DNA from: an uncultured Chloroflexia bacterium
GTDB lineage: Bacteria; Chloroflexota; Anaerolineae; JAAYZQ01
Reading direction: 5' to 3'
Assembly: GCA_963783445.1 (NCBI GenBank)
Contig: CAWANP010000018.1
Location: forward strand, 17,431-81,430
Length of the DNA: 64,000 nucleotides
The notes under the pieces are model-generated. The model did not search any database. It saw only the letters and a list, made by a program, of their open reading frames with translations, and was not told where the DNA came from. Positions 1 to 64,000 of this stretch are shown here, in pieces. The translations under genes were made by a program, and so were the position numbers. Position 1 is the first letter of the stretch. Every line of letters begins with the position of its first letter.

Positions 1-64
1 GATTCTTCAATCCTTTGTGCTGCAAGCACTTAGTCGCTGATTCGACATGGGAGGTGACTGAACG

Positions 65-472
65 ATGGAAGATGTCCGGATAAAACTCTCGGCATTGTGG
101 GTCGCTCGCATGTTAACCGGTTTGCAGGGCGACGTGTTGCGCTTCATGGAGCCGGGCATGATGGAGGATCTCGCGGCCGGCGGCGTAGAAGGCATGGCCG
201 TGACCGAGGGGTTGCTGCTGGTCGCCGGAGCCGTCATGCTGATCCCGATCTTTATGGTATTCCTGTCGCTGACGCTGCCCTACAGGGCCTGTCGTTGGGC
301 GAATATCATCGCCGCCATCTTTTTCATTGGCTTTGATGGGGTCGGGCTGCCCACATACACCTCCGCTTACGCGGTCTTGCTGATCGCCGCCGGAATCGTC
401 TTCAATGTGCTCACCGTCTGGTATGCTTGGAGGTGGCGAAAACCAGCGGGTGCGGAGGTTGCAGCACCGTGA
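65..472 (+). CDS. DUF6326-family small membrane protein (copy 1)
   Basis: 135 aa with about 4 hydrophobic helices; N-terminal KLSALWVA..L..L.GDVLRF motif; GGAGG upstream; paralogous to 3306..3671. Confidence 0.75.
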   Translation: MEDVRIKLSALWVARMLTGLQGDVLRFMEPGMMEDLAAGGVEGMAVTEGLLLVAGAVMLIPIFMVFLSLTLPYRACRWANIIAAIFFIGFDGVGLPTYTSAYAVLLIAAGIVFNVLTVWYAWRWRKPAGAEVAAP

Positions 473-1317
473 CCACTCCAGACCGGAAAGAAGCCATTCG
501 CAACATCATCATCTTCACCATCCTGGTCAATGTGCTTGCCTGGCTGGGACCGGTGCTTGGGGGCAGCCCCACGTCGCCCGGCCCCGGCTTCCTGCTGTGG
601 GGCATCGCGCCGCTTGCCTCCGCTCTGGTGATGAAGCTCTTGCTGCGGGACAAGGTATCGCTGGGCCTCAAACCGGCGATCCGGGGAAATGGCCGCTGGT
701 ATGCCCTGAGCATCCTCGCCTACCCCGTCGCCATCGGCATCGTGCTGGCGCTGGGCCTCCTGGTGGGTACAACCACGTCCGGGGATTTTGACGTGTCCGC
801 GTTTCTGGTGGCCATGATCCCTCTGGCGCTGACCTACCTCATCTTTGCCTTTCTTGAGGAGGTGGGCTGGCGGGGCTATCTGGCGCCCAGGGTCTACGGC
901 CTCAATGACGGCCTGCTGGGCCATGCGCTGGTCGGTGTGATATGGGCATCCTGGCACTTTCCCTACCTTCGCGAGCTGTGGGCCCACACATCCGAACCTT
1001 TGGTTGTTCTGCTGCCGCGCTTTGTCCTGGGCGCCATCGTCTTTGCGGTCGTGTATGGCGAGATCAGGATACGTACCGGTTCCGTCTGGCCAGCCGTGTT
1101 GATGCACTGGATAGGCAACACCTTTGCCAACACCCTCCTTGCCGGTAATGCCGGCGCGGGCTTTGTGGCCCTCGTGCCTGGAAAGGAGTGGCTGGGTTCC
1201 TTTGGCGTGGAAGGCGTGTTGATGATCGTCCTCTTTGCTCTGCTTGGCGGCATTCTGTATCTGCAGCGCCGCCGCGGTGAGCCGCATCCCAGCTCGATGG
1301 CAGCGCAGACTGACTGA
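469..1317 (+). CDS. CPBP/CAAX (Abi) family intramembrane glutamic metalloprotease
   Basis: EEVGWRGYL and WASWH motifs plus a later HW motif; polytopic. GTG start at 469 overlaps the upstream TGA (GTGA). Confidence 0.85.
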
Positions 1318-1367
1318 GGGTCGCATCCCTGAATGGAGGGTTCGATGGGAATGAGTTTGGAGGTGAC

Positions 1368-2369
1368 ATGAAAGCGGTTGTATGCACGGCCTACGGACCA
1401 CCGGAGGTCCTTCAGCTCCAGGAGATCGAAAAGCCAACGCCCAAGGACAGCGAAATCCTGATCAGGGTTCAGGCCACGACCGTATCAGCCTCGGACGTGA
1501 GGCAGCGCGCTTTCACGTTCTCTCCCTGGTTCCGGATCCCCGGGCGGCTCCTGTTCGGCATTCGAAAGCCCAGGTCAAAGATACCCGGCGATGAGCTAGC
1601 CGGGGAGATCGAGGCCATGGGCAGTGATGTAACAGGATTCAGTGTCGGTGACCGGGTATTCGGAATGAGCTGGGAGTTTGGTTTTGGTGGTGGGAATGCC
1701 GAGTACATATGCCTGCCTGAAGATGGGATGGTGGCCAAGAAACCAGCCGCTCTGACCTATGAGGAGGTCGCCGCCATCCCCTATGGGGGACTGACCGCCC
1801 TGCATTTCCTGCGAAAAGCAGAGATCCAAAGCGGGCAGAAGGTCCTGATTGTTGGCGCCTCCGGGAGTGTCGGGACCTACGCGGTGCAGCTTGCCAAACA
1901 TTTTGGAGCAGACGTCACCGGGGTATGCAGCACGCCGAACATCGAATTGGTCAAGTCACTGGGTGCCGGTACGGTCATTGACTACACCCAGGAGGATTTC
2001 ACCCAGAACGGCCAGACCTACGATGTCATCTTTGACGCGGTCCTCAAGACCTCGTTCTCAAGGTGCAAAGGCTCGCTGAAGGACAAGGGGGTCTATCTCA
2101 CCGTTGATTGGCCCCTTCTTCAGGCGCTACGGAGCTCAATCGGCGGTAGCAAGAGAGTTGTATTTGGCATGGCGCCCAAGAGGCCCGAAGACTTGACTTT
2201 CATGGCCGAGCTCATGGCGGCGGGCGAGATTAAGGCGGTCATCGACCGGCGCTATCCGCTGGAAGAGATTGTCGAGGCCCACCGGTACGTTGAAACCGGG
2301 CGCAAAACGGGAAATGTGGTCATCAATGTAGAGCATGGCAACCAGAGCGAACAGCAAGACTCGCCCTGA
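1368..2369 (+). CDS. NAD(P)-dependent alcohol dehydrogenase / quinone oxidoreductase (MDR family)
   Basis: YGPPEVL, GASGSVG Rossmann motif, [15 protein letters not shown]; GGAGGTG RBS. Confidence 0.9.
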
Positions 2370-2403
2370 TCTCTTCGGGCGACAGGCGAACAGGAGGAAC
2401 GTC

Positions 2404-2850
2404 GTGACCAAAGAGAAATTCTTGACCGTACGTTGGAACAACATTCTTACACTGGCGCTGGGAATTCCCACGCTGATCTATGTCGTCTTTGCCTTTTCTA
2501 CCGGGCTCTGGACGGAGTTGGCTGGGCTGATCGGGCTCGCGATTCTCGGTGTGCTCTACTGAGTCATCATCGAACTCCACACCGCCATGCGGTTCGCATG
2601 GCTTCGCGAAAACTCGGCTGACCCCGTTGCCGTCAAGCAGAGCCGTACCCATCCCCTCTCGCTCATCCGGATGGCCTACAATATCGTATTCTGGGTTTTT
2701 CTGATCCCCTTCTTCACCGCGGTCGACTATGGCGTCGGCTTTGTCCTGTTCACAGCGGTCATCTTCATCAGGCTCGGCCTCAACCTGTATACGAACCAAG
2801 TTCTCAAGGAACCGGAGGAATACGAGCGTTTTCCTTTCCGGATTCCATGA
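2404..2850 (+). CDS. Small polytopic membrane protein with one in-frame TGA (codon 53); candidate selenoprotein, 148 aa
   Basis: AGGAGG at 2392-2397 and GTG at 2404. ORFs 2335..2562 and 2587..2850 share one frame, separated only by TGA 2560-2562 and 8 sense codons. A perfect 8-bp hairpin lies at 2584-2602. Confidence 0.6.
2584..2602 (+). promoter_or_regulatory. Putative bacterial SECIS hairpin
   Basis: GCCATGCG-GTT-CGCATGGC; apical loop starts with G, 29 nt downstream of the in-frame TGA. Confidence 0.55.
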
Positions 2851-3024
2851 CGCCTGGAGCAGCACGAGGGCAGGTTGCCTGGCACTAGATGGGTTCTGAT
2901 CGCGACGTCATGAGTCGCGCTGGGTCTTTGCGCCCTGCGGGACCCGCGAAGCAACACCATATCCAGGTCTACCGCAGCTTTCAGTTCGCGCTGTAGACTA
3001 CAACACACACAAGGAGTGATAGAA

Positions 3025-3201
3025 ATGGATAACGCACAGAGAATCATCAGCCTTGTTCTAAAAGCAGTCGCGCTGGCCATGGGGGTGGTCAGCATCGTGC
3101 TGGGCATCCTGCCGGAAGCTGCCGACGTCGGAACCCAAGTGACGCTGCTTTCCATTGGGCTCTTTGCCCTGGCCCTGGCCGCGCTCCAGAAAGAAGAATA
3201 G
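3025..3201 (+). CDS. Small 2-TM membrane protein (58 aa)
   Basis: AAGGAG at 3011-3016 and ATG at 3025; two hydrophobic helices and a charged tail QKEE. Confidence 0.7.
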   Translation: MDNAQRIISLVLKAVALAMGVVSIVLGILPEAADVGTQVTLLSIGLFALALAALQKEE

Positions 3202-3305
3202 CCTGTGGGCTGCACTCACTTCGTCGGGCCATCTGGCCTTCGACCTGCCGGAAAGGTGGGCTTGAACGAATAACGAAACGGTCAGTCAACGGAGGGGAGA
3301 CTGTC

Positions 3306-3671
3306 ATGCTAAACACGCGGATAATAGTCGCCGGCTTATGGGTCGCTGTGATGTTGACCTATCTCTTGGGGGATGTGCTGCGCATCTTTAGCGGCGACGC
3401 CAAGCCAGGAGAGCTCCAGGGGGTAGCGGCCACACAGGCAATGTGGCTCGGCATCGCGGCCATCATGTTGGTTCCCATACTCATGCTCGTACTGACCCTG
3501 ATACTGCCGTATCCTACCATTCGCTGGGTGAACATCATAGGTGCCGTTCTGGTCATCGTTTTCAATATAGCCGGCCTGCCCTACGTGGGCGCCTACGACA
3601 ATTTCCTCATCGCCGTCACCTTTGTCTTCAACGGCCTGACCATCTGGTATGCCTGGAAGTGGGTGGCCTAG
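3306..3671 (+). CDS. DUF6326-family small membrane protein (copy 2)
   Basis: GLWVAVMLTYLLGDVLRIF and C-terminal WYAWKW parallel to 65..472 (WYAWRW). Confidence 0.75.
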   Translation: MLNTRIIVAGLWVAVMLTYLLGDVLRIFSGDAKPGELQGVAATQAMWLGIAAIMLVPILMLVLTLILPYPTIRWVNIIGAVLVIVFNIAGLPYVGAYDNFLIAVTFVFNGLTIWYAWKWVA

Positions 3672-3873
3672 CGCTGTGGGCACTTTGGCCGCTCGCATCG
3701 GGTCCGTGCCCCGATGCTTCAGGCTGAAAACAGCGTCCGCTCGCAACTGGTCACGGCCGATTCGACTGAGGCCCCTCCCGAGTTCCTCGAGGGACTCACC
3801 GCAGTCCTGGCTTGAGCAAGAAGAAGCCAATGTCCGTTTCGTGAAAGGTCGCTAGAAGGCTGCTGACAAACGC

Positions 3874-3970
3874 AACCTCCCGCAGGTTCTGCCTCTCCAG
3901 GCGCCTGGTCACGGACAAACCCAGTCCAATACTGCCGGAGCCTTCGCTGCAGACAAACCTGCGGGAGGTT
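3874..3970. repeat. MITE/REP-like element with perfect 15-bp terminal inverted repeats
   Basis: AACCTCCCGCAGGTT (3874-3888) and AACCTGCGGGAGGTT (3956-3970) are exact reverse complements; 67-nt non-coding spacer. Confidence 0.6.
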
Positions 3971-4157
3971 AAGCTCCAAAGTCCTGGCTGCTCCCCTCAA
4001 ACTCGCTCCCAGCCCCCGCCTTGGGGGCGTTTGGCGCCACGCGGCAGGTGGCCTTTTCCTGATTTCGGGCAGGTTTTCTCTCCTCCCTTCGCGCTCTTTG
4101 GGTCTTTGCGGTGAGAAGTTGGCAATCACCAACCCCTTTGACAGCCCCTCGGCGACA

Positions 4158-4166
4158 TGATATACT
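4158..4166 (+). promoter_or_regulatory. Extended -10 promoter of the LuxR regulator
   Basis: TG-A-TATACT about 40 nt upstream of GTG 4208. Confidence 0.45.
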
Positions 4167-4207
4167 GGCGTCCTGTGAGCCGCCAAAATGCGACGTGGGG
4201 GACGCCC

Positions 4208-7018
4208 GTGGAACAGGTTCCACTCCTGCAGACGAAACTGTACATTCCACCCGTCCGGTCCGAACTGGTCGAGCGCCCGCGCCTGATCGAGCGACTCGAC
4301 GAGGGATTGCGCCTGGGACGCCGTCTGACCCTTATCTCCGCCCCGGCCGGCTTTGGCAAGACTACGCTGGTCAGTGAGTGGGTACATGGTAGGGGCGTGG
4401 TCACTGCACCCCTGCAGGCATCCGAATCCGCGCTCCCGCAAATCGCCTGGCTCTCGCTGGACGAGAGCGACAGCGATCCAAACCGTTTCCTCGCCTACTT
4501 TGTCGCTGCCTTGCAGACCATTGAAGCCAACATCGGGAAGGGAACACTGGGCGCACTTCAATCTCTCCAGCCACCACCGGCCGAGGAAGTCCTGATCCCT
4601 CTGATTAACGAGATTGCCGCCATCCCGGGCAGGATCATCCTCGTCCTCGACGACTACCACCAGATCGACGCCCAGCCCATCCATGATGCCCTCGATTTTC
4701 TCCTGGAGCATTTGCCGCCACAGATGTACCTGGTCATTGCCACCCGTGAGGACCCGCAGTTGTCCCTGGCCCGCCTGCGTGCCCGGGGCCGATTGACCGA
4801 GCTGCGCGCGACAGATTTGCGTTTTTCCTCCTCGGAAGCCGCCGAGTTTCTAAACCAGGTGATGGGACTAGATCTTTCACCAGATGATGTCACCGCGCTG
4901 GAAAATCGTACCGAAGGTTGGATTGCGGGACTGCAGTTGGCCTCGCCCTTGCTCTGCAAGGGACGATTTCAACGCAAGGGCGCAAAGACACCTCTGGCCT
5001 TATCCGATCTTTCACCGGTAGTCACCGTTTTGTGCTGGACTATCTGGTTGAAGAGGTCTTACAACAACAACCCCAAAGCGTCCAGACTTTCTTGCTACAG
5101 ACTGCCATCCTCGACCGGCTGGCCGGGCCTTTGTGCGATGCCCTCACTCGCCAGGACAATGGCCGGGAGACCCTCGAGATGCTAGACCGGGCCAATCTGT
5201 TCATTATTCCTCTGGATGAAGAACGGCGTTGGTACCGCTATCATCGTCTCTTTGCCGATCTGTTGCGCCTGCGCCTGCGCCAAACGCAGCCCGAATGGGA
5301 GCCAACGCTGTACGTCCGGGCAAGCCAATGGTATGAGCTGAATGGGTTCTTCGATGAGGCAGTCGAGCACGCCATGCGTGCCGAGAATTTCGAGCGTGCA
5401 GCGTATTTGATCGAGGAACGTGCAGATGCGATGTGGGAGTCTGGTGAGCACGCCAAACTGCAGCGGTGGCTGGCAGACTTGCCGGTTGATTTGATCTTTT
5501 CCAGACTACAACTCTGTATCCTTCACTCCTGGTATCTGTTCAGCAGCGGTCAGCAGGATGCGGCCGAGCGGTATCTGCAAGCCGCCGAACAGGCGCTTGA
5601 CTCAAGCACCGATCGCGACACTGAAACCGTGCCGCCGGAGCAAGACCTGTCGTCCGATGCTGACAAGAGGCATTTGCGAGGTAGCGTAGCTGTCATCCGG
5701 TCCTTTATGGCTAGTTACCTAGGAGACGTGCCGGCGATCATTCAGTACGCAGGCCAGGCGCTTGAATATCTTCCCGAGCAGGACTTGATCTGGCGTAGCA
5801 ACGCCGCCATCGCCTTGGGCGATGCGTATGGTTTCAAAGGCGACATGGCGGCAGCGTACAAGGCCCGGCTGGAAGCGGCGGAGGCCAGCGGAGCGGCAGG
5901 CAATACCCTCTTTTCTATTCTGGCCTATCTAAAAGTGGCCATAACCCTGAGGGAGCAGGGCCAACTGCAGCGGACTGTGGAACTCTGCCAGCAACAACTG
6001 CAGCTTGCTGGTAGGTGTGGACTGTCGCAGGGATCAGTGGCCGGCGCTCTGTTGGCGATATGGGGCGAGGTACTGGCTGAATTGGGTGAACTGGAGCGGG
6101 CAATAGATCTGGCGAGAAAGGGAGTGGAACTGACCGAGCGTGGTGGGGCGGCGGCGATGCTCGGCTGGAGCTACCTGTGCTTGATCAGAGTCTTGTTCTC
6201 CGCGGGGGATAGGGCCGGCGCCAAAGAGATTGTCCAAAGGGCGGAGAACACCGCTAGAGAGTCCAGTCTGCCTCCCTGGACGACGAACCAGGTGCTGGCC
6301 TGGCGGACGCGGCTGTGGTTGGCAGAAGATGAGATGGAGGCAGCCTGCCAATGGGTACGCCAGCGTAGGCTGGACACCGCTGAAGGACCGACAGCGCCGC
6401 ACGAATTTGATTTCTTTTCGCTAGATGATCACTTGCTGGTAGCGCGGTGCCTGATCGCTCAAGAGCGGTTGGATGAAGCAAACATTCTGCTGCCAGGATT
6501 GCTCGAAGCAGCAGAGGCGGGGGGACGCACTTCGAGGGCCATAGAAATTCTGGTCCTCCAGGCGTTGGCCTTTCAGGCCGGAGCCGATACACCCAGGGCC
6601 ATGGCCGTGCTAGAGCGAGCCCTCGCCCTCGCTGAGCCCGAGGGCTTTTTCTGTATCTTTGTGGATGAAGGCCCGTCGATGGCTCGCCTTCTCTGCGAAG
6701 CCGCTAGCCGCGAGATCGCGCCAGACTACGTTCACCGGTTGTTGGCCGCGTTCCCTGTTGCTGAAATGGGGTCCACAGGGCCATCGAAATCTCAAGCTCC
6801 AAGAATCTGATTTGATAGAACCTCTGAGCGAGCGCGAACTTGAAGTGCTCCAATTCATCGCCGAAGGGCTAACCAATCAAGAAATCGCCTCTAGGCTTTT
6901 CCTTGCGTTGAACACGGTCAAGGCTCACAACCGTAATATCTACGGCAAACTTGGTGTCAACAGCCGGACGCAGGCGGTTGCCAGGGCGAGATCTTTAGAG
7001 GTCCTGCCCTCTGCCTGA
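4208..7018 (+). CDS. MalT-like (STAND/LAL) ATP-dependent LuxR transcriptional regulator, two apparent frameshifts (~4940, ~6790)
   Basis: LLQTKLYIPP, Walker A APAGFGKTT, LVLDDYH, TEGWIAGLQLA/ALALQG, WYRYHRLFADLL, helical repeat middle, and C-terminal LIEPLSERELEVL...TVKAHNRNIYGKLGV HTH; spread over three ORFs. Confidence 0.9.
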
Positions 7019-7250
7019 TGGTGTGGACACCTGACGGTAGAATTGATTTGATATCAACGCGGTAGTGCCTGGCGGAAAGCAAATCGCGCCGGGCGTTTTT
7101 GTTGCCTTCAGGTACGTGCCACCCTGTTCCAGCCCTGCAGTTAACCCCCTGAATAGCACTTTCGGGCGATGACACTAATACCGCCTCGCGGTTATACTGA
7201 AGCTGTGAGATTCTATCAAATTCGGAGATCCCAAGCGAGGAGAAAAAACG

Positions 7251-8389
7251 GTGACCAACGAAGCAATTGACACAACGAAGGCGAATCGAATTCATTGGAT
7301 GGACAACCTGAGAACATTCATCATCTTCCTGGTGGTCCTCTATCATGCCGGTGGGGTTTATGAAGCTTCCGGCATATGGGCCTCGTTCTGGCTTGTGGAT
7401 GATCCGGCCACCAATGATCTGGCCGGCATCATCAATGTGATCATCAATATCTTTATGATGCCGGTGCTGTTCTTCATCTCCGGGTATCTGACTCCTGTGT
7501 CCCTGGATCACAGGGATGGCTGGACCTTCCTGAAAGCGAGATTCAGAAGGCTGATCATTCCCTGGATCATCGCCGTTCTGATCCTGATCCCACTTTACAA
7601 CTTTATATTCCTGTATTCCCGAGGCTTGCCCCAACAGAACTGGACGACCTACTTTCACTTCGGCCCGGGGAATATCAGCAGCCAAAACTGGCTGTGGTTT
7701 CTCCCGTATTGTTCCTGTTCAACGTCGTCTATCTTCTCCTTGCCAAAGCAGGTATCAGGCTGTCAAGCATCTCGCGTACGCTCGCTGTTTTGGGCGCCCT
7801 GGCCATTGGATTTGTCTACAGCATCAGCGTGGGCTATCTCCTGGGTCCCGGGAGCTGGACAGAGACCCCGTTCATCGATTTCGAGAATGAACGGCTGCTC
7901 GCCTACTTTTTGATCTTCCTGCTGGGGGCGCTGTACTTCCGGCAGAACGCGTTTGCCTCAAAACCCGAGGGCAAAGTGCTGTACATCACTGCCGCCTCAA
8001 CCGCCTGGATCCCGGTCACCATCTACCTCTTTGCGCTGCTGATCCCCTTGTTCGCACCGGCCGGTTACGTGATTTCTCCGGTTGTAGACAGGCTGATCTA
8101 CTGGTTGAGTTTTTACGTTTCGTTACTCTGCATGATGTACCTGGTGATAGAGACCTTCTGGCGGTATCTGGACAGGACTGGGAGGATCTGGAAAGAGCTG
8201 AACCGGAACTCTTTCTACGTCTATATCATCCACGTGATCGTGATAGGGGTTATCGCCCTGCTCCTGCTCAATACAGCCCTGCCCTCGACGCTCAAGTATC
8301 TGATGCTGGCGGTAACAGCCTATGTCGCCAGCAACCTGATCGTTTCGCTCGTTCGGCGAGCAGTGGCTGGTATCAAGGCCAGGAGCTAG
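7251..8389 (+). CDS. Acyltransferase-3 (OpgC/MdoC-like) membrane acyltransferase, frameshift ~7705
   Basis: RIHWMDNLR..VVLYH, FMMPVLFFISG, ARFRRLIIPW, WLWFLP|VLFLF and SFYVYIIH across ORFs 7251..7913 and 7694..8389. Confidence 0.85.
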
Positions 8390-8578
8390 TCAAGTCCGCG
8401 ACTGTGACGTGCTTGGAACACCACTCGTCAGCCACACCCGTGGCGAGCAAATAACCTATCGTCGGACGACGGCAAGCAAGAGTCACGGCTCTTGCTCCTC
8501 GCCTGGCAGGGTTTGCAGCGAACAAAGATCGAATGAGGACAAGAATGGCCACGAACGGATCGCAAGAGGAGACATCCA

Positions 8579-9164
8579 ATGCAAGCGAAGCAGGTTTTCT
8601 CCACCGATAGCGGTCAAGAGGACAGCAAGATTGGGCAGTTCAAGTACTGTCCCTTCTGTGGAACGGAACTGGCGCTGAAAGAGAAAGGTGGCAGGCAAAG
8701 ACCGGCATGCCCCAATTGCGGGTTCGTACAGTTCAGAAACCCGACTCCTGGCGTTGTGGTTGTGATAGCCCGGGAGGGAACCGCGCTCTTGGGAAAGCGC
8801 AGGGGTGGTTTCGGCGCAGGCAAGTGGGGGCTGCCCCAGGGCTACATCGAGTTCGACGAGGATTTTCTCACCGCCGCGGTTCGAGAGGTGAAGGAGGAAA
8901 CAGGTCTTGACGTTGAGATCCGATCGATTCTCAACGTGGTATCCAATCTGCTTTCACCCACGCTGCACACACTGGCCATCGTCTTGCTGGCACGCGTGAT
9001 AGGCGGAGAACTGGTACGCCGGCGATGATCTGGAGACCCTGGAATGGGTTCCTTTTATGGGGCCGCTACCGGAAATGGCCTTTGAGGCGGATGAACAAAT
9101 CATCGAAAGATACCAGAAAGCGGGCCTCGAGGGGCTGCCTGTGGACCGGGGTTTAGCGCGCTAG
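8579..9164 (+). CDS. NUDIX hydrolase with N-terminal zinc ribbon, frameshift ~9015
   Basis: YCPFCG...CPNCG and Nudix box GYIEFDEDFLTAAVREVKEETGL; a second frame continues AGDDLETLEW...MAFEAD to TAG 9162-9164. Confidence 0.85.
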
Positions 9165-9238
9165 CGCGCTGTCCCTTGCCGGTCTATCTTTACCTTTTGC
9201 TCGCAACCGATCTGCATAGAAGGTGTAGGAGGTGAACC

Positions 9239-9523
9239 ATGTCAAACATCAGGCACAAGCTCACGTTGGATCGGCCAGCAACCTACCAGATCAAAGTGCC
9301 GGGAGAGCTGGATGAGAGTTGGTCAGACTGGGTCGGAAGCATGGCCATCACAGTCGACAGCGAGGGTGAGGTTCCACCCATCACGACCCTGACCGGCATC
9401 GTCATCGACCAGGCTGCCCTGCAGGGCCTGCTGCGCCGGCTCTATTCCCTGGGACTGCCGCTGGTTTCAGTCATCTGTCTGGAGTGTGGCTCAGAGAATG
9501 GCCGTAGCTCTTGCCGGCACTAG
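9239..9523 (+). CDS. Small conserved protein of the type found beside MalT-like LuxR regulators
   Basis: YQIKVPGELDESWSDW...TTLTGIVIDQAALQGLLRRLYSLGLPLVSV; AGGAGGTG RBS. Confidence 0.7.
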   Translation: MSNIRHKLTLDRPATYQIKVPGELDESWSDWVGSMAITVDSEGEVPPITTLTGIVIDQAALQGLLRRLYSLGLPLVSVICLECGSENGRSSCRH

Positions 9524-9697
9524 AAACCGTTGTGATTCACTTCGGAAAATCACAGGATCAGGGGATGCGGGAGCAGCGTGACGCCAATGGAACGCCGTAT
9601 CAACAAGGTCTCTTCTCCGTCGTGATCATTTCGGCCCGGATGGGGGCACATTCAAGGCAGGGTGGCTGTGGAACTCAAGCTAAGGAAGGGTGACCCA

Positions 9698-10446
9698 TTG
9701 GATCCTCAGAAGAGAAGAGACGCGGGGATTACTCGCCGAGATTTCATCAAGGTTACTGGAGCCATCGTTATCGTGTCGGGGGTTGCTGGATGCAATCCTT
9801 TCGCGACAAGTGAGGGTCCGGTACCATCTGACACGTCTGGAGCCGGACCGATTCCGGTCACGGCAGACGAGATTCCGCCCGCAGACGGGTATCTCCTGGT
9901 GGATATAGAAAAGTGCCAGGGATGTCTAAGCTGTATGCTCGCCTGTTCTTTGATTCATGAAGGCGTGGAGGGCCTAGCGCTCTCCAGAATCCAGATCATG
10001 CAGGATCCTTTGCGCCCTTCCCAGATGACCTGACTGTCGAGCAATGCCGCCAATGCGTGGATCCCGCCTGTGTGAAGGTATGCCCAACCGGTGCGTTGAA
10101 AGCGGATGCCAGCTATGGCAATGTGAGAATGGTGGACAAAGAAAAGTGCATTGGTTGCGGCGCTTGCTATAGTGCTTGCCCTTATGCACCCAGCAGGGCG
10201 TTTCTTGCAGCCGACAAAGCGTATGACGACGAGTCCAAGAGCCGGAAATGCGATCTGTGCGCCAATGCACCGTATCATTGGGATGAAGCCGGCGGAGGAC
10301 CTGACGGGAAACAGGCCTGTGTCGCAGTGTGTCCCGTTGGCGCCATCCAGTTCACGGAAAAGATCCCCAAACAAAAGGGAGACGATGGGTACAAAGTGGA
10401 CTTAAGGGACCGAAATTGGGGGAAGCTCGGTTACCCCACCAGCTAG
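9698..10446 (+). CDS. 4Fe-4S dicluster electron-transfer subunit with Tat (lipoprotein-like) signal, frameshift ~10011
   Basis: TRRDFIK followed by a hydrophobic stretch and VAGC; CQGCLSCMLAC, CRQCVDPACVKVCP, CIGCGACYSACP, KCDLC and CVAVCP. Start codon uncertain (9662 or 9698). Confidence 0.85.
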
Positions 10447-10554
10447 GCAGATCGATCAGGGCAAGTGTACTTGTCATTGAGTGACTGCAGGGAACAAAGC
10501 ATGCCCCGAAGAATAAGGGGAATCTCGGTATCTCAGCCATGAGAGGCATACCAG

Positions 10555-12648
10555 ATGAACGGTTACGCAGGCAAAATCCTGAGGCTGGATTTGACCGGAC
10601 GAAAAGTCAGCGCCATACCCACCAGCGACTATGAGCACTGGGGCGGCGGACATGGTATGGGATCGGCCATCTTTTTCGATCTGGTGAAGGACAAGACCAT
10701 TGACGGGTTTGACCCCGCCAATGTCGTGACGATCATGACCTCACCCCTCTGCGGCACCCTGGTGCCGGCCGCCGGTGCTAGGACGGAGATGCAGGGGATA
10801 GGCGTACAGTCCTACCCCATCGGCTGGTTTACGCGAAGCAACTTTGGCGGTAGGTTCTCTGCCATGCTCAAGTATGCGGGCTGGGACGGGATCGTGGTTG
10901 AGGGTAAGGCAGACGAACCGGTCTGGATAGACATCCGGGATGGGGATGTGCAGATCCGGGACTGTGCGCCATGGTCGCTGTGGGGGACGGACACGTGGGA
11001 ATGCCAGCAAAGCATCTGGAGCGAGGTAGCTGGCAGCGGGGACTATGGCGACTGGTTCGAGCCGCACGCCGGCGCCACTGGCGCGACTACACAGCGGCCG
11101 GCGGTCCTGGCCACCGGCCCGGCCGGCGAGAACCTGAGCCGGGTGGCCTGTCTCGTCCACGATGCCAGCAATGCGGCAGGACAGGGCGGTTTTGGGGCTG
11201 TCTTTGGATCAAAGAACCTCAAGGCGATCAGTGTGATCGGTACCGGGCACGTGGAGGTCAACGATCCCAAAGCGCTCCTGGCCACACGGCTGTGGCACAA
11301 GGAGAATTATGCCTTTGACCTGGCCGACTTGAGGGAAACCTGGGGCACATTTCAATTCCAGAGCCCGCCAGTACCCATCATCCTGTGGGCCAAGGGTCGC
11401 CCGAAAACAGACCAAAGGCCCCAGGCCTGCCTGGGCTGCCATTCTGGCTGCCGGGCCAGATACAAGGACGCCATGGGGAACGAATCCTCCTGCATCACGA
11501 CCACCTTTTACGGGGATGCCAAGAACCTGGATATCCAGCGTGCGGCCAGCGATCTGATCAATCGTTACGGCCTCAACGCTGCGGAGATGGCCTGGGGCCT
11601 CTTTTACATCGCTGCCCTGGCTGATCAGGGCCTGTTGTGGACTGCCGGAATCCCAGACTGCCCGCTCGATTTCAAAGAGTACGGCAGCTTGGAGTTTGTT
11701 GAGCAGTTCGTGAGGATGGTCGCGTACGGAACGATGGCAAGGGCAACGAAAGCCAGTTTGGCAGAGATATCTCTGCTGGATTTGTCAGGGCGGCCGAGAA
11801 ATGGGGAAGAAGGGACAGTGGATCTGGCCAGCGGCCTCCTCGCGTTTCCCTATTGGGGCATACCTATACACAAGGAACCCAGGGCCCAGGTGTACTGGGG
11901 CTACGGCACGCTGCTGGGCGACAGGGACATCAACGAGCACGGTCTCGATTGGATCAAATCGGCAGGCGCCGAGGCCAAGAGCCGGGGCGGAGAATCCTAT
12001 GCCAGAGAACTCGTGGAAATCGTAACCGGCAAAATGGTTCCCTTTCAAGGGGACCTGGACATGCTCGATTTCAGCGAGAGCAATATCTATTCCGAGCACA
12101 TGGCCAAATTGGTCTCCTGGCAGCGGTACTATACTCGGTTCTGGAAGCAGTCCATGCTTTTCTGCGATTCCCGCTGGCCCGACTTTGTCAACGTCCACAG
12201 AGAGGATTTCGTGGGCGCCACCGGCATTGCTGAACCAAGATACGTGAAAGCCGTGACCGGCCAGGACTTTTCCTTTGAGGACGGAATTGAACTCGGCCGC
12301 AAAATCTGGAACCTGGATCATGCTATCTGGACCCTTCAGGGCCGCCACAGGGATATGGTTCATTTCGCCGACAACGTATATGAGCAGCGGCCGCTCATGC
12401 CTCTAGAGTACGAGAATACCTATTTGCCGGGCAAAGAGAACGGAAAATGGGACTACTATGGCTATTCCCATCGAACGCTGGATAGGGATAGTTTTGATCG
12501 ATTCAAAACGCGATTCTACGTCCTCCAGGGCTGGGACCCGGCCACCGGCTATCCCACCCGGGAGGCACTGGAGTCCCAGGGCCTTGGCTACGTCGCCGAC
12601 GAGCTTGAGCAGAATGGGAAACTGGGAGGTTCCTTAGCGAAGGAGTGA
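10555..12648 (+). CDS. Aldehyde:ferredoxin oxidoreductase (AOR/WOR family, W/Mo-pterin) large subunit
   Basis: MNGYAGKILRLDLT, LKYAGWDGIVVEGKADEPV, GPAGEN, GAVFGSKNLKAI, CLGCHSGC, FYVLQGWD..TGYPTRE.LE..GL; a compensated double indel is suspected at ~11730-11815. Confidence 0.9.
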   Translation: MNGYAGKILRLDLTGRKVSAIPTSDYEHWGGGHGMGSAIFFDLVKDKTIDGFDPANVVTIMTSPLCGTLVPAAGARTEMQGIGVQSYPIGWFTRSNFGGRFSAMLKYAGWDGIVVEGKADEPVWIDIRDGDVQIRDCAPWSLWGTDTWECQQSIWSEVAGSGDYGDWFEPHAGATGATTQRPAVLATGPAGENLSRVACLVHDASNAAGQGGFGAVFGSKNLKAISVIGTGHVEVNDPKALLATRLWHKENYAFDLADLRETWGTFQFQSPPVPIILWAKGRPKTDQRPQACLGCHSGCRARYKDAMGNESSCITTTFYGDAKNLDIQRAASDLINRYGLNAAEMAWGLFYIAALADQGLLWTAGIPDCPLDFKEYGSLEFVEQFVRMVAYGTMARATKASLAEISLLDLSGRPRNGEEGTVDLASGLLAFPYWGIPIHKEPRAQVYWGYGTLLGDRDINEHGLDWIKSAGAEAKSRGGESYARELVEIVTGKMVPFQGDLDMLDFSESNIYSEHMAKLVSWQRYYTRFWKQSMLFCDSRWPDFVNVHREDFVGATGIAEPRYVKAVTGQDFSFEDGIELGRKIWNLDHAIWTLQGRHRDMVHFADNVYEQRPLMPLEYENTYLPGKENGKWDYYGYSHRTLDRDSFDRFKTRFYVLQGWDPATGYPTREALESQGLGYVADELEQNGKLGGSLAKE

Positions 12649-12790
12649 CGGGCAGGCCAGTGGGACGTTCCGGATGAAAGGATTGCATGCTCATCAGGGA
12701 CCATACTACTCCGGCTGTCCAAAGAGCCGGGTAGTAGGTCGTGTTGACCGAATTGAATAGGTCATCCTGATCTTGTCGAAGGAGCATTCC

Positions 12791-14209
12791 ATGTCAGAAG
12801 CACTCAGTGTCCAGGAATACCAAAGAAAGATCACGCCCATGGAGCGTCTCTTCACGCGGTCGCCTTTCTCCACTGTCACCGTAGTCGCCTCGATTCGCGG
12901 TACGGTGACCGAGAGCATGCTGCGAAATGCCCTCTCCAAGGTACGGCTGCGGCACCCAAACCTCCGGGTCCGGATCATGGAGGACGAGAACGGCGAACCA
13001 TGGTTCACCTCGGAAGGCGCAGGCGATATCCCGGTTGAGACCGTGCCCCGTGAGTCTGATGATCATTGGGTCAAGGTCGTCCAGGACTCGTGCCAGGTCC
13101 CCTATGAGTTCGAGACGCAGCCCCCGGTGCGCTTTATCCTGGTTCAATCGCCCGAACGCTCCGATCTGGTCATCCTCTGCCATCACATCATCTGTGATGG
13201 GCTCTCCCTGGCCTATCTTGCCCGAGACTTGATGCTTCATCTTGGGGATCCGACTCGAGAGGTGGAGCTGCTACCCGATCCGGTTCCCATTGGGAGGGAC
13301 AACATTCCGCAAGGGGTTTCGCTGAACGCCGTTGTCAGGCTCTTTGTCAAGAGGATCAATAGGAAATGGGCTGCCGAAAAGGTCGCCTTTGATCAAGAGG
13401 ACTATAGGGAACTGAGCCAGGCATACTGGGCGCGCTATAGCTACCAAATGCTGACCGTTGAGCTGTCCAAGGCTCAGACCTCCGCACTGGTTGAGCGCTG
13501 CAGGCGCAAAGAGGTGACCGTCAACTCTGCCTTATCTGCCGCTTTTGTGGGCGCACAAACTGTTGTTCAAGGTGCCAAAGCCAAGCCCCATGCTTCGAGC
13601 ATCGGGGTTGCGGCTAGCCTGAGAGATCGCCTGCCAAAGCCTGCCGGAGAGGTCATGGGCTTCTATGCTGGGGTGGTGACGCCGAAATGGAAATGCGACA
13701 GCGGCCGCGGCTTCTGGGAGAATGCCTGGCGCTTTCATCGAAAGGTGCGATCCCTCTTTACCAACAAGAACCTCTTTGACGATGCGGTCACCTGGTCTTA
13801 TCTCGACCCTTCCATTCTGGAAGCCATACACTTCAAGAAGCTGGGCGGGCTGGTCCCGGAGCACGCTTCCCGGTATCAGAAGTTGTCCGCCTTCTCCACG
13901 CGAGATGACGTGGTGCTATCGATTCTCAAGCGGGACCGCATGGAATCTCTCGACAGGATCGTCATGGGGACGGCGGTAACCAACCTCGGCCGGCTGGATT
14001 TTCCTGTCAAGTACGGGGCCTTGGAACTAGAGCGCTTGATCATGAAACCAGGCGGCGCTTTCCCGCTGGCCAATGTCAACCTGGTACTGGGTGCGGCGAC
14101 CTGCGCCGGCAGGCTCAGCCTGGTCATCGAATTTGTGGAAGACAATGTCGATATGGCAACCATGAAAAGGATCAAGGAATCAGCAATGGGCTTCCTACTT
14201 GACGAATGA
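12791..14209 (+). CDS. Stand-alone condensation-domain / PapA5-like (alcohol acetyltransferase-like) acyltransferase
   Basis: HPNLRVRI, catalytic HHIICDG motif, TNLGRLD; AAGGAG RBS before ATG 12791. Confidence 0.8.
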   Translation: MSEALSVQEYQRKITPMERLFTRSPFSTVTVVASIRGTVTESMLRNALSKVRLRHPNLRVRIMEDENGEPWFTSEGAGDIPVETVPRESDDHWVKVVQDSCQVPYEFETQPPVRFILVQSPERSDLVILCHHIICDGLSLAYLARDLMLHLGDPTREVELLPDPVPIGRDNIPQGVSLNAVVRLFVKRINRKWAAEKVAFDQEDYRELSQAYWARYSYQMLTVELSKAQTSALVERCRRKEVTVNSALSAAFVGAQTVVQGAKAKPHASSIGVAASLRDRLPKPAGEVMGFYAGVVTPKWKCDSGRGFWENAWRFHRKVRSLFTNKNLFDDAVTWSYLDPSILEAIHFKKLGGLVPEHASRYQKLSAFSTRDDVVLSILKRDRMESLDRIVMGTAVTNLGRLDFPVKYGALELERLIMKPGGAFPLANVNLVLGAATCAGRLSLVIEFVEDNVDMATMKRIKESAMGFLLDE

Positions 14210-14243
14210 TAGGAACGGGCTTGAGCTAATAAAAGGAGTATGT

Positions 14244-14612
14244 ATGATAAAGTGCGATCGCTGCGGAGACCAGATCCCTGCCGGAGAAGAGACGGATCAC
14301 TATGGGCAGATCCTATGCGAGGAGTGCTACATGGCTGCTCTCTCGCCCGCCGTCGCCTGCGATCCCTGGGCGGTACGCAGTGCCCAGACGCTGGGACAAA
14401 TGGACCAAGGCTATTCGGCCCTGAGTGAAACCCAGGCCAGAATCCTGCAGATCCTGGAAGAGACTGGTGGAGCAGAGCCAACTGTGGTCGCACAGAAGCT
14501 TCAGATGACACTGCCTCAACTGGACAGGGAAATCGCAACCTTGCGCCACATGGAAAGAGTGCGGGGCCAGATGCGAGCGGGGAAGAAGATCCTCTGTTTG
14601 TGGGAGATCTGA
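14244..14612 (+). CDS. Hypothetical protein with N-terminal Cys4 zinc site and C-terminal winged-helix-like segment
   Basis: CDRC...LCEECY, ACDPWAV, LDREIATLRHMERVRG; AAGGAG RBS. Confidence 0.7.
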   Translation: MIKCDRCGDQIPAGEETDHYGQILCEECYMAALSPAVACDPWAVRSAQTLGQMDQGYSALSETQARILQILEETGGAEPTVVAQKLQMTLPQLDREIATLRHMERVRGQMRAGKKILCLWEI

Positions 14613-14613
14613 C

Positions 14614-15516
14614 TTGAAAGAGCTTGACAAGCGCCAGATCGCGGGCTGGATTGCGGTGGCATTCTCAACCGTGATCACATGCTTTTGGGCATTCTGGGGC
14701 ATCGTCGAAAACTTTCACGAGGGCTGGTACTACGAGTCCTTGCTGTCAAACCTGGGCCTGATGTTCATACAGTACCTCAGCCCGATGCTCATCTTTATGA
14801 GCGTCACGCTCATTTCGATCTCCTGGCCCCGGATTGGCGCTGGCCTCCATGGGATCCTCGCTCTGCTCGTTGCCTGGTTCTTTCAAGTATTGACCAACAC
14901 AGTCACCTTGTTTCTCATCGTGCCGCTGATAGGGCTTGGTGTGCTCTATTGGTTTGGCCGTCCCCAACCACGCAAGGCCGCCATCTTTCTGACGATTGGC
15001 TTGCCCATTCTGACCCTCGCCATATCTGGCATAGGACCTGCCCTCCGCGTGTCCCAACGTTTTGACGATGGCAATTTCCAAGCCCGATTGGTGCACGGCA
15101 ACGGGGTGGATCTTGTCTGGGCGCCAGAAGGACCCGGATGGCCACGCACAGGGGCAGACTGGTATGAAGCCCAGCGGGTGTGCCAGTACCTTGGCAAAGA
15201 TGGCCTGGCCCTTGCCCCTGAGCCACAGCATATCTGGCGATTGCCGACCGTGGATGAAGCCGTGCGTTCTATGGCTCGCCATGGGCAGAACAGCAGTGGG
15301 GTATGGGATGCAGAAACTGCCAAGACTGCCTACAAAACGACCCCCGACAAAGAGTCTCCGCTGTGGAGTGTGCATTCCCAGGTCATCTACTGGTGGACGG
15401 CGACAGAGGCAGATGAAGAACACGCCTACATCATTGTCTATGATGGAAAGGTGTGGCCGAGAGCAAAGAAATTCGGCCCGGCATACTTGGGTTTTCGATG
15501 TGTGAAACAATTGTAG
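14614..15516 (+). CDS. Membrane protein with C-terminal DUF1566 (Lcl)-like domain
   Basis: About 5 TM helices, then WYEAQRVC, WRLPTVDE, YWWTAT, GFRCVK; TTG start. Confidence 0.7.
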   Translation: MKELDKRQIAGWIAVAFSTVITCFWAFWGIVENFHEGWYYESLLSNLGLMFIQYLSPMLIFMSVTLISISWPRIGAGLHGILALLVAWFFQVLTNTVTLFLIVPLIGLGVLYWFGRPQPRKAAIFLTIGLPILTLAISGIGPALRVSQRFDDGNFQARLVHGNGVDLVWAPEGPGWPRTGADWYEAQRVCQYLGKDGLALAPEPQHIWRLPTVDEAVRSMARHGQNSSGVWDAETAKTAYKTTPDKESPLWSVHSQVIYWWTATEADEEHAYIIVYDGKVWPRAKKFGPAYLGFRCVKQL

Positions 15517-15752
15517 CTACTCAAGGGAACGCCGTTATTCATACGAAGGAACATGCTGTTGGTATTGGTGCTGGAAGAACCCCTTCGCCTGCGCGTCCTA
15601 TGGCTGTTGTTCAACCTGCGTCGCCATCTGTCCGGTTGGCGGGGTGCAGGATCACTGCCAAGGTTGTCAACGAAAGGCCGTTCCCTCTTCAGGCGCGGCC
15701 TTCTTTGCATTTCAGTGGTCAGCGCCCTGGCTGTCCGAGCGACAAGTCCGGA

Positions 15753-15781
15753 TTGACTATCTTTATATAGTATGCCATAAT
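15753..15781 (+). promoter_or_regulatory. Sigma70-type promoter of vapBC
   Basis: TTGACT-17 nt-CATAAT with TG extension. Confidence 0.6.
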
Positions 15782-15822
15782 GGGTTAAAGTAATACTTGG
15801 CAATGATCGATGGGGAGGTCGT

Positions 15823-16029
15823 ATGGAAACAGTAACAGTGTCCCCGAAATATCAGGTGGTGATTCCGAGTAGAGTCCGGGAGTTGCTCAAGGTCGAGCCT
15901 GGGCAGAAGGTTAAGGTCATCTTGTATGATAACCGGATCGAGATGATCCCTGTCAGGCCCATCAGAGAAACGAGGGGGTTCCTGGAGGGTATCGACACTG
16001 TAGTAGACAGGGAGCTTGACAGACCATGA
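15823..16029 (+). CDS. vapB: AbrB/MazE/SpoVT-family antitoxin (VapB)
   Basis: VTVSPKYQVVIP swapped-hairpin motif; ATGA overlap with the PIN toxin. Confidence 0.9.
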   Translation: METVTVSPKYQVVIPSRVRELLKVEPGQKVKVILYDNRIEMIPVRPIRETRGFLEGIDTVVDRELDRP

Positions 16030-16400
16030 ACGTGGTAGACTCGAGTGGCTGGCTAGAATACTTTGCAGATGGCCCCAACGCAGATTTCTTTGCTCCGGCC
16101 ATAGAGAAAACCTCTGATCTCATCATACCGACCCTCAGCCTGTACGAGGTATTCAAGCGAGTGCTTCAGCAGCGTGGAGAAGGAGATGCACTTCAAGCTG
16201 TCGCTGCGATGATCCAGGGAGTCGTTGTCGACTTGGATATGGATCTGGCGCTGAGCGCGGCCAAGCTGTCGGTGGAATTAAGGTTGCCCATGGCAGATAG
16301 TGTTATGCTGGCCACAGCCAGGAGTCGAAAAGCTCTCCTCTGGACACAGGATGCGGATTTTGATGGCATCGAGGGAGTGCGGTACATCGCGAGGAACTAG
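16026..16400 (+). CDS. vapC: PIN-domain toxin (VapC)
   Basis: VVDSSGWLEY, LYEV, LPMADS, LWTQDADF. Confidence 0.9.
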   Translation: MNVVDSSGWLEYFADGPNADFFAPAIEKTSDLIIPTLSLYEVFKRVLQQRGEGDALQAVAAMIQGVVVDLDMDLALSAAKLSVELRLPMADSVMLATARSRKALLWTQDADFDGIEGVRYIARN

Positions 16401-16457
16401 CCACTTACCCTCAAACTCTTTCATCATGTTCTCCCTTTTGGATATGATACCATTGCT

Positions 16458-17066
16458 ATGACGAAAGCAGCACTTACCACGATCGTGAACGTGGGCTACC
16501 GTTCAACAAATTACTGGGTGGTTAGCGCGGGCTCTTCCCGCTTGCTTGTTGACATTGGGTGGCCGGGCACCCTCGGCCTCATGAAAGCCAGTTTCAAGCG
16601 GATGGGCGTCCCCCTCCACGAGATTCGCTACGCCGTCGCCACCCACTACCACATCGACCATGCCGGCTTGGCTGAGGAGCTTAAGCGGGAAGGAGTTCCC
16701 CTCCTTGTTCTGGAGGTCCAAGTCGTTGCCATCCCGATCATGAAGACCTGGATCAAACCTGGGGACAACTACGTCGAGATTACAGGTGAGGGGAATTTCA
16801 CGATCTCTTTCCAAGAGAGCCGGAGTCTACTCAGCCAGATAGGAATTCTGGGTGAGGTCGTACACACCCCCGGTCATTCAAAAGACAGTGTGTCTCTCCT
16901 GCTTGATGAGGGTTCGGTCTTCACAGGCGATCTTCCGCCCGAGGCCCATTCCTGGGACAACCCCGTGGCCCTGGAGAGTTGGCGATTGCTTCGGGGAAAA
17001 GGAGCCACGCGAGTGTATCCGGCGCATGGCCCGATAAGGCCAATTGACTCCAGACCACCTTCGTGA
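16458..17066 (+). CDS. MBL-fold metallo-hydrolase
   Basis: THYHIDHAG, HTPGHS, FTGD, YPAHG. Confidence 0.9.
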   Translation: MTKAALTTIVNVGYRSTNYWVVSAGSSRLLVDIGWPGTLGLMKASFKRMGVPLHEIRYAVATHYHIDHAGLAEELKREGVPLLVLEVQVVAIPIMKTWIKPGDNYVEITGEGNFTISFQESRSLLSQIGILGEVVHTPGHSKDSVSLLLDEGSVFTGDLPPEAHSWDNPVALESWRLLRGKGATRVYPAHGPIRPIDSRPPS

Positions 17067-17243
17067 GCGAGCACGATTCGAAGATCGAGAGAAGGAGGGA
17101 GAGCACAAATCCAATGGTCGTGGCGATGCCTGTAGCCATGCGAGCTCGGGAATAGACTTCGGGGCCATCCAGACCCCACAATGCAGCTTCAGCAGCCATT
17201 GCCTCCTCCTCGAATGCCCGGCCCAAACAAAGCCTGCCTCCGG

Positions 17244-18101
17244 CTATCCGGCGTAGCAATACAGACACTGGTGGCAGCGCCGCCACTGGCCGTACAGGCC
17301 CACGTCGAAATAGGCAGCGCAACCACAGCCGCGCCGGCTGCCCGTCGTCGGCGCCCGCCCCGGATCCCGGCCCGGAATCCGGCTAGATAGGGCGACGAAC
17401 CAGTCGTGGTCGCCACAGACCGCGGCCTGCAGACCTGGCACTTGCCCGACCAGCCCTGATGACTCGGCGCAAGCGGCCACGCTCAGCCCAAACTCACCCG
17501 CGGCCTCGACCAACCGGGCAGCGGTCTCCAGCCGCCATGCCTCGTCGTAGCCCGGCATTCCTTCGCCCCAACCCGGCAGCACCTCCGACAGACGGGCGTC
17601 TACCCGCTTGTAGCGGCCCGGTGCTGCGACAAAGTTCAGGACGCAACGCCTGATGCCCAGCGCTGCTGCCTGGTCGGCAAGACGCTGGAAGCGGTCCAGC
17701 CGGTATACTGTGGGGATGATGGGGTCAAACCGCCATTTGACGTGGTCCGGTCCGCCGGCCAACGCGCTCAGGTCAGCCACCCCGGCAAAAGGCTCAGCGG
17801 GTGCCAGGGGCTCCCAACTACTGCCGCCCAGGCCGGTAACCGTAACCTGGGTGGCCAGGGTTGTACCCTGGCTCATGAGCCGCCGCAAAAGGGGAGCCCC
17901 CCGTGCCAGGGTGCCGGCGATGTCCTTGGTCCAGAGTTGAAGGATCCAGGGCGCGCCATAGGCCCCGGTCACGGCGCGCAGGTTGTCCCAGACCCGCTCG
18001 ATGCGCGCCGGGTCGGTGCGCCGCGTCATGTCCAGGATCGTAGCCTCGCCCACCCGCTCCAGATAGCGAGGATAGTTTTCCAGCCGAAACACAAGGCTCA
18101 T
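17244..18101 (-). CDS. DUF1848-family protein (spore-photoproduct-lyase/radical-SAM-related)
   Basis: LWTKD, QVTVTG, WRFDPII, C-terminal R.GCGC...DVG.Y...CHQCLYCYA; ATG 18101 chosen over the ORF-track start. Confidence 0.75.
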   Translation of the reverse strand: MSLVFRLENYPRYLERVGEATILDMTRRTDPARIERVWDNLRAVTGAYGAPWILQLWTKDIAGTLARGAPLLRRLMSQGTTLATQVTVTGLGGSSWEPLAPAEPFAGVADLSALAGGPDHVKWRFDPIIPTVYRLDRFQRLADQAAALGIRRCVLNFVAAPGRYKRVDARLSEVLPGWGEGMPGYDEAWRLETAARLVEAAGEFGLSVAACAESSGLVGQVPGLQAAVCGDHDWFVALSSRIPGRDPGRAPTTGSRRGCGCAAYFDVGLYGQWRRCHQCLYCYAG

Positions 18102-18208
18102 GCTGCCAGACTCCGGACTTGTTGCCACCAGATGGAATCGTTGATCCCCTCGATTGTAGCACAGGCACGTTGCGCGCGCAAAGAAGGCAGTCAGATCCGG
18201 ACCCCATT

Positions 18209-18237
18209 TTGACATGGTCCTGCTTTCGGGCTATAAT
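18209..18237 (+). promoter_or_regulatory. Consensus sigma70 promoter for the ABC-F leader
   Basis: TTGACA (18209-18214)-17 nt-TATAAT (18232-18237). Confidence 0.85.
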
Positions 18238-18291
18238 GGTGTCCGTGCCCATATGTTGCATGGGGACGCAATTCCGACAGGAGGTGAGCCG

Positions 18292-18348
18292 GTGCGCGAC
18301 AACCGATCAAGCATGATCAGCGTCTGTAGTGCATCGTGTGATCGGTAA
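18292..18348 (+). CDS. Putative leader peptide (18 aa, MRDNRSSMISVCSASCDR)
   Basis: AGGAGGTG at 18279-18286, GTG 18292, TAA 18346-18348; lies between the promoter and a terminator upstream of ABC-F. Confidence 0.55.
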   Translation: MRDNRSSMISVCSASCDR

Positions 18349-18379
18349 GGTCCTTCTCACCGTTAGTACAAACCACCAG

Positions 18380-18411
18380 CCGTGGGTGCGCTCGACGCCC
18401 ACGGTTTTTTT
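18380..18411 (+). terminator. Intrinsic terminator (attenuator) inside the ABC-F 5' leader
   Basis: CCGTGGGTG-CGCTCGA-CGCCCACGG followed by T7. Confidence 0.8.
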
Positions 18412-18476
18412 GTTGGTCGCGGCATCCTGGCCAACTGTAGGTGGGCAGTATCCCGGCGGTAGTTGGGAGCGAAAAG

Positions 18477-20133
18477 ATGCTTCAAGTCCAGCAACCTATC
18501 CAAGACCTTCGGCGACCATTTGATCTTTGAACAAGTATCCTTCACCATCAACCCTGGGGAGCGGGTGGCGCTCGTCGGGCCCAACGGTTGCGGCAAGACG
18601 ACGCTGCTCAAGGTTATCCTGGGGGAGGTCCAGCCTGATGCTGGCAGTGCCAGGCTGTCACCCGCCAGCGCGCGGGTGGGCTACCTGGCCCAGGCGCTGG
18701 AATATGAGCCCGGCCAAACGGTGGGCCAAGTGATGGTGGGTGCTATCGATGGTCTGACCGGGGCTGAACAGCGGTTGGAGTCCCTCTACGCCGAGATGGC
18801 GATGGCAAAGGGTGACGCGCTGCAGCGCTTGCTGGTCGAGTATGAACAGTACCTCGCGAATTTTGAGCGTCTGGGTGGATACACCATCCAGGCTCGCATG
18901 GATGCCGTGCTCGATGGGCTGGACCTCCGTGGATTGGACCAGGACACCCCGGTGGAGATCCTCAGCGGTGGACAAAAGACGCGGCTGGGGCTGGCCCGGC
19001 TGCTGCTGTCCAGTCCTGACTTGCTGCTCCTCGACGAGCCGACCAACCATCTGGACATCGACGCGCTGGAGTGGCTGGAGGGCTTTCTACAGCGCTACGC
19101 GGGAGCCGTACTCATCGTCTCCCACGACCGGGCTTTTTTGGACCGCACCGTGGGCGCTATCCTGGAACTGGACCCACTCAAACACACCGTCACCGAGTAT
19201 CCCGGCAACTACAGTGCCTATGCCGGCGCTAAAGAGAGGGAGTTGGCTAAGCAATGGACTGCTTATAAGGACCAGCAGGCGTACATTGCCCATCTGGAGG
19301 GTACCATCGCCGCCCGGAAGGGCTACGCCCGGTCTATTGAGTTGGGGACCATCGATTTTGCCCCGCGCAAGATTGCCAAGGGCATTGCCCGCAAGGCCAC
19401 TGTCCAGCAGCGGCGCATACAGCGCCTCCTTGACTCGGAGGAGCGGATCGACAGGCCCCAGCGATCGTGGCAGATAAAACTCGAGTTCGCAGACACCCCG
19501 GCCAGCGGCCGCGACGTGCTCTATCTTGAAGGGCTGACCATGGGCTTTGGCCGCGAGCTTCTGTTTCGGGACGTGGATCTGACCCTGCGTGCGGGCGAGC
19601 GTATCGCCCTGGTGGGTCCTAACGGATCGGGCAAGACGACGCTGGCGCGCCTGATCCTGGGCGAGCTGGCGCCGGTGGCTGGCCGCGCACGCCTGGGAGC
19701 CGGCGTCAAGCTGGGCTACTATGCCCAGGAGCAGGAGGACCTGGACCCCGAAAGCACGCCCTACGAAGCAATCCGATCCGTGGCGCCCCTGAGCCAGACC
19801 GAAGTCCGGAGTTTCCTCCATTACTTTTTGTTCAGCGGCGATGAGGCCTTTGTACCGGTGGGCCACCTGAGCTTTGGCGAACGGGCGCGTCTGGTCCTGG
19901 CCCGGTTGGTTGCCCAGGGCTGCAACTTTCTCCTGCTCGATGAGCCGATCAACCACCTGGATATCCCTTCGCGTAGCCGCTTCGAACAGGCCATGACGGC
20001 CTTTCAGGGTACGGTGCTGGCCATCGTCCACGACCGGTACTTTATCGAGCGTTTTGCCACCAGCCTGTGGTCCATGGAAGGGCAGACTATCCGTCCCTAC
20101 GGGAGTCTGGAGGATATGCGAGGGGTGCGGTAG
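18477..20133 (+). CDS. ABC-F family ATPase (ribosome-associated, probable antibiotic-resistance type)
   Basis: Two NBDs (GPNGCGKTT/LSGGQ/LDEPTNHLD and GPNGSGKTT/LSFGE/LDEPINHLD), no TM segment, long charged linker. Start ATG 18477 gives MLQV-SNLSK after removing one extra C at ~18488. Confidence 0.9.
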
Positions 20134-20452
20134 CTCCGCCGGCTCGTCAGGCCCCGGGTGGAAGGGTATGGAATGCTTCCCGGTATTGGGGATTCCCACC
20201 GAAACCGTCAAGCAGAACGCCATTCATCTGTACTAGAAGCTAGGCGTCCATCATCGCTGCCAGGCAACGGCCCTGGCCCATACGTTGGGCATCCTGCCTG
20301 CTGATTGGCCGGCCATCCCCGTTCTTGCGCAGACCGTTGTCTTCCCGATTCTATAGGCTGCCATGCCATCTTCTCCAATCTCATTTCGCACTCCCTTTAC
20401 TCACTTAGAGCGAGCCGCGCCAACAACGAATTGCCTACCCGCGCCGCCACTC

Positions 20453-22181
20453 TCACGGGCTCTGCCGAAGCTCCTCAAGCTGCTTCTCCACACTCGTCTG
20501 GAAATCAGGATCGTCGCTCAGTTCCACGGCCCGCTCAAGGTCGGCAATGGCTTCTTCGATATACCCGTTCATCTTATACCTGCTTCCTCGGACGTAGTAG
20601 TTTGTGGGCTCGCTGGGAGCCAGCTCGACTGCCTTGTCATAGTCAGCAAAAGCGGCCTCCAAATTGCCTTGATAGTCATAGGCCAGACCCCGATAGATGT
20701 AAAATCGGCCAAAGCCGGGAGCCAATTCAATCGCCTGTGCATAATCGGCAATTGCCTTCTCCAGGTCGCCCAGACCTTCACGCGAGTGGCCCCGCTCGTA
20801 GTAGACCCAAGCCTTTTCTAAGCCATCATGGTAGAGACGGATAGCCTGGTCATAGTCATCGATAGCCCCGTCGAGGTCATCCAAATCCTGACGAGCGTTG
20901 CCTCTCCAGTGGTAGGGGTTCGCGTTATTGGAGTTCAGTTCGATAGCCTTGCCAAAGTCGACAATAGCTGCCTCCAGGTCACCCCGATCATACCAAACCA
21001 GCCCCCGATTGTTGTAGGCTATCCAGTTACTGGGATCGAGTTCAAGGGCCTGGTCAAGGGCATCCATGGCCGAGTCCAGGTCTCCCAGGTCGCGATGAGC
21101 CAAACCCAAATCACTCCACACCTGTGCTACCTGCGGACCATCCGGCGTAAGTTCGAGTGCCTTGTGATAGTCGCTCATGGCCGCCTCAGCGTTGCCGAGG
21201 CTGCGGTACAAAAGTCCTCGATTGTAGTAGGGCATCCACCAGCTGGCATCAAGCTCGATGGCCTGGGTGTAATCGGCAGCGGCTCCCTCCAAGTCACCTT
21301 GGTCCCGGCGAGCCAAGCCCCTGTGGTTGTAGGCGCAGACATTCTGAGGATCGAGAGCGAGGGCCTCGTTGTAGTCGGCGATGGCAGCTGCCAGGTCGCC
21401 CTGGCTGTAGCGAGCAAGCCCCCGGTTATTGTAGGCGGCGATATTCTGAGGTTCGAGCTCGATCGTCCTGTCATAGTCGGCAATGGCTCCCTCCAGGTCC
21501 CCCTGGTCTTGGCGAACCTTGCCTCGGTTGTTGTAGGCGGCGGCCAGCCGCGGGTCAAGCTCAATCGCCCTGTCATAGTTGGCAATGGCATCCTCCAGGT
21601 CACCCCGATCATACCAAACCAGCCCCCGATTGTTGTAGGCGGCGACATTCTGAGGATCGAGAGCGAGGGCCTCGTTGTAGTCGGCGACAGCAGCTGCCAG
21701 GTCGCCCTGGCTGTAGCGAGCAAACCCCCGGTTGTTGTAGGGTTCGGACAACCGCGGTTCGAGCTCGAATCGTCCTGTCATAGTCGGCAATGGCTCCCTC
21801 CAGGTCCCCCTGGTCTTGGCGAACCTTGCCTCGGTTGTTGTAGGCGGCGGCCAGCCGCGGGTCAAGCTCGATGGCCTGGTCGTATTCGGCGATGGCCGAC
21901 TCCAGGTCGCCTTCTCTTTCAAGCGCAAGACCTTTTTCCATGTGCGCCACTGCTTCCGCTTCAGGGTCAACCGTGGGATGTTGTGTTTTAGTCGGTACTG
22001 ATGTACTGGTAGGCCGTGGCGTGCGGGTAGGCTGTACTGTGCTAGTGGGTTGGGGCGTTTCGCTTGGGATCGCTTGTGCGACTTGCTCCGTGGGCGTAGC
22101 AACTGGGACGCCGCATCCGCCCAGGACTAGTGGCATCAGCATCATGCCTAGTATGTACTGGGAAACCTTCCAGGTTCTCAT
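20453..22181 (-). CDS. TPR-repeat lipoprotein, frameshift at ~21768
   Basis: AGGAGGAG RBS, signal with LVLGGC lipobox, Pro/Thr linker, more than 12 TPRs (AYNNRG...GDLEGAIADY..AIELDP). Confidence 0.85.
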
Positions 22182-22345
22182 CTTACTCCTCCTTCTGTTC
22201 CTCGCGCGAATCCGCGCATGGGAATGGCACAATTGGCCGAGACCCAAAAACAGCAAGATCTTCCCTGCCAGTGAAGATACCGCTCGTAGGGACCATCTAT
22301 CCCCACAGATCAGAATGCCAACCCACTGGTTCGGCTGAGCTCACA

Positions 22346-22738
22346 CGTGATCGTTCGAAGTTTGGTGAAAGGTGTGAAAAGGCCGAGACCTTGACGGTAG
22401 ATGGCCTTTGGGCTTTGATGACTGCTACCGAAGTAGACCTGCCACTTCGGTCAGCGATTCAACTGTCGACGGGGCTGCAGCGAATTGCACACGAGGTTCA
22501 AGGTAGACACCACTATAGCAGAATTACGTGCAAGGGTCAATACGCCGACCCTCACCATAGCAAAGCCGTGAAGAGGATTCACAACACCCAACCCCGGCTG
22601 TTCGCGTTATCCCATAGCCGACTAGGCCGGTGGCTCCTTCTATCATCGGCCTCGCCTGTGGAACGGCCTTCTCCGACAGACTGGCAGGACATGGACCAGG
22701 GCCATCGTGATCGTTCGAAGTTTGGCCAGAGGTGTGAA
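22346..22738. repeat. 33-bp direct repeat pair, 360 nt apart, in non-coding DNA
   Basis: CGTGATCGTTCGAAGTTTGGTGAAAGGTGTGAA (22346-22378) vs CGTGATCGTTCGAAGTTTGGCCAGAGGTGTGAA (22706-22738); 30/33 identical. Confidence 0.8.
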
Positions 22739-22976
22739 TCGGCGTCTTGGGCCGTGAGCTTCTGACTTTCTCCGATTTGCTGAGCGATGAGGAGCGCCAG
22801 ATCGACGCCACCACGTTCCAGATGGTTACCACAAAAAGCCAAGAGCCGGCTGACGTTCAGCGCCGTCTGGGAGCGTTCTTGGGTCTTCCATCAATGCGGA
22901 GTCTGTGGTATAATCTGATTGCATCCTGGTTGGTGATTTCAAGGATGTCAGGGCTCTCGGACTAGCGAGGAGGTAG

Positions 22977-23578
<602 letters not shown>

Positions 23579-23982
23579 CGTCTGCTTGGTTTGGTATTCC
23601 CACGGCTCGCATTTTGTACCTCCAGACAGTCGACAATGAGTGGGCAGTCTGCTTCTTCACCCTATGGGACAGCGGCTATCCGGTTGTATTCCGTGCAACT
23701 ACTCTTGGGTATGTTCATTATCTCCGAAACTCCAGCCAGCAACGCCTCTGGCAAGTCGGGGGCTCCAGCCATTGTTTCCGGGTATTCTTTTATCGTATCG
23801 CGCCTGCAGCAAAGGGGCAGCAAGATGGATGAGGTGGTAGAGCAGTCGGCCACAACAGAGGCGCGACTGCTCATCCTTGGCATGCTGTACCAGTCATAAG
23901 ACTAGGTCATAGGCTGGTTTGGGCAAAAACCTCCAAGATGGTATAATGCCACCCAACCTGACCCAAGGAGCCAACCAACCGG

Positions 23983-24813
23983 ATGGATGTGGAGCAGATT
24001 CTAAACACAATCCAGCCATTTCTCGTCATGTTTGTGGCATTGACCGCCGCTTTCCTGACGGCGATATGGATCAGTGCCATCATTTGGACCTTCCGCGACA
24101 TCCGTTCCCGCACGCGCGACGTCTTTGCCCAAGTTCTGGCCACTTTGATGGTTCTGATCTTTTTCCCCCTCTTCCCTCTGCCCGGCATGATCCTGTACCT
24201 CATCCTCCGTCCCCGCGAGACGCTGGCCGAGATCTATGAGCGTACGCTGGAGGAGGAAGCCCTTCTGCAGGGCATCGAGGAACGACTGGCTTGCCCGAGC
24301 TGCAACCGGCGCATCGAAGAGGCCTATGTCGTCTGTCCCGCCTGCCATACCCGGTTGAAGAAGGGCTGTACCTCCTGCGGGCGACTGCTTCACCTGAGCT
24401 GGACCGTCTGTGCCTACTGTGGCGCAGCGCAGACCACGACCCAAACGGTGATCCCTCCCCAGCCGGTGTCCATGACCATCGAGTCCCCGGCTGAAGCGGC
24501 GGCGCTGCCCGAGCCTGAGGTTGAGGGTGAGCCGATGTCTGGCGCAGACGTTGCCGCGTCTGAATCAGGGGATGAGCTTGAGACTGAGCCGGTGGCTGAA
24601 GCAGGCAGCGCGACTCTTGAAGAAGAGGTCGAGACAGCACCGGAGATTGGGCCCGAGCCAGTGCCTGAGGCGGAGGCTGCGACCCCCCAACCAGAAGTTA
24701 CGACTGCTGAAGCAGGCGTCGAGCCCGAGCCAGGGGCTGAGCGCGATCAGGAGCCAGGTTCAGACGCGGGGCCGGCGTCGGAGACAGAGGAATTCACTCC
24801 CGAATCTGCCTAG
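23983..24813 (+). CDS. Membrane-anchored double-zinc-ribbon protein with acidic Pro/Glu/Ala-rich tail
   Basis: Two TM helices, LILRP.ETL, CPSC..CPAC..CTSC..CAYC, low-complexity C-terminus. Confidence 0.8.
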   Translation: MDVEQILNTIQPFLVMFVALTAAFLTAIWISAIIWTFRDIRSRTRDVFAQVLATLMVLIFFPLFPLPGMILYLILRPRETLAEIYERTLEEEALLQGIEERLACPSCNRRIEEAYVVCPACHTRLKKGCTSCGRLLHLSWTVCAYCGAAQTTTQTVIPPQPVSMTIESPAEAAALPEPEVEGEPMSGADVAASESGDELETEPVAEAGSATLEEEVETAPEIGPEPVPEAEAATPQPEVTTAEAGVEPEPGAERDQEPGSDAGPASETEEFTPESA

Positions 24814-24910
24814 CACCTGCCCCAAGGAGTTCTAGCACCCGTTTCCGTAGGGGCATCGTCCCCCAGGACGGATTGTGCCCCTGAAGCGGGAACCTTGAGC
24901 CAGCCTTCGT

Positions 24911-26422
24911 TCAGACTCCCTGCGCCAGGCGGTGGTGGAGGGCGGCCCGCACTACCTCGTGCTCGCTCCAGGGTGTCTCAACGGTGCCATAGCACATCGA
25001 TCGTTCGTGCCCTTTGCCGCAAGCGATGACCAGGTCGCCGGGCTGGGCCAGGTCCACGGCAAACTGGATCGCCTCAGCCCGATCATCCATGTAAAAGTAG
25101 CCCTGCCCCTTTACGGCGCCCACCTTTTCCGCTCCACGGGCCATCTCGGCCAAGATCGACTCCAGTGACTCTGTGCGGGGATCCTCGGCGGTGAGCACGG
25201 TCACATCGGCCAGCCGGCCACTGATCTCGCCCATCCACGCCCGCTTGGCCACGTCACGTTCCCCGGCGCAACCAAAGACCGCGATGACCCGCCCGCTGGT
25301 CAGGGTCCGGGCCGTCTCCAGCGCCCTCTGCAGCGCGTTGGGCGTGTGGGCAAAGTCGATGATGGCCAGGAAATCCTGGCCTTCGTCCACGCGCTCCATA
25401 CGGCCGACGATGCCCTTGACGGCCCATACCCCTCGTTGGATGGCGTCTACCGGTACGCCCAGGGCCAGCGCCGCGCTGGTGGCGGCCAGGATGTTCGAGA
25501 TGTTAAAGCCGCCCAGCAACGCCGTCCGCAGTTCAAAATCCTGCTCCGGGGATTGAACCGCGAACCGGGTATCGGCGGCCGAAGGCCGGATGTCTGTGGC
25601 CACGACTGTAACGTCTCCTTCGATGCTGTAGGCCCATTGCCGTTCAGCCGGGATGGTTCGCAGGTAGCGGTAGGAATCATCGTCGGCGTTCAGCACCGCG
25701 ACCTTGGGTATGCCTGGTTTGCGATAGCCTGCCATCAGGTGCCGGAAGAGCATTGCTTTGGCTTCGCGGTATGCCTTTTGCGTACCGTGAAAGTACAGAT
25801 GGTCGTGCGCGACGTTGGTGATTGCAGCCAGGTCGAAATCACAGGCGGTCATGCGATGCTGGGCCAGACCTTCCGATGTCGCCTCCAGCACGGCGATCTC
25901 CATCCCGGCGCCGGCCATCTCGGCCAGATAGCGCTGTACGTCGGGGGCATCAGGGGTCGTCGTGTGCAACCCGGTGTCCATCACTCGCTCGCCGATGGCG
26001 GCGTTCACAGTGGTAACCAACCCTGCCCGCAGGCCAGCGGCGGTGAGAATACTGTGAAGCAGGTTGCAGGTGGTGGTCTTGCCGTCGGTACCGGTCACAC
26101 CCACCACCGTGAGTCTGCGGGCGGGAAAGCCGTACCAGGCTGCTGAGAGATGGGCCAGGGCCTCCCGGCCGTCGGGCACAAGGACGAGGGGGATGCCCAG
26201 TCCCCTGATCTTTCTTTCGGCGACCACTGCGACGGCGCCGTTTTCCAGAGCCTGGGGGACAAAGTCATGGCCATCGACCGCCACGCCGCGATAGGCGACG
26301 AACAGGCTGCCGTCCATCACCCGCCGCGAATCACAGGTGATGGACGTGATGGAGACAGCCGTATCTCCCCAGGCCTTGGCCCGGGGAAGATCAGCAATCA
26401 GATCTGCCAGGGGAATTGTCAC
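24911..26422 (-). CDS. murE: UDP-MurNAc-tripeptide synthetase MurE
   Basis: DSRRV, GVTGTDGKTT, HTTTPDA, EATSEG, GRME, DFAHTPNAL, VFGCAGERD, AEDPR, GKGHE. Confidence 0.95.
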   Translation of the reverse strand: MTIPLADLIADLPRAKAWGDTAVSITSITCDSRRVMDGSLFVAYRGVAVDGHDFVPQALENGAVAVVAERKIRGLGIPLVLVPDGREALAHLSAAWYGFPARRLTVVGVTGTDGKTTTCNLLHSILTAAGLRAGLVTTVNAAIGERVMDTGLHTTTPDAPDVQRYLAEMAGAGMEIAVLEATSEGLAQHRMTACDFDLAAITNVAHDHLYFHGTQKAYREAKAMLFRHLMAGYRKPGIPKVAVLNADDDSYRYLRTIPAERQWAYSIEGDVTVVATDIRPSAADTRFAVQSPEQDFELRTALLGGFNISNILAATSAALALGVPVDAIQRGVWAVKGIVGRMERVDEGQDFLAIIDFAHTPNALQRALETARTLTSGRVIAVFGCAGERDVAKRAWMGEISGRLADVTVLTAEDPRTESLESILAEMARGAEKVGAVKGQGYFYMDDRAEAIQFAVDLAQPGDLVIACGKGHERSMCYGTVETPWSEHEVVRAALHHRLAQGV

Positions 26423-26615
26423 GTTCGCTCCGACGCCTCACAGGATGAAAGAGAACCATCACTCGGCCGGCAACAGCAGTAGTCAATAGGCTCAACAGTA
26501 TAATCCAAAGGGATGCATCCGTCAAAAGCCCGGTCAATACTTGAAATGGCCTTGTTTGCATGGCGGGGCTGTTCGTGTTAGAATGAGATATGTCGATTCC
26601 CTGTGAGGTACTGTT

Positions 26616-27148
26616 ATGAACACGGTCTTTTTTGATCTCGAAACCCAGCGCAGTTTCGACGAGGTAGGCGGGCGGCGCAACATCCGCAAGCTGGGATTCT
26701 CTGTGGCGGTGACCTATTCCACGGCCGATGGCCATTTTCGCCACTACACCGAGGAAAACGTTGATGATCTGATCGCCGAGCTGCAGGCCGCTGACCTGGT
26801 GGTGGGCTTTAACGTGCTGAGCTTTGACTATGAGGTGCTGCGGGCCTACACCGACGAGCCCTTGGATGACATCGCCTACGGTGGACATGCTGGACCACAT
26901 CTACAAGCGGCTGGGGTTCCGCGTCAGCCTGGACAATCTGGCCGGGGCCACGCTGGGCACGGCCAAGTCGGCCGATGGCCTGCAGGCGGTGCGCTGGTAC
27001 AAGGAGGGGCGCATCCAGGAGATCCTGGACTACTGCCAGCAGGACGTGGAGGTCACCCGCCAGTTGTACGAGTACGGCAAGCAGCACAAGCACCTCAAGT
27101 ACCGGGATCGCGAACTACCGGACCAAGATGGTACCGGTGAACTGGTAG
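26616..27148 (+). CDS. RNase H-like / DEDD 3'-5' exonuclease-domain protein, frameshifts ~26870 and ~27110
   Basis: VFFDLETQ, VVGFN...FDY, DMLDHI...LDNLA..TLG..KSADG, YCQQDV; ends ...KMVPVNW TAG 27146-27148. Confidence 0.8.
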
Positions 27149-27154
27149 GAGGCC

Positions 27155-28103
27155 ATGGCTGAGCAGTTTGAAGCGGCCTATCTCCGAGCTGCTGCGCTCC
27201 GGCGAGCTTGAGCGCCGGGTGGCCAGGGCCTACAGCCGCCTGGAAGCCTGTGACATCTGCGCCCGGGAGTGCGGCGTCAACCGCCGGGAGAGCGCCGAGG
27301 GCGCGGGCTGCCACACCGGTGAGCGGGCCGTCGTCTCCAGCGCTGGCCCGCACTTTGGCGAAGAGGACCCCCTGGTCGGCAGCGGCGGCTCGGGCACCAT
27401 CTTTTTTTCCTGGTGCAACCTGCAGTGCCAGTTCTGCCAGAACGCCGAGATCAGCCAGATGGGCCACGGCCAGGAGGTGGAGCCAGAGGACCTGGCCCGC
27501 ATGATGCTGGACCTGCAGGACCAGGGCTGCCACAACATCAACTTTGTCTCGCCCAGCCACGTGGTGCCCCAGATCCTGGCCGGGCTGCTCATCGCCGCCC
27601 AGGCGGGCCTGCGCTTGCCCCTGGTCTACAATACCGGCGGCTATGACTCGCTGAAGACGCTGGCCCTGCTGGACGGCGTGGTGGACATCTATATGCCCGA
27701 CATGAAATACGCCGATGCCGAGCGTGGCGCGGCGCTTTTCCAAGGTCAGCAACTATCCGGCGGTCAACCAGGCTGCTGTCAAAGAGATGCACCGCCAGGT
27801 GGGCGACCTGACAGCGGATGAGCCGGGGCGTGGCCCAGCGAGGGCTGCTGGTCCGCCACCTGGTCCTGCCCGAAGGGCTGGCCGGCACGGCCGAGATCGT
27901 GCGTTTTCTGCGCGACGAAGTCTCGCCCAACACGTATATCAACGTGATGGCCCAGTACCGGCCCTGCTACCGTGCTCACGAACTGCCGCCGCTGGACCGG
28001 CGCCTCACCGGCAAGGAGTATGCTGAGGCCGTGCGCCTGGCCCAGGAGGCCGGCCTGCGCCTGGATGAGCGCCGGCCGCGGCTGATGCTGGGCCTGGCGC
28101 TAG
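27155..28103 (+). CDS. PflX-like radical SAM protein, several frameshifts
   Basis: CDICARECGVNR, HFGEEDPL.G..GSGTIFF, CNLQCQFCQN, YNTGGYD, DIYMPDMKY, GLLVRHLVLP, NVMAQYRP; AGGAGG RBS before ATG 27155; end approximate. Confidence 0.85.
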
Positions 28104-28124
28104 TGCCCAGAAGGAGAGAGATCT

Positions 28125-29878
28125 GTGCTTCGAACCATCCTGAATCGCAAACAATCACAGATCCTGAAGGATGAAAAGGCAGCGCTGGAGCGCCTGCAAC
28201 TGGCCCTGGCCGGTTTTGACGTCACGCCCGAGGACCAGAAAACCCTCCAGAAGTCGCTCCAGCAACTCGACGAGCTCTTCCTGCTGGTCATCGTCGGCGA
28301 GTTCAACAGCGGCAAGTCGGCCTTTATCAACGCCCTGCTGGGCGAGCGCTTTCTGCCCGAGGGCGTGACCCCCACCACGGCCCAGATCCACATCCTGCAT
28401 CACGGCGAGGCTCGGACCGGGAGGTAGAGGAGGATGGCATTGCTGCCGTCACCTATCCCGCCGACTTTTTGCGAGAGATCAACATCGTGGACACGCCGGG
28501 CACCAACGCCATCATCCGCCGCCACGAGCAATTGACCCAGGAGTTTGTGCCCCGCAGCGACCTGGTGATCTTTGTCACCTCGGCCGACCGGCCCTTCACC
28601 GAGAGCGAGCGGGCCTTTCATGGAGCGGATCCGCGAGTGGGGCAAGAAGGTGGTCATTCTCCTCAACAAGATCGACCTGCTCGAAGAGGACGAGGTGGCC
28701 CAGGTGGTGGAGTTCATCCGGCAGAATGCCCTGGCCCTCCTGGGCTTCACGCCCGAGATCTTTCCCGTCTCGGCCCGGCTGGCGCTCAAGGCCAAGCAGG
28801 CCGACAGCCGGCGGGAGCGCGATGCGCTGTGGGCGGCCAGCCGATTTCGAGGCGGTGGAGACCTATATCCACAAGACCCTGGACCAAAAAAGCCGGATCA
28901 GGCTCAAGCTGCGCAATCCGCTGGGTGTGGGCGAGCGGCTGGCGGCCAGCTACCTGGAGTTGGCCCGCAACCGGCTGGCGCTGCTGGCCGAGGATCTGAA
29001 GGCCATCGAGAATATCGAGGGCCAGCTCGAGATCTACCGCAGCGACATGCAGAACGACTTTCGCTACCGCATGGCCGACATCGAAAAGGTGCTGCTGGCC
29101 ATGAACAACCGGGGCATGGTCTACTTTGACGAGACGCTGCGCCTGGCCCGCGTCCTGGATCTGGTCAATACCCAGCGCATCCAGAGCGAGTTTGAGCGCA
29201 AGGTGGTGGCCGATACCCCCTACCAGATCGAGACAGGAGGTCAACGGCCTGATCGACTGGCTGGTGGACAAGGACCTGCGCCAGTGGCAGGCGACCCTGG
29301 AGTACCTGGAGCGCCACCGGGCCAAGGTCCATGAGCAGGAGGAGCAGATCATCGGCCAGGTGGGCGGCCCCTTTGAGTACAACCGCCGCGAACTCCTCGA
29401 TTCGGTGGGCCGGGCGGCCAAGAAGGTGGTCATGACCTACGACCGCGAGGCCGAGGCCCGCCAACTGGCCCAGGGCGTGCGCGACGCTGTGGCCGGTGTG
29501 GCCATCATGGAGGTGGGCGCCGTGGGTCTGGGCGCCATCTTGGTGGCTGTCCTGCACGCCGCCCTGCTCGATTTCACGGGCATCCTGGCGGCCGGTGCCC
29601 TGGCCGTCGTCGGCCTGCTCGTCATCCCCGCCAAGCGGCGGCGGGCCAAGAAGGACCTGCACGAGAAGCTGGAGGATCTGCGCCAGCGGCTGATGGCGGC
29701 CATGAGCGAGGAGTTTGACCGGGAGCTGGCCCACAGCCTGCAGCGGCTGCGGGAAGCCATTGCCCCCTACACCCGCTTTGTCCGCGCCGAGCAGCAAAAG
29801 CTCACCCGTATCGAGGCCGAACTGGTGGAGATCAGTGCGACGCTGGGTCAGATCCGGACGCGGATCGAGAACCCGTAG
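28125..29878 (+). CDS. Bacterial dynamin-like GTPase, at least 4 frameshifts
   Basis: GEFNSGKS (G1), PTT (G2), DTPG (G3), NKID (G4), helical stalk, paired hydrophobic helices near the C-terminus; AAGGAG RBS. Confidence 0.85.
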
Positions 29879-30326
29879 CCGTGAGCCATTCGCCGTCATA
29901 GAGCGCGCCATCGAGATCTAGCGCGTTGCCGTCGCCATCTTGCAGCACGGCCTACCCCCGCGCCAACTGCCTGACCCAACCCATCCACAGAGCTCAAGTA
30001 CACCCCAAGTTGTGAGAACAGGCGCGAATCCACACCCCTGGCTAGCCGGCATTCCCGCGCAGCCTGGGACCTGCTCTCCAGACGCAACGCCTCCGCGAGC
30101 CGTGGATGCTCAGCAAAGTACGAGCAGTCGTTGCAACCCCCCCCGCGGTCGTGCGAGTAGACCATGGCGGGAATACAGGAACGTACTGTTTGACCAAAGG
30201 AAACACGAGGGCTTGAAATTCCGCCCAGAACATGATACAATAGATCTGAAGGCTTGCAGCCCGCGCACAATGGCTGCAGTTGTTCCAAGTGAGGGATTTG
30301 GACGAATAGAGGTAGAGGGTGTTAGC

Positions 30327-31167
30327 ATGTTCGGAAGGCGGCGCCCACACAGAATACCATCCTCAGGGACCGGGCTGTTCCTGTCTGTGGTGGCGGCCCT
30401 GATCTTTTCAGGGGGCTGTGGCCCGCTTGTGGAGCCCACGGCCCAGCCTGCACAGCCAACGGAGCCGCTGGCCGAGCCCTCGGACACACCCGCAACCCCC
30501 ACGCAGTCGCCCCCCACGGCGGCCCAAGAAGAGAGCGATGACCGGCTGGAGGAAAGAATGAAGATGGTGGAAACCCAGATCCGTCGCCGGGGTGTGACGG
30601 ACCAGGATGTACTGGCTGCCCTGGAGCGGGTGCCCCGGCACGAGTTCGTACCTGACCAATACCAGTCCCAGGCCTACGCCGACCATCCCCTGCCCATCGG
30701 CCACGGGCAGACCATCTCCCAGCCCTACATCGTGGCCCTGATGACCGAGCTCCTGGACTGAAAACCACCGACCGGGTGCTGGAGATCGGCACCGGCTCGG
30801 GCTACCAGGCCGCCATCCTGGCCGAGATCGTCGGCGAGGTCTATACCGTCGAGATCATCGAAGCCCTGGCCGTCGAGGCCCGTGAGCGGCTGGCGCGCCT
30901 CGGCTATGACAACATCCACCCCCTCCACGCCGACGGGTACTATGGCTGGGAAGAGCAGCCCCCTACGATGCCATCATCGTCACCGCCGCCCCCGACCATA
31001 TCCCCCAGCCCCTGGTGCAGCAGCTCAAGGATGGCGCTCAACTGGTGATCCCCGTTGGCCCGCCGGGTGGCTATCAGTCCCTGTGGCAGATTACCAAAGA
31101 GGGGGACCAGGTCAAAAAGCGCAACGTCAGCGGCGTTCTGTTCGTGCCGCTCACAGGTGAGCACTAG
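30327..31167 (+). CDS. pcm: Protein-L-isoaspartate O-methyltransferase with N-terminal lipoprotein-like extension, frameshifts ~30760 and ~30960
   Basis: [67 protein letters not shown]; FSGGC followed by a Pro/Thr/Gln linker. Confidence 0.9.
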
Positions 31168-31373
31168 GAGAGTGATAATCCTGGGAGGTGTTGTGATTCC
31201 TCCAAGGTCCAGCTACTTGCTGTTCAGGCCAATCCATCCGGAATTTGTCGCCATCCTATCAGCCGGCCTGCGAGGGAGTACCCCCACCCCGCTGCCTCCC
31301 TGCTCGAATTTTCGGTACCGCCCTTGCTTCTTACAGCCATCAGCCACAATAGCGAAGGACAAAGGAGGCGACG

Positions 31374-32684
31374 ATGAAAGTACGAGTTCTCTCTAGATGC
31401 GGTCTTCTTGCATTAGCATTGATCCTGGCTATCGGATCAGGCCCGGTACGAGGCGATCAGCCCGCTGCCCATCTGGCTCCGGCTAGCCCAAGTGCGCCCC
31501 CAGGCGCTACCGCTCCATGGTTCATCGAGCCGGTAGACTCGGCCTTGGGCGTTGGCTCGCATGTATCGATAGCGGTCGATCCAGAGAGCGGCACGACCTA
31601 CATCAGCTACTACGACACCGCCAACAAAGACCTCAAGATGGCGAGATACGTTGGCTCAGGCGGCAATTGCAGCGCTGATAGCAACTGGTCTTGTGAAACG
31701 GTGGACAGTAGCGGTGACGTGGGCAAGTACAGCTCCATCGCAATAGATCCAACGACCCACCTGCCGGCCATCGCCTACTGGAGGACGTCCCCCACTAATC
31801 TCAAGCTGGCCACCGCGTGGAGTGGTGGTTGGGATATCATCACCGTTGACGAGGACTCGGGAAGCTACGCATCGCTCAAGATCGATGCAACAGGCACAGC
31901 ACACATCGCCTATCATGGTTCCTACGGGGGCCTGAAATATGCAAAACACGTCAGTGGAGGTTCGGGCAATTGCGGCGGCAACAATTACCAGTGTGACGTC
32001 ATACATCAGGGCAATGGCGTTGGCTACTATCCTTCCCTGGCCCTGGACGTGACCGGCCACCCCCGGATTGCCTACCATGAAGGGGGCGGCGGCCTGTGGT
32101 ATGCCCAGCCTAGCAATCCTGGCAACTGTGGCCCCGGAAACTACTGGGACTGCAGCTCCATTTATGCCTCCCCGGGTGCAGGCACGTATGCTTCCCTGGA
32201 CGTGGACAATGCCAACACCCCCCACGTCGCCTACTATGACGCGGGTAAGCTAATGTATGCTGTTCTGAAGGGGCCAAACGGCAACTGCGGCTCTCTTAAC
32301 GCGTGGCGGTGTGACGTGATCGACACCATGGGAACCGACCCACACACCAGGGACGTGTCAATGGTCGTGGACAATGCTGGCTTCCCCATCATCGCCTATC
32401 ACCAGTACATACTCGGTGGCCAATTTGCAGCAGTGAATCTCAAGGTGGCGCGACCTGCCGCGGCACTGGGTCTGCAGAGTGCAAATTGCGGCCCGGGGAA
32501 CCTTTGGCGGTGTGAGAGACTTCGAACCTTTGGGCACGCGGGCGATTATTCAGCCATCGAGGTCCACCCTTCCGGATTGGCTACCATTGCCTATCTCAAT
32601 ACACAATATCCCCCCGGTTCACTGAGGGTCGCCTACCAACGATTCCACCAGGTCTTCCTGCCCGTTGTTCTCAAGCATCCTTGA
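31374..32684 (+). CDS. Secreted beta-propeller-like protein with repeated GNCG...W.C loops and C-terminal VFLPVVLK motif
   Basis: Signal peptide; about 7 repeats of G.Y.S.A.D...P.IAY; five Cys pairs; AAGGAGG RBS. Confidence 0.75.
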   Translation: MKVRVLSRCGLLALALILAIGSGPVRGDQPAAHLAPASPSAPPGATAPWFIEPVDSALGVGSHVSIAVDPESGTTYISYYDTANKDLKMARYVGSGGNCSADSNWSCETVDSSGDVGKYSSIAIDPTTHLPAIAYWRTSPTNLKLATAWSGGWDIITVDEDSGSYASLKIDATGTAHIAYHGSYGGLKYAKHVSGGSGNCGGNNYQCDVIHQGNGVGYYPSLALDVTGHPRIAYHEGGGGLWYAQPSNPGNCGPGNYWDCSSIYASPGAGTYASLDVDNANTPHVAYYDAGKLMYAVLKGPNGNCGSLNAWRCDVIDTMGTDPHTRDVSMVVDNAGFPIIAYHQYILGGQFAAVNLKVARPAAALGLQSANCGPGNLWRCERLRTFGHAGDYSAIEVHPSGLATIAYLNTQYPPGSLRVAYQRFHQVFLPVVLKHP

Positions 32685-32694
32685 ACGACAGCTT

Positions 32695-32723
32695 TTGACA
32701 CCCTGGCCCAGACGCTCTATACT
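32695..32723 (+). promoter_or_regulatory. Sigma70 promoter of the GcvT-family gene
   Basis: TTGACA (32695-32700)-17 nt-TATACT (32718-32723). Confidence 0.75.
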
Positions 32724-32866
32724 GTGTCGCACGAAATACTGAGAGATATCACGCTTGGGATAGGCGGATACAGGGACAAAAATCCAGGATTGGCGGTCCT
32801 CCGAGGACCGCCAGTCCTAATCAGGTTACTATAGAGGTTGCACAGCACTTCTGTGGAGGAGGAAAC

Positions 32867-35358
32867 ATGGCTAAAGAGCACTCATCAGGGACAGAGTCCT
32901 TTCCCACCCAGGCCCAGGTGGTGATCATTGGCGGCGGCGTCATCGGCTGCAGCGTCGCCTACCATCTGACCAAGCTGGGCTGGCGCGACGTCGTGCTGCT
33001 GGAGCGGACGCAATTGACGGCGGGAACCACCTGGCACGCGGCGGGGCTCATCGTCAGCGGGTTCTCGACCGAGACCGACACCTACATGGCCAAATACACC
33101 CGCGACCTCTACGAAAGGCTGGGCGAGGAGACCGGACAGGACACGGGCTTCAAGGCCGTGGGCTATATGCAGATCGCCAGCAACCCGGAGCGGTTGCACA
33201 GCCTGCGCCGCAGGGCCGACTACTGTCGCGGGCATGGCATCTCTACAGAAGAGATCTCTGCCGCAGAGATCAAAAAGATGTGGCCCCTGTTCCATACCGA
33301 CGACATTCTCGCCGGGTTCTACACGGCCGAGGATGGCCGCATGAATCCCGGTTGACACCACGATGGCGCTGGCCAAAGGGGCCAGGATGGGCGGCGCGCG
33401 CATCCTGGAAGAGACCGCGGTCACGGGCATCAAGCAAGAGAGGGGACGCGTGACCGGCGTGGTCACCGACAGGGGCGAGATCGAGGCGGAATACGTGGTC
33501 AACTGCGGCGGCATGTGGGCGCGAGAGCTGGGCAAGCATGGCCGGCGTCAACGTGCCCCTGCACGCCGCAGAGCACTACTATCTGATCACCGAGCCGATG
33601 GAGGGCATGCGGCGGGACATGCCCATCGTCGAGGACCCGGACCTTTTTGCCTATTATCGCGACGAAATGGGCGGGCTGATGCTGGGCCTTTTTGAGCCGG
33701 TGGCCAAGCCCTGGGGCATGGCCAAGCCTGGGGGCCTGGGGGGCATCCCTGAGAGCTTTAGCTTTGGCGAGATTCCGCCCGACTGGGAGCGCATGATGCC
33801 CCATCTCGAACTGGCCATGGAGCGCATCCCGGCCTCAAAGGACGCCGGCGTTCACAAGTTCTTTTGCGGCCCCGAGAGCTTTACGCCCGATATGGGCCCC
33901 CTGATGGGCGAAGCGCCCGAGCTAAAGAACTATTACGTCGCAGCGGGTTTCAACTCGCTGGGCATTCTCTTTGGCGGCGGGGCCGGGCAGGTCATGGCCC
34001 AATGGATCGTCGACGGTCTGCCGCCGGTTGACGTCAGCGACATCAACATCGCCCGCATGATGCCCTTTCAGAACAACCCCCGGTATCTGCACGACCGCAC
34101 GGTGGAATTGCTCGGCTGGCAGTACATAAGCTGGCCCAACCTGCAGCCCGAGACGGCGCGGGACGCCCGCAGGTCGGCGATGCACGACCGCCTGGCCGCC
34201 GCCGGGGCCTATTTCGGTTCCTCGGTGGGCTGGGAGTACCCCGATTGGTTCGCGCCCCAGGGGGTTGAGCCCAAGGTCGAGTACTCGTGGGGCCGGCAGA
34301 ACTGGTTCGAATACGCCGCGGCGGAGCACAGGGCAGCGCGGGAAGACGTGATCCTGATGGATCTGACCCACATGTCCAAGATCCTCGTCCAGGGCCGCGA
34401 CGCGGAAAAGGTCCTCAACCGCATCTGCGCCAACAATGTGGCCGTGCCGGTGGGCCGCATCGTCTACACCCAGTGGTTGAACGAGCGCGGCACCATCGAG
34501 GCCGACCTGACGGTGACTCGCCTGGCGGAGGACTGCTATCTGCTGGTCGCTGGTGGACGCGGCCCAGCCGCCACGTCGAAAGCCTGGCTGGAGCTGCACA
34601 TCCCACCCGAGGCGCACGTCTTTGTCACCGACGTGACCTCAGGCTACAATATCATCAGCGTCCAGGGGCCGAAATCTCGCCAGCTCATCAGCGGCCTGAC
34701 CAGCGCGGATATGTCGAACGAGGCCTTCCCCTACCTTACCATGCAAGAGATCGACCTGGGCTATGCGCTGGTCAAGGCGCTGCGCGTCACCTACGTGGGC
34801 GAATTGGGCTGGGAGCTGTACGTGCCCACCGAGTTTACGTTGCACGTCTTTGACAGGCTGGTGGAAGCGGGCGCAGACCTGGGACTGAGACACGCTGGCT
34901 TTCAGGCGCTGAACACGCTGCGGCTGGAAAAAGCCTACCGTGACTATGGCTACGATATCGACAATACGGACACGCCGCTGGAGGCGGGCCTGGGCTTTGC
35001 CGTGGATTTTGACAAGCCCGGCGGCTTTATCGGCAAAGAAGCGCTCTTGCGGACAAAAGAAGACGGGATTCACAAGCACCGCCTCGTGCAGTTCTTGCTG
35101 GAGGACCCGGAGCCATTGCTGTACGGCAGCGAGCCAATCTACCGGGATGGGGAACTGGTTGGTTACCTCGCCAGCGGAGGGTACGGGCATACGCTGGGCG
35201 GGGCGGTGGGCCTGGGCCATATCGAGAACGAACAAGGTGTGACGGCCGATTTCGTCAAGAGCGGCAGCTACGAGATCGAGGTGGCTGGCGTGCGCTATCC
35301 GGCCAGGGCGTCGCTGCGGCCGATGTACGATCCCCAGGGCGAGCGGGTGCGTTCCTGA
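32867..35358 (+). CDS. GcvT-family FAD-dependent dehydrogenase (dimethylglycine/sarcosine dehydrogenase-like), frameshifts ~33352 and ~33535
   Basis: IIGGGVIG.S.AYHL, GTTWHAAG, GPESFTPD, GFNSLG, GWEYPDWF, RVTYVGELGWEL, LRLEKAY, C-terminal YDPQGERVRS. Confidence 0.92.
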
Positions 35359-35528
35359 GTTGACTAGTGAGTGATCTTTCACAGACCAGACCTTGGCTTT
35401 TCACTGCTCGAGCCAGGTCCGTGGCCTGGCGGTTTCTTCTCGTTTCAGTAACTTAGCATCGGCCACGGACCCGATGCATGCGACCAAAATGTGAGTGTCA
35501 GCCGAGCACGACAATGGGGGAACACCAT

Positions 35529-35723
35529 ATAACCTCCGCCTACAGCGTACTGAATGTCCAGGGGCCAAGGTCTCGTAAACTGTCGAGTCGCGTAACCAAT
35601 GCTAATCTGTCCAACGGAGCCTTTCCATTCTTGACCCTGTAAGAAACAGACATAGGCTACGCCCCGGTCCTCGCCCTGCGCGTGACCTAGGTTGGTGAAT
35701 TGGGCTGGGAACTCCATATCCCG
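35529..35723 (+). pseudogene. Remnant of a second GcvT-family gene
   Basis: Reads ITSAYSVLNVQGPRSRKL..VTNANLSNGAFPFLTL*ETDIGYAPVLALRVT*VGELGWELHIP, collinear with the upstream gene; nonsense codons at 35640-35642 and 35688-35690. Confidence 0.85.
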
Positions 35724-35834
35724 CAGCCAGCTCAGCGCGAATTAAGCCATACTCAGTAGACTGCAGGCCCCCTATTCTCGGGTCTCGCTATTCATTTCCA
35801 GATCTTGTCTCGAGGATGATGACGCTGCGGACCC

Positions 35835-35922
35835 AAGCCCCATTCATGGGGCTTTTTGGCATTAGGCATCCGAAGCCGGGCTGGGCTGAATCCGCAGCGC
35901 TACGAAGCGACGCCCCATGAAT
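35835..35922. repeat. REP-like palindromic element
   Basis: AAGCCCCAT-TC-ATGGGGCTT hairpin (35835-35854) plus an inverted partial copy GCCCCATGAAT (35912-35922). Confidence 0.45.
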
Positions 35923-35969
35923 AAGCAATCCACAGGTATCTAGAAAAGCACCGACATAGGCCCTCGATC

Positions 35970-35998
35970 TTGACACGAATGTATTTATGTGATATACT
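35970..35998 (+). promoter_or_regulatory. Strong sigma70 promoter of the 31-aa-repeat gene
   Basis: TTGACA-17 nt-TATACT with TG extension. Confidence 0.8.
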
Positions 35999-36054
35999 TA
36001 TCATTGATAATATAGATAATAGGCCGATACAGCCCGGCCAGAGAGGAAGAAATC

Positions 36055-37422
36055 ATGCGCGACGAACGTTTGGCAGGCAACTTTTACATTCAGGACGACA
36101 GCAGTGGCCAGGCCATTAACACCATCGAACTGATAGGCTGGACGGGATCGGTGCAGCTTGGGGCAAAGGGACACCCCGGCTTGCTTACTATTCTTGATGA
36201 TACTGGCAGATCGGTTGTCCTGGCTAGTGCAGAGCACAATCGCCTGGAGCTTGGGGCTCCAGGTGGCGGAAACCGCGGTCACCTGAGGATCCTTGATGCC
36301 AACGGCCGGGTGGCCTTTGACCTCAACGGGGACCACAGCGTACTTTCTATCGGGGCGGATGGCAACGAAGGCGACATTGAGGTCAGCGATGGTACTGGGC
36401 GGCGGGTCTTTCGCTTCAATGGCGACAGCGCGTCGCTCACCCTGGGGACAACCGGCAATGACGGCACATTTGCCATAGAGGACGGCGCCGGTCACCAGGT
36501 CCTGCACTTCCAGGGCCAGAACGCGGTCCTCACCATCGGGGCGGAGGGGAACGAGGGCGATATCGAGGTCCGGGACGCCGCCGGCCGGCAGGTCCTGCGT
36601 TTCAACGGTGAAGGCGCCGAACTCACCATCGGGACGGAGGGCAACGAGGGCGACATACGGGTTGAGGACGGTGCCGGCCGCCAGGTCCTGAGCTTCAACG
36701 GCAGACGTGCAACGCTACAAGTTGGGACAGAGGGCAAGGAGGGCGACGTCGAGGTAAGCGATGTCGATGGCCGCCGGGTCCTCCATATGGACGGTGAGGC
36801 GGCCTGCTTGACCGTCGGCGCGGATGGCCATGGCGGGCGGATCTCGGTTGACGACATCGACGGCAAATCCGTCTTTCACATGAACAGCCTGGAGGGCCTG
36901 CTGACCCTCGGCGCAAATGGCAAGGCGGCCGGCCTCCGGATCCAGGATGCCAACGGCAGTGAGAGCATCCACCTGGACGGAGCCAGCGGGCAGCTTACCA
37001 CCACCGGCGCCAATGCCGCCGGGTATTTTGCTACGCGCCGCTACCAGTACCTGCAGCCCGGCACGGTTTTGGTCATAGACGAAGACGAAGAGGGGCAGCT
37101 CTGCGAGAGTTCCGAGGCCTACGACCGCAAGGTGGCTGGCGTTGTCTCGGGCCCGGGCACCTATACCCCGGGCCTCATCCTGGGTGGCGGTCCCTCGACC
37201 CAGGACGAACTGCCGATAGCCCTGAGCGGGCGGGTCCTCTGCAAGGTCGATGCCCAATACGGCGCCATCAAGCCTGGCGATCTGCTGGCTACCTCGCCCA
37301 CCTCTGGCCATGCCATGAAGGCCACCGACCCCAGAAAGGCCGCTGGCACCATCCTGGGCAAGGCCCTGGCCAGCGTCACCCAGGGTACCGACATGATTCC
37401 GGTCCTGGTCGCCCTGCAATGA
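36055..37422 (+). CDS. 31-aa tandem-repeat beta protein with C-terminal fibre/tailspike intramolecular-chaperone-like domain
   Basis: About 9 repeats of T(I/L)G.EGNEGDI.V.D..GRQVL.FNG..A.L at a 93-nt period; C-terminal PGTVLVID...YDRKVAGVVSG...IALSGRV.CKVDA.YG.IKPGDLL.TS...GHAM...GTILGKAL...VLVALQ. Confidence 0.8.
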   Translation: MRDERLAGNFYIQDDSSGQAINTIELIGWTGSVQLGAKGHPGLLTILDDTGRSVVLASAEHNRLELGAPGGGNRGHLRILDANGRVAFDLNGDHSVLSIGADGNEGDIEVSDGTGRRVFRFNGDSASLTLGTTGNDGTFAIEDGAGHQVLHFQGQNAVLTIGAEGNEGDIEVRDAAGRQVLRFNGEGAELTIGTEGNEGDIRVEDGAGRQVLSFNGRRATLQVGTEGKEGDVEVSDVDGRRVLHMDGEAACLTVGADGHGGRISVDDIDGKSVFHMNSLEGLLTLGANGKAAGLRIQDANGSESIHLDGASGQLTTTGANAAGYFATRRYQYLQPGTVLVIDEDEEGQLCESSEAYDRKVAGVVSGPGTYTPGLILGGGPSTQDELPIALSGRVLCKVDAQYGAIKPGDLLATSPTSGHAMKATDPRKAAGTILGKALASVTQGTDMIPVLVALQ

Positions 37423-37451
37423 GCCACCTGTGACCGTTCCCGCTCTTCTTT

Positions 37452-37488
37452 CGACAAAAACCCCACCTCTCCGGTGGGGTTTTTGTCG
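37452..37488. terminator. Bidirectional intrinsic terminator between convergent genes
   Basis: CGACAAAAACCCCACC-TCTCC-GGTGGGGTTTTTGTCG, a perfect 16-bp stem. Confidence 0.9.
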
Positions 37489-37507
37489 TGATGCCAATAT
37501 CCCCAGC

Positions 37508-38627
37508 TCATAATTGCTGCAAGCCAGCCTCGCCCAATCGACGGAGTAGTGCCGGCCACCGGCTGTACTGCTCGTAGACGCCATTCAATCGCTGCTGAAA
37601 GACCGCTTCCTCGCCCTGATACGCGGCCAGGTCGCGCAGCTTGCCCAACAGCAGGACCGCCTCAGCATACGGCTGGGCTTGCTTTTGCTCGATCAGGGCA
37701 AAGACCTCGGCCCACGCCTCGCTTTCCCGCTTAGCCAGCGCTTTCAGTTCCCGAATGTGTTGGGCCTCAGCCTCTTCGGCCTGTCGTCGCAGTTCGCGTT
37801 CGCGATGTTCCTCGGTTTCCCGCCCAAGCTGGCCAACCGTGCGCCGGGGTGACGCATCCGGCTCTGGGAGGGGGGCGACCTGGTGCAGGTGCCGGTGCAG
37901 CTTGGCCGAGAGGCAGGCTTCTCCCTGGGCCAGACGCAGCAAAAAGGTGTCGCGTTCCTCTCCCGCAAGTTGGGAGATTGCCCGACGCAGCCAATCCTGG
38001 GATTCCGCTTGCCGCTCGCCACTCGCCTCGGCGGCAACCCGGACCAGCATCTCGTCGATCTCGAAAAAGCCGATAAAGGCCCGCAGCCCTGGTGACAGTT
38101 CTTTCATTCCCGGCGGCACGGGCGGTTCTTGGACCGAATTGTGAAGGTCTTCAACTTCCATCACCCTGAGCCAGGCCCAGGTACAGCATCCGGTAGTCTC
38201 CTTGCAGGATGTCATCCCGCAGGGAGAGCATGGTCGGCAGCCAGCCTTCACCCTCGACCCAATCGTAACTATCCTCGGGATGAAATTCGACGTTCAGGAT
38301 AGCATGCTCGTCCACGGTCGACAGCGAAATATAGTCCTGGACAATGAGCGGCTGGCAATAGGCACCCGCTTGTTCCAGGTCGAGGGCTGACGCAGGAAAC
38401 CGGAACATGAGCCGGCGGCTGCCCCAGTTGGCCATATAGAGCATGGCATCATAGTATTTGGCCAGAATCTCCCGCGAGTCGCCAGGAAAGCCACTCCAGT
38501 GATAGACAAAGACGGCCTGCCGGGGATGGGCATCCACACGGCTTGAGAGCTGGGCAACCGCCTTCTGCTCCTCCTCGGTCAGTAACCGGTCAATGGCCTG
38601 GAATTCATAGTATTGATACTCGCTCAT
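37508..38627 (-). CDS. Conserved hypothetical protein (MSEYQYYEF family), frameshift ~38165
   Basis: MSEYQYYEFQAIDR.LT...LSSR...YYDAMLYMANWGSRRLMFRFP, GWL..ML.LRDDILQGDYR.LYL; helical C-terminus in ORF 37508..38251. Confidence 0.75.
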
Positions 38628-39156
38628 TGCTGGTTTCCCCCATGATGCTCTCCCACACTGTGTTGCTTTGGCATAGCCGTTGTGCAATACGAATCGAAGA
38701 CGCAACTTCCGCCGTTCTCGGCAAGACTCACCTTGATTCATGGGTCCATAGTACCCCAGGCGTCTCTCAAGAGCAAATGATAGTTCCTCAGGATGACGTC
38801 CATTGTACGTGTCACTTTCACCTGGGATGTGCCCCTTGGTCGAGGCTGCGCAATCGACGTTTGGGCGGTTTTTGGCAACGGTGGATTCACACGCATTGCA
38901 GGTGCGATGGTTTGATTCCCCATTTTGAGGAGTGGAGCATCCCTGATGCGGAACGGTTTTCTCATGGGAGAAGTCAGTGCCCCCCGATAAGTATCCTGCA
39001 CTCATCCCGGCTACTTTCTTCATCACGCAAAGACGCAGCCGAAATTGAGTCGGGTATAAGGTAGAACAGGAGGTTAACGGAACGCTCTGCGGCTCTGTGT
39101 GTGATAAGCGCAATCAAGAGGGGCAGGAACATCGGGACACCGCACCAATGAAAACG

Positions 39157-39206
39157 AAAAAGTCCCGCAGAGACACCTGGTCAGCCCAGGCATCGTCCTG
39201 CGGGAC
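39157..39206 (-). terminator. Probable terminator after the DUF1059 gene
   Basis: GTCCCGCAG...CCTGG/CCAGG...CTGCGGGAC stem; the A-run on + gives a U-tail on the - strand. Confidence 0.5.
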
Positions 39207-39224
39207 CTGCTTTGCGCTGCGCGA

Positions 39225-39401
39225 CTATTCGTCGTGAATGGCGGCGCGAACCGCCTCTACCACCTCGTCGTTGATCTCCGTCAGGCCGTGCACCTCCTGG
39301 GCATGCGCCGCCGCCTGGGCCAGCGCTTCTTCCTCGGTCTCGGCCCGGATCACGCCCTCACAATCAAAGCCTACGTCTCGACAGTGAACTACCTTGGTCA
39401 T
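39225..39401 (-). CDS. DUF1059-domain small metal-binding protein (58 aa, below the ORF-track cutoff)
   Basis: MTKVVHCRDVGFDCEGVIRAETEEEALAQAAAHAQEVHG...; AGGAGG RBS. Confidence 0.9.
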   Translation of the reverse strand: MTKVVHCRDVGFDCEGVIRAETEEEALAQAAAHAQEVHGLTEINDEVVEAVRAAIHDE

Positions 39402-39500
39402 GTTCTACCTCCTCTTGGCATAGGATTCCTGGCTGGCCAGGGTCCCGTTGCCCGCGGTCCCCTTGGGCGCGGGCAAGAGACCCTGGACCAGGGGGGATGA

Positions 39501-40921
39501 CTACTTGACTACGTTCGTGACCTCGATGGGCGCCGAACGGGACAGCGTCGTGTAGATCGGGCAGCGAACCTTGAACTCTTCGGCAAGCTTTGCTGCCTGC
39601 TCTTCCGTCGCCCCGGCCAGCGTCATTTCGACACCCAGCGTCTGGATGCGCGGGTTCACCGAGCCGTCCTTCACCCCTCGCGCATCAAAGCTGCCCTCGA
39701 CCTTGGCCGAGATTTCGGTCAGCGGAATGTCCATCTCTTGCGCCGCCGTCTCATAGATAAAGGTTCCGCACGTGGCCAGGGCGCCCAGCGCCAGATCCAG
39801 CGGGTTCCGCTCTTCGTTGGGACCGCCCAAGGGTGGTACCGAATCGACGACAAAGTGGTTCCCCCGCGCAGACACGATGGCGCGCCCAGGCTGGTTCGAG
39901 ATCTGAGCGACAGCTGAAGCCGTCGCCAGTCCTTCGGCTACCGAGGCTTTCTGTTTCTCTCCCGTCGTGATTTCGATAGGCATGGAGCGGATCAGCGTCG
40001 TGTACATCGGGCAGCGGGCCTTGAACTCCTCGGCCAGCTTCGCTGCCTGCTCCTCGCTGGCGCCCTCCAGGTCCATGTGGACACGCATGGCCTGGATGCG
40101 TGGATTCACCGAACCATCCTTCACGACCCTGCTGGGTTAAAGTCGCCTTCCACCGTGGCCGTGATATCGCCTACGTCAAAGCCCTTCTCTTGCGCCGCCG
40201 TCTCGTAGACGAACGCAGCGCACGTGCCCTGGGCGCCCAGCAGCAAGTCCAGCGGATTGATCTCTTCATTGGGCCCACCCAGCGGCGGTACCGAATCGAC
40301 GACAAAGTGGTTGCCCCGAGCCGTCACGATGGCTCTTCCGGGCTGGTTAGACAGTGCGGATACGGCCGAGGCCACGGCCAGCTTGGCCGCCGCCGGCGCG
40401 GCTTCTTCAGCCGTAGCTTCCGTGGCCGCGGCGGCCTCTTCGCCATCGGCTGCCTCAGCCGCGGCCGCCTCTTTCTCCTCGCCAGCCGCATCGGCAGAGA
40501 TGGACGCGCCGCTGACCTCAAGCGAGTAGGAGGCTGCGTCCTGCCCATTCCCCGTATACTCGACGATGAGGTGATGATCCCCCGCCCCGCCAAAGCTGCC
40601 GGTCCAGGACAGGTCCGCATCATCGAACTCGTTCTCGGTGCCGCGGCCCGTCACCTCAAGCTCCTCACCGGCTGCGTAGGCGCGGCCGGCATCCTCCGTG
40701 ACGATCATGAACCCTGCGCCGCCGTCAGGGTCTACGTTCATAAAGACCGTCACCTCTCCATTCCCCGCGACTGCCAGCGTGTACCAGTGCTGTTCGCCAG
40801 GACCCAACTTGGTCATTTCGTCCCCCCCATGACTGTCCGCCCCCACCAACAGCGTGGCTGGCAGCAGCATCAAGGCGACCATAGCCAGAATTCCAAAAAC
40901 CTTAACCGATTTTACAGACAT
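39501..40921 (-). CDS. Secreted protein with an N-terminal beta domain and two tandem OsmC/Ohr domains, frameshift ~40125
   Basis: Signal peptide; Ala/Glu linker; two copies of GNHFVVDSVPPLGGPNEE.NPLDL.LGA..TC...RCP.YTTL. Confidence 0.85.
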
Positions 40922-41503
40922 TGTCTTGCCTCCCTTTGAGCTTTGTGTGTTTTGGATTATTCATTGGTATTATCTTTGCAACGTACTTGACATTATACAC
41001 GGCCAACTTAATGGTAACTTAATAAACGCGAAAAGAAATATGTTTATAGCTGGTACCGCCCCGAGTATAGCACAGGCCAGCCCGGCGCACATCAGGAGAT
41101 ATCCTCATTTGTGGTGGTCATTTCTACTCAATTGCAGAGTGCCTGAGGTGAGTAGAATTACCTATGTTGGTCCTGGCTGGAGATGGTCTCTCCCGATTGG
41201 TATTTGCTGCCAGTATAACAAGCAGGCGCAAGGAGAACGTCAAAGAAACGCAAAATCCCTGGATCTGTTCAAACCAGGTGTCTGCCAAATGAGGGGAAGA
41301 TCAATCTCTCGCAAAGTGGTTGCCGTGGAACAATACTGCAGCGAGTTTGGAAGCAAACGAATGGGCAGGCGGAAGAGAATTCGTTCATTTTCTCCATTCG
41401 TTGTAGTGCCAAGGGGGAGCAGCACAGGCCTTCCGAAATCTCTCGGATGGGTGAAGAGGTGACTTCTATTATCGCGGGTGTGCCTTGAGCATTGGCTCTC
41501 GCC

Positions 41504-43715
41504 CTACCCCCGCAACCTCGCATCCAGCGCCGTATGCCGCTCCATGATCTGGTTGTTGCGTACGGCAATGCCGGTGGCCCGCCGGCTGCCCACCAGCACC
41601 ACCAACTCCTTGGCCCGGGTCACGGCCGTGTACAGCAGGTTCCGCTGCAGCATCACATAGTGCTGGGTCAGCACCGGCACGACGACGGCCCGGTACTCGC
41701 TGCCCTGGCTCTTGTGGACGCTCACCGCGTAGGCGTGGACCAGCTCATCCAGTTCTGAGAACTCGTAGGCCACCTCCTGGTCGTCCACGCGAACGGCCAG
41801 CGCCTGGTTCACCGGGTCCAGGGCGATGATGCGCCCCATATCGCCGTTGTATACCTCTTTGTCATAGTTGTTGCGGATCTGCATCACCCGGTCGCCGGCC
41901 CGGAACACCTGCGAAGCGCGTCGGTGCTCGGCTCTGCCTGCTGCCGGGGGGTTCAGGGCCGCCTGCAGGCGCCGGTTCAACTCGCCCACGCCCGCCGCCC
42001 CGCGGTGCATGGGCGACAGCACCTGGATGTCCTCCATGGGGTTGAGGCCAAAGCGTCCGGGAATGCGGTTCTGTACCAGGTCCACCACCAGATCGGCGGC
42101 CCGCTCGGCATCCTCGGCAGGGAACAGGAAGAAATCGGCCGCGCTCTTGGGGAACTGCGGCATCTCGCCCCGGTTGATGCGGTGGGCGTTCTCGATGATC
42201 AGGCTGCCCTCCGCCTGGCGGAAAATCTCCTCCAGTTGTACCACGGCCGCCACCCCGGACTCGATGATGTCCTTGAGCACGTTGCCCGCGCCGACGCTGG
42301 GCAACTGGTCCACGTCGCCCACCAGCAGCAAGTGGCTCTCGGGATGGATGGCCTTCAGCAGGTTGTTGGTCAGCAGCAGGTCCAGCATGCTGGCCTCGTC
42401 GACGATGACCATGTCGGCTTCGATCGGGTTCTCCTCGTTCCGCTGAAACTGGAACCCCTTCTGTGGTTTGAATTCCAGCAGGCGGTGGAGCGTCTTGGCC
42501 TCCTGCCCGGTGGCCTCGGCCAGGCGCTTGGCCGCCCGGCCGGTGGGCGCCGCCAGGGCATAGCTCAAGCCCTTGGCCTCCAGGAGCCGGATGATGGTTC
42601 GCACCGCCGTGGTCTTGCCCGTACCCGGCCCGCCGGTGAGCACCGTCAGCCTTGTTTGTCAGCGCCTTCTGGACGGCGAGCTGCTGGCCCTGATTCAGGG
42701 ACAGCCCGCCTTCATCCGCCAGGTGCTCAAACACGCGCTCCAGGTCCGCCGTCTGGAAAAAGGCCAGCCGGCTCTTCTCCACGTTCAAGATCGTCTTGAG
42801 CCGGTTGGCCACGCCGATCTCGCCATAGTAAAAGGGAGGCAGGTAGACAGCCTTCTCCTCTTGCAGCAGGTGCGCCGGGGGCTGATCATCCGGCACGTCG
42901 TAGGTGATCGCTTCGACGTGAACCTGTTTCTCGATGGCCAGGCCTTCGATCCCCTGGCTCACCAGATCTGAGGCTACCTCGAGGATGCGGGTGCTTTCGT
43001 GTACCAGCTCGCCCTGCGGGGAGTAGACGTGGCCGTCGCCGGCCATCTGGCTCAAGGTGTAGGTGATGCCGGCCTGTACCCGTTGCGGGCTATCGTGGGC
43101 CAGGCCCAGCTCGCGGGCGATCTTGTCCGCTGTGAGAAAGCCGATGCCATAGATATCGCGGGCCAGGCGATAGGGATCGTTGCGCACCACGTCGATGCTG
43201 GCGTCGCCATAGGTCTTGTAGATGCGCACTGCGTGTGAAGTGCTGACGTTGTGGCTCTGGAGGAAGAGCATCACCTCCTTGATGGCTTTTTGCTCCTCCC
43301 AGGCGCTTGTGATTCGGGCCACGCGCTGTTTGCCCACGCCCAGTACTTCGCGCAGGCGCTGCGGGTCCTCCTCGATGACGCGCAGCGTATCCATCTTGAA
43401 ACGGCGCACGATGCGCCGCGCTGTCACCGGGCCGACTCCTTTGATGAGGCCCGAGCCCAGGTACTTTTCGATGCCGGTCGCGGTGGCCGGCAGCACGGTG
43501 GCATAGCGCTCGACCTGGAACTGGCGGCCGTAGCGGGCATGGGACGCCCACTGCCCGTGCAGCCGCAGGCTCTCGCCCGGGCTGACTTCCAGCAGGTTGC
43601 CGACCACCGTCACGGTGTACTCCCGGCCCTCGGGTGTGACCTGGGCGACGGTATAGCCGTTCTCCTCGTTGTAGTAGGTCATCCGCTCGATGGTGCCGAC
43701 CAAGGTTTCTGACAT
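41504..43715 (-). CDS. recD2: ATP-dependent RecD-like DNA helicase RecD2, frameshift ~42648
   Basis: GTIERMTYYNEENGYTVA, YLGSGLIKGVGP, GIGF..AD, LTGGPGTGKTT, APTGRAAKRL, DEASM, GDVDQLPSVG, HKSQGSEY, LYTAVTRAK. Confidence 0.95.
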
Positions 43716-43996
43716 CCGCTCTAGTGTCCTCAGGCCCAGCCTACCCGCACGATTGAATAAACTGTTTGCCGGTCCAAGCTTACCACAACCCCAATCGGCT
43801 GTCAACGCCCAATCGGGATCCTCCAGTAGGTTTCTGCCATACTGTAGGGCGCCAACTCATGCCTGGATCGCTCAAGTAGCAGGGCGGACGCCAGCGCGAA
43901 CCCGCGGGATGTTGTTCATGTCAGGGGACAATGCAGCGAACCTGCCCTGGTATGGGCGCGTCCCTCAGCCTCTGATTGCTTCCCTGCTCTGTTGTG

Positions 43997-44005
43997 TGGT
44001 ATAAT
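43997..44005 (+). promoter_or_regulatory. Extended -10 promoter of the cca operon
   Basis: TG-G-TATAAT about 120 nt upstream of the start. Confidence 0.55.
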
Positions 44006-44124
44006 CAACGCTGCGAGTTCCCTGGAGGGCTGAGCTACGCTGTCACCCGCTGCAGCGGGCTGCCAGGATTCATCTTCTATCATCTCGGAATCCCCTCAGC
44101 CCTTTTGGCACGATGAGAGAGTCC

Positions 44125-46749
44125 ATGGGCGAACAACTGATCCTGACGCACGAAAACACCGATTTCGATGGCCTGGCGTCGCAACTGGCGGCCTGGAAGC
44201 TCTACTCCCCGGCCCAGCCTGTGCTGCCTCGCCGCCCCAACCGCAACCTGCGCGACTTTCTGACCCTGTACTGGGATGAACTGCCCTACGTGCGGCACGA
44301 GGATCTGCCCCGGCGCATGGAGGTGGAGCGCATTATTCTGGTAGATACCCAGACTCTGGTGACCCCCAAGGGCATGACGGATGACACCATCGTCCAGATC
44401 ATCGATCATCATCCGCTTAGCCGCGAGCTACCGCCCCACTGGAGCTATTCTGGCGAGGAAGTGGGGGCCACGGTCACCCTGCTTCTGGAGCGGATCATCG
44501 CTGCCAGGGTCTCCCTCACGCCGGTGGAGGCCACGCTGCTGGCTCTGGGCATCTATGAGGACACTGGCTCTCTGGCCTATCCCACCACCACGGTCCGCGA
44601 TCTGCGCTGCGCCACATGGCTGGCGGAGCATGGGGCCAACCTGGCCGTCGTCAGCGACTTTCTGCACCATGCCCTCACCGAGCAACAGTTGGCTCTCTAC
44701 GATGCTCTGCTGGACAGCGCCGAAGCGGTCGATTTCTCCGGACATACCGTCATCATTGCCACAGCCACTGCTGAGGGCTATGTGGAAGAGATCTCTACCC
44801 TGGCCCACAAGATCCGCGACCTGTATGACCCGGCGGGGCTGTTCCTCCTGGTAGACCTGGGCGAGTACCTGCAATTGGTGGCCCGTTCCACAACCGATGC
44901 CGTGGATGTAGGCCACATCGCCGATCACTTTGGGGGCGGCGGTCACAGCCGGGCCGCCGCGGCGCTCGTCCGTGAGATGGATCTGGAGGCTGCCCGTCGG
45001 CATCTCACTGATTTCTTGGAGCGGCACATTCACCCCAGCCAGACCGTGGCCCAGATCATGTCCTATGGCGTCCATACCCTCGATCCCCAAACCACGGTGG
45101 ACCAAGCCGCGGATGAGATGCTGAAATATGGATTCGAGGGCTTTCCCATCGTCGACGACGGCGGCCAGATCTTGGGCATCCTGACCCGCCGCGAGATCGA
45201 TAGGGCCAGACGCCTGCGCCTGGGCAGCATGCCGGTGAGCCACTATATGACCAAGGGCAACATCCACGTCACGCCCGCAGACTCGGTGGAGCGCCTGCAG
45301 CAGGTGATGACCCAATTCGGCGTCGGCCAGGTACCGGTGGTGGAGAGAGAAAAGAACGAGAGTACCGGGGAGATCATTGGCGTGGTCACCCGCACCGACC
45401 TGATCAAGCTGTGGACCGAGCCGCCTCACCAGCCGCCGCGCCGGCGCGAGATCGCGCGAAAGATCGAATCTGCATTGCCGGGCCCCCTTCTCGATCTGCT
45501 CAAGCAGGCCAGCCAACTGGCCCAGGAGATGGGTTATCCTCTATACGTCGTGGGTGGCTTTGTGCGTGACCTGTTGCTCGGGGCGCCAACCCTCGACATG
45601 GACCTGGTCGTAGAGGGCGATGCCATCCGGCTGGCCCGGCGGCTGGGCAGAAGGGTGGCCGCCCGTACCCGCAGTCACAGGCGTTTTGGTACGGCCAAGA
45701 TTATCTTGGAGGGTCGCGAGAAGGAGTTTGGCATTCCCTCCCTCGACTTTGCCACAGCTCGGCTCGAGTTCTACGAGCACTCGGCCGCCCTGCCCGAAGT
45801 GGAGCGCAGTTCCATCAAGGCTGACCTCCACCGCCGCGACTTTACAATCAACACGCTGGCCATTCGCCTCGACTCGGACCACTATGGCCAACTGCTCGAT
45901 TTTTATGGGGGCGAGCAGGATCTGGATGCCGCGTTGATCCGGGCCCTGCACAGCTTGAGTTTCATCGAGGATCCAACTCGCATCATGCGTGCGGCGCGAT
46001 TTGAACAGCGCCTGGACTTTACCATCGAAGCCCGCACAGCGGAATTGATCGACAATGCTCTGCCCATGCTCTCCCGCGTCACGGGAGAACGCATCCGCCA
46101 CGAACTCTATCTCATCCTCCGCGAGCGAGAACCCGAACGTGCTCTGTGTCGGCTGGATGACCTGAACGTGCTGGCCCAGCTCCATCCGCGCCTGTCCTGC
46201 CTTGAGGAGACCTGGGGGCTGTTCGCCAGCCTGCGCGATACCATCGCTCAAGGGCATTGGAACGTCCCACCGGCTGAAAATGGCCGCCCGGAACCAGGTC
46301 TCTACCTGGCCTTGCTCACCTATGACCTGTCGCGCCATGAGCTGGAATCGTTGGTCAATCGCCTCAAGATCTTTCGCGGTGATCTGGCCTTGCTCTACCA
46401 GGTATCGGACCTGAAACAGCGTGAGGCGGACCTCCAACAACAAGATCTCTCGAACCACGAGATCTATGCCCTGCTGCGTTTTAGTAGCTCGCCGGCTCTG
46501 ATGATTCTGTGGTTGTGCACCGGGTCGGTTCGGGTGCGCGAGTGGCTGTGGTATTATGAAACCGAACTACGACATGTTCAGCCTGAAGTAGATGGCGAGT
46601 ATCTCAAAGGCCTGGGCTTGAAGCCGTCGCCTCTCTTTAGCAAATTGCTGCATGCGGTTCGCGATGCTCGCCTGGACGGCGAGATCGAGACCATGGAGGA
46701 GGAAAAGGCCCTCGTCGCTCGCCTATTGGCAGAGCGGGAAAAGGGCTAG
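44125..46749 (+). CDS. cca: DHH-DHHA1-CBS-CBS-tRNA nucleotidyltransferase (class II, A-adding-type architecture)
   Basis: THENTDFD, IDHH, GGGGH..AA, two CBS domains, VGGFVRD..DMDLVVEG, DFATARLEFY, DLHRRDFTIN, EDPTRIMRA. Confidence 0.9.
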   Translation: MGEQLILTHENTDFDGLASQLAAWKLYSPAQPVLPRRPNRNLRDFLTLYWDELPYVRHEDLPRRMEVERIILVDTQTLVTPKGMTDDTIVQIIDHHPLSRELPPHWSYSGEEVGATVTLLLERIIAARVSLTPVEATLLALGIYEDTGSLAYPTTTVRDLRCATWLAEHGANLAVVSDFLHHALTEQQLALYDALLDSAEAVDFSGHTVIIATATAEGYVEEISTLAHKIRDLYDPAGLFLLVDLGEYLQLVARSTTDAVDVGHIADHFGGGGHSRAAAALVREMDLEAARRHLTDFLERHIHPSQTVAQIMSYGVHTLDPQTTVDQAADEMLKYGFEGFPIVDDGGQILGILTRREIDRARRLRLGSMPVSHYMTKGNIHVTPADSVERLQQVMTQFGVGQVPVVEREKNESTGEIIGVVTRTDLIKLWTEPPHQPPRRREIARKIESALPGPLLDLLKQASQLAQEMGYPLYVVGGFVRDLLLGAPTLDMDLVVEGDAIRLARRLGRRVAARTRSHRRFGTAKIILEGREKEFGIPSLDFATARLEFYEHSAALPEVERSSIKADLHRRDFTINTLAIRLDSDHYGQLLDFYGGEQDLDAALIRALHSLSFIEDPTRIMRAARFEQRLDFTIEARTAELIDNALPMLSRVTGERIRHELYLILREREPERALCRLDDLNVLAQLHPRLSCLEETWGLFASLRDTIAQGHWNVPPAENGRPEPGLYLALLTYDLSRHELESLVNRLKIFRGDLALLYQVSDLKQREADLQQQDLSNHEIYALLRFSSSPALMILWLCTGSVRVREWLWYYETELRHVQPEVDGEYLKGLGLKPSPLFSKLLHAVRDARLDGEIETMEEEKALVARLLAEREKG

Positions 46750-46752
46750 CTG

Positions 46753-47322
46753 GTGGCGGAGACCGGTCGAGTACCCAGCCCTGGTCGCACTGTCGTCGTT
46801 GGTACCAGCGGATCGGGCAAGACCACGTTCGCCCACCAACTGGCACGGTGGCTGGATGTCCCTCACGTGGAATTGGATGCGATCTACTGGGGACCCAATT
46901 GGACGCCACTGCCGATTGATGCTTTTCGGGTACGTGTTGAGGAAGCGCTTAACGGCGATGCCTGGACCGCCGATGGCAATTACAGCAAGGTGCGGGATAT
47001 CGTCTGGGGCCGGGCCGATACGGTCGTTTGGCTGGACTATCCTCTGCCACTGGTCATGGCCCGGGTCATCAAACGGACGTGCTATCGGACCCTAACACGG
47101 GAGGAGCTTTGGAGCGGGAATCGGGAGCGTTTTCTGGAGGCGTTTTTTGGCCGTGATTCCATTGTACTCTGGGCGCTGAGTACCTACAATCGCAGGCGAA
47201 GGGAGTATCCGACCCTCTTTGGCCGGCCCGAATACGCCCATCTGAAGGTCATACGCCTGCAATCGTCTCGTGCCGCCCGCAAGTGGCTGGATGGACAGGG
47301 ACCAGTGACGGGGGACGGATGA
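46753..47322 (+). CDS. Adenylate-kinase-like P-loop protein (FlaR/topology-modulation type)
   Basis: GTSGSGKTT, VELDAIYWGPNW, DGNYS, WGRADTVVWLD. Confidence 0.85.
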   Translation: MAETGRVPSPGRTVVVGTSGSGKTTFAHQLARWLDVPHVELDAIYWGPNWTPLPIDAFRVRVEEALNGDAWTADGNYSKVRDIVWGRADTVVWLDYPLPLVMARVIKRTCYRTLTREELWSGNRERFLEAFFGRDSIVLWALSTYNRRRREYPTLFGRPEYAHLKVIRLQSSRAARKWLDGQGPVTGDG

Positions 47323-47366
47323 CAAATGACAAGGCTCCAGTCGCTAGTGTCTAGTACCCAATCATC

Positions 47367-47840
47367 ATGACCAAGATTCGAACCCATGCCCTTCGTGCCC
47401 TTGACGAACACGACATCTCCTACCAGGTGCTGCTGCATGACCGCAGGGCCACGAACGTGGAAGAGGCTGCCGCCGAACGGGGTGTGTCGATCCGCCAGGT
47501 GGTCAAGACGCTCCTGGTCCGCCGGCCGGACCGCAAGCACCTGATCGCCCTGGTACGGGGCGACCGGCGCCTGAGCCTCAAGAAACTGGCCCGCATCGCG
47601 GGCGTAAAGAGGCTGGAAATGGCGCCAGGGGCCGATGTGCCGCGCATTACAGGCTACCAGATCGGCGCTGTGGCGCCCGTAGGCCTGCGCCGCACCGACC
47701 TGCCCATCTATATCGATGAGACTATTCTGACAGAGCCGCGGGTGAGCATCAGCGCCGGACGGCACGATGCTGGCCTGGAATTGGCTACCGCAGACCTGAT
47801 CCACGTCGTAAATGGACAGGTTGCTGACATCACAGAGTAG
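47367..47840 (+). CDS. ybaK: YbaK/EbsC aminoacyl-tRNA deacylase
   Basis: VVKTLLV, GYQIGAVAPVG, ISAGRH. Confidence 0.85.
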   Translation: MTKIRTHALRALDEHDISYQVLLHDRRATNVEEAAAERGVSIRQVVKTLLVRRPDRKHLIALVRGDRRLSLKKLARIAGVKRLEMAPGADVPRITGYQIGAVAPVGLRRTDLPIYIDETILTEPRVSISAGRHDAGLELATADLIHVVNGQVADITE

Positions 47841-47859
47841 AACCACGGAGCCTGGTGCC

Positions 47860-49690
47860 ATGAGCACAGCCCCACAACCCAGTACGCCCGCTTCTACCCC
47901 GGATACGACCTTGGATGAACCTCAGGGCGTACCTGACGAGGAACTCCAGGACTGGCCCATCGACCGCGCCCGCTACCGGCGTGTGGTTCGCTATTTCTCC
48001 GGCGTCATCGCCCACTTTGTCTGGTGGGAGATCATCCTGCGCGCGATCTTGGGCCGTCGTTTTGTAAGATCGCTCCTCTGCCCGGCGCTGGCAGCGCATC
48101 GCCCGGCGCTACCGGAACCTGGCCGTCGAGTTGGGCGGGGTTCTGATCAAGCTCGGCCAATTTCTCAGTGTTCGTGTAGACGTTTTGCCCTACGTCGTCA
48201 CCCATGAACTGGCAGGTTTGCAGGATGAGGTTCCCGCCGAAGACCTGGCCGACATCCAGGCCGTTGTGGAGGCCGAGTATGGGCAGCCGATGAACCAGAT
48301 CTTTGTCTGGTTCGCCCCACAGCCCGAAGCCGCCGCCTCCCTGGCCCAGGTTCACCGTGCCCGGCTTCTCACCGGCGACGACGTGGTCGTCAAGGTCCAG
48401 CGTCCGGGTATCGAGACAGCCGTCGCAACCGATCTCCGGGCCATTGAGACCGTCACGCGCAGGCTCAAGCGCTACCGGCCCATCCGCCGGCGCGTCGACC
48501 TGGATCGCCTGTACGCCGAGTTCAGCCGTACCACGCGCGACGAACTGGACTTTGTGCTCGAAGGTGAAAACGCCGAGCAGTTCGCCGAGAACTTTGCCGA
48601 TGATCCAGGCGTGCGCATCCCCAGGATCTTTGCCGCGTCGTCAACGCGCCGTGTCTTGATCATGGAGAACGTGGCCAGCATCAAGATCACGGACTTTTCG
48701 GCTCTGGAGGCCGCGGGTATTGACCGCAAGGAGGTCGCGCGCCGCCTCTTCGATACCTATCTGCAGCAAGTCTTTGTCTACAATTTTGTCCACGCCGATC
48801 CCCATCCCGGCAATCTGTTTGTCCAGCCCCTGCAGCCGGCGCCGGATACACCAGGTTCGTCCAGTGTACCGTCCCTCGGCCAGATGCTGTCAGGCGGGGC
48901 TCCGGGCACCCAAGACAGTGGGGGCGCGCCTTTCCGGCTTGTTTTTGTAGATTTTGGCATGGTGGCCACGGTCCCCGAGCGCGTGCGCGAGCATCTGCGT
49001 GACTTTCTCTTTGGTTTTGCCACACGCGATGCGGCCCGGGTGGTACGCGCCTATCAGGGGGCAGGCGTACTGCTGCCCGACGCCGACCTGGCCCGCCTTG
49101 AGCAGATGGAAGCCGAGATCATGGAGCGCTACTCGGGTCTGACGCTGAGCCAGGCACAGCAGGCTGCCAGGGACGATTGGCAGGACCTGGCCCACGAGTA
49201 TCGTGATGTCTTGTACGAGATGCCCTTTCAGTTCCCCACCGATCTACTCTTTGTGGGACGGGCGATCGCTATCCTTTTTGCCATGGCCACCTCACTGGAC
49301 CCTGACCTTGATCCCTGGGCCGCGGTCAAGCCCTTTGCCCGGCAGATGGCGACCAGCGAAGCACAACGTGACTGGCGCGGGTTGCTGGGCGAACTGGAGC
49401 AAGCGACTCGCGTGCTTCTCTCGCTGCCCGGGCAGGCTGATCGCTTCTTCCGTCGCGCCAGCCTGGGTGAGTTGACGGTGCGTACATCCTGGCCGCCTGA
49501 AGCCATGCGAACCGTGCGCCGTGTGGAGACAGCGGTCAATCGCCTCACCAGCGCCGTGATCTTTGCTGCACTGTTGCTGGCAGCCGTGGCCGTCTATGTG
49601 ACCCAGGGCGCCGGCCTGGTCAGCTATGTCCTCTGTGCGCTGGCGGCGGTGGCGTTGCTGGCAACGCTTATCCGCAGAACCCCCGGCTGA
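47860..49690 (+). CDS. ABC1/UbiB (AarF) family atypical kinase, frameshift(s) ~48070-48130
   Basis: LGGVLIKLGQFLS, LQDEVP, AAASLAQVH, VKVQRP, ELDF, HADPHPGN, DFGMV; C-terminal TM helices. Confidence 0.9.
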
Positions 49691-49819
49691 TCTCCCAAAA
49701 TGGGTTTTCGCCTTGCCTCAGATATGTTATAATATGGGTGCCCGACCTCAGCAGGCCGGGTGACAGATCTCTCTTCAGTGACCGGTGATCCCTGAGGACC
49801 AGGGACGAGGAGGTGAGGT

Positions 49820-50719
49820 ATGCGCTGGCTTCAGTCGCAACCCGAACAAAACTCGGGCGCCATCCGCCGTTCTGTCATCGCCGGGACTTGGTATCCGGGT
49901 ACGGAACAGAGTCTGGCCCGTGCCGTAGATGGCTATTTGGCTCAAGCAGATCGGGCGCCAGGGACTGGCGAGCCGGTTCCAGGTGAGTTGCTGGCGCTCA
50001 TCAGCCCGCATGCTGGCTACGCCTATTCTGGCCAGACAGCGGCCCATGCCTACCACCAGTTGCAGAGTCGAGAAGTCAAGACTGTGGTGCTGCTGGGCCC
50101 CAGTCATCGGGCCTGGGTGGGTGACTATGCCACGAATGACGTGGATGCCTATGAAACGCCGCTGGGCCTGGTGCCCCTGGATCGGGGATTCATCATAGCT
50201 CTGGACGAAAGGGTCTCGCTGCCGCGCCTGCGCCGCGATGAGGAGCATTCGCTGGAGATCCAGTTGCCGTTCCTTCAGCGCCAACTGGGTGATTTTCAAC
50301 TGGTACCGATCCTGATGAATGCCGAGGATCCGGCCGCCGCCCAGAGGTTGGCAAAGTCCCTGGCCGAGGTTGTCCAGCAGCGCTCGTGCGGCAACCACAG
50401 TTGCGGCCGCCACCTGTTGGTGGCCAGTTCCGATCTGCACCACATCGATGACTATGAAAAAGTAGTCCGCCGTGACGAGCCGGTCGTGGAGGCCATTGCC
50501 GCCTACGATCTGAGTGTCCTCACGCCATTGCTGATGGCGCCAGATTGTTCCGTATGCGGCCGGATGCCCATCTTGACCGTCCTACACGCGGCCAGGAACC
50601 TGGGGGCTGACGCTGTACGGATTCTCCAGCACACCAACTCGGGTGAGGTCAGCGGCCAGCGCCGGTCCGGTACGTATACGGTCGGCTATATGTCGGCCGC
50701 CATCTACAAGTCCCAATAG
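49820..50719 (+). CDS. amrB: AmmeMemoRadiSam system protein B (MEMO1 family)
   Basis: AGTWYP, PHAGYAYSG, GPSH, EHSLEIQLPFLQ, ASSDLHH, CG..P, VGY; AGGAGGTG RBS. Confidence 0.9.
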   Translation: MRWLQSQPEQNSGAIRRSVIAGTWYPGTEQSLARAVDGYLAQADRAPGTGEPVPGELLALISPHAGYAYSGQTAAHAYHQLQSREVKTVVLLGPSHRAWVGDYATNDVDAYETPLGLVPLDRGFIIALDERVSLPRLRRDEEHSLEIQLPFLQRQLGDFQLVPILMNAEDPAAAQRLAKSLAEVVQQRSCGNHSCGRHLLVASSDLHHIDDYEKVVRRDEPVVEAIAAYDLSVLTPLLMAPDCSVCGRMPILTVLHAARNLGADAVRILQHTNSGEVSGQRRSGTYTVGYMSAAIYKSQ

Positions 50720-50750
50720 AGCTTTGTTTTGACTACTAGCCACTAGTCCC

Positions 50751-53729
50751 ATGTTTGCCCAAGTCGTTGTCCATCGTCCTACCCACCACCAGCCCCCCGC
50801 GGGCAGTGATCCACTGCGGGGCGATGACTCGCGCCTGCTGACCTACACCTATCGCCTGCCCGAACGCCTGCGGGAAACAGCGAGGGCCGGCCACCTGGTA
50901 CAGGTCCCCCTGCGGACGAGTACTGCCCTGGGTGTAATCACATCCGTGGTAGATGCACCCCCGCCGGAACTCGCGCCAGAGGTTATCCGCGACGTGGCCG
51001 AGATCCTCGATCCCCTGCCCGTAGTCACACCGATCCAGATCAAACTTGCCCGCTGGCTTGCTGATGAGTATCTGGCCCCGCTGGCACAGGCGATGCGATT
51101 GATGCTGCCCCCGGGTCTTGAGGATCGGACCACGATTGTCGTCACCCGGACGGCCACAAAGATTTCCTCGGGCGATCTGACACGCCAGGAGGTCGCGGTC
51201 CTGGAATCGCTGATGGCCAGCCGGGGCCGCATGCGCCAGAGCGCGCTGCTGAGACGGATTCGAGAAGATGACCCTGAGGCAATGCTCCACTCCCTTGCCG
51301 AAAAGGGCTTCGTCGATGCTCGCTACGCCCTGGTTCCACCCAAAGCAGCTCCGCCTCGCGTCCAATACGTCCGCCTTTTGGCCGATGAGGCGGCCATCGA
51401 GGCATCCCTGCCCCGTCTGGGCCACTCCTCAAAGCAGGCTGACGTCCTGCTGGCCTTGGCCCGCTATGTGGATGCACCGCTCACCTTGTCGGAGGTCTGC
51501 GATCTGGCCCAGTGTACCGATGGCCCGATTCGATCCCTGGTAGAGCGAGGATGGGTGCAGATCACGAGGCGTCGCTCGTTGGTGGTGGCCTTGCCAGGGG
51601 CCGAGTCCGCTAGCTTGGACCGGGCCCCCAAACAAGATGCAGCCCTGTCCGTGCTCCTCGACCATGGCGGAACGATGGAGACAGAGGACCTTCGCAGCGA
51701 ATCCGGTGCCTCCACGGCAACCGTGGCTGCGTTGGCCGAGAAGCAGTTGGTCCAGCGTATCACGGAGGGGTCGCTGGTTCTATTGACCCTCTCTCCTGAC
51801 CGGGTGATGGACCGTGTCCTGGAACTACGCAGTGCCAAAGAACATCGCTCCGTGCTGAATGCTCTACGAGGTTCCACTGGCCGCGTGTGGGTGGGGGGTA
51901 TCTATGCCCAGACCGGCGCCGATCTGCGCGTCCTCAGACAGCTCGCAGAGCTCGGCCTCGTCAGCCTGCACGCCCAAGCGTACGACCGTCCTCGCCCCAC
52001 GGGGCCCGAGGCGCCGCTGCGCCTGACGGCTGACCAGGAAGCTGTCCTACGGGAAATAGAGCAGGGGACGAGAGCAGCGGTAGCAGACGGAGGGCCTTTT
52101 GTGGCGCTCCTCCACGGGGTCACCGGTTCGGGCAAGACCGAGATCTATTTGCGGGCCCTGGAAAGCACCCTGGCTGCCGGCCAGCGGGCCATTGTCCTCG
52201 TGCCCGAGATCAGCCTGACGGCCCAGACCGTCCGGCGTTTTGAGGCGCGGTTCCCAGGCCGCGTGGCGGTGCTCCACAGCCAACTGACCCTGGGCCAGCG
52301 CTACGAGGTCTGGGACCAAGTGCGCCGGGGTGATGCCGACGTGGTCATTGGTGCCCGATTGGCCCTTTTTGCTCCCATCTCGCGCTTGGGACTCATCGTA
52401 ATGGACGAGGCGCACGACGATTCGTACAAGCAGGCCGAGCCAATCCCCCTGCCTGCTTACCACGCCCGGCAGGTTGCCCTGGTCTTGGGCCGGCTGACCG
52501 GGGCCGCCGTCCTAATGGGTAGCGCCACGCCTGATCTGACGGCTTATTACCATGCCACTCAGGGAGCCTATCACCTGCTCGAACTCCCCCGCCGTATCCT
52601 GCCTGGCGCCGCCCCCGAGTCTGCCCAAGGAACTGTCAAAGGACGAAAACCGCAACATGCACATGCTCCCCTTCCCCCCGTCCATATTGCAGATCTGCGT
52701 CAGGAGCTTCGTGCCGGCAACCGGAGCATCTTTAGCCGGGCGCTCCAGGAGGCGCTGCGTCGTACCCTGGCCGCAGGCGAGCAGGCCATCCTTTTCCTGA
52801 ACCGGCGAGGGGCTGCTACCTTTGTGCTCTGCCGCGATTGCGGCTACGTGGCCCGTTGCCCCAACTGTGATACCCCCCTCACCTTGCACCGCCTGGCCCA
52901 GCGCTCCTCAGCGCGGGGCCAAGGGGGCTCGGACTCACCGCACCTGGTCTGTCATCATTGCCGGCACTGGGAACCCTCCCCAGCGCGTTGTCCAGACTGT
53001 GGAAGCCGCCACATCCGTCATTTTGGTCTGGGCACCGAGCGGGTAGAAGACGCAGTATGCCAGTTGTATCCGGATGCCCGCCTGCTCCGCTGGGACCGGG
53101 ACACGGCCACCGGTCCTGACCACGAGCAGTTCTTGCAGGCATTTGTGGACCATCGTGCTGATGTGTTGATCGGCACGCAGATGATCGCCAAAGGGCTCGA
53201 CCTGCCCCTGGTTACCCTGGTAGGCGTAGTGTCGGCTGACACGGCGCTCCATCTTCCTGACTATCGTGCCGCCGAGCGTGCGTTTCAGCTCTTGACCCAG
53301 GTGGCAGGGCGAGCAGGGCGTAGCTACCGGGGAGGTCAGGTCATCATTCAGACCTACAACCCCGACCATTATGCGGTCCAATCCGCCGCCCACCACGATT
53401 TTGCAGGCTTCTATCACCGGGAGCTGACCTACCGCCGCCAACTTGGTTACCCTCCCTTCAGCCGCCTGGTAGCCCTGCGCTATAGTGAAAAGGACGCCTA
53501 CCGCTGCCGCGCCGAAGCGGAACGCTTGGGCCGGTGGCTGATAGCCGAGGTCCAGCGTCTCGGCTTGGCCATCGACCTGATCGGCCCTGCTCCTTGCTTT
53601 TTCAGCCGCGTTCAGGACCGCTACCGGTGGCAGATCGTCCTTCGTGGGCGCGATCCCATGCCGCTACTCTCTGACGTGGCGCTGCCGCGGGGCTGGCGAG
53701 TCGATGTGGATCCGGTTAGTCTATTGTGA
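50751..53729 (+). CDS. priA: Primosomal protein N' (PriA helicase)
   Basis: LTYTY, GVTGSGKTEIY, VPEISLT, DEAHD.SYKQ, GSATP, LNRRG, Cys-rich zinc motifs, GTERV, GTQMIAKGLD, QVAGRAGR, VDVDPVSLL. Confidence 0.97.
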   Translation: MFAQVVVHRPTHHQPPAGSDPLRGDDSRLLTYTYRLPERLRETARAGHLVQVPLRTSTALGVITSVVDAPPPELAPEVIRDVAEILDPLPVVTPIQIKLARWLADEYLAPLAQAMRLMLPPGLEDRTTIVVTRTATKISSGDLTRQEVAVLESLMASRGRMRQSALLRRIREDDPEAMLHSLAEKGFVDARYALVPPKAAPPRVQYVRLLADEAAIEASLPRLGHSSKQADVLLALARYVDAPLTLSEVCDLAQCTDGPIRSLVERGWVQITRRRSLVVALPGAESASLDRAPKQDAALSVLLDHGGTMETEDLRSESGASTATVAALAEKQLVQRITEGSLVLLTLSPDRVMDRVLELRSAKEHRSVLNALRGSTGRVWVGGIYAQTGADLRVLRQLAELGLVSLHAQAYDRPRPTGPEAPLRLTADQEAVLREIEQGTRAAVADGGPFVALLHGVTGSGKTEIYLRALESTLAAGQRAIVLVPEISLTAQTVRRFEARFPGRVAVLHSQLTLGQRYEVWDQVRRGDADVVIGARLALFAPISRLGLIVMDEAHDDSYKQAEPIPLPAYHARQVALVLGRLTGAAVLMGSATPDLTAYYHATQGAYHLLELPRRILPGAAPESAQGTVKGRKPQHAHAPLPPVHIADLRQELRAGNRSIFSRALQEALRRTLAAGEQAILFLNRRGAATFVLCRDCGYVARCPNCDTPLTLHRLAQRSSARGQGGSDSPHLVCHHCRHWEPSPARCPDCGSRHIRHFGLGTERVEDAVCQLYPDARLLRWDRDTATGPDHEQFLQAFVDHRADVLIGTQMIAKGLDLPLVTLVGVVSADTALHLPDYRAAERAFQLLTQVAGRAGRSYRGGQVIIQTYNPDHYAVQSAAHHDFAGFYHRELTYRRQLGYPPFSRLVALRYSEKDAYRCRAEAERLGRWLIAEVQRLGLAIDLIGPAPCFFSRVQDRYRWQIVLRGRDPMPLLSDVALPRGWRVDVDPVSLL

Positions 53730-54513
53730 CGAGGACCGAGTACTCTTCCGGTCTTCTGTCGTGGAGGATGTTGTTCCGTGGGGTAATGCCTTTGTCTCTC
53801 GCCAGGGCAATGTCCACGTTCACCAGGCCCACCCTCTCTTCCGACGAGGATGCCTGCAGGAGGACCTCGCCTCTGGGATCGGCAATGGTAGACAGGCCGG
53901 TGAAGGTGAGGTTCGATTCTGTGCCGACTCTGTTGGCTGTCACGACATAGACCCGATTGGTGAGCGCGCGGATAGGGACGGCCTTCTGAGCCAGACCGGG
54001 CAGGACAAGGTTTGATGGGTGGCAAATCAGGTCCGTACCCTTGAGGGCCAGGGCCCGCCATGCCTCGGGGAACAACCAATCAAAACAAACAAGCATGCCG
54101 ACCCGAGCCTGGCCGATGTCGAAAACGGGCAACCCCACGTTGCCGGGCTCAAAGAAATCTTTCTCGTTCATGAATAGATGCAGCTTGCGGTATTTGCCTA
54201 TTATCCCCTGCGGGCCAACGAGTATCGCCGAGTTGTACAAGAGATCACCCTCGCGTTCGTTAAAGCCAGATACGATGTGAAGGTTGTACCGCTGGCACTG
54301 TGATACAAGGAACTGGAGGAACACACTGCCAGTGATAGCCTCCGACGTCGCCCATGCCTGTGCGGGAGACTCAAAGTTGTAGCCCGAATTGCACAACTCG
54401 GGCAAAACGAGCAGATCTGCCCCGGCGCACTGGGGCATGAGATCGTCGAGTCTTTGCATCGTAGCTTGAACGTCGCCCAGGGTTGGAGCAAACTGGACAA
54501 AACCGATTTTCAA
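53716..54513 (-). CDS. Carbon-nitrogen hydrolase (nitrilase superfamily)
   Basis: E-K-C triad: LPELCNSGY, YRKLHL, VCFDWLFPE. Confidence 0.92.
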   Translation of the reverse strand: MKIGFVQFAPTLGDVQATMQRLDDLMPQCAGADLLVLPELCNSGYNFESPAQAWATSEAITGSVFLQFLVSQCQRYNLHIVSGFNEREGDLLYNSAILVGPQGIIGKYRKLHLFMNEKDFFEPGNVGLPVFDIGQARVGMLVCFDWLFPEAWRALALKGTDLICHPSNLVLPGLAQKAVPIRALTNRVYVVTANRVGTESNLTFTGLSTIADPRGEVLLQASSSEERVGLVNVDIALARDKGITPRNNILHDRRPEEYSVLVTID

Positions 54514-54599
54514 TGCAGCCTCCCTGCCGCAGGTTCGTGGCCTGCAGGATCGTAGCCATTATGGCGCAGAGCTGCTGGCGAGGCAATTCATTGGCCCAT

Positions 54600-55232
54600 G
54601 ATCAGCCCTTTTTATCTCCGCTAATAGACACTCGCTCGCAGAGGTTGATACCGTCGGCGGTGCGTCCAGGTTGTGCGCGGCCACATCAGTTGTTGCCTGC
54701 TCGATGGTCTGCGGATCCTCGAGGATGAAGAGATATCAATTCGCGGTAGACCTGATTGTACAGAGCGTCGACTCGTCGTCACGCTGGGGATCGTCCGCGC
54801 TGGCTGCACGTCGCGTTGGATAAACGCTGTCAGCGCTGCGCGGAGCATCTATCGCGCTTTTGTGGCCATGACCGGCAGATCGATGAGCGGTTTGATCAGT
54901 GGTTGCTCGCCGATCATGAGATTGATGCGGGCAATGCCCTTGGCATAGTCACCCATACGTTCCAGCTCGGTGACAATCTCCAAGATGGCGGCTAGCAGGC
55001 GCATGTCGCTGGCCATCGGCTGCTGGGTGGCGATGAGGGTGATAGTATCCTCTTCAATGCGTAGCGCCGTTCGTTAATGATCCGGTCTCCGGCGATGAGC
55101 TTCGGGAGCCTGTGAAATCCCGCTTCTTGAGGGTTTCGACCGACTGGACGAGGGCCTCCTCGACCATGCTGCCCAGAGCCAGTACCTCGTCCTGGAGACG
55201 AGCTAGTTCTTGGTCAAAGCTTGACGCGTCAT
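54600..55232 (-). pseudogene. phoU: Phosphate signalling protein PhoU (copy A), heavily interrupted by indels and one TAG
   Basis: FDQELARLQDEVLALGSMVEEAL, IATQQPMASDMRLLAAILEIVTELERMGDYAKGIARI, DALYNQVYRELI; probably intact in vivo and damaged by assembly errors; end approximate. Confidence 0.75.
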
Positions 55233-55430
55233 ACTCTCTCCTATCATGCAATGGATGTTCCTTACTATACAAGTGGGCTGGGACCTCAGGCATTGGCTCA
55301 TGACTGCGCGTCCATCGAAGACCCTTCGACTGAATGAACACCACCCATTCACTGATGCCAGCCACTTGCTCGGCAGCCCGTCTCAAGCTGTAGGCCGACC
55401 GCGAGAGAAAGATGGCCTGATTGGCGATGC

Positions 55431-55957
55431 GTGGCTTGCTTTTCATTACTTCTAGCAGCTCATGGCGGACCGCTGATAGAAGTTCTCGACCCGATCAGTC
55501 CCGGCGCCAGACAGCCAGGGCCGCACCTACGTCTCTGCTCGTGCAAAGGCCGACAAGCGCCATCGAGCAGCGACTGGACCTCGGTGGCCAAGGCGTATGG
55601 AGGCTGGCAAGCGGCTTGCGCAACTGGTGGTCGGCGGTCAGGCAATTGGCTCGGGCCACGCGCATGCGCGTGGTCGGATATACGCTCCAGTTCAGCGGCT
55701 ATCTCGACCATGGCCACAGAGGCCGAAGATCGCTTGTCCAGCGGGCGCCGGCTGGCAATGAGACTCAGACAGCCCATCTCAATGGCCAGCCGTTCTTGTG
55801 GGCTTGGCGCCCTTCCTCGCCGAGGCGCTCCAGGGAATCCAGGTCGCTGTCGTGCAGAAAGTCTGCTGCCCGATCAGAATGCCTTCGACCAGGCTACCCA
55901 GGCCAGTACATCTTTTTCAAGCTGTCGCAGCTTCTCTTCAGGAATCTGTCCAGCCAT
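55431..55957 (-). pseudogene. phoU: PhoU-like protein (copy B), heavily interrupted
   Basis: LRQLEKDVLA-LGSLVEG, IEMGCLSLIA, EIAAELERISDHA; boundaries approximate. Confidence 0.6.
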
Positions 55958-56006
55958 GATATGATGCCTCATCTATACAAGGGCTCACTGTCTCTCTCCT
56001 TGCCCG

Positions 56007-56045
56007 CCCCCTTCCCCATAGAGAATGAGAGGGAAAGGGTTTGGG
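56007..56045. repeat. Imperfect palindromic REP-like element
   Basis: CCCCCTTCCCC...GAGGGAAAGGG between arsC and phoU. Confidence 0.35.
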
Positions 56046-56079
56046 ACAGAAGAGGAGGAGAATGAAACCACTATCCCTG

Positions 56080-56498
56080 ATCCGATTCACGAGCAGATAC
56101 AAGATCTCGCGACGAATCTCGTCACGCACCCGGCGGAAGACGGCCAATCGCTCCACACTGCTGCCGGTGGCCTTGGCCGGATCCGCAAAGCCGATGTGAC
56201 CTTGCGGCCGCTTGCCCAGCCAGAATGGGCAATCCTCGGCGGCATCGTCACAGACCGTCACCACGAGCATCAAGGTCAGCATTTCGAAACTCATCGATGC
56301 GACTTGCGTTTGCTGGTGGGAGATATCGATGCCCAGTTCCGCCATGGCCTGCACGGCCAGCGGATGCACATAGCCTGCTGGCTCGGTCCCCGCCGAAAAG
56401 GCTTGCCACTCGTCGCCCAGGTAGTGGTTGACCAACCCCTCGCCATCTGGCTGCGGCAGCGAGTTGCCGGTGCAGAGGAACAGCACCTGTTTCTTCAT
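56080..56498 (-). CDS. arsC: Arsenate reductase ArsC (LMW-PTP fold), frameshifted
   Basis: MKKQVLFLCTGNS-CRSQM, AFSAGTEP, AMAELGIDIS, VTVCD.A.E.CP, FADPA, FRRVRDEI; stop not resolved, end approximate. Confidence 0.85.
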
Positions 56499-56509
56499 CG
56501 TCCTTGGCT

Positions 56510-57310
56510 CTAGCCAAACCGCCCGGTGATATAGTCCTCGGTGCGCTGGTCCTTGGGATTGGTGAAGAGCTCGTTGGTCGGGCCATACTCGACCAGGTAT
56601 CCCGCCCGGTCCTCGTCCATCATGAAAAAGGCGGTGTAATCCGAGACCCGGGCGGCCTGCTGCATGTTGTGGGTGACGATGATGATGGTATAGTTCTTGG
56701 CCAGCTCCCGCATCAGTTCCTCGATCTTGAGCGTGGCGATGGGGTCCAGCGCCGAGGCAGGCTCGTCCATGAGGATGATCTCGGGCTTGACGGCGATGGT
56801 GCGGGCGATGCACAGGCGCTGCTGCTGGCCGCCCGACAGGGACAAGCCGCTCTGGTCGAGCTTGTCCTTGACCTCGTCCCACAGGGCGCCTGCCGCAGCG
56901 ACTGCTCGACCAGCTCATCCATATTGCCCTTGAAGCCGTTGATCCGCGCACCCCAGGCCACGTTCTCGTAGATGCGTCTTGGGAAAGGGGTTCGGCTTCT
57001 GAAAGACCATGCCGATGTGGCGGCGCACCTGAACGGGATCGACGTCGTCATCGTAGATGTTCTGGCCGTCGAACAGCACCTCGCCCTCGGCCCATGCGGT
57101 CGGCACCAGCTCGTTCATGCGGTTGAAAGCGCGCAGCATCGTGCTCTTGCCGCAGCCGGACGGGCCGATGATGGCCGTGATCTTGCGGCGTTCGATCTGC
57201 AGGTTGACATCCTTGATGGCCCGAAAGTCGCCATAGTAAACGCTCAGATCGTGCGCCTCGATGGCGTATCTTGCCATTGGTTGTGGGTGGCGTTGTTCGA
57301 TGTCTGTCAT
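56510..57310 (-). CDS. pstB: Phosphate ABC transporter ATP-binding PstB, frameshifts ~56965 and ~56895
   Basis: [69 protein letters not shown]. Confidence 0.95.
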
Positions 57311-59478
57311 CGCATATCTCCTCTTGCTAAAGCGATTGCGCAGGAGCACGGCGTGTAGCATTCAGGGTCAGCAGCAGGACCAGGAGCACGATGATGGCTG
57401 CGGCTGCAATGTTGCGAAACTCGTCCTGGGGGCGAGACGTCCACTGATAGATCTGAATGGGCAGGGTGGTGAATTTGGAGAAGGGGCTGGTGGGATCGAC
57501 AGTGATAAAGGTCGAAGCGCCCACGACCACCAGGGGGGCTGTCTCACCGATGGCCCGCGAGACGGCCAGGATGGTGCCGGTCAGGATGCCGGGCATGGCG
57601 TTGGGCAGGACGTGGGGCCAGATGGTCTGCCATTTGGTCGCGCCCAGGCCATAGCTGGCCTGGCGCAGTGAGTTCGGCACCGGCTCGGATGGCCTCCTGG
57701 GCGTTGATGATGATCAAGGGCAGGATCAGCAGGCCCAACGTCAGCCCGGCGGAGAGAATGGTGCGCCCGTTGGCCGTCGTGGGATCCACCAGGCCAAACA
57801 GCGTGCCGCTGGTGAACGGCTCCAGCAGCTCGAACGAAGACGGCCAGGCCCAACATGCCGTAGATGATGGACGGAACACCGGCCAGGTTGTTGATGTTGG
57901 TCTGGATGAGCCGGTTGATCTGGTTGTCTACTGCGTACTCTTCCAGGTAAATGGCAGCGCCAACGCCTAGAGGGAAACGCAAAGAGCGACTGTGATGAAG
58001 ATGGTCCACAAAGAGCCCAGGATCGCCGTCCGTACGCCCGGCCCTCTCGGGATTGGCCGACTGCGGATTGAGGTGATGAATTTCGGGTTGAGCCAGGACA
58101 CAAAGCTGGACCTCGGCATCCGGGTGCTTTGCGGCTGCCTCGGCCAGAACATCGGAGCGATTAAGGATCGAGCTCAAAGAGTGACCAAGTCTGCACGATC
58201 TCCGGTTCAACGACTCTCTCGACAACCAAGCCGTAGACATCTTCATGGCTACGATCCTCGAAGGGAATCTCGCTCTCAAAGCGGCGGTAGAGGCCCGCGG
58301 AGACGTTGGCCTCGAGGATGGTTCTCAGTGTCTCCTGGGGCAGGTCCGCCAGTTCCTGAGTCAAAGACCGTCTCGGCGAAAAAATCCAGCGTGCCACTGT
58401 CAGCGCCAGGAATATAGCGTTCGATGGGTTCATTGGGCCAAGAGGGATCGACGTCTGACCAGGTTTCAGCGGTCGTGAAGATCTGCCTGAGCTGGTCCGA
58501 CTGATCACTTCCGTCAGGAAATCGTTCTCTTGACTTACGACCACGGCGAGTGCGTCGGTGCCGACACGGAACTCGACGGGCTTCGCGCTTGATCTCTTTG
58601 CAGAGGTCAACCTCTGTGTTTCTTGATGGGCCGGCTGGCGTTGGCGATGTCGGTGTCGCCCTCGACGCAGAAACGGTGGAATACCAGCGCTGCTCCCGAT
58701 GCTTTCAACCTCGACTTTCCCCGAGTAGCCTTCCGCCTGGAAGCGTCCCGCCATTTGTGTCGTCAGCGGATACACGGTCGAACTGCCGGCAGCTATGACC
58801 TCCCCGGACACGCTCTGCGGGACTGATGATGGGCCAGCTCACGGTTTCGGCATCGCCGTGTCAGATCCCCATGGCATTCATCCAGGTGAGCATGGCGGCG
58901 TTCAGCGCGTCCTCACCCAAGGGAAAGTAGCCCACATCTTCGATTTCCTGGTTCACGACGGTCCAGGTAGAAGTTGAGGAACGCCGCGACTTGGGGCTTT
59001 TCCTCCATGACCTCTGCATCTGAATAGAGGAAAAGTGGGCGCGCCAGCCTATATTCGTTCGAGTCTACCGTGTCGGCAGTGGGCGCTACGCCGTCGATGT
59101 CGAGGGACCGCAGCTCATCAGCGCGGTCCTGGTAGTAGGCGTAGCCAAAGTAACCGATGGCATTGGGGCTGGATGCTATCCGGTCGGCCAGTTCGTTGTC
59201 GTCCTCGCTGGACACTGTGTTGGGCGCCGCCAGCATCAGCTCCTTCTGTACCTCCATGACTAGGTCATTGGGCTCGATGCTGTTCTGAGTGGCTACATAG
59301 CGAAAGGCCCCGTAGATGATGTTCAGAATCAGGGCCGCCAGGACGATGATGCCGATGATGGTCGAGGCCTGGAGCACGAGCTGCCAACCCTTTGCCGCGC
59401 GGTGCCTTTTGAGGAAGATTGTCGTGAAAGTACTGGGTCTTGCATCTGAAATACCGATTTCTTGTTGAGGAAGGCCAT
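57311..59478 (-). CDS. pstA: Phosphate ABC permease PstA with a large extracytoplasmic insert containing a PstS-like domain; many frameshifts
   Basis: ATG overlaps the pstC stop (TAATG at 59476-59480); TM1, PBP-like insert, [53 protein letters not shown]. Confidence 0.8.
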
Positions 59479-60680
59479 TATTCGTACACCTCCCGGAATC
59501 GGCGCACGACCCTTTGGCTGATGATGTTGAGCGACAGGGTCATGAAGAACAAGCACCAGGCCGATGGCAAAGATGCTGTTATAGTCAATCGAGTTGTAGC
59601 TGATATCACCGCCGCTGATACGGACAATGTGTCCCGTCATGGTCTCTGCCGCATCAAAGGGGTTAAACGTAAAGTTGGAACCGGCGCCGGCCGCGATGGC
59701 CACGATCATCGTTTCGCCGATGGCGCGGGAGATAGATACGATAAAGGCAGCGGTGATGCCTGAAAGCGCGGCTGGCACCACGACCTTGATGGCCGTCTCC
59801 CACTTGGTAGCGCCCAAGCCATAGGCCGCTTCGCGCAGCGCTCGCGGAACGGCGCTCAGGGCATCCTCGCTCATAGAACTCACCAGAGGCAGGATCAGGA
59901 TGCCGATGACGATACCAGCCGAAGCTGTATTGTAAATCTGAACCGTATCCATACCAAAGATCTTGCGCAGCAGAGGGGTCATAAAGGTCAGGGCAAAATA
60001 ACCATAGACTACTGTGGGAATGCCCGACAAGATCTCCAGAATCGGCTTGAGGATGCTGCGGGCGCGTGGAGAAGCATACTCGCTTAGGTAGATGGCGACA
60101 AACAGGCCTAAGGGTATAGCCACGACCATGGCGATGATGCTGGTCATGAGCGTGGCCGTGACCAGGGGCCAGATGCCAAACTGGCCGATCTGAGGGATTC
60201 CACTTGGTGCCGGTAAAAAACTCGACAAGAGAAACCTTATTGTAGACGAAAGAAATCAGAGCCGGCTTTGTGCGCAACGGCTTCAGTACCACTCAAGCCG
60301 CGCACTACGGTGATCACGTTTCCGTCGAGCATCGACAATCTCCATGATTTCTTCACTAAGGCGAACGCTGTCTCCGACGGACAGCCTCTTGCCAGTTTCT
60401 GGAAGCACCCAGTGAGGTAGTCGCAGCGATCAAGGCCTGCGACTATCTGTTTGTTGGTATCCTCCCACAGCTCCTGGGTGAAGAAATTGAATGATTCCGT
60501 AGTCAATCCGTACACAATGCCAAAGGTAGTAAGAATAGATATGGCGCCGCACAGGAACAGGATACTTTGAATGATGGCTTCTCGAACCCGCGGGCGCTTG
60601 CGCAGGGCAAGCCGGATATCGGAATCTGCAGTAGTGGTTGCAGCGGAGCCTGAAGTTGCCACCGTTATCTCATTTTGCAT
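59478..60680 (-). CDS. pstC: Phosphate ABC permease PstC with a small extracytoplasmic insert; frameshifts
   Basis: [73 protein letters not shown], ends RRFREVYE*. Confidence 0.9.
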
Positions 60681-60751
60681 GCACTTCCTCCACGACGATG
60701 CGGCAGGGCATGTCTGAAGCGCTGCCCTACCGCTCTTGATGCTGTTTAAGC

Positions 60752-60792
60752 CTGGGGCAGGGAGCGAACCTGCCCCAGCCCCAGGGCTGGGG
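60752..60792 (-). promoter_or_regulatory. Stem-loops in the pstS-pstC intergenic region (probable mRNA stabiliser or partial terminator)
   Basis: CTGGGGCAGG-GAGCGAA-CCTGCCCCAG (60752-60778) and overlapping CCCCAGCC/GGCTGGGG (60773-60792). Confidence 0.55.
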
Positions 60793-60806
60793 AAAATGGA
60801 ACCTAA

Positions 60807-62810
60807 CTATTGGCCCATGGCGTCGAGCCAAGCTTGTTTGGCAACATCCAGAGTCTGTCGGGGTTGGCGGGGAAGTAGCCGACGTCGACGATTTCTTCGT
60901 TGACGTAGGTCAGGTAGAAGTTGATGAAAGCCGCCACCTGGGGCTTTTCCTGCATGATGCTGGCAGTGGAGTAGATGAACAACGGGCGGGCCAGGGGGTA
61001 GTCGCCGGCGTCCACACTCTCGGCGCCGTGGCCTCCACGCCTTCGATGTCGAGGATGGTCAGGGTATCCTCGTTCTCGACATAGTAGGCGTAGCCAAAGA
61101 AACCGACGGCGTAGGGGCTACCCAGCACACCCTGGACCAGGACGTTGTCGTCCTCGCTGAGCTGGGTGTTGGAGGCGTTGAGGATCGGTTCCTCGTTCTC
61201 ATCAAAGACCTCTTCGACAAAGAAGTCAAAGGTGCCGGAGTCGGTGCCGGGGATGAAGCGCTGGATGGGCTCGGCAGGCCAGTCGGGGTTGACGTCAGCC
61301 CAGGTCTCGGCGGTGCCGAAAAGATCGAGCCAGCTCCTCCAGGGAGGCGCCGGTGACAAAGTCGTTGTCCTTGCTGACGACGACGGCCAGGGCGTCGGTG
61401 CCGACGCGGATCTCGATGGGTTCGCGGCCGATGGCTCTGGCAGGACTCGACCTCAGAGTCCTTGATGGGGCGGCTGGCGTTGGAGATGTCGGTCTCGCCC
61501 TGGACGCAGAAGCGCTCAAAGCCGGCGCCGGAGCCGATGCTGTCGATGGTGATGTTGTCGGCGTAGCCTTCGTCCTGGAAGCGCTCGGCCATGCGCCTCA
61601 GAGAGCGGGAAGACGGTGGAGCTGCCGGCGGTGACAATGTCCCTGAAACCTCTAGGGGGTTCACTGGGGGCAGCGTAGACACCAGCCGATTGGTAGGGCG
61701 CGCTAAGGCTCCACCTATTGCGTCGAGCCAGGCCTGCTTGGCAGCCTTCGAAGGCTTCGGGGTTGGCGGGGAAGTAGCCGACGTCGCACGATCTCCTCGT
61801 TGACGTAGGTCAGGTAGAAGTTGATAAAGTCGGCCACCTGGGGCTTTTCCTGCATGATGCTGGCGGTCGAGTAGATGAACAGCGGGCGGGCCAGGGGGTA
61901 GTCGCCAGCGTCCACACTCTCGGCGGTGGCCTCAACGCCTTCGACGTCGAGGATGGTCAGGGTATCCTGCGTTCTCGACATAGTAGGCGTAGCCAAAGAA
62001 GCCGACGGCGTAGGGGCTACCCAGCGACACCCTGGACCAGGACGTTGTCGTCCTCGCTGAGCTGGGTGTTGGAGGCGTTGAGGATCGGCTCTTCGTTCTC
62101 ATCAAAGACCTCTTCGACAAAGAAGTCAAAGGTGCCGCTGTCGGTGCCGGGGATGAAGCGCTGGATGGGCTCGGCAGGCCAGTCGGGGTTGATATCAGCC
62201 CAGGTCTCGGCGGGCGCAAAGATCAGGGCCAGTTCCTCCATGGTAGGCGCCGGTGATGAAATCGTTGTCCTTGCTGACGACGATAGCCAGGGCATCGGTG
62301 CCAACGCGGAACTCGATGGGGTCGCGGCCGATGGCTCTGGCAGGACTCAACCTCAGAGTCCTTGATGGGGCGGCTGGCGTTGGAGATGTCGGTCTCGCCC
62401 TCGACGCAGAAACGCTCAAAGCCGGCGCCGGAGCCGATGCTGTCGATGGTGATGTTGTCAGCATAGCCTTCGTCCTGGAAGCGCTCGGCCATGGCCTCGG
62501 ACAGGGGGAAGACGGTGGAGCTGCCGGCGGTGACAATGTCGCCTGTCACCTCCAAGGGGTTCACTGCGGGAAGGGCCAGGACCTGAACCTCTTTGACCAC
62601 TTCCTTCTCGACGACGACTTCCTTCTCAACTTCTTGGGTCACGACGACTTTGACTTCCTCTGTGACCACTACCTCTTTCTCGACCTCCTGAGTGACGACG
62701 ACCTCGACGGTCTCCTTCACCACCTGGGGGGCTGGGGTTGGCTCGGCGCCGCCACATGCTGCAAGCAGAAGCATGGCGACCATCAGACTAACGAACAGAA
62801 TACGGCGCAT
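60807..62810 (-). CDS. pstS: Phosphate-binding lipoprotein PstS with two tandem PBP domains; frameshifts
   Basis: LLLAAC lipobox, VVKETVEV/VVTQEVEKEV linker, two copies (900-nt period) of AGSSTV.P...IGSGAGF.RFC...DALA.VV...SGTFDFF...SEDDN...GYAYY...YPLARPLF. Confidence 0.92.
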
Positions 62811-62875
62811 AGTTCACTCTCCTCCATTCACTCGTTGAATTGTGGCAAGCTCAAACGCCTTGGCTTGACACAGAG

Positions 62876-62952
62876 AGCATACCATGCTTGCGTTAACAAT
62901 CGGTCAACGACAAGTTAACAAATCGCTAAGAGGTTGTTAACACCATGTTAAC
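62876..62952 (-). promoter_or_regulatory. pstS promoter with a six-unit Pho-box-like array
   Basis: GTTAAC/GTCAAC/GTTAAC/GCTAAG/GTTAAC/GTTAAC at 62892, 62903, 62914, 62925, 62936 and 62947 (exact 11-bp period); TG-G-TATGCT extended -10 on the - strand, 10 nt away. Confidence 0.8.
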
Positions 62953-62960
62953 AACCCAAC

Positions 62961-63015
62961 CTTAACCAGACGTTAACAGGCTGCTAAAGGAACCTTAATA
63001 CAAGCAGGTTAGACT
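62961..63015 (+). promoter_or_regulatory. Divergent promoter with a four-unit Pho-box-like array
   Basis: CTTAAC/GTTAAC/GCTAAA/CTTAAT at 62961, 62972, 62983 and 62994 (11-bp period); TAGACT -10 at 63010-63015, 10 nt downstream. Confidence 0.7.
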
Positions 63016-63064
63016 GTTGATTGGGAGATATCTTGATGAGAGGTTCTGAACTGCGAGAGGAGAC

Positions 63065-63379
63065 ATGATCCGCAAACGATTGTCAGCCAATGGGAACAAA
63101 ATAGTTGTCACTTTTGAGATACCCGGTTCGGTCTGGGCCGACTGCATCCATCTCGTCGGTGACTTGAACGATTGGGATCGGGAGTGCTTGCCCCTGCGAC
63201 ATACCAGTGATGATGTCTGGCAGCTTGAGGTGGAGCTAGAGCCCGGGTGCGAGGTACACTTTCGCTACCTGGTGGACGGCGCTCACTGGCGGAGCGACCG
63301 TCACGCCGACGCCCACGTGACAGGAGACGATGGAGCTTGCGACTCGGTCGTTATTGCTCAACTGCCACAGGCAGCGTGA
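63065..63379 (+). CDS. Isoamylase early-set / CBM48-like glycogen-binding domain protein
   Basis: [25 protein letters not shown]....FRYLVDG.HW..D..AD; GAGGAG RBS. Confidence 0.85.
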
Positions 63380-64000
63380 AAAAGAAGGTACTGCCCTCAC
63401 CTTCAACGCTTTCGGCCCAGATGCACCCGCCATGGCCCTGCACAACATGTTTGGCAATGGCCAACCCAAGGCCAGTACCTCCTCCGCTCCGCGCCTGGTC
63501 GGCCTTGTAGAAACGTTCAAATACCCGGGGTAGATCATCAGCCGGGATGCCCACACCTGTGTCTTTCACCGAAAAGAGTATCGTCTCTCCGCTGGGTTGG
63601 GCGCTCACGGTGATCTGTCCTCCCGGTGCTGTAAATTTGACGGCGTTGTGTATGAGGTTAGTGAGTGCCACACGCGCCGGCTCCACATCGGCCAGGACTG
63701 GAGGCAAGTCGGGTGGCAGATGGAACGTGAGTTCCTGCCCGGACCGCTCCGCCTGAGGGCGCAGGCGATCTACGGGTGGGATCACAACCTCGGATACCAA
63801 TGTTGGTGCCAGGCGTAGCGGGGCCTGCCTTGACTCGATGCGTGATAGCTCGAGCAACTCTTCCACCATCTGTGTCAGAGCGTCAACCTCAGTGTCCATG
63901 CGTTTCAGGAAGCGCTTGGCCGCAGGGCGGTCCTTGATCGCGCCGCCACGCAGGGTATCCACAAGGGCCTTGAGCCCGGCTAGGGGCGTGCGCAGCTCGT
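63351..64000 (-). CDS. phoR: PhoR-like sensor histidine kinase (C-terminal part; 5' end outside the window)
   Basis: ELRTPLA H-box, N-box [47 protein letters not shown]; adjacent to the pst operon. Confidence 0.85.

Follow-up and report, generated by a model that had tools for sequence, protein, structure and literature searches.

Does the TGA at 2560-2562 end one short membrane peptide and precede a second one, or is it read as selenocysteine (Sec) within a single protein? The question arises in a stretch of DNA of 64,000 nucleotides, here called the window, where two open reading frames lie in the same frame and join across this codon; in translation the joined frame reads ...LIGLAILGVLY-TGA(2560-2562)-VIIELHTAMRFAW... 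A sequence-only reading had pointed to this join, which is indeed present, and had proposed that the locus encodes a new membrane selenoprotein with a SECIS-like hairpin behind the UGA. The proposal is supported by the analysis described here: the three tests that were run all came out in its favor, and the one part that fell away is a lower stem suggested for the hairpin. On the comparative sequence evidence, we consider it very likely that the TGA is a Sec codon and that 2404-2850 is a genuine Sec-encoding gene for a small membrane protein.

The signals at the locus itself are as the earlier reading described them. A strong Shine-Dalgarno sequence, AGGAGG, stands 6 nt 5' of the GTG start at 2404, and in the window no run resembling a ribosome-binding site comes just before the internal ATG at 2587. 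TGA is also a normal terminator here, since it ends both the 2404-2850 gene and the gene upstream, which encodes an oxidoreductase of the MDR family. The positions of these and the other features are collected in Table 1.

Table 1. Features of the candidate selenoprotein gene and its surroundings, in window positions
Feature	Position	Strand	Remarks
DUF6326 membrane protein, one of a paralogous pair flanking the locus	65-472		135 aa
CPBP/Rce1-like intramembrane protease ORF	427-1317		Pfam PF02517; shares 46 nt, in a different frame, with the end of the first DUF6326 ORF
MDR-family (zinc-ADH-like) NAD(P)H oxidoreductase	1368-2369	+	333 aa; Pfam ADH_N, ADH_zinc_N, ADH_zinc_N_2
Shine-Dalgarno sequence AGGAGG	2392-2397	+	read directly
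Full selenoprotein gene (predicted)	2404-2850	+	148 codons, TGA at codon 53; terminal stop TGA 2848-2850
UGA, putatively read as Sec (residue 53)	2560-2562	+	TGA-only conservation; Cys in relatives
Putative SECIS hairpin GCCATGCG-GTT-CGCATGGC	2584-2602	+	arms 2584-2591 and 2595-2602, loop GUU 2592-2594
DUF6326 membrane protein, the other of the pair	3306-3671		121 aa
MalT/LuxR-type regulator	4157-6810		split: overlapping ORFs 4157-5185 and 4918-6810, in different frames

Codon 53 in the relatives

A search with the joined protein returned about 33 full-length proteins, which are 52-74% identical to the 148-aa protein, together with about 90 clusters of 87-89 residues that hold the C-terminal part only. 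A profile search of 1.84 billion representative proteins gave 205 hits, mostly fragments that break off exactly at residue 52 or set in at residues 54-62. At the DNA level, relatives are encoded at no fewer than 94 sites in a collection with one genome per species and at no fewer than 292 on metagenome contigs, and 80 loci were kept from each source. Codon 53 is TGA in 76 of the kept genome loci and TGC in the other 4, and it is TGA in 80 of the 80 metagenome loci. In 160 related loci the match extends across this codon and covers all, or nearly all, of residues 1-148. The expectation that the TGA would be kept with coding sequence on both flanks is therefore borne out by the 76 genome and 80 metagenome loci that carry it, and purifying selection acts on the 52 codons that precede the TGA (pN 0.21, pS 0.69).

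Counting the window, the 76 genome loci and the 80 metagenome loci, all 157 interrupted copies have TGA at this position; TAA and TAG never occur there. The terminal stop codons of the same genes are divided among TGA (49), TAA (16) and TAG (14). At the resulting rate of 62% TGA, the probability of finding TGA in 77 of 77 sequences is about 1e-16, a value that ignores shared ancestry. An ordinary internal stop would be expected to drift among the three codons as the terminal stop does, which argues against the TGA being a true stop between two small membrane peptides, one of 52 aa and the other of about 87-95 aa, with the hairpin serving translational coupling, reinitiation or mRNA stability. 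Such a two-peptide arrangement draws some support from annotation, because gene callers and GenBank record the C-terminal part alone, as an 87-89-aa "hypothetical protein", and from the start codons that follow the TGA, which lie 1-3 codons past it in 19 of the 77 TGA sequences (window plus 76 genome loci), with an ATG at +9 in 55 of the 77. However, none of the downstream starts is conserved. The internal ATG is missing in 22 of the 77 sequences, and 13 of them have no ATG, GTG or TTG for at least 17 codons after the TGA, that is, until past the conserved E57-H59-T60-R63 block. Neither a conserved start codon nor a conserved ribosome-binding site was found after the TGA in the 77 TGA sequences and 80 loci, and in 66 of 80 loci the N-terminal start has a Shine-Dalgarno-like run of at least 4 nt before it, versus just 9 of 80 for the internal Met codon. 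Two peptides would also leave unexplained both the residue that uninterrupted relatives carry at exactly codon 53, which is cysteine, and the decay of the hairpin once the codon has become Cys. We judge this alternative highly improbable.

Eight of the cysteine forms were checked in DNA and have a Cys codon at position 53, which is TGC in the four genome loci and in L084, L085 and L086, and TGT in L088. In protein alignments, Cys53 is present in 10 of 10 Cys-form relatives, down to 28% identity, and it belongs to the few near-invariant columns of that alignment along with H59, Y109, R10, N12, G49, W66 and N131. Cys in homologues at this codon had been named beforehand as an outcome that would favor Sec, and in these sequences Cys at the Sec column of uninterrupted relatives is the classical Sec/Cys signature. 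Among the close relatives the Sec form dominates, with 157 Sec copies against 8 DNA-checked Cys copies.

The UGA could instead be read through without selenium, by a near-cognate tRNA-Trp, by insertion of Cys via the Sec pathway, or through a lineage-wide reassignment of UGA. UGA is the leakiest of the stop codons, and public protein catalogues do hold full-length versions of the protein with W at residue 53 (P0001-P0006 and similar entries, many of them ending ...RIPW...), which at face value would be homologues that speak against Sec. These W forms appear in the catalogues but not in the DNA: TGG was found at codon 53 in none of the 168 loci checked at DNA level. For P0003 (locus L081) the DNA has TGA, translation with table 11 does not give the catalogued protein, and the terminal TGA has also been read as W. 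We therefore set the W homologues aside as an artefact of genetic code 4, which is confirmed at DNA level for L081 alone; the other W forms in the catalogues are consistent with the same origin, namely these TGA genes on short contigs to which code 4 was applied. Artefacts of this kind can mislead comparisons of Sec, Cys and Trp forms. Uninterrupted relatives carry Cys, not Trp, and a SelB-type G-U loop is conserved at the canonical spacing, both of which count against readthrough without selenium. Reassignment of UGA is contradicted by the ordinary use of TGA to end the 2404-2850 gene and its neighbor. Selenium-free decoding seems highly improbable to us.

A single relative has arginine at this position (L087 985-1539, from a metagenome, codon AGA). 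It was considered as counter-evidence and rejected: it carries E57K and H59Q and has no proper start codon, so it looks degenerate or recently degraded, and its hairpin is still kept.

That the gene is a pseudogene, or the TGA an error in an indel-rich assembly, is a reading with some basis. At least one gene in the window, the MalT-like regulator, is frameshifted, and the copy of the family in L074 contains a 1-nt insertion. But the same TGA recurs in 156 independent loci that come from many assemblies, species and sequencing technologies, and both halves of the gene are under purifying selection. These comparative sequence data effectively refute the pseudogene and assembly-error explanations, to which we give a negligible probability. 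The insertion in L074 (10001-10445), which is the closest relative in the genome collection at 78% identity over the best tblastn segment, lies just 3' of the hairpin (GGCTTCCGGG) and shifts the frame; it is probably a long-read homopolymer error. The broader remark of the sequence-only reading that most other breaks in the window are indels was followed up at one place, the MalT-like regulator, which is split between frames at about 4918-5185.

Several genomes and contigs hold more than one copy of the family. L081 has two in tandem, at 220-681 and 735-1202, each with its own in-frame TGA and hairpin, and two unlinked copies occur in one genome in CP070639.1 (L049 and L060), DASRZI01 (L003 and L064) and CALJKV01 (L016 and L077).

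The hairpin as a probable SECIS element

The hairpin reported downstream of the TGA was found exactly as described: a perfect 8-bp stem with a GTT loop, in which the apical loop starts 29 nt after the TGA. Opening of the closing G-C pair would turn the apical loop into GGUUC. Bacterial SECIS (bSECIS) elements are characterized by an apical loop of 3-9 nt on an upper stem of 4-16 bp, a distance of 16-37 nt from the UGA, a G in the first two loop positions, typically as N1-G-[G/U]-N-N2, and a minimum free energy (MFE) of -7.5 kcal/mol or lower (PMC13188914). The window hairpin agrees with the model on four of four constraints: its apex is G-GUU-C, its stem has 8 bp, its spacing is 29 nt and its MFE is -13.8 kcal/mol. 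The model fits 71 of the 77 TGA sequences (window and genome loci together) on every constraint, and 6 miss the -7.5 kcal/mol cut-off. Folded as a single sequence, the window element has an MFE z-score of -0.46 against dinucleotide shuffles, which is no better than chance; the window alone could therefore not settle the matter, and it is the comparative data that carry the case against chance.

In those data, 91% of cells pair in the 8-bp stem (80 distinct sequences, 81 rows), compared to 19-54% in slid controls, a range that refers to the whole tested structure where the 91% refers to the 8-bp stem. Compensatory changes occur at pairs 35-45 and 37-43. Pair 35-45 joins the second base of codon 62 to the silent third base of Ala65, and in 140 unique Sec-form segments it is UA in 66, UG in 42, CG in 25 and unpaired in 7. 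Wherever the second position of codon 62 is C, the third base of Ala65 is G (25 of 25; Fisher 8e-10, an indicative value). In L080, a C-G pair has been replaced by a U-A pair at the cost of two amino-acid changes, one from R to W and the other from A to T. The loop codons are frozen, with Arg63 encoded by CGG and Phe64 by TTC in 138 of 138 unique Sec-form segments each. R63 and F64 are the sole positions with zero synonymous entropy, whereas all other conserved Arg and Phe codons of the gene are free to vary (relative synonymous entropy 0.6-1.0). Conservation and covariation of the hairpin, which had been put forward as a check on the proposal, are thus both seen.

The lower stem did not fare as well. 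The two runs proposed to form it, GTCA (2563-2566) and TGAC (2619-2622), both exist in the window, but their pairing is not conserved: 44.7% of cells pair, which is at the level of the slid controls, and RNAalifold predicts the structure without this stem. We have left it out of the element.

The Cys forms show what happens to the hairpin when the UGA is gone. The loop hexamer CGGTTC is changed in L084 (to CGA), L086 (to CTC) and L088 (to ACA and TTT); as for the stem, it is broken in L085 and has one mismatch in L029, and the hairpin is intact in three recent converts. Overall, the hexamer or stem is degraded in 4 of 8 Cys forms versus an altered hexamer in 4 of 140 Sec forms (p = 2e-4), where this p-value, like the others, is only indicative because the tests ignore shared ancestry (phylogenetic non-independence). 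To judge from these sequences, the RNA-level constraint on the hairpin is relaxed once the UGA is lost.

A caveat to the conservation argument is that the hairpin overlaps the conserved residues MRFAW, and part of the conservation could therefore be at the protein level. This motif (residues 62-66) is near-invariant in Sec forms, and remote Cys forms have MLLKW, WRFHR, KRSRW and TIFGW in its place (alignment A3). Because the remote Cys forms do not keep the motif, it seems to be largely the SECIS RNA, and not protein function, that fixes RFAW in the Sec forms. The family offers a clean example of a SECIS element constraining the amino-acid sequence that it overlaps.

We propose a recoding mechanism modeled on that of E. 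coli fdhF. The hairpin at 2584-2602 would hold SelB-GTP-Sec-tRNA(Sec) as the ribosome nears the UGA, which would then be decoded as selenocysteine instead of being read by release factor 2. Where recoding fails, a 52-residue fragment with two helices would be released. The comparative signature of recoding is an observation; SelB binding and selenium insertion we infer, as we do the topology and the function considered in the next section.

Other elements of the same kind were looked for in the flanks, by scanning for an in-frame TGA with a GGU-loop hairpin and for extra copies of the GCGGTTCGC core, and the scan gave only noise. One copy of GCGGTTCGC in the window, on the minus strand at about 39254, has a TGA at the right distance and was rejected because this TGA is out of frame, inside a 58-aa ORF. 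A 207-aa ORF on the same strand (39501-40124) contains an internal duplication, in which the block ...DGSVNPRIQ...EEQAAKLAEEFK.RCP.YTTL... occurs twice.

Protein, neighboring genes and Sec machinery

The sequence-only reading envisaged a 148-aa protein with about four transmembrane helices and Sec at residue 53, at the end of a helix, and the translation and the AlphaFold2 model agree with this. The model (mean pLDDT 86.9) has helices at residues 9-33, 39-51, 55-69, 84-98 and 109-133, with four long helices and a break at residues 52-54, where Sec would sit. By the positive-inside rule, both termini and the 57-84 loop would be cytoplasmic, and Sec53 would lie at the cytoplasmic end of membrane helix 2. 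Most of the conserved polar residues (R10, W11, N12, N13, E57, H59, T60, N93, N131 and N132) are also predicted to be at the cytoplasmic membrane face, and Sec53 would adjoin the conserved E57, H59 and T60, R10-W11-N12-N13 and N131-N132. No column for a second conserved Cys is present in alignments A1 or A3, and there is no UxxC or CxxU motif; a Sec that lacks both such a motif and a partner Cys is unusual for selenoproteins.

The gene directly upstream in the window encodes an MDR-family NAD(P)H oxidoreductase whose stop codon lies 34 nt before the start of the selenoprotein gene. An MDR paralogue lies no more than 6 kb away in 73 of 81 loci. In 41 of the 81 it is directly upstream and on the same strand, with a gap of at most 36 nt in 29 of these. 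The MDR gene is a probable operon partner of the selenoprotein gene, although a strict operon is not supported, since elsewhere the MDR gene lies downstream or is convergent. The linkage hints at a role in membrane redox chemistry that depends on NAD(P)H, and the conserved association is a concrete entry point to that function. Our best guess, held with low confidence, is that Sec53 may be redox-active or ligand-binding and may act on a membrane-soluble substrate together with the cytoplasmic MDR oxidoreductase.

Other neighbors that recur are DUF4386 proteins, DUF6326 proteins, a conserved protein of about 87 aa and MalT-type regulators. DUF6326 family members occur within 6 kb in 30 loci. 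The DUF6326 proteins beside the gene were considered as possible homologues of the selenoprotein and rejected (hhalign probability 0.9%). Regulators homologous to the MalT/LuxR-type protein of the window are found near the selenoprotein gene in 28 loci; the split of the window copy implies a frameshift near 4918-5185, through either an assembly indel or pseudogene formation.

The machinery for Sec insertion was searched for with tblastn, using E. coli SelA, SelB, SelD and FdhF as queries, and with ARAGORN for tRNA-Sec, in the window and 161 related loci. Genes for selA, selB, selD, tRNA-Sec and formate dehydrogenase were found neither in the 64-kb window nor in about 1.6 Mb of related flanks, where the sole match was a weak hit to a generic GTPase. 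SelB and formate dehydrogenases of the Sec type occur in some single-cell genomes of Anaerolineales (PMC4959059), and Dehalococcoidia can have 46-49 selenoprotein genes (PMC13326102). These reports place the Sec trait within the lineage, the source genome itself aside.

Relation to known selenoproteins

The sequence-only reading had described the protein as unlike known redox selenoprotein families, and the database comparisons agree. The window protein has no above-threshold hit in Pfam or NCBIfam, and neither do 33 close homologues in NCBIfam or 8 Cys-form relatives in Pfam. In the PDB, no relative was found by sequence profile, and Foldseek returned no match at E <= 0.001 (best E = 3.8, TM-score about 0.3-0.46). 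A review from May 2026 catalogues 119 selenoprotein families of prokaryotes and gives for each an identifier of the Pfam, NCBIfam, TIGRFAM, CDD or PANTHER type (PMC13188914 Table 1). By its Pfam and NCBIfam models, the 2404-2850 family is absent from this inventory (PMC13188914).

If confirmed, the family adds a membrane-embedded member to the bacterial selenoproteome. It is common in Anaerolineae, and its sources are abundant Chloroflexota of sediment, sludge and marine settings. Public annotation splits or truncates the gene, and some catalogues mistranslate it with W at two TGA codons. Two ORFs in one frame, the first of 52 aa and the next of 87 aa, form a signature that lends itself to large-scale searches.

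For the RNA, the closest parallel is E. coli fdhF, which likewise has an in-frame UGA followed by a hairpin in the coding region with a small loop that starts with G-U (GGUC in fdhF and G-GUU-C in the window). The spacing differs, at 29 nt in the window compared to 18 nt in fdhF. The window element shares with known SelB/SECIS recoding the 16-37 nt spacing, as well as Cys homologues at the same codon, and the consensus bSECIS model applied here is that of Zhang and Gladyshev, as summarized in PMC13188914. It matches none of the bacterial SECIS families in Rfam, which include RF01989 and RF01990, at E <= 10; a cmscan of 2300-2950 at that threshold gave three chance hits to unrelated families and no SECIS family.

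Integral membrane selenoproteins are represented in the 2026 inventory by YeeE/YedE (PF04143, with a GUxSG motif), a MerT-like mercuric transport protein (PF02411), the SO_0444 Cu/Zn efflux transporter (NF033936) and the SaoP permease (NF040733) (PMC13188914). As in these proteins, Sec in the window protein would be located in a small polytopic membrane protein and not in a soluble enzyme with a thioredoxin fold; possible roles of the four lie in metal or chalcogen handling. The window family has no sequence relationship to any of them, and its Sec context is Y/F-U-x-x-[IV]-E-x-H-[TS], with no nearby Cys.

The predicted architecture also resembles that of the membrane thiol oxidoreductases DsbB and VKOR, small four-helix bundles in which a reactive chalcogen residue lies where the membrane ends. 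A further point in common would be a tie to the redox chemistry of quinones or NAD(P)H, here by way of the neighboring gene. In contrast to DsbB/VKOR, the window family has one Sec/Cys instead of CxxC pairs, its predicted site is cytoplasmic and not periplasmic, and Foldseek gives no PDB match.

Set against these systems, it is likely, in our view, that the locus belongs to an uncatalogued selenoprotein family with four transmembrane helices, found mainly in Anaerolineae and with Sec as the dominant form, in which a lone Sec at the cytoplasmic membrane interface works without a partner Cys and together with the adjacent MDR oxidoreductase. If true, this would be membrane selenoenzyme chemistry of a type unrepresented among known families. 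The recoding mechanism is one that is already known; what is unusual is the integral membrane location, the absence of a redox partner Cys and the predominance of Sec among the close relatives.

Follow-up and report, generated by a model that had tools for sequence, protein, structure and literature searches.

Among the closest described systems is the vmlR leader of Bacillus subtilis, which consists of the uORF MIN, an anti-antiterminator (SL-1), an antiterminator, a terminator (SL-3) and SL-4, a hairpin that sequesters the Shine-Dalgarno (SD) sequence. The anti-antiterminator/antiterminator/terminator logic of this leader has been demonstrated experimentally (PMC9226507). Drug-dependent stalling on a leader peptide also attenuates the transcription of an ABC exporter or an ABC-F in the bmrB-bmrCD leader of B. 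subtilis and in msrDL of msrD/mef (PMC4191407; PMC10314930). Here, we analysed a 64,000-nucleotide stretch of DNA (the window) from an uncultured bacterium of the class Anaerolineae and found a leader region that we read, with a probability of roughly 0.7, as a ribosome-dependent (leader-peptide) transcription attenuator. It would control an ABC-F with an inter-domain linker of the length seen in resistance (ARE) ABC-Fs. The leader carries the following features.

18209..18237, + strand: sigma-70-type promoter, TTGACA-17 nt-TATAAT, matching 12 of 12 consensus positions (-35 TTGACA at 18209-18214, -10 TATAAT at 18232-18237, spacer of 17 nt)
18279..18286, + strand: SD of the uORF, AGGAGGTG (AGGAGG site), by direct sequence reading
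18290..18301, + strand: 5′ strand (P1) of the anti-antiterminator, including the uORF start codon; pairs with 18325-18336 at 11 of 12 positions in the MFE fold
18292..18348, + strand: leader uORF of 18 codons plus stop, with a GTG start at 18292; peptide (V/M)RDNRSSMISVCSASCDR
18325..18336, + strand: switch box TGTAGTGCATCG inside the uORF, codons 12-15, read C-S-A-S; a block conserved in the MAFFT and CM alignments
18378..18411, + strand: intrinsic terminator, stem 18380-18388 : 18396-18404, followed by T7 at 18405-18411
18385..18392, + strand: 3′ strand of the antiterminator, GGTGCGCT, which is the upper 5′ arm of the terminator plus its loop; 8 bp with 18328-18335
18451..18468, + strand: candidate hairpin UCCCGGC-GGUA-GUUGGGA sequestering the SD of the ABC-F, from the MFE fold

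The consensus promoter, the SD with an 18-codon uORF ahead of the ABC-F and the 9-bp terminator hairpin with its T7 tract, all of which the original prediction had read from the window, were present. The terminator stem comprises 11 pairs when the flanking A-U and G-U pairs are included. The switch box is common to the anti-antiterminator and the antiterminator, and its CAU pairs with the uORF start codon in the former. The 18407-18495 region has an MFE of -33 kcal/mol (z -2.1), and the CCCGGCGG...GGGAG sequence of the SD-sequestering hairpin is kept in the leaders L001-L004.

The same promoter-SD-uORF-terminator layout was repeated upstream of about 30 Anaerolineae orthologs of the ABC-F (50-91% protein identity), with TTGACA/TATAAT-like promoters at the equivalent place in the orthologous loci. 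The uORF with its ribosome-binding site, as well as the terminator, was conserved across about 60 related leaders. The terminator was present in nearly all orthologous leaders, and its core, CCGTGG...CCACGG, was near-invariant across the leaders.

If the region is an attenuator, a mutually exclusive antiterminator is expected, and the original prediction had asked for the leader to be folded for one. We found such a helix, and it covaries across the homologous leaders. Using an alignment made without reference to the pairing, 76.6% of the cells paired in the antiterminator columns, in comparison with 69.6 ± 1.3% when the partners were swapped (0 of 1000 swaps reached the observed value) and 34-56% when the register was slid. 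The antiterminator showed 21 extra pair types, with the box6:arm8 position switching between A-U (13 rows) and G-C (10 rows). For the anti-antiterminator, 60% of the cells paired, as against 54.9 ± 1.3% after swapping (0/1000) and 25-45% after sliding. Covariation and partner swaps thus both identify an anti-antiterminator that overlaps the translated region. The uORF-dependent transcription attenuation proposed originally is borne out to the extent that the antiterminator and the anti-antiterminator, the latter containing the uORF start codon, both covary.

A duplex test over 59 leaders picked the homologous box, located 27-49 nt upstream, as the strand that pairs best with the terminator apex (mean z -0.90; p ≤ 0.05 in 12 leaders). 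The antiterminator duplex of the window has an energy of -11.9 kcal/mol and, taken singly, is no better than that of shuffled sequence (z -0.87). Support for the antiterminator is weak for the window copy alone, and the evidence therefore rests on the family, where it is strong. In the DVGR leaders, which form one ortholog subgroup, the box-like segment pairs otherwise and the signal for the antiterminator is weak. When the entire 3′ part of the uORF was tested as a duplex with the entire 5′ arm of the terminator, the result was not significant (z -0.1); the signal emerged only with the test limited to the terminator apex and more leaders added. The possibility that the terminator loop mimics a tRNA T-loop or rRNA in one subgroup was also weighed and rejected, since the loop is not conserved between the groups and covaries with the box instead.

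Equilibrium folding with the ribosome footprint masked at every codon always gave the terminator a probability above 0.9. As the terminator is favoured at equilibrium whichever part of the uORF is masked, the switch must be kinetic, a possibility on which such folding is silent. When transcripts ending short of the 3′ arm were folded (MFE), the partner chosen for the 5′ arm was inconsistent.

We propose that transcription begins just 3′ of 18237 and that the 18-codon uORF is translated, with the box (codons 12-15, 18325-18336) choosing between the uORF start region (18290-18301) and the terminator apex (18385-18392). On a uORF without a ribosome, the anti-antiterminator would retain the box, so that the terminator (18378-18411) forms and transcription stops. 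An unimpeded ribosome would lead to the same outcome, as the box would be hidden by the elongating and then by the terminating ribosome, which covers it because the stop codon lies 3-4 codons past the box. If the ribosome instead stalls on the start codon or no later than roughly codon six, it would occupy the start region and leave the box free. The free box would then capture the upper 5′ arm of the terminator, together with the loop, as these emerge, allowing RNA polymerase to read through into the ABC-F. The SD-sequestering hairpin downstream may add a second, translational layer of control of the ABC-F. The arrest would be caused by ribosome-targeting antibiotics; drugs blocking initiation or early elongation, e.g. 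lincosamides, pleuromutilins, streptogramin A and phenicols, would fit best as inducers, and the ABC-F would protect or rescue the ribosome.

This scheme resembles vmlR in several respects. In both cases the gene behind the leader is an ABC-F, the uORF has its own SD within the anti-antiterminator, and downstream of an intrinsic terminator lies a hairpin, here a predicted one, sequestering the SD of the gene. A ribosome stalled at or near initiation releases the antiterminator strand in vmlR, as we propose for the window leader. The two leaders, however, share no sequence homology, and the uORF has 3 codons in vmlR and 14-34 codons in the present family. Here the switch strand is embedded in the coding sequence of the uORF, at 3-4 codons from its stop, and it is the apex and loop of the terminator that form the other strand of the antiterminator; induction is here proposed from sequence. 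The 1:2, 2:3, 3:4 segment logic, in which the terminating ribosome masks segment 2, is that of the classical trp-type attenuators. Unlike those, the present leaders have no runs of regulatory codons, and the genes downstream are of the resistance/efflux type.

The leader is not limited to ABC-F genes. The covariance model of the leader (R1) gave E-values down to 1e-15 and three full-length matches in its own genome, including the leader of ABC-F paralog 2, which was absent from the training set. Matches were present in 104 of 401 Anaerolineae genomes (79 of 216 genera). The genes downstream of 84 leaders included about 20 ABC-F and about 31 ABC-2 transporter genes, 11 fused ABC exporters, 6 MFS and 7 GNAT genes, and 1 RIO-like kinase. 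The leaders thus form a family alongside resistance-type genes, and their recurrence before efflux pumps and acetyltransferases across the Anaerolineae suggests a defence set inducible by translation stress or antibiotics. An Rfam scan of 17900-20500 gave a best match of E = 2.2, far under the gathering threshold, and no family fits the leader; the family appears to be undescribed so far.

Ribosome-mediated transcription attenuation would be shared with bmrB-bmrCD and msrDL, and fused ABC exporters carry the leader here too. Those two leaders are mutually unrelated, whereas here one homologous family serves several gene classes in one bacterial class. In the actinobacterial WhiB7 regulon, ribosome stalling on a leader uORF induces an ABC-F, an MFS pump and a GNAT/Eis-type acetyltransferase, and a single attenuator controls the transcription factor that drives the regulon. 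The functional repertoire is similar to that of the genes behind the Anaerolineae leaders, but each Anaerolineae target gene has its own copy of the attenuator. A tentative extension, which we hold at somewhat less than even odds, is a distributed Anaerolineae 'cis-regulon'. One homologous cassette would have been copied before ABC-F, ABC-2/fused ABC exporter, MFS and GNAT/Eis-like genes, and would comprise an SD, a uORF whose conserved x-S-A-(S/P) box is followed 3-4 codons later by the stop, and a terminator of the CCGUGG...CCACGG type with a box-pairing apex. A single signal, early arrest on the uORF, would then switch on a whole intrinsic resistome without a transcription factor, the conserved C/G-R-S-A-P peptide, similar to the RAGP and RAPP arrest motifs, perhaps tuning how long the ribosome dwells on the box.

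We then consider the regulated protein. Its frame and an insertion in its linker are as follows.

18463..20133, + strand: ABC-F frame as assembled, 556 aa from a TTG, with two ABC_tran domains and an ABC_tran_Xtn linker
19330..19389, + strand: linker insertion of 20 residues, RSIELGTIDFAPRKIAKGIA, relative to E. coli YheS, from a residue-by-residue alignment

The architecture is that of an ABC-F (two ABC_tran domains, the ABC_tran_Xtn linker and no transmembrane domain). We based its placement on curated HMM scores, comparison with solved structures, plasmid-borne ARE genes and phyletic distribution. The long linker noted originally was confirmed: the peptide AARKGYARSIELGTIDFAPRKIAKGIARK is present, and the span from the H-loop to Walker-A2 is 186 aa. 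The same span measures 187 aa in VmlR, 189 in VgaA-LC, 190 in VgaL and 193 in both LsaA and MsrE, in comparison with 158 in EttA, 162 in YheS and 164 in YbiT. It thus falls in the 184-195 aa range of the solved resistance ABC-Fs and exceeds EttA, YheS and YbiT by about 22-28 aa. The protein shares with the ARE ABC-Fs (VmlR, VgaA, VgaL, LsaA, MsrE; ARE1-5 of Murina et al. 2019, PMC6723617) the two ABC domains, the lack of a membrane domain, this span and a chromosomal gene with a predicted stall-sensing leader. It differs from them in that its first ABC domain keeps the arm insertion, its identity to any named ARE is only 24-36%, and its scores are far below every curated ARE family cut-off. 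These scores (score/cut-off) were 352/800 for ABCF_producer, 303/725 for Sal, 283/725 for Vga, 277/1450 for OptrA, 263/680 for Msr and 207/750 for Lsa. Only the generic model NF000355 was passed (434/380); paralog 2 passes equally, and we discarded this pass as evidence of resistance. A grouping with EttA, Uup or YbiT had been named as evidence against a resistance role; by curated models, the ABC-F scored under all housekeeping cut-offs (EttA 365/599, Uup 344/900, YheS-type PRK10636 311/917, YbiT-type PRK15064 303/762). The original prediction of a probable resistance-type ABC-F therefore holds in part: the ARE-length linker, a patchy distribution and a leader common with efflux pumps and acetyltransferases speak for it, while the protein belongs to no named ARE subfamily.

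These results raise the question of whether the same RNA switch controls a general factor that rescues stalled ribosomes. The leader would then report translation stress (intrinsic stalls, starvation, ribosome defects) as a homeostatic feedback and not as an antibiotic response. We consider this unlikely. The failure to pass any ARE subfamily model is consistent with it, as are the nearest solved structures by full-length sequence, YheS and EttA, with which the protein aligns over its full length owing to the arm insertion in the first ABC domain. The sole ABC-F of Anaerolinea thermophila, the one Anaerolineae genome surveyed by Murina et al. (2019, PMC6723617), was placed in the catch-all unclassified 'YdiF' bin, and ribosome assembly defects induce VmlR even when no drug is present (PMC9226507). 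The genome also holds only three ABC-F genes, as might suit a general role. However, the linker of the window protein is the longest among these three paralogs and of ARE length. Only some 28% of the high-quality genomes of the class (about 42 of 151) have an ortholog, and four further genomes from the same family have none; the ABC-F that is widespread in the class is another one, about 640 aa long. The occurrence of the leader before exporters, MFS pumps and GNAT acetyltransferases is also a poor fit to the feedback of a translation factor. We therefore retain the antibiotic-inducible attenuator as the preferred reading.

The original prediction had placed the attenuator ahead of the ABC-F start, which is not intact in the assembly.

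18465..18479, + strand: conserved SD GGGAG and ATG (18477) of the ABC-F; orthologs begin MLQVSNLSK at this ATG
18488..18489, + strand: one surplus C, lying between the conserved ATG and the body of the ABC-F and putting the two out of frame, from comparison with L001

The window reads GTCCAGC where a 91%-identical relative has GTTAGC. As assembled, the conserved ATG is out of frame and opens a 17-codon frame only, and the in-frame TTG at 18463 has no SD and is not conserved (CTG in the closest relative). The ABC-F copy could thus be a recent pseudogene, in which the insertion is real and an intact leader drives no functional protein. The surplus C is indeed the sole frameshifting indel over 2.9 kb aligned with L001. 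We nevertheless find this rather improbable, as the remaining frame is open over 556 codons with all motifs intact. The assembly carries other single-base frameshifts in well-conserved genes (at least six in the third ABC-F and one in a TPR gene at about 21768), and this pattern resembles consensus error. The surplus C at 18488/18489 is probably an assembly error.

Turning back to the leader, a ligand- or protein-binding RNA switch, with an incidental and untranslated uORF, would account for the nucleotide-level conservation of the box and the terminator, and also for L010, in which the box nucleotides are conserved in a different reading frame. We regard it as very improbable, because the signs of translation are conserved as well. 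In nearly all of the 59 leaders, the aligned start codon is preceded at 6-10 nt by a GGAG-type SD, and the SD and start codon show next to no variation (ATG 58, GTG 4, TTG 1 in the start-codon column). Of 59 distinct leaders, 52 have a uORF that runs through the box without a stop codon. Wherever it reaches the box, the frame is constant (x-S-A-S/P), though the box ranges in position from codon 9 to codon 29, so the frame and the spacing to the stop are fixed while the upstream length varies. The lack of an Rfam match also argues against a ligand switch. A trp/his-type attenuator sensing Ser or Cys supply, suggested by the 5 Ser and 2 Cys among the 18 codons of the window uORF, can practically be dismissed and was rejected, as the composition is not conserved (homologous leader peptides read MTEIAPNVIVGQGASRII, MIELTRSDVGRGPSPCGAS and similar), the conserved Ser codon sits in the RNA box and none of the genes behind the 84 leaders is biosynthetic. 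The Ser/Cys-rich composition, noted originally as an unfamiliar feature of this leader, is thus not the conserved part; conservation falls on the start region, on the x-S-A-(S/P) box and on where the stop lies.

The known principles of attenuation are unchanged by the ribosome-dependent attenuator that we propose, as vmlR, bmrCD and msrD have already set them. Its interest lies in the Anaerolineae, a large, mostly uncultured and poorly studied class; its members abound in soils, sediments and digesters, and about a quarter of its genomes carry the leader. If our reading is true, it predicts, outside the Firmicutes and Actinobacteria, a new lineage of regulated ABC-Fs whose linkers have ARE length. 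The covariance model would then be a sequence-defined marker for inducible defence genes in this class. The approximately 60 covarying leaders would offer a natural set from which the rules of stall sensing could be learned, including the site where the ribosome stops and the masking of the antiterminator strand by the terminating ribosome.

The leader of the ABC-F gene carries every element listed for it in the original prediction, namely a promoter, an SD, an 18-codon uORF and a hairpin with seven T. The leader has no Rfam match.

Features of the leader and the ABC-F gene in the window
18209-18214 and 18232-18237, + strand: promoter TTGACA-17 nt-TATAAT, 12 of 12 consensus positions
18279-18286, + strand: SD of the uORF, AGGAGGTG, seen in the sequence
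18292-18348, + strand: uORF of 18 codons with a GTG start, peptide (M)RDNRSSMISVCSASCDR, seen in the sequence
18380-18388 with 18396-18404, + strand: terminator, a GC-rich hairpin followed by seven T (18405-18411), seen in the sequence
18451-18468, + strand: hairpin 3′ of the terminator burying the ABC-F SD, from folding
18463-20133, + strand: ABC-F frame of 556 aa; ABC_tran domain twice, linker of ABC_tran_Xtn type, from domain search

A divergent DUF1848 ORF (17244-18215, - strand) seemingly overlaps the -35 box. Since the first 91 residues lie outside its Pfam match (start at residue 92, model position 51), the ATG near 18111 is probably the true start, and the overlap would come from extending the ORF too far.

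The claim that an intact leader precedes the ABC-F start held for the leader elements but not for the start itself. We recovered 59 related loci, nearly all from metagenome-assembled genomes of Anaerolineae or other Chloroflexota. The orthologs all share the N-terminus MLQVSNLSK, with GGGAG ahead of its ATG. In the window, this conserved ATG (18477) is out of frame, with an extra C after codon 4 (ATGCTTCAAGTCCAGC vs ATGCTTCAAGTT-AGC in L001, the closest relative, 91% identical). As assembled, ATG 18477 opens a frame of 17 codons, and the ABC-F frame is accessible solely from TTG 18463, a codon that lacks an SD and corresponds to CTG in L001. The extra C is the sole frameshifting indel across 2.9 kb aligned with L001.

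We considered whether the insertion marks a pseudogene or an assembly error. The third ABC-F of the same genome (contig C12, about 443600-446400, - strand) belongs to a ~640-aa type, common throughout the class, that ends in a coiled coil. At least six frameshifts break it up into three frames. Its motifs are all perfectly conserved and the adjoining coaE is intact, a pattern that suggests local errors of the assembly consensus, not decay. A TPR gene (- strand), 3 kb from the window ABC-F, also has a one-base insertion at 21760-21775 (GAGCTCGAATCG vs GAGCTCGA-TCG), sitting between two otherwise near-identical repeat copies. These two cases lead us to favour an assembly error over a pseudogene.

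About 30 orthologs, 50-91% identical in protein sequence, have promoter, SD, uORF (15-28 codons), hairpin and T-run upstream in the same order, and the terminator core of the orthologous leaders reads CCGUGG...CCACGG. Equilibrium folding left the terminator dominant whichever part was masked, and hence was uninformative on the switch; single-sequence folds gave inconsistent partners for the terminator 5′ arm. The comparative signal became clear on restriction to the terminator apex. Comparing leaders by duplex, partner-swap and covariation, we found the mutually exclusive antiterminator that had been proposed as a check on the attenuator. A conserved switch segment inside the uORF, the box (UGUAGUGCAUCG, 18325-18336), has its complement in the upper 5′ arm and loop of the terminator (GGUGCGCU, 18385-18392), and the loop sequences vary in step with the box across leaders.

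Box and terminator apex in the window leader, the second ABC-F paralog of the same genome and four related loci
Window leader: box AGUGCAUC; apex GGUGCGCU
Paralog-2 leader: box AGUGCGUCC; apex GGGCGCACU
L082 leader: box GUAGUGCGCC; apex GGCGCGCUAC
L078 leader: box UGUGCAUCC; apex GGGUGCGCA
L075 leader: box ACGCGCAUU; apex GGUGCGCGU
L007 leader: box UUUGCAUCU; apex GGGUGCAAG

Across 59 distinct leaders, the duplex of the apex with the 70 nt upstream beat dinucleotide shuffles (mean z -0.90), reaching p <= 0.05 in 12 leaders where about 3 are expected, and it mapped to the homologous box, 27-49 nt 5′ of the terminator. In a MAFFT alignment built blind to pairing, the 11-pair antiterminator helix showed 76.6% canonical cells vs 34-56% with slid register and 69.6 ± 1.3% with terminators exchanged between leaders (none of 1000 exchanges as high). 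One position of this helix is A-U in 13 rows and G-C in 10. A second partner of the box is the uORF start region, with which it forms an anti-antiterminator (18290-18301 with 18325-18336), with 11 of 12 positions paired in the window and the start codon facing CAU. This helix is 60% paired in fixed register vs 54.9 ± 1.3% in swaps (none of 1000 as high) and 25-45% in slid registers. As both helices use the box, they exclude each other; the antiterminator takes away 4 of 9 terminator stem pairs and fills the loop. On this comparative support, we conclude that the attenuator is real. DVGR-type leaders, one ortholog subgroup, form an outer helix between codons 4-6 and the region past the stop and show little antiterminator signal; since they fold differently, the switch model may not be valid in detail for every branch.

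The aligned start codon of the leader hits is ATG (58), GTG (4) or TTG (1). Of the 59 distinct leaders, almost all have a GGAG-type SD before it, and in 52 the uORF is open through the box. The box position varies between codons 9 and 29, yet every uORF that crosses the box uses one frame, x-S-A-(S/P), giving VCSAS ahead of ABC-F genes and CRSAP or GRSAP ahead of transporters. At the related locus L010, the box keeps its conserved nucleotides GGGCAUCGCGUAUCC, yet the MTEI-initiated frame reads P-G-I-A-Y, not x-x-A-S, reflecting either an indel in that metagenome-assembled genome or a constraint on RNA rather than peptide.

Because the stop lies 3-4 codons past the box and 10-51 nt 5′ of the terminator arm, a terminating ribosome would mask the box during terminator transcription. 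If a ribosome were arrested at the start codon or within about six codons of it, the start-region strand would be occupied and the box would stay free. The same anti-antiterminator/antiterminator/terminator logic has been shown experimentally for B. subtilis vmlR (PMC9226507), which shares with the window leader a hairpin past the terminator that buries the ABC-F SD.

Of the curated models, the generic NCBIfam 'ribosomal protection-like ABC-F' is the only one whose cut-off the ABC-F reaches (434 bits vs 380); this carries little weight because the paralog passes the model equally. The protein is below cut-off in the EttA, Uup, YheS-type and YbiT-type (housekeeping) models and fails every named model of antibiotic-resistance ABC-Fs (AREs). 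By sequence, its nearest solved structures over the full length are YheS (292 bits), EttA (272) and VmlR (269); identity is 24-33% to named plasmid-borne AREs and about 36% to unnamed 'ribosomal protection-like' ABC-Fs of Streptomyces plasmids. Between the first H-loop and the second Walker A, VmlR is the best match. The long linker noted for the protein was borne out, this segment spanning 186 aa vs 184-195 in solved AREs with extended linkers, 158 in EttA, 162 in YheS, 164 in YbiT and 170 in PoxtA. This span and a 20-residue insertion relative to YheS (RSIELGTIDFAPRKIAKGIA, 19330-19389) agree with the ARE1-5 linkers of Murina et al., ~30 aa longer than EttA (PMC6723617). The linker is the longest among the three ABC-Fs of the genome.

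At an identity of 48% or more, orthologs turn up in about 42 of 151 high-quality genomes of the class, and 0 of 4 other genomes of the same family have one; the near-universal ABC-F of the class is a different one (~640 aa). Patchy presence is one ARE indicator (Murina et al., PMC6723617). What counts against an ARE reading from it is that Anaerolinea thermophila, the sole Anaerolineae genome of their table, has a single ABC-F, which is placed in the unclassified 'YdiF' bin.

A covariance model trained on 28 leaders, with only the terminator given as structure, found three full-length copies in the same genome: that of the window, one before the second ABC-F paralog (outside the training set) and one before an MFS transporter on contig C20 (inside it). 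The model matched 13 of 14 other genomes of the family, and 104 of 401 sampled class genomes (79 of 216 genera), many of which hold two or three copies.

The paralog-2 leader (C12, about 286452-286578, - strand) keeps the box and the complementary apex. Its aligned position lacks an SD-preceded ATG; an ATG-TGA start-stop pair follows GAGGA, and an SD-less 14-codon frame ends ...VGSSAS. This copy may work differently or be degenerating. The C20 copy (about 864700-864905, - strand) has the uORF MFYDMIAQCIDPAAGDAGRRCRSAPKCP and next to it an additional CCGTGGGA...TCCCACGG hairpin able to terminate on both strands, with the 455-aa MFS transporter ~340 nt beyond. Four related loci (L024, L034, L016, L026) have tandem short repeats between promoter or terminator and the ABC-F start (ATTCGTT/ATTCGTA in L024; GTAATCA/TTACCAA in L034, standing in place of the whole leader). 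More distant orthologs of Ardenticatenales and other Chloroflexota (L036, L037, L046, L033) have a different terminator and very short uORFs (MTDIL, MTNNL, MVSTL, MIIS), resembling the 3-5-codon Firmicutes ARE leaders.

Genes downstream of 84 full-length leader matches (approximate counts)
ABC-2-type transporter genes (ATPase or permease first): ~31
ABC-F genes: ~20
Fused ABC exporters (ABC_membrane + ABC_tran): ~11
GNAT acetyltransferases, one with Eis-like Acetyltransf_9: ~7
MFS transporters: ~6
RIO-type kinase: ~1
Not resolved: about 10

This repertoire resembles the WhiB7 regulon of actinobacteria. It also matches Bacillus vmlR and bmrCD, which are induced by ribosome-targeting drugs via leader peptides (PMC9226507, PMC4191407). 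Unlike in both comparisons, each gene in Anaerolineae has its own homologous leader copy. Judged from sequence, the window ABC-F is resistance-type by architecture, distribution and company; its function and the inducing signal of its leader, drugs or stresses that would arrest the ribosome, are inferred.

The window copy is a fresh instance of an already known kind of system. Our literature search found no paper joining Anaerolineae to leader-peptide attenuation, and a class-wide homologous leader family serving several resistance-type gene classes appears undescribed. We regard this family across the class as the more interesting result than the window copy.
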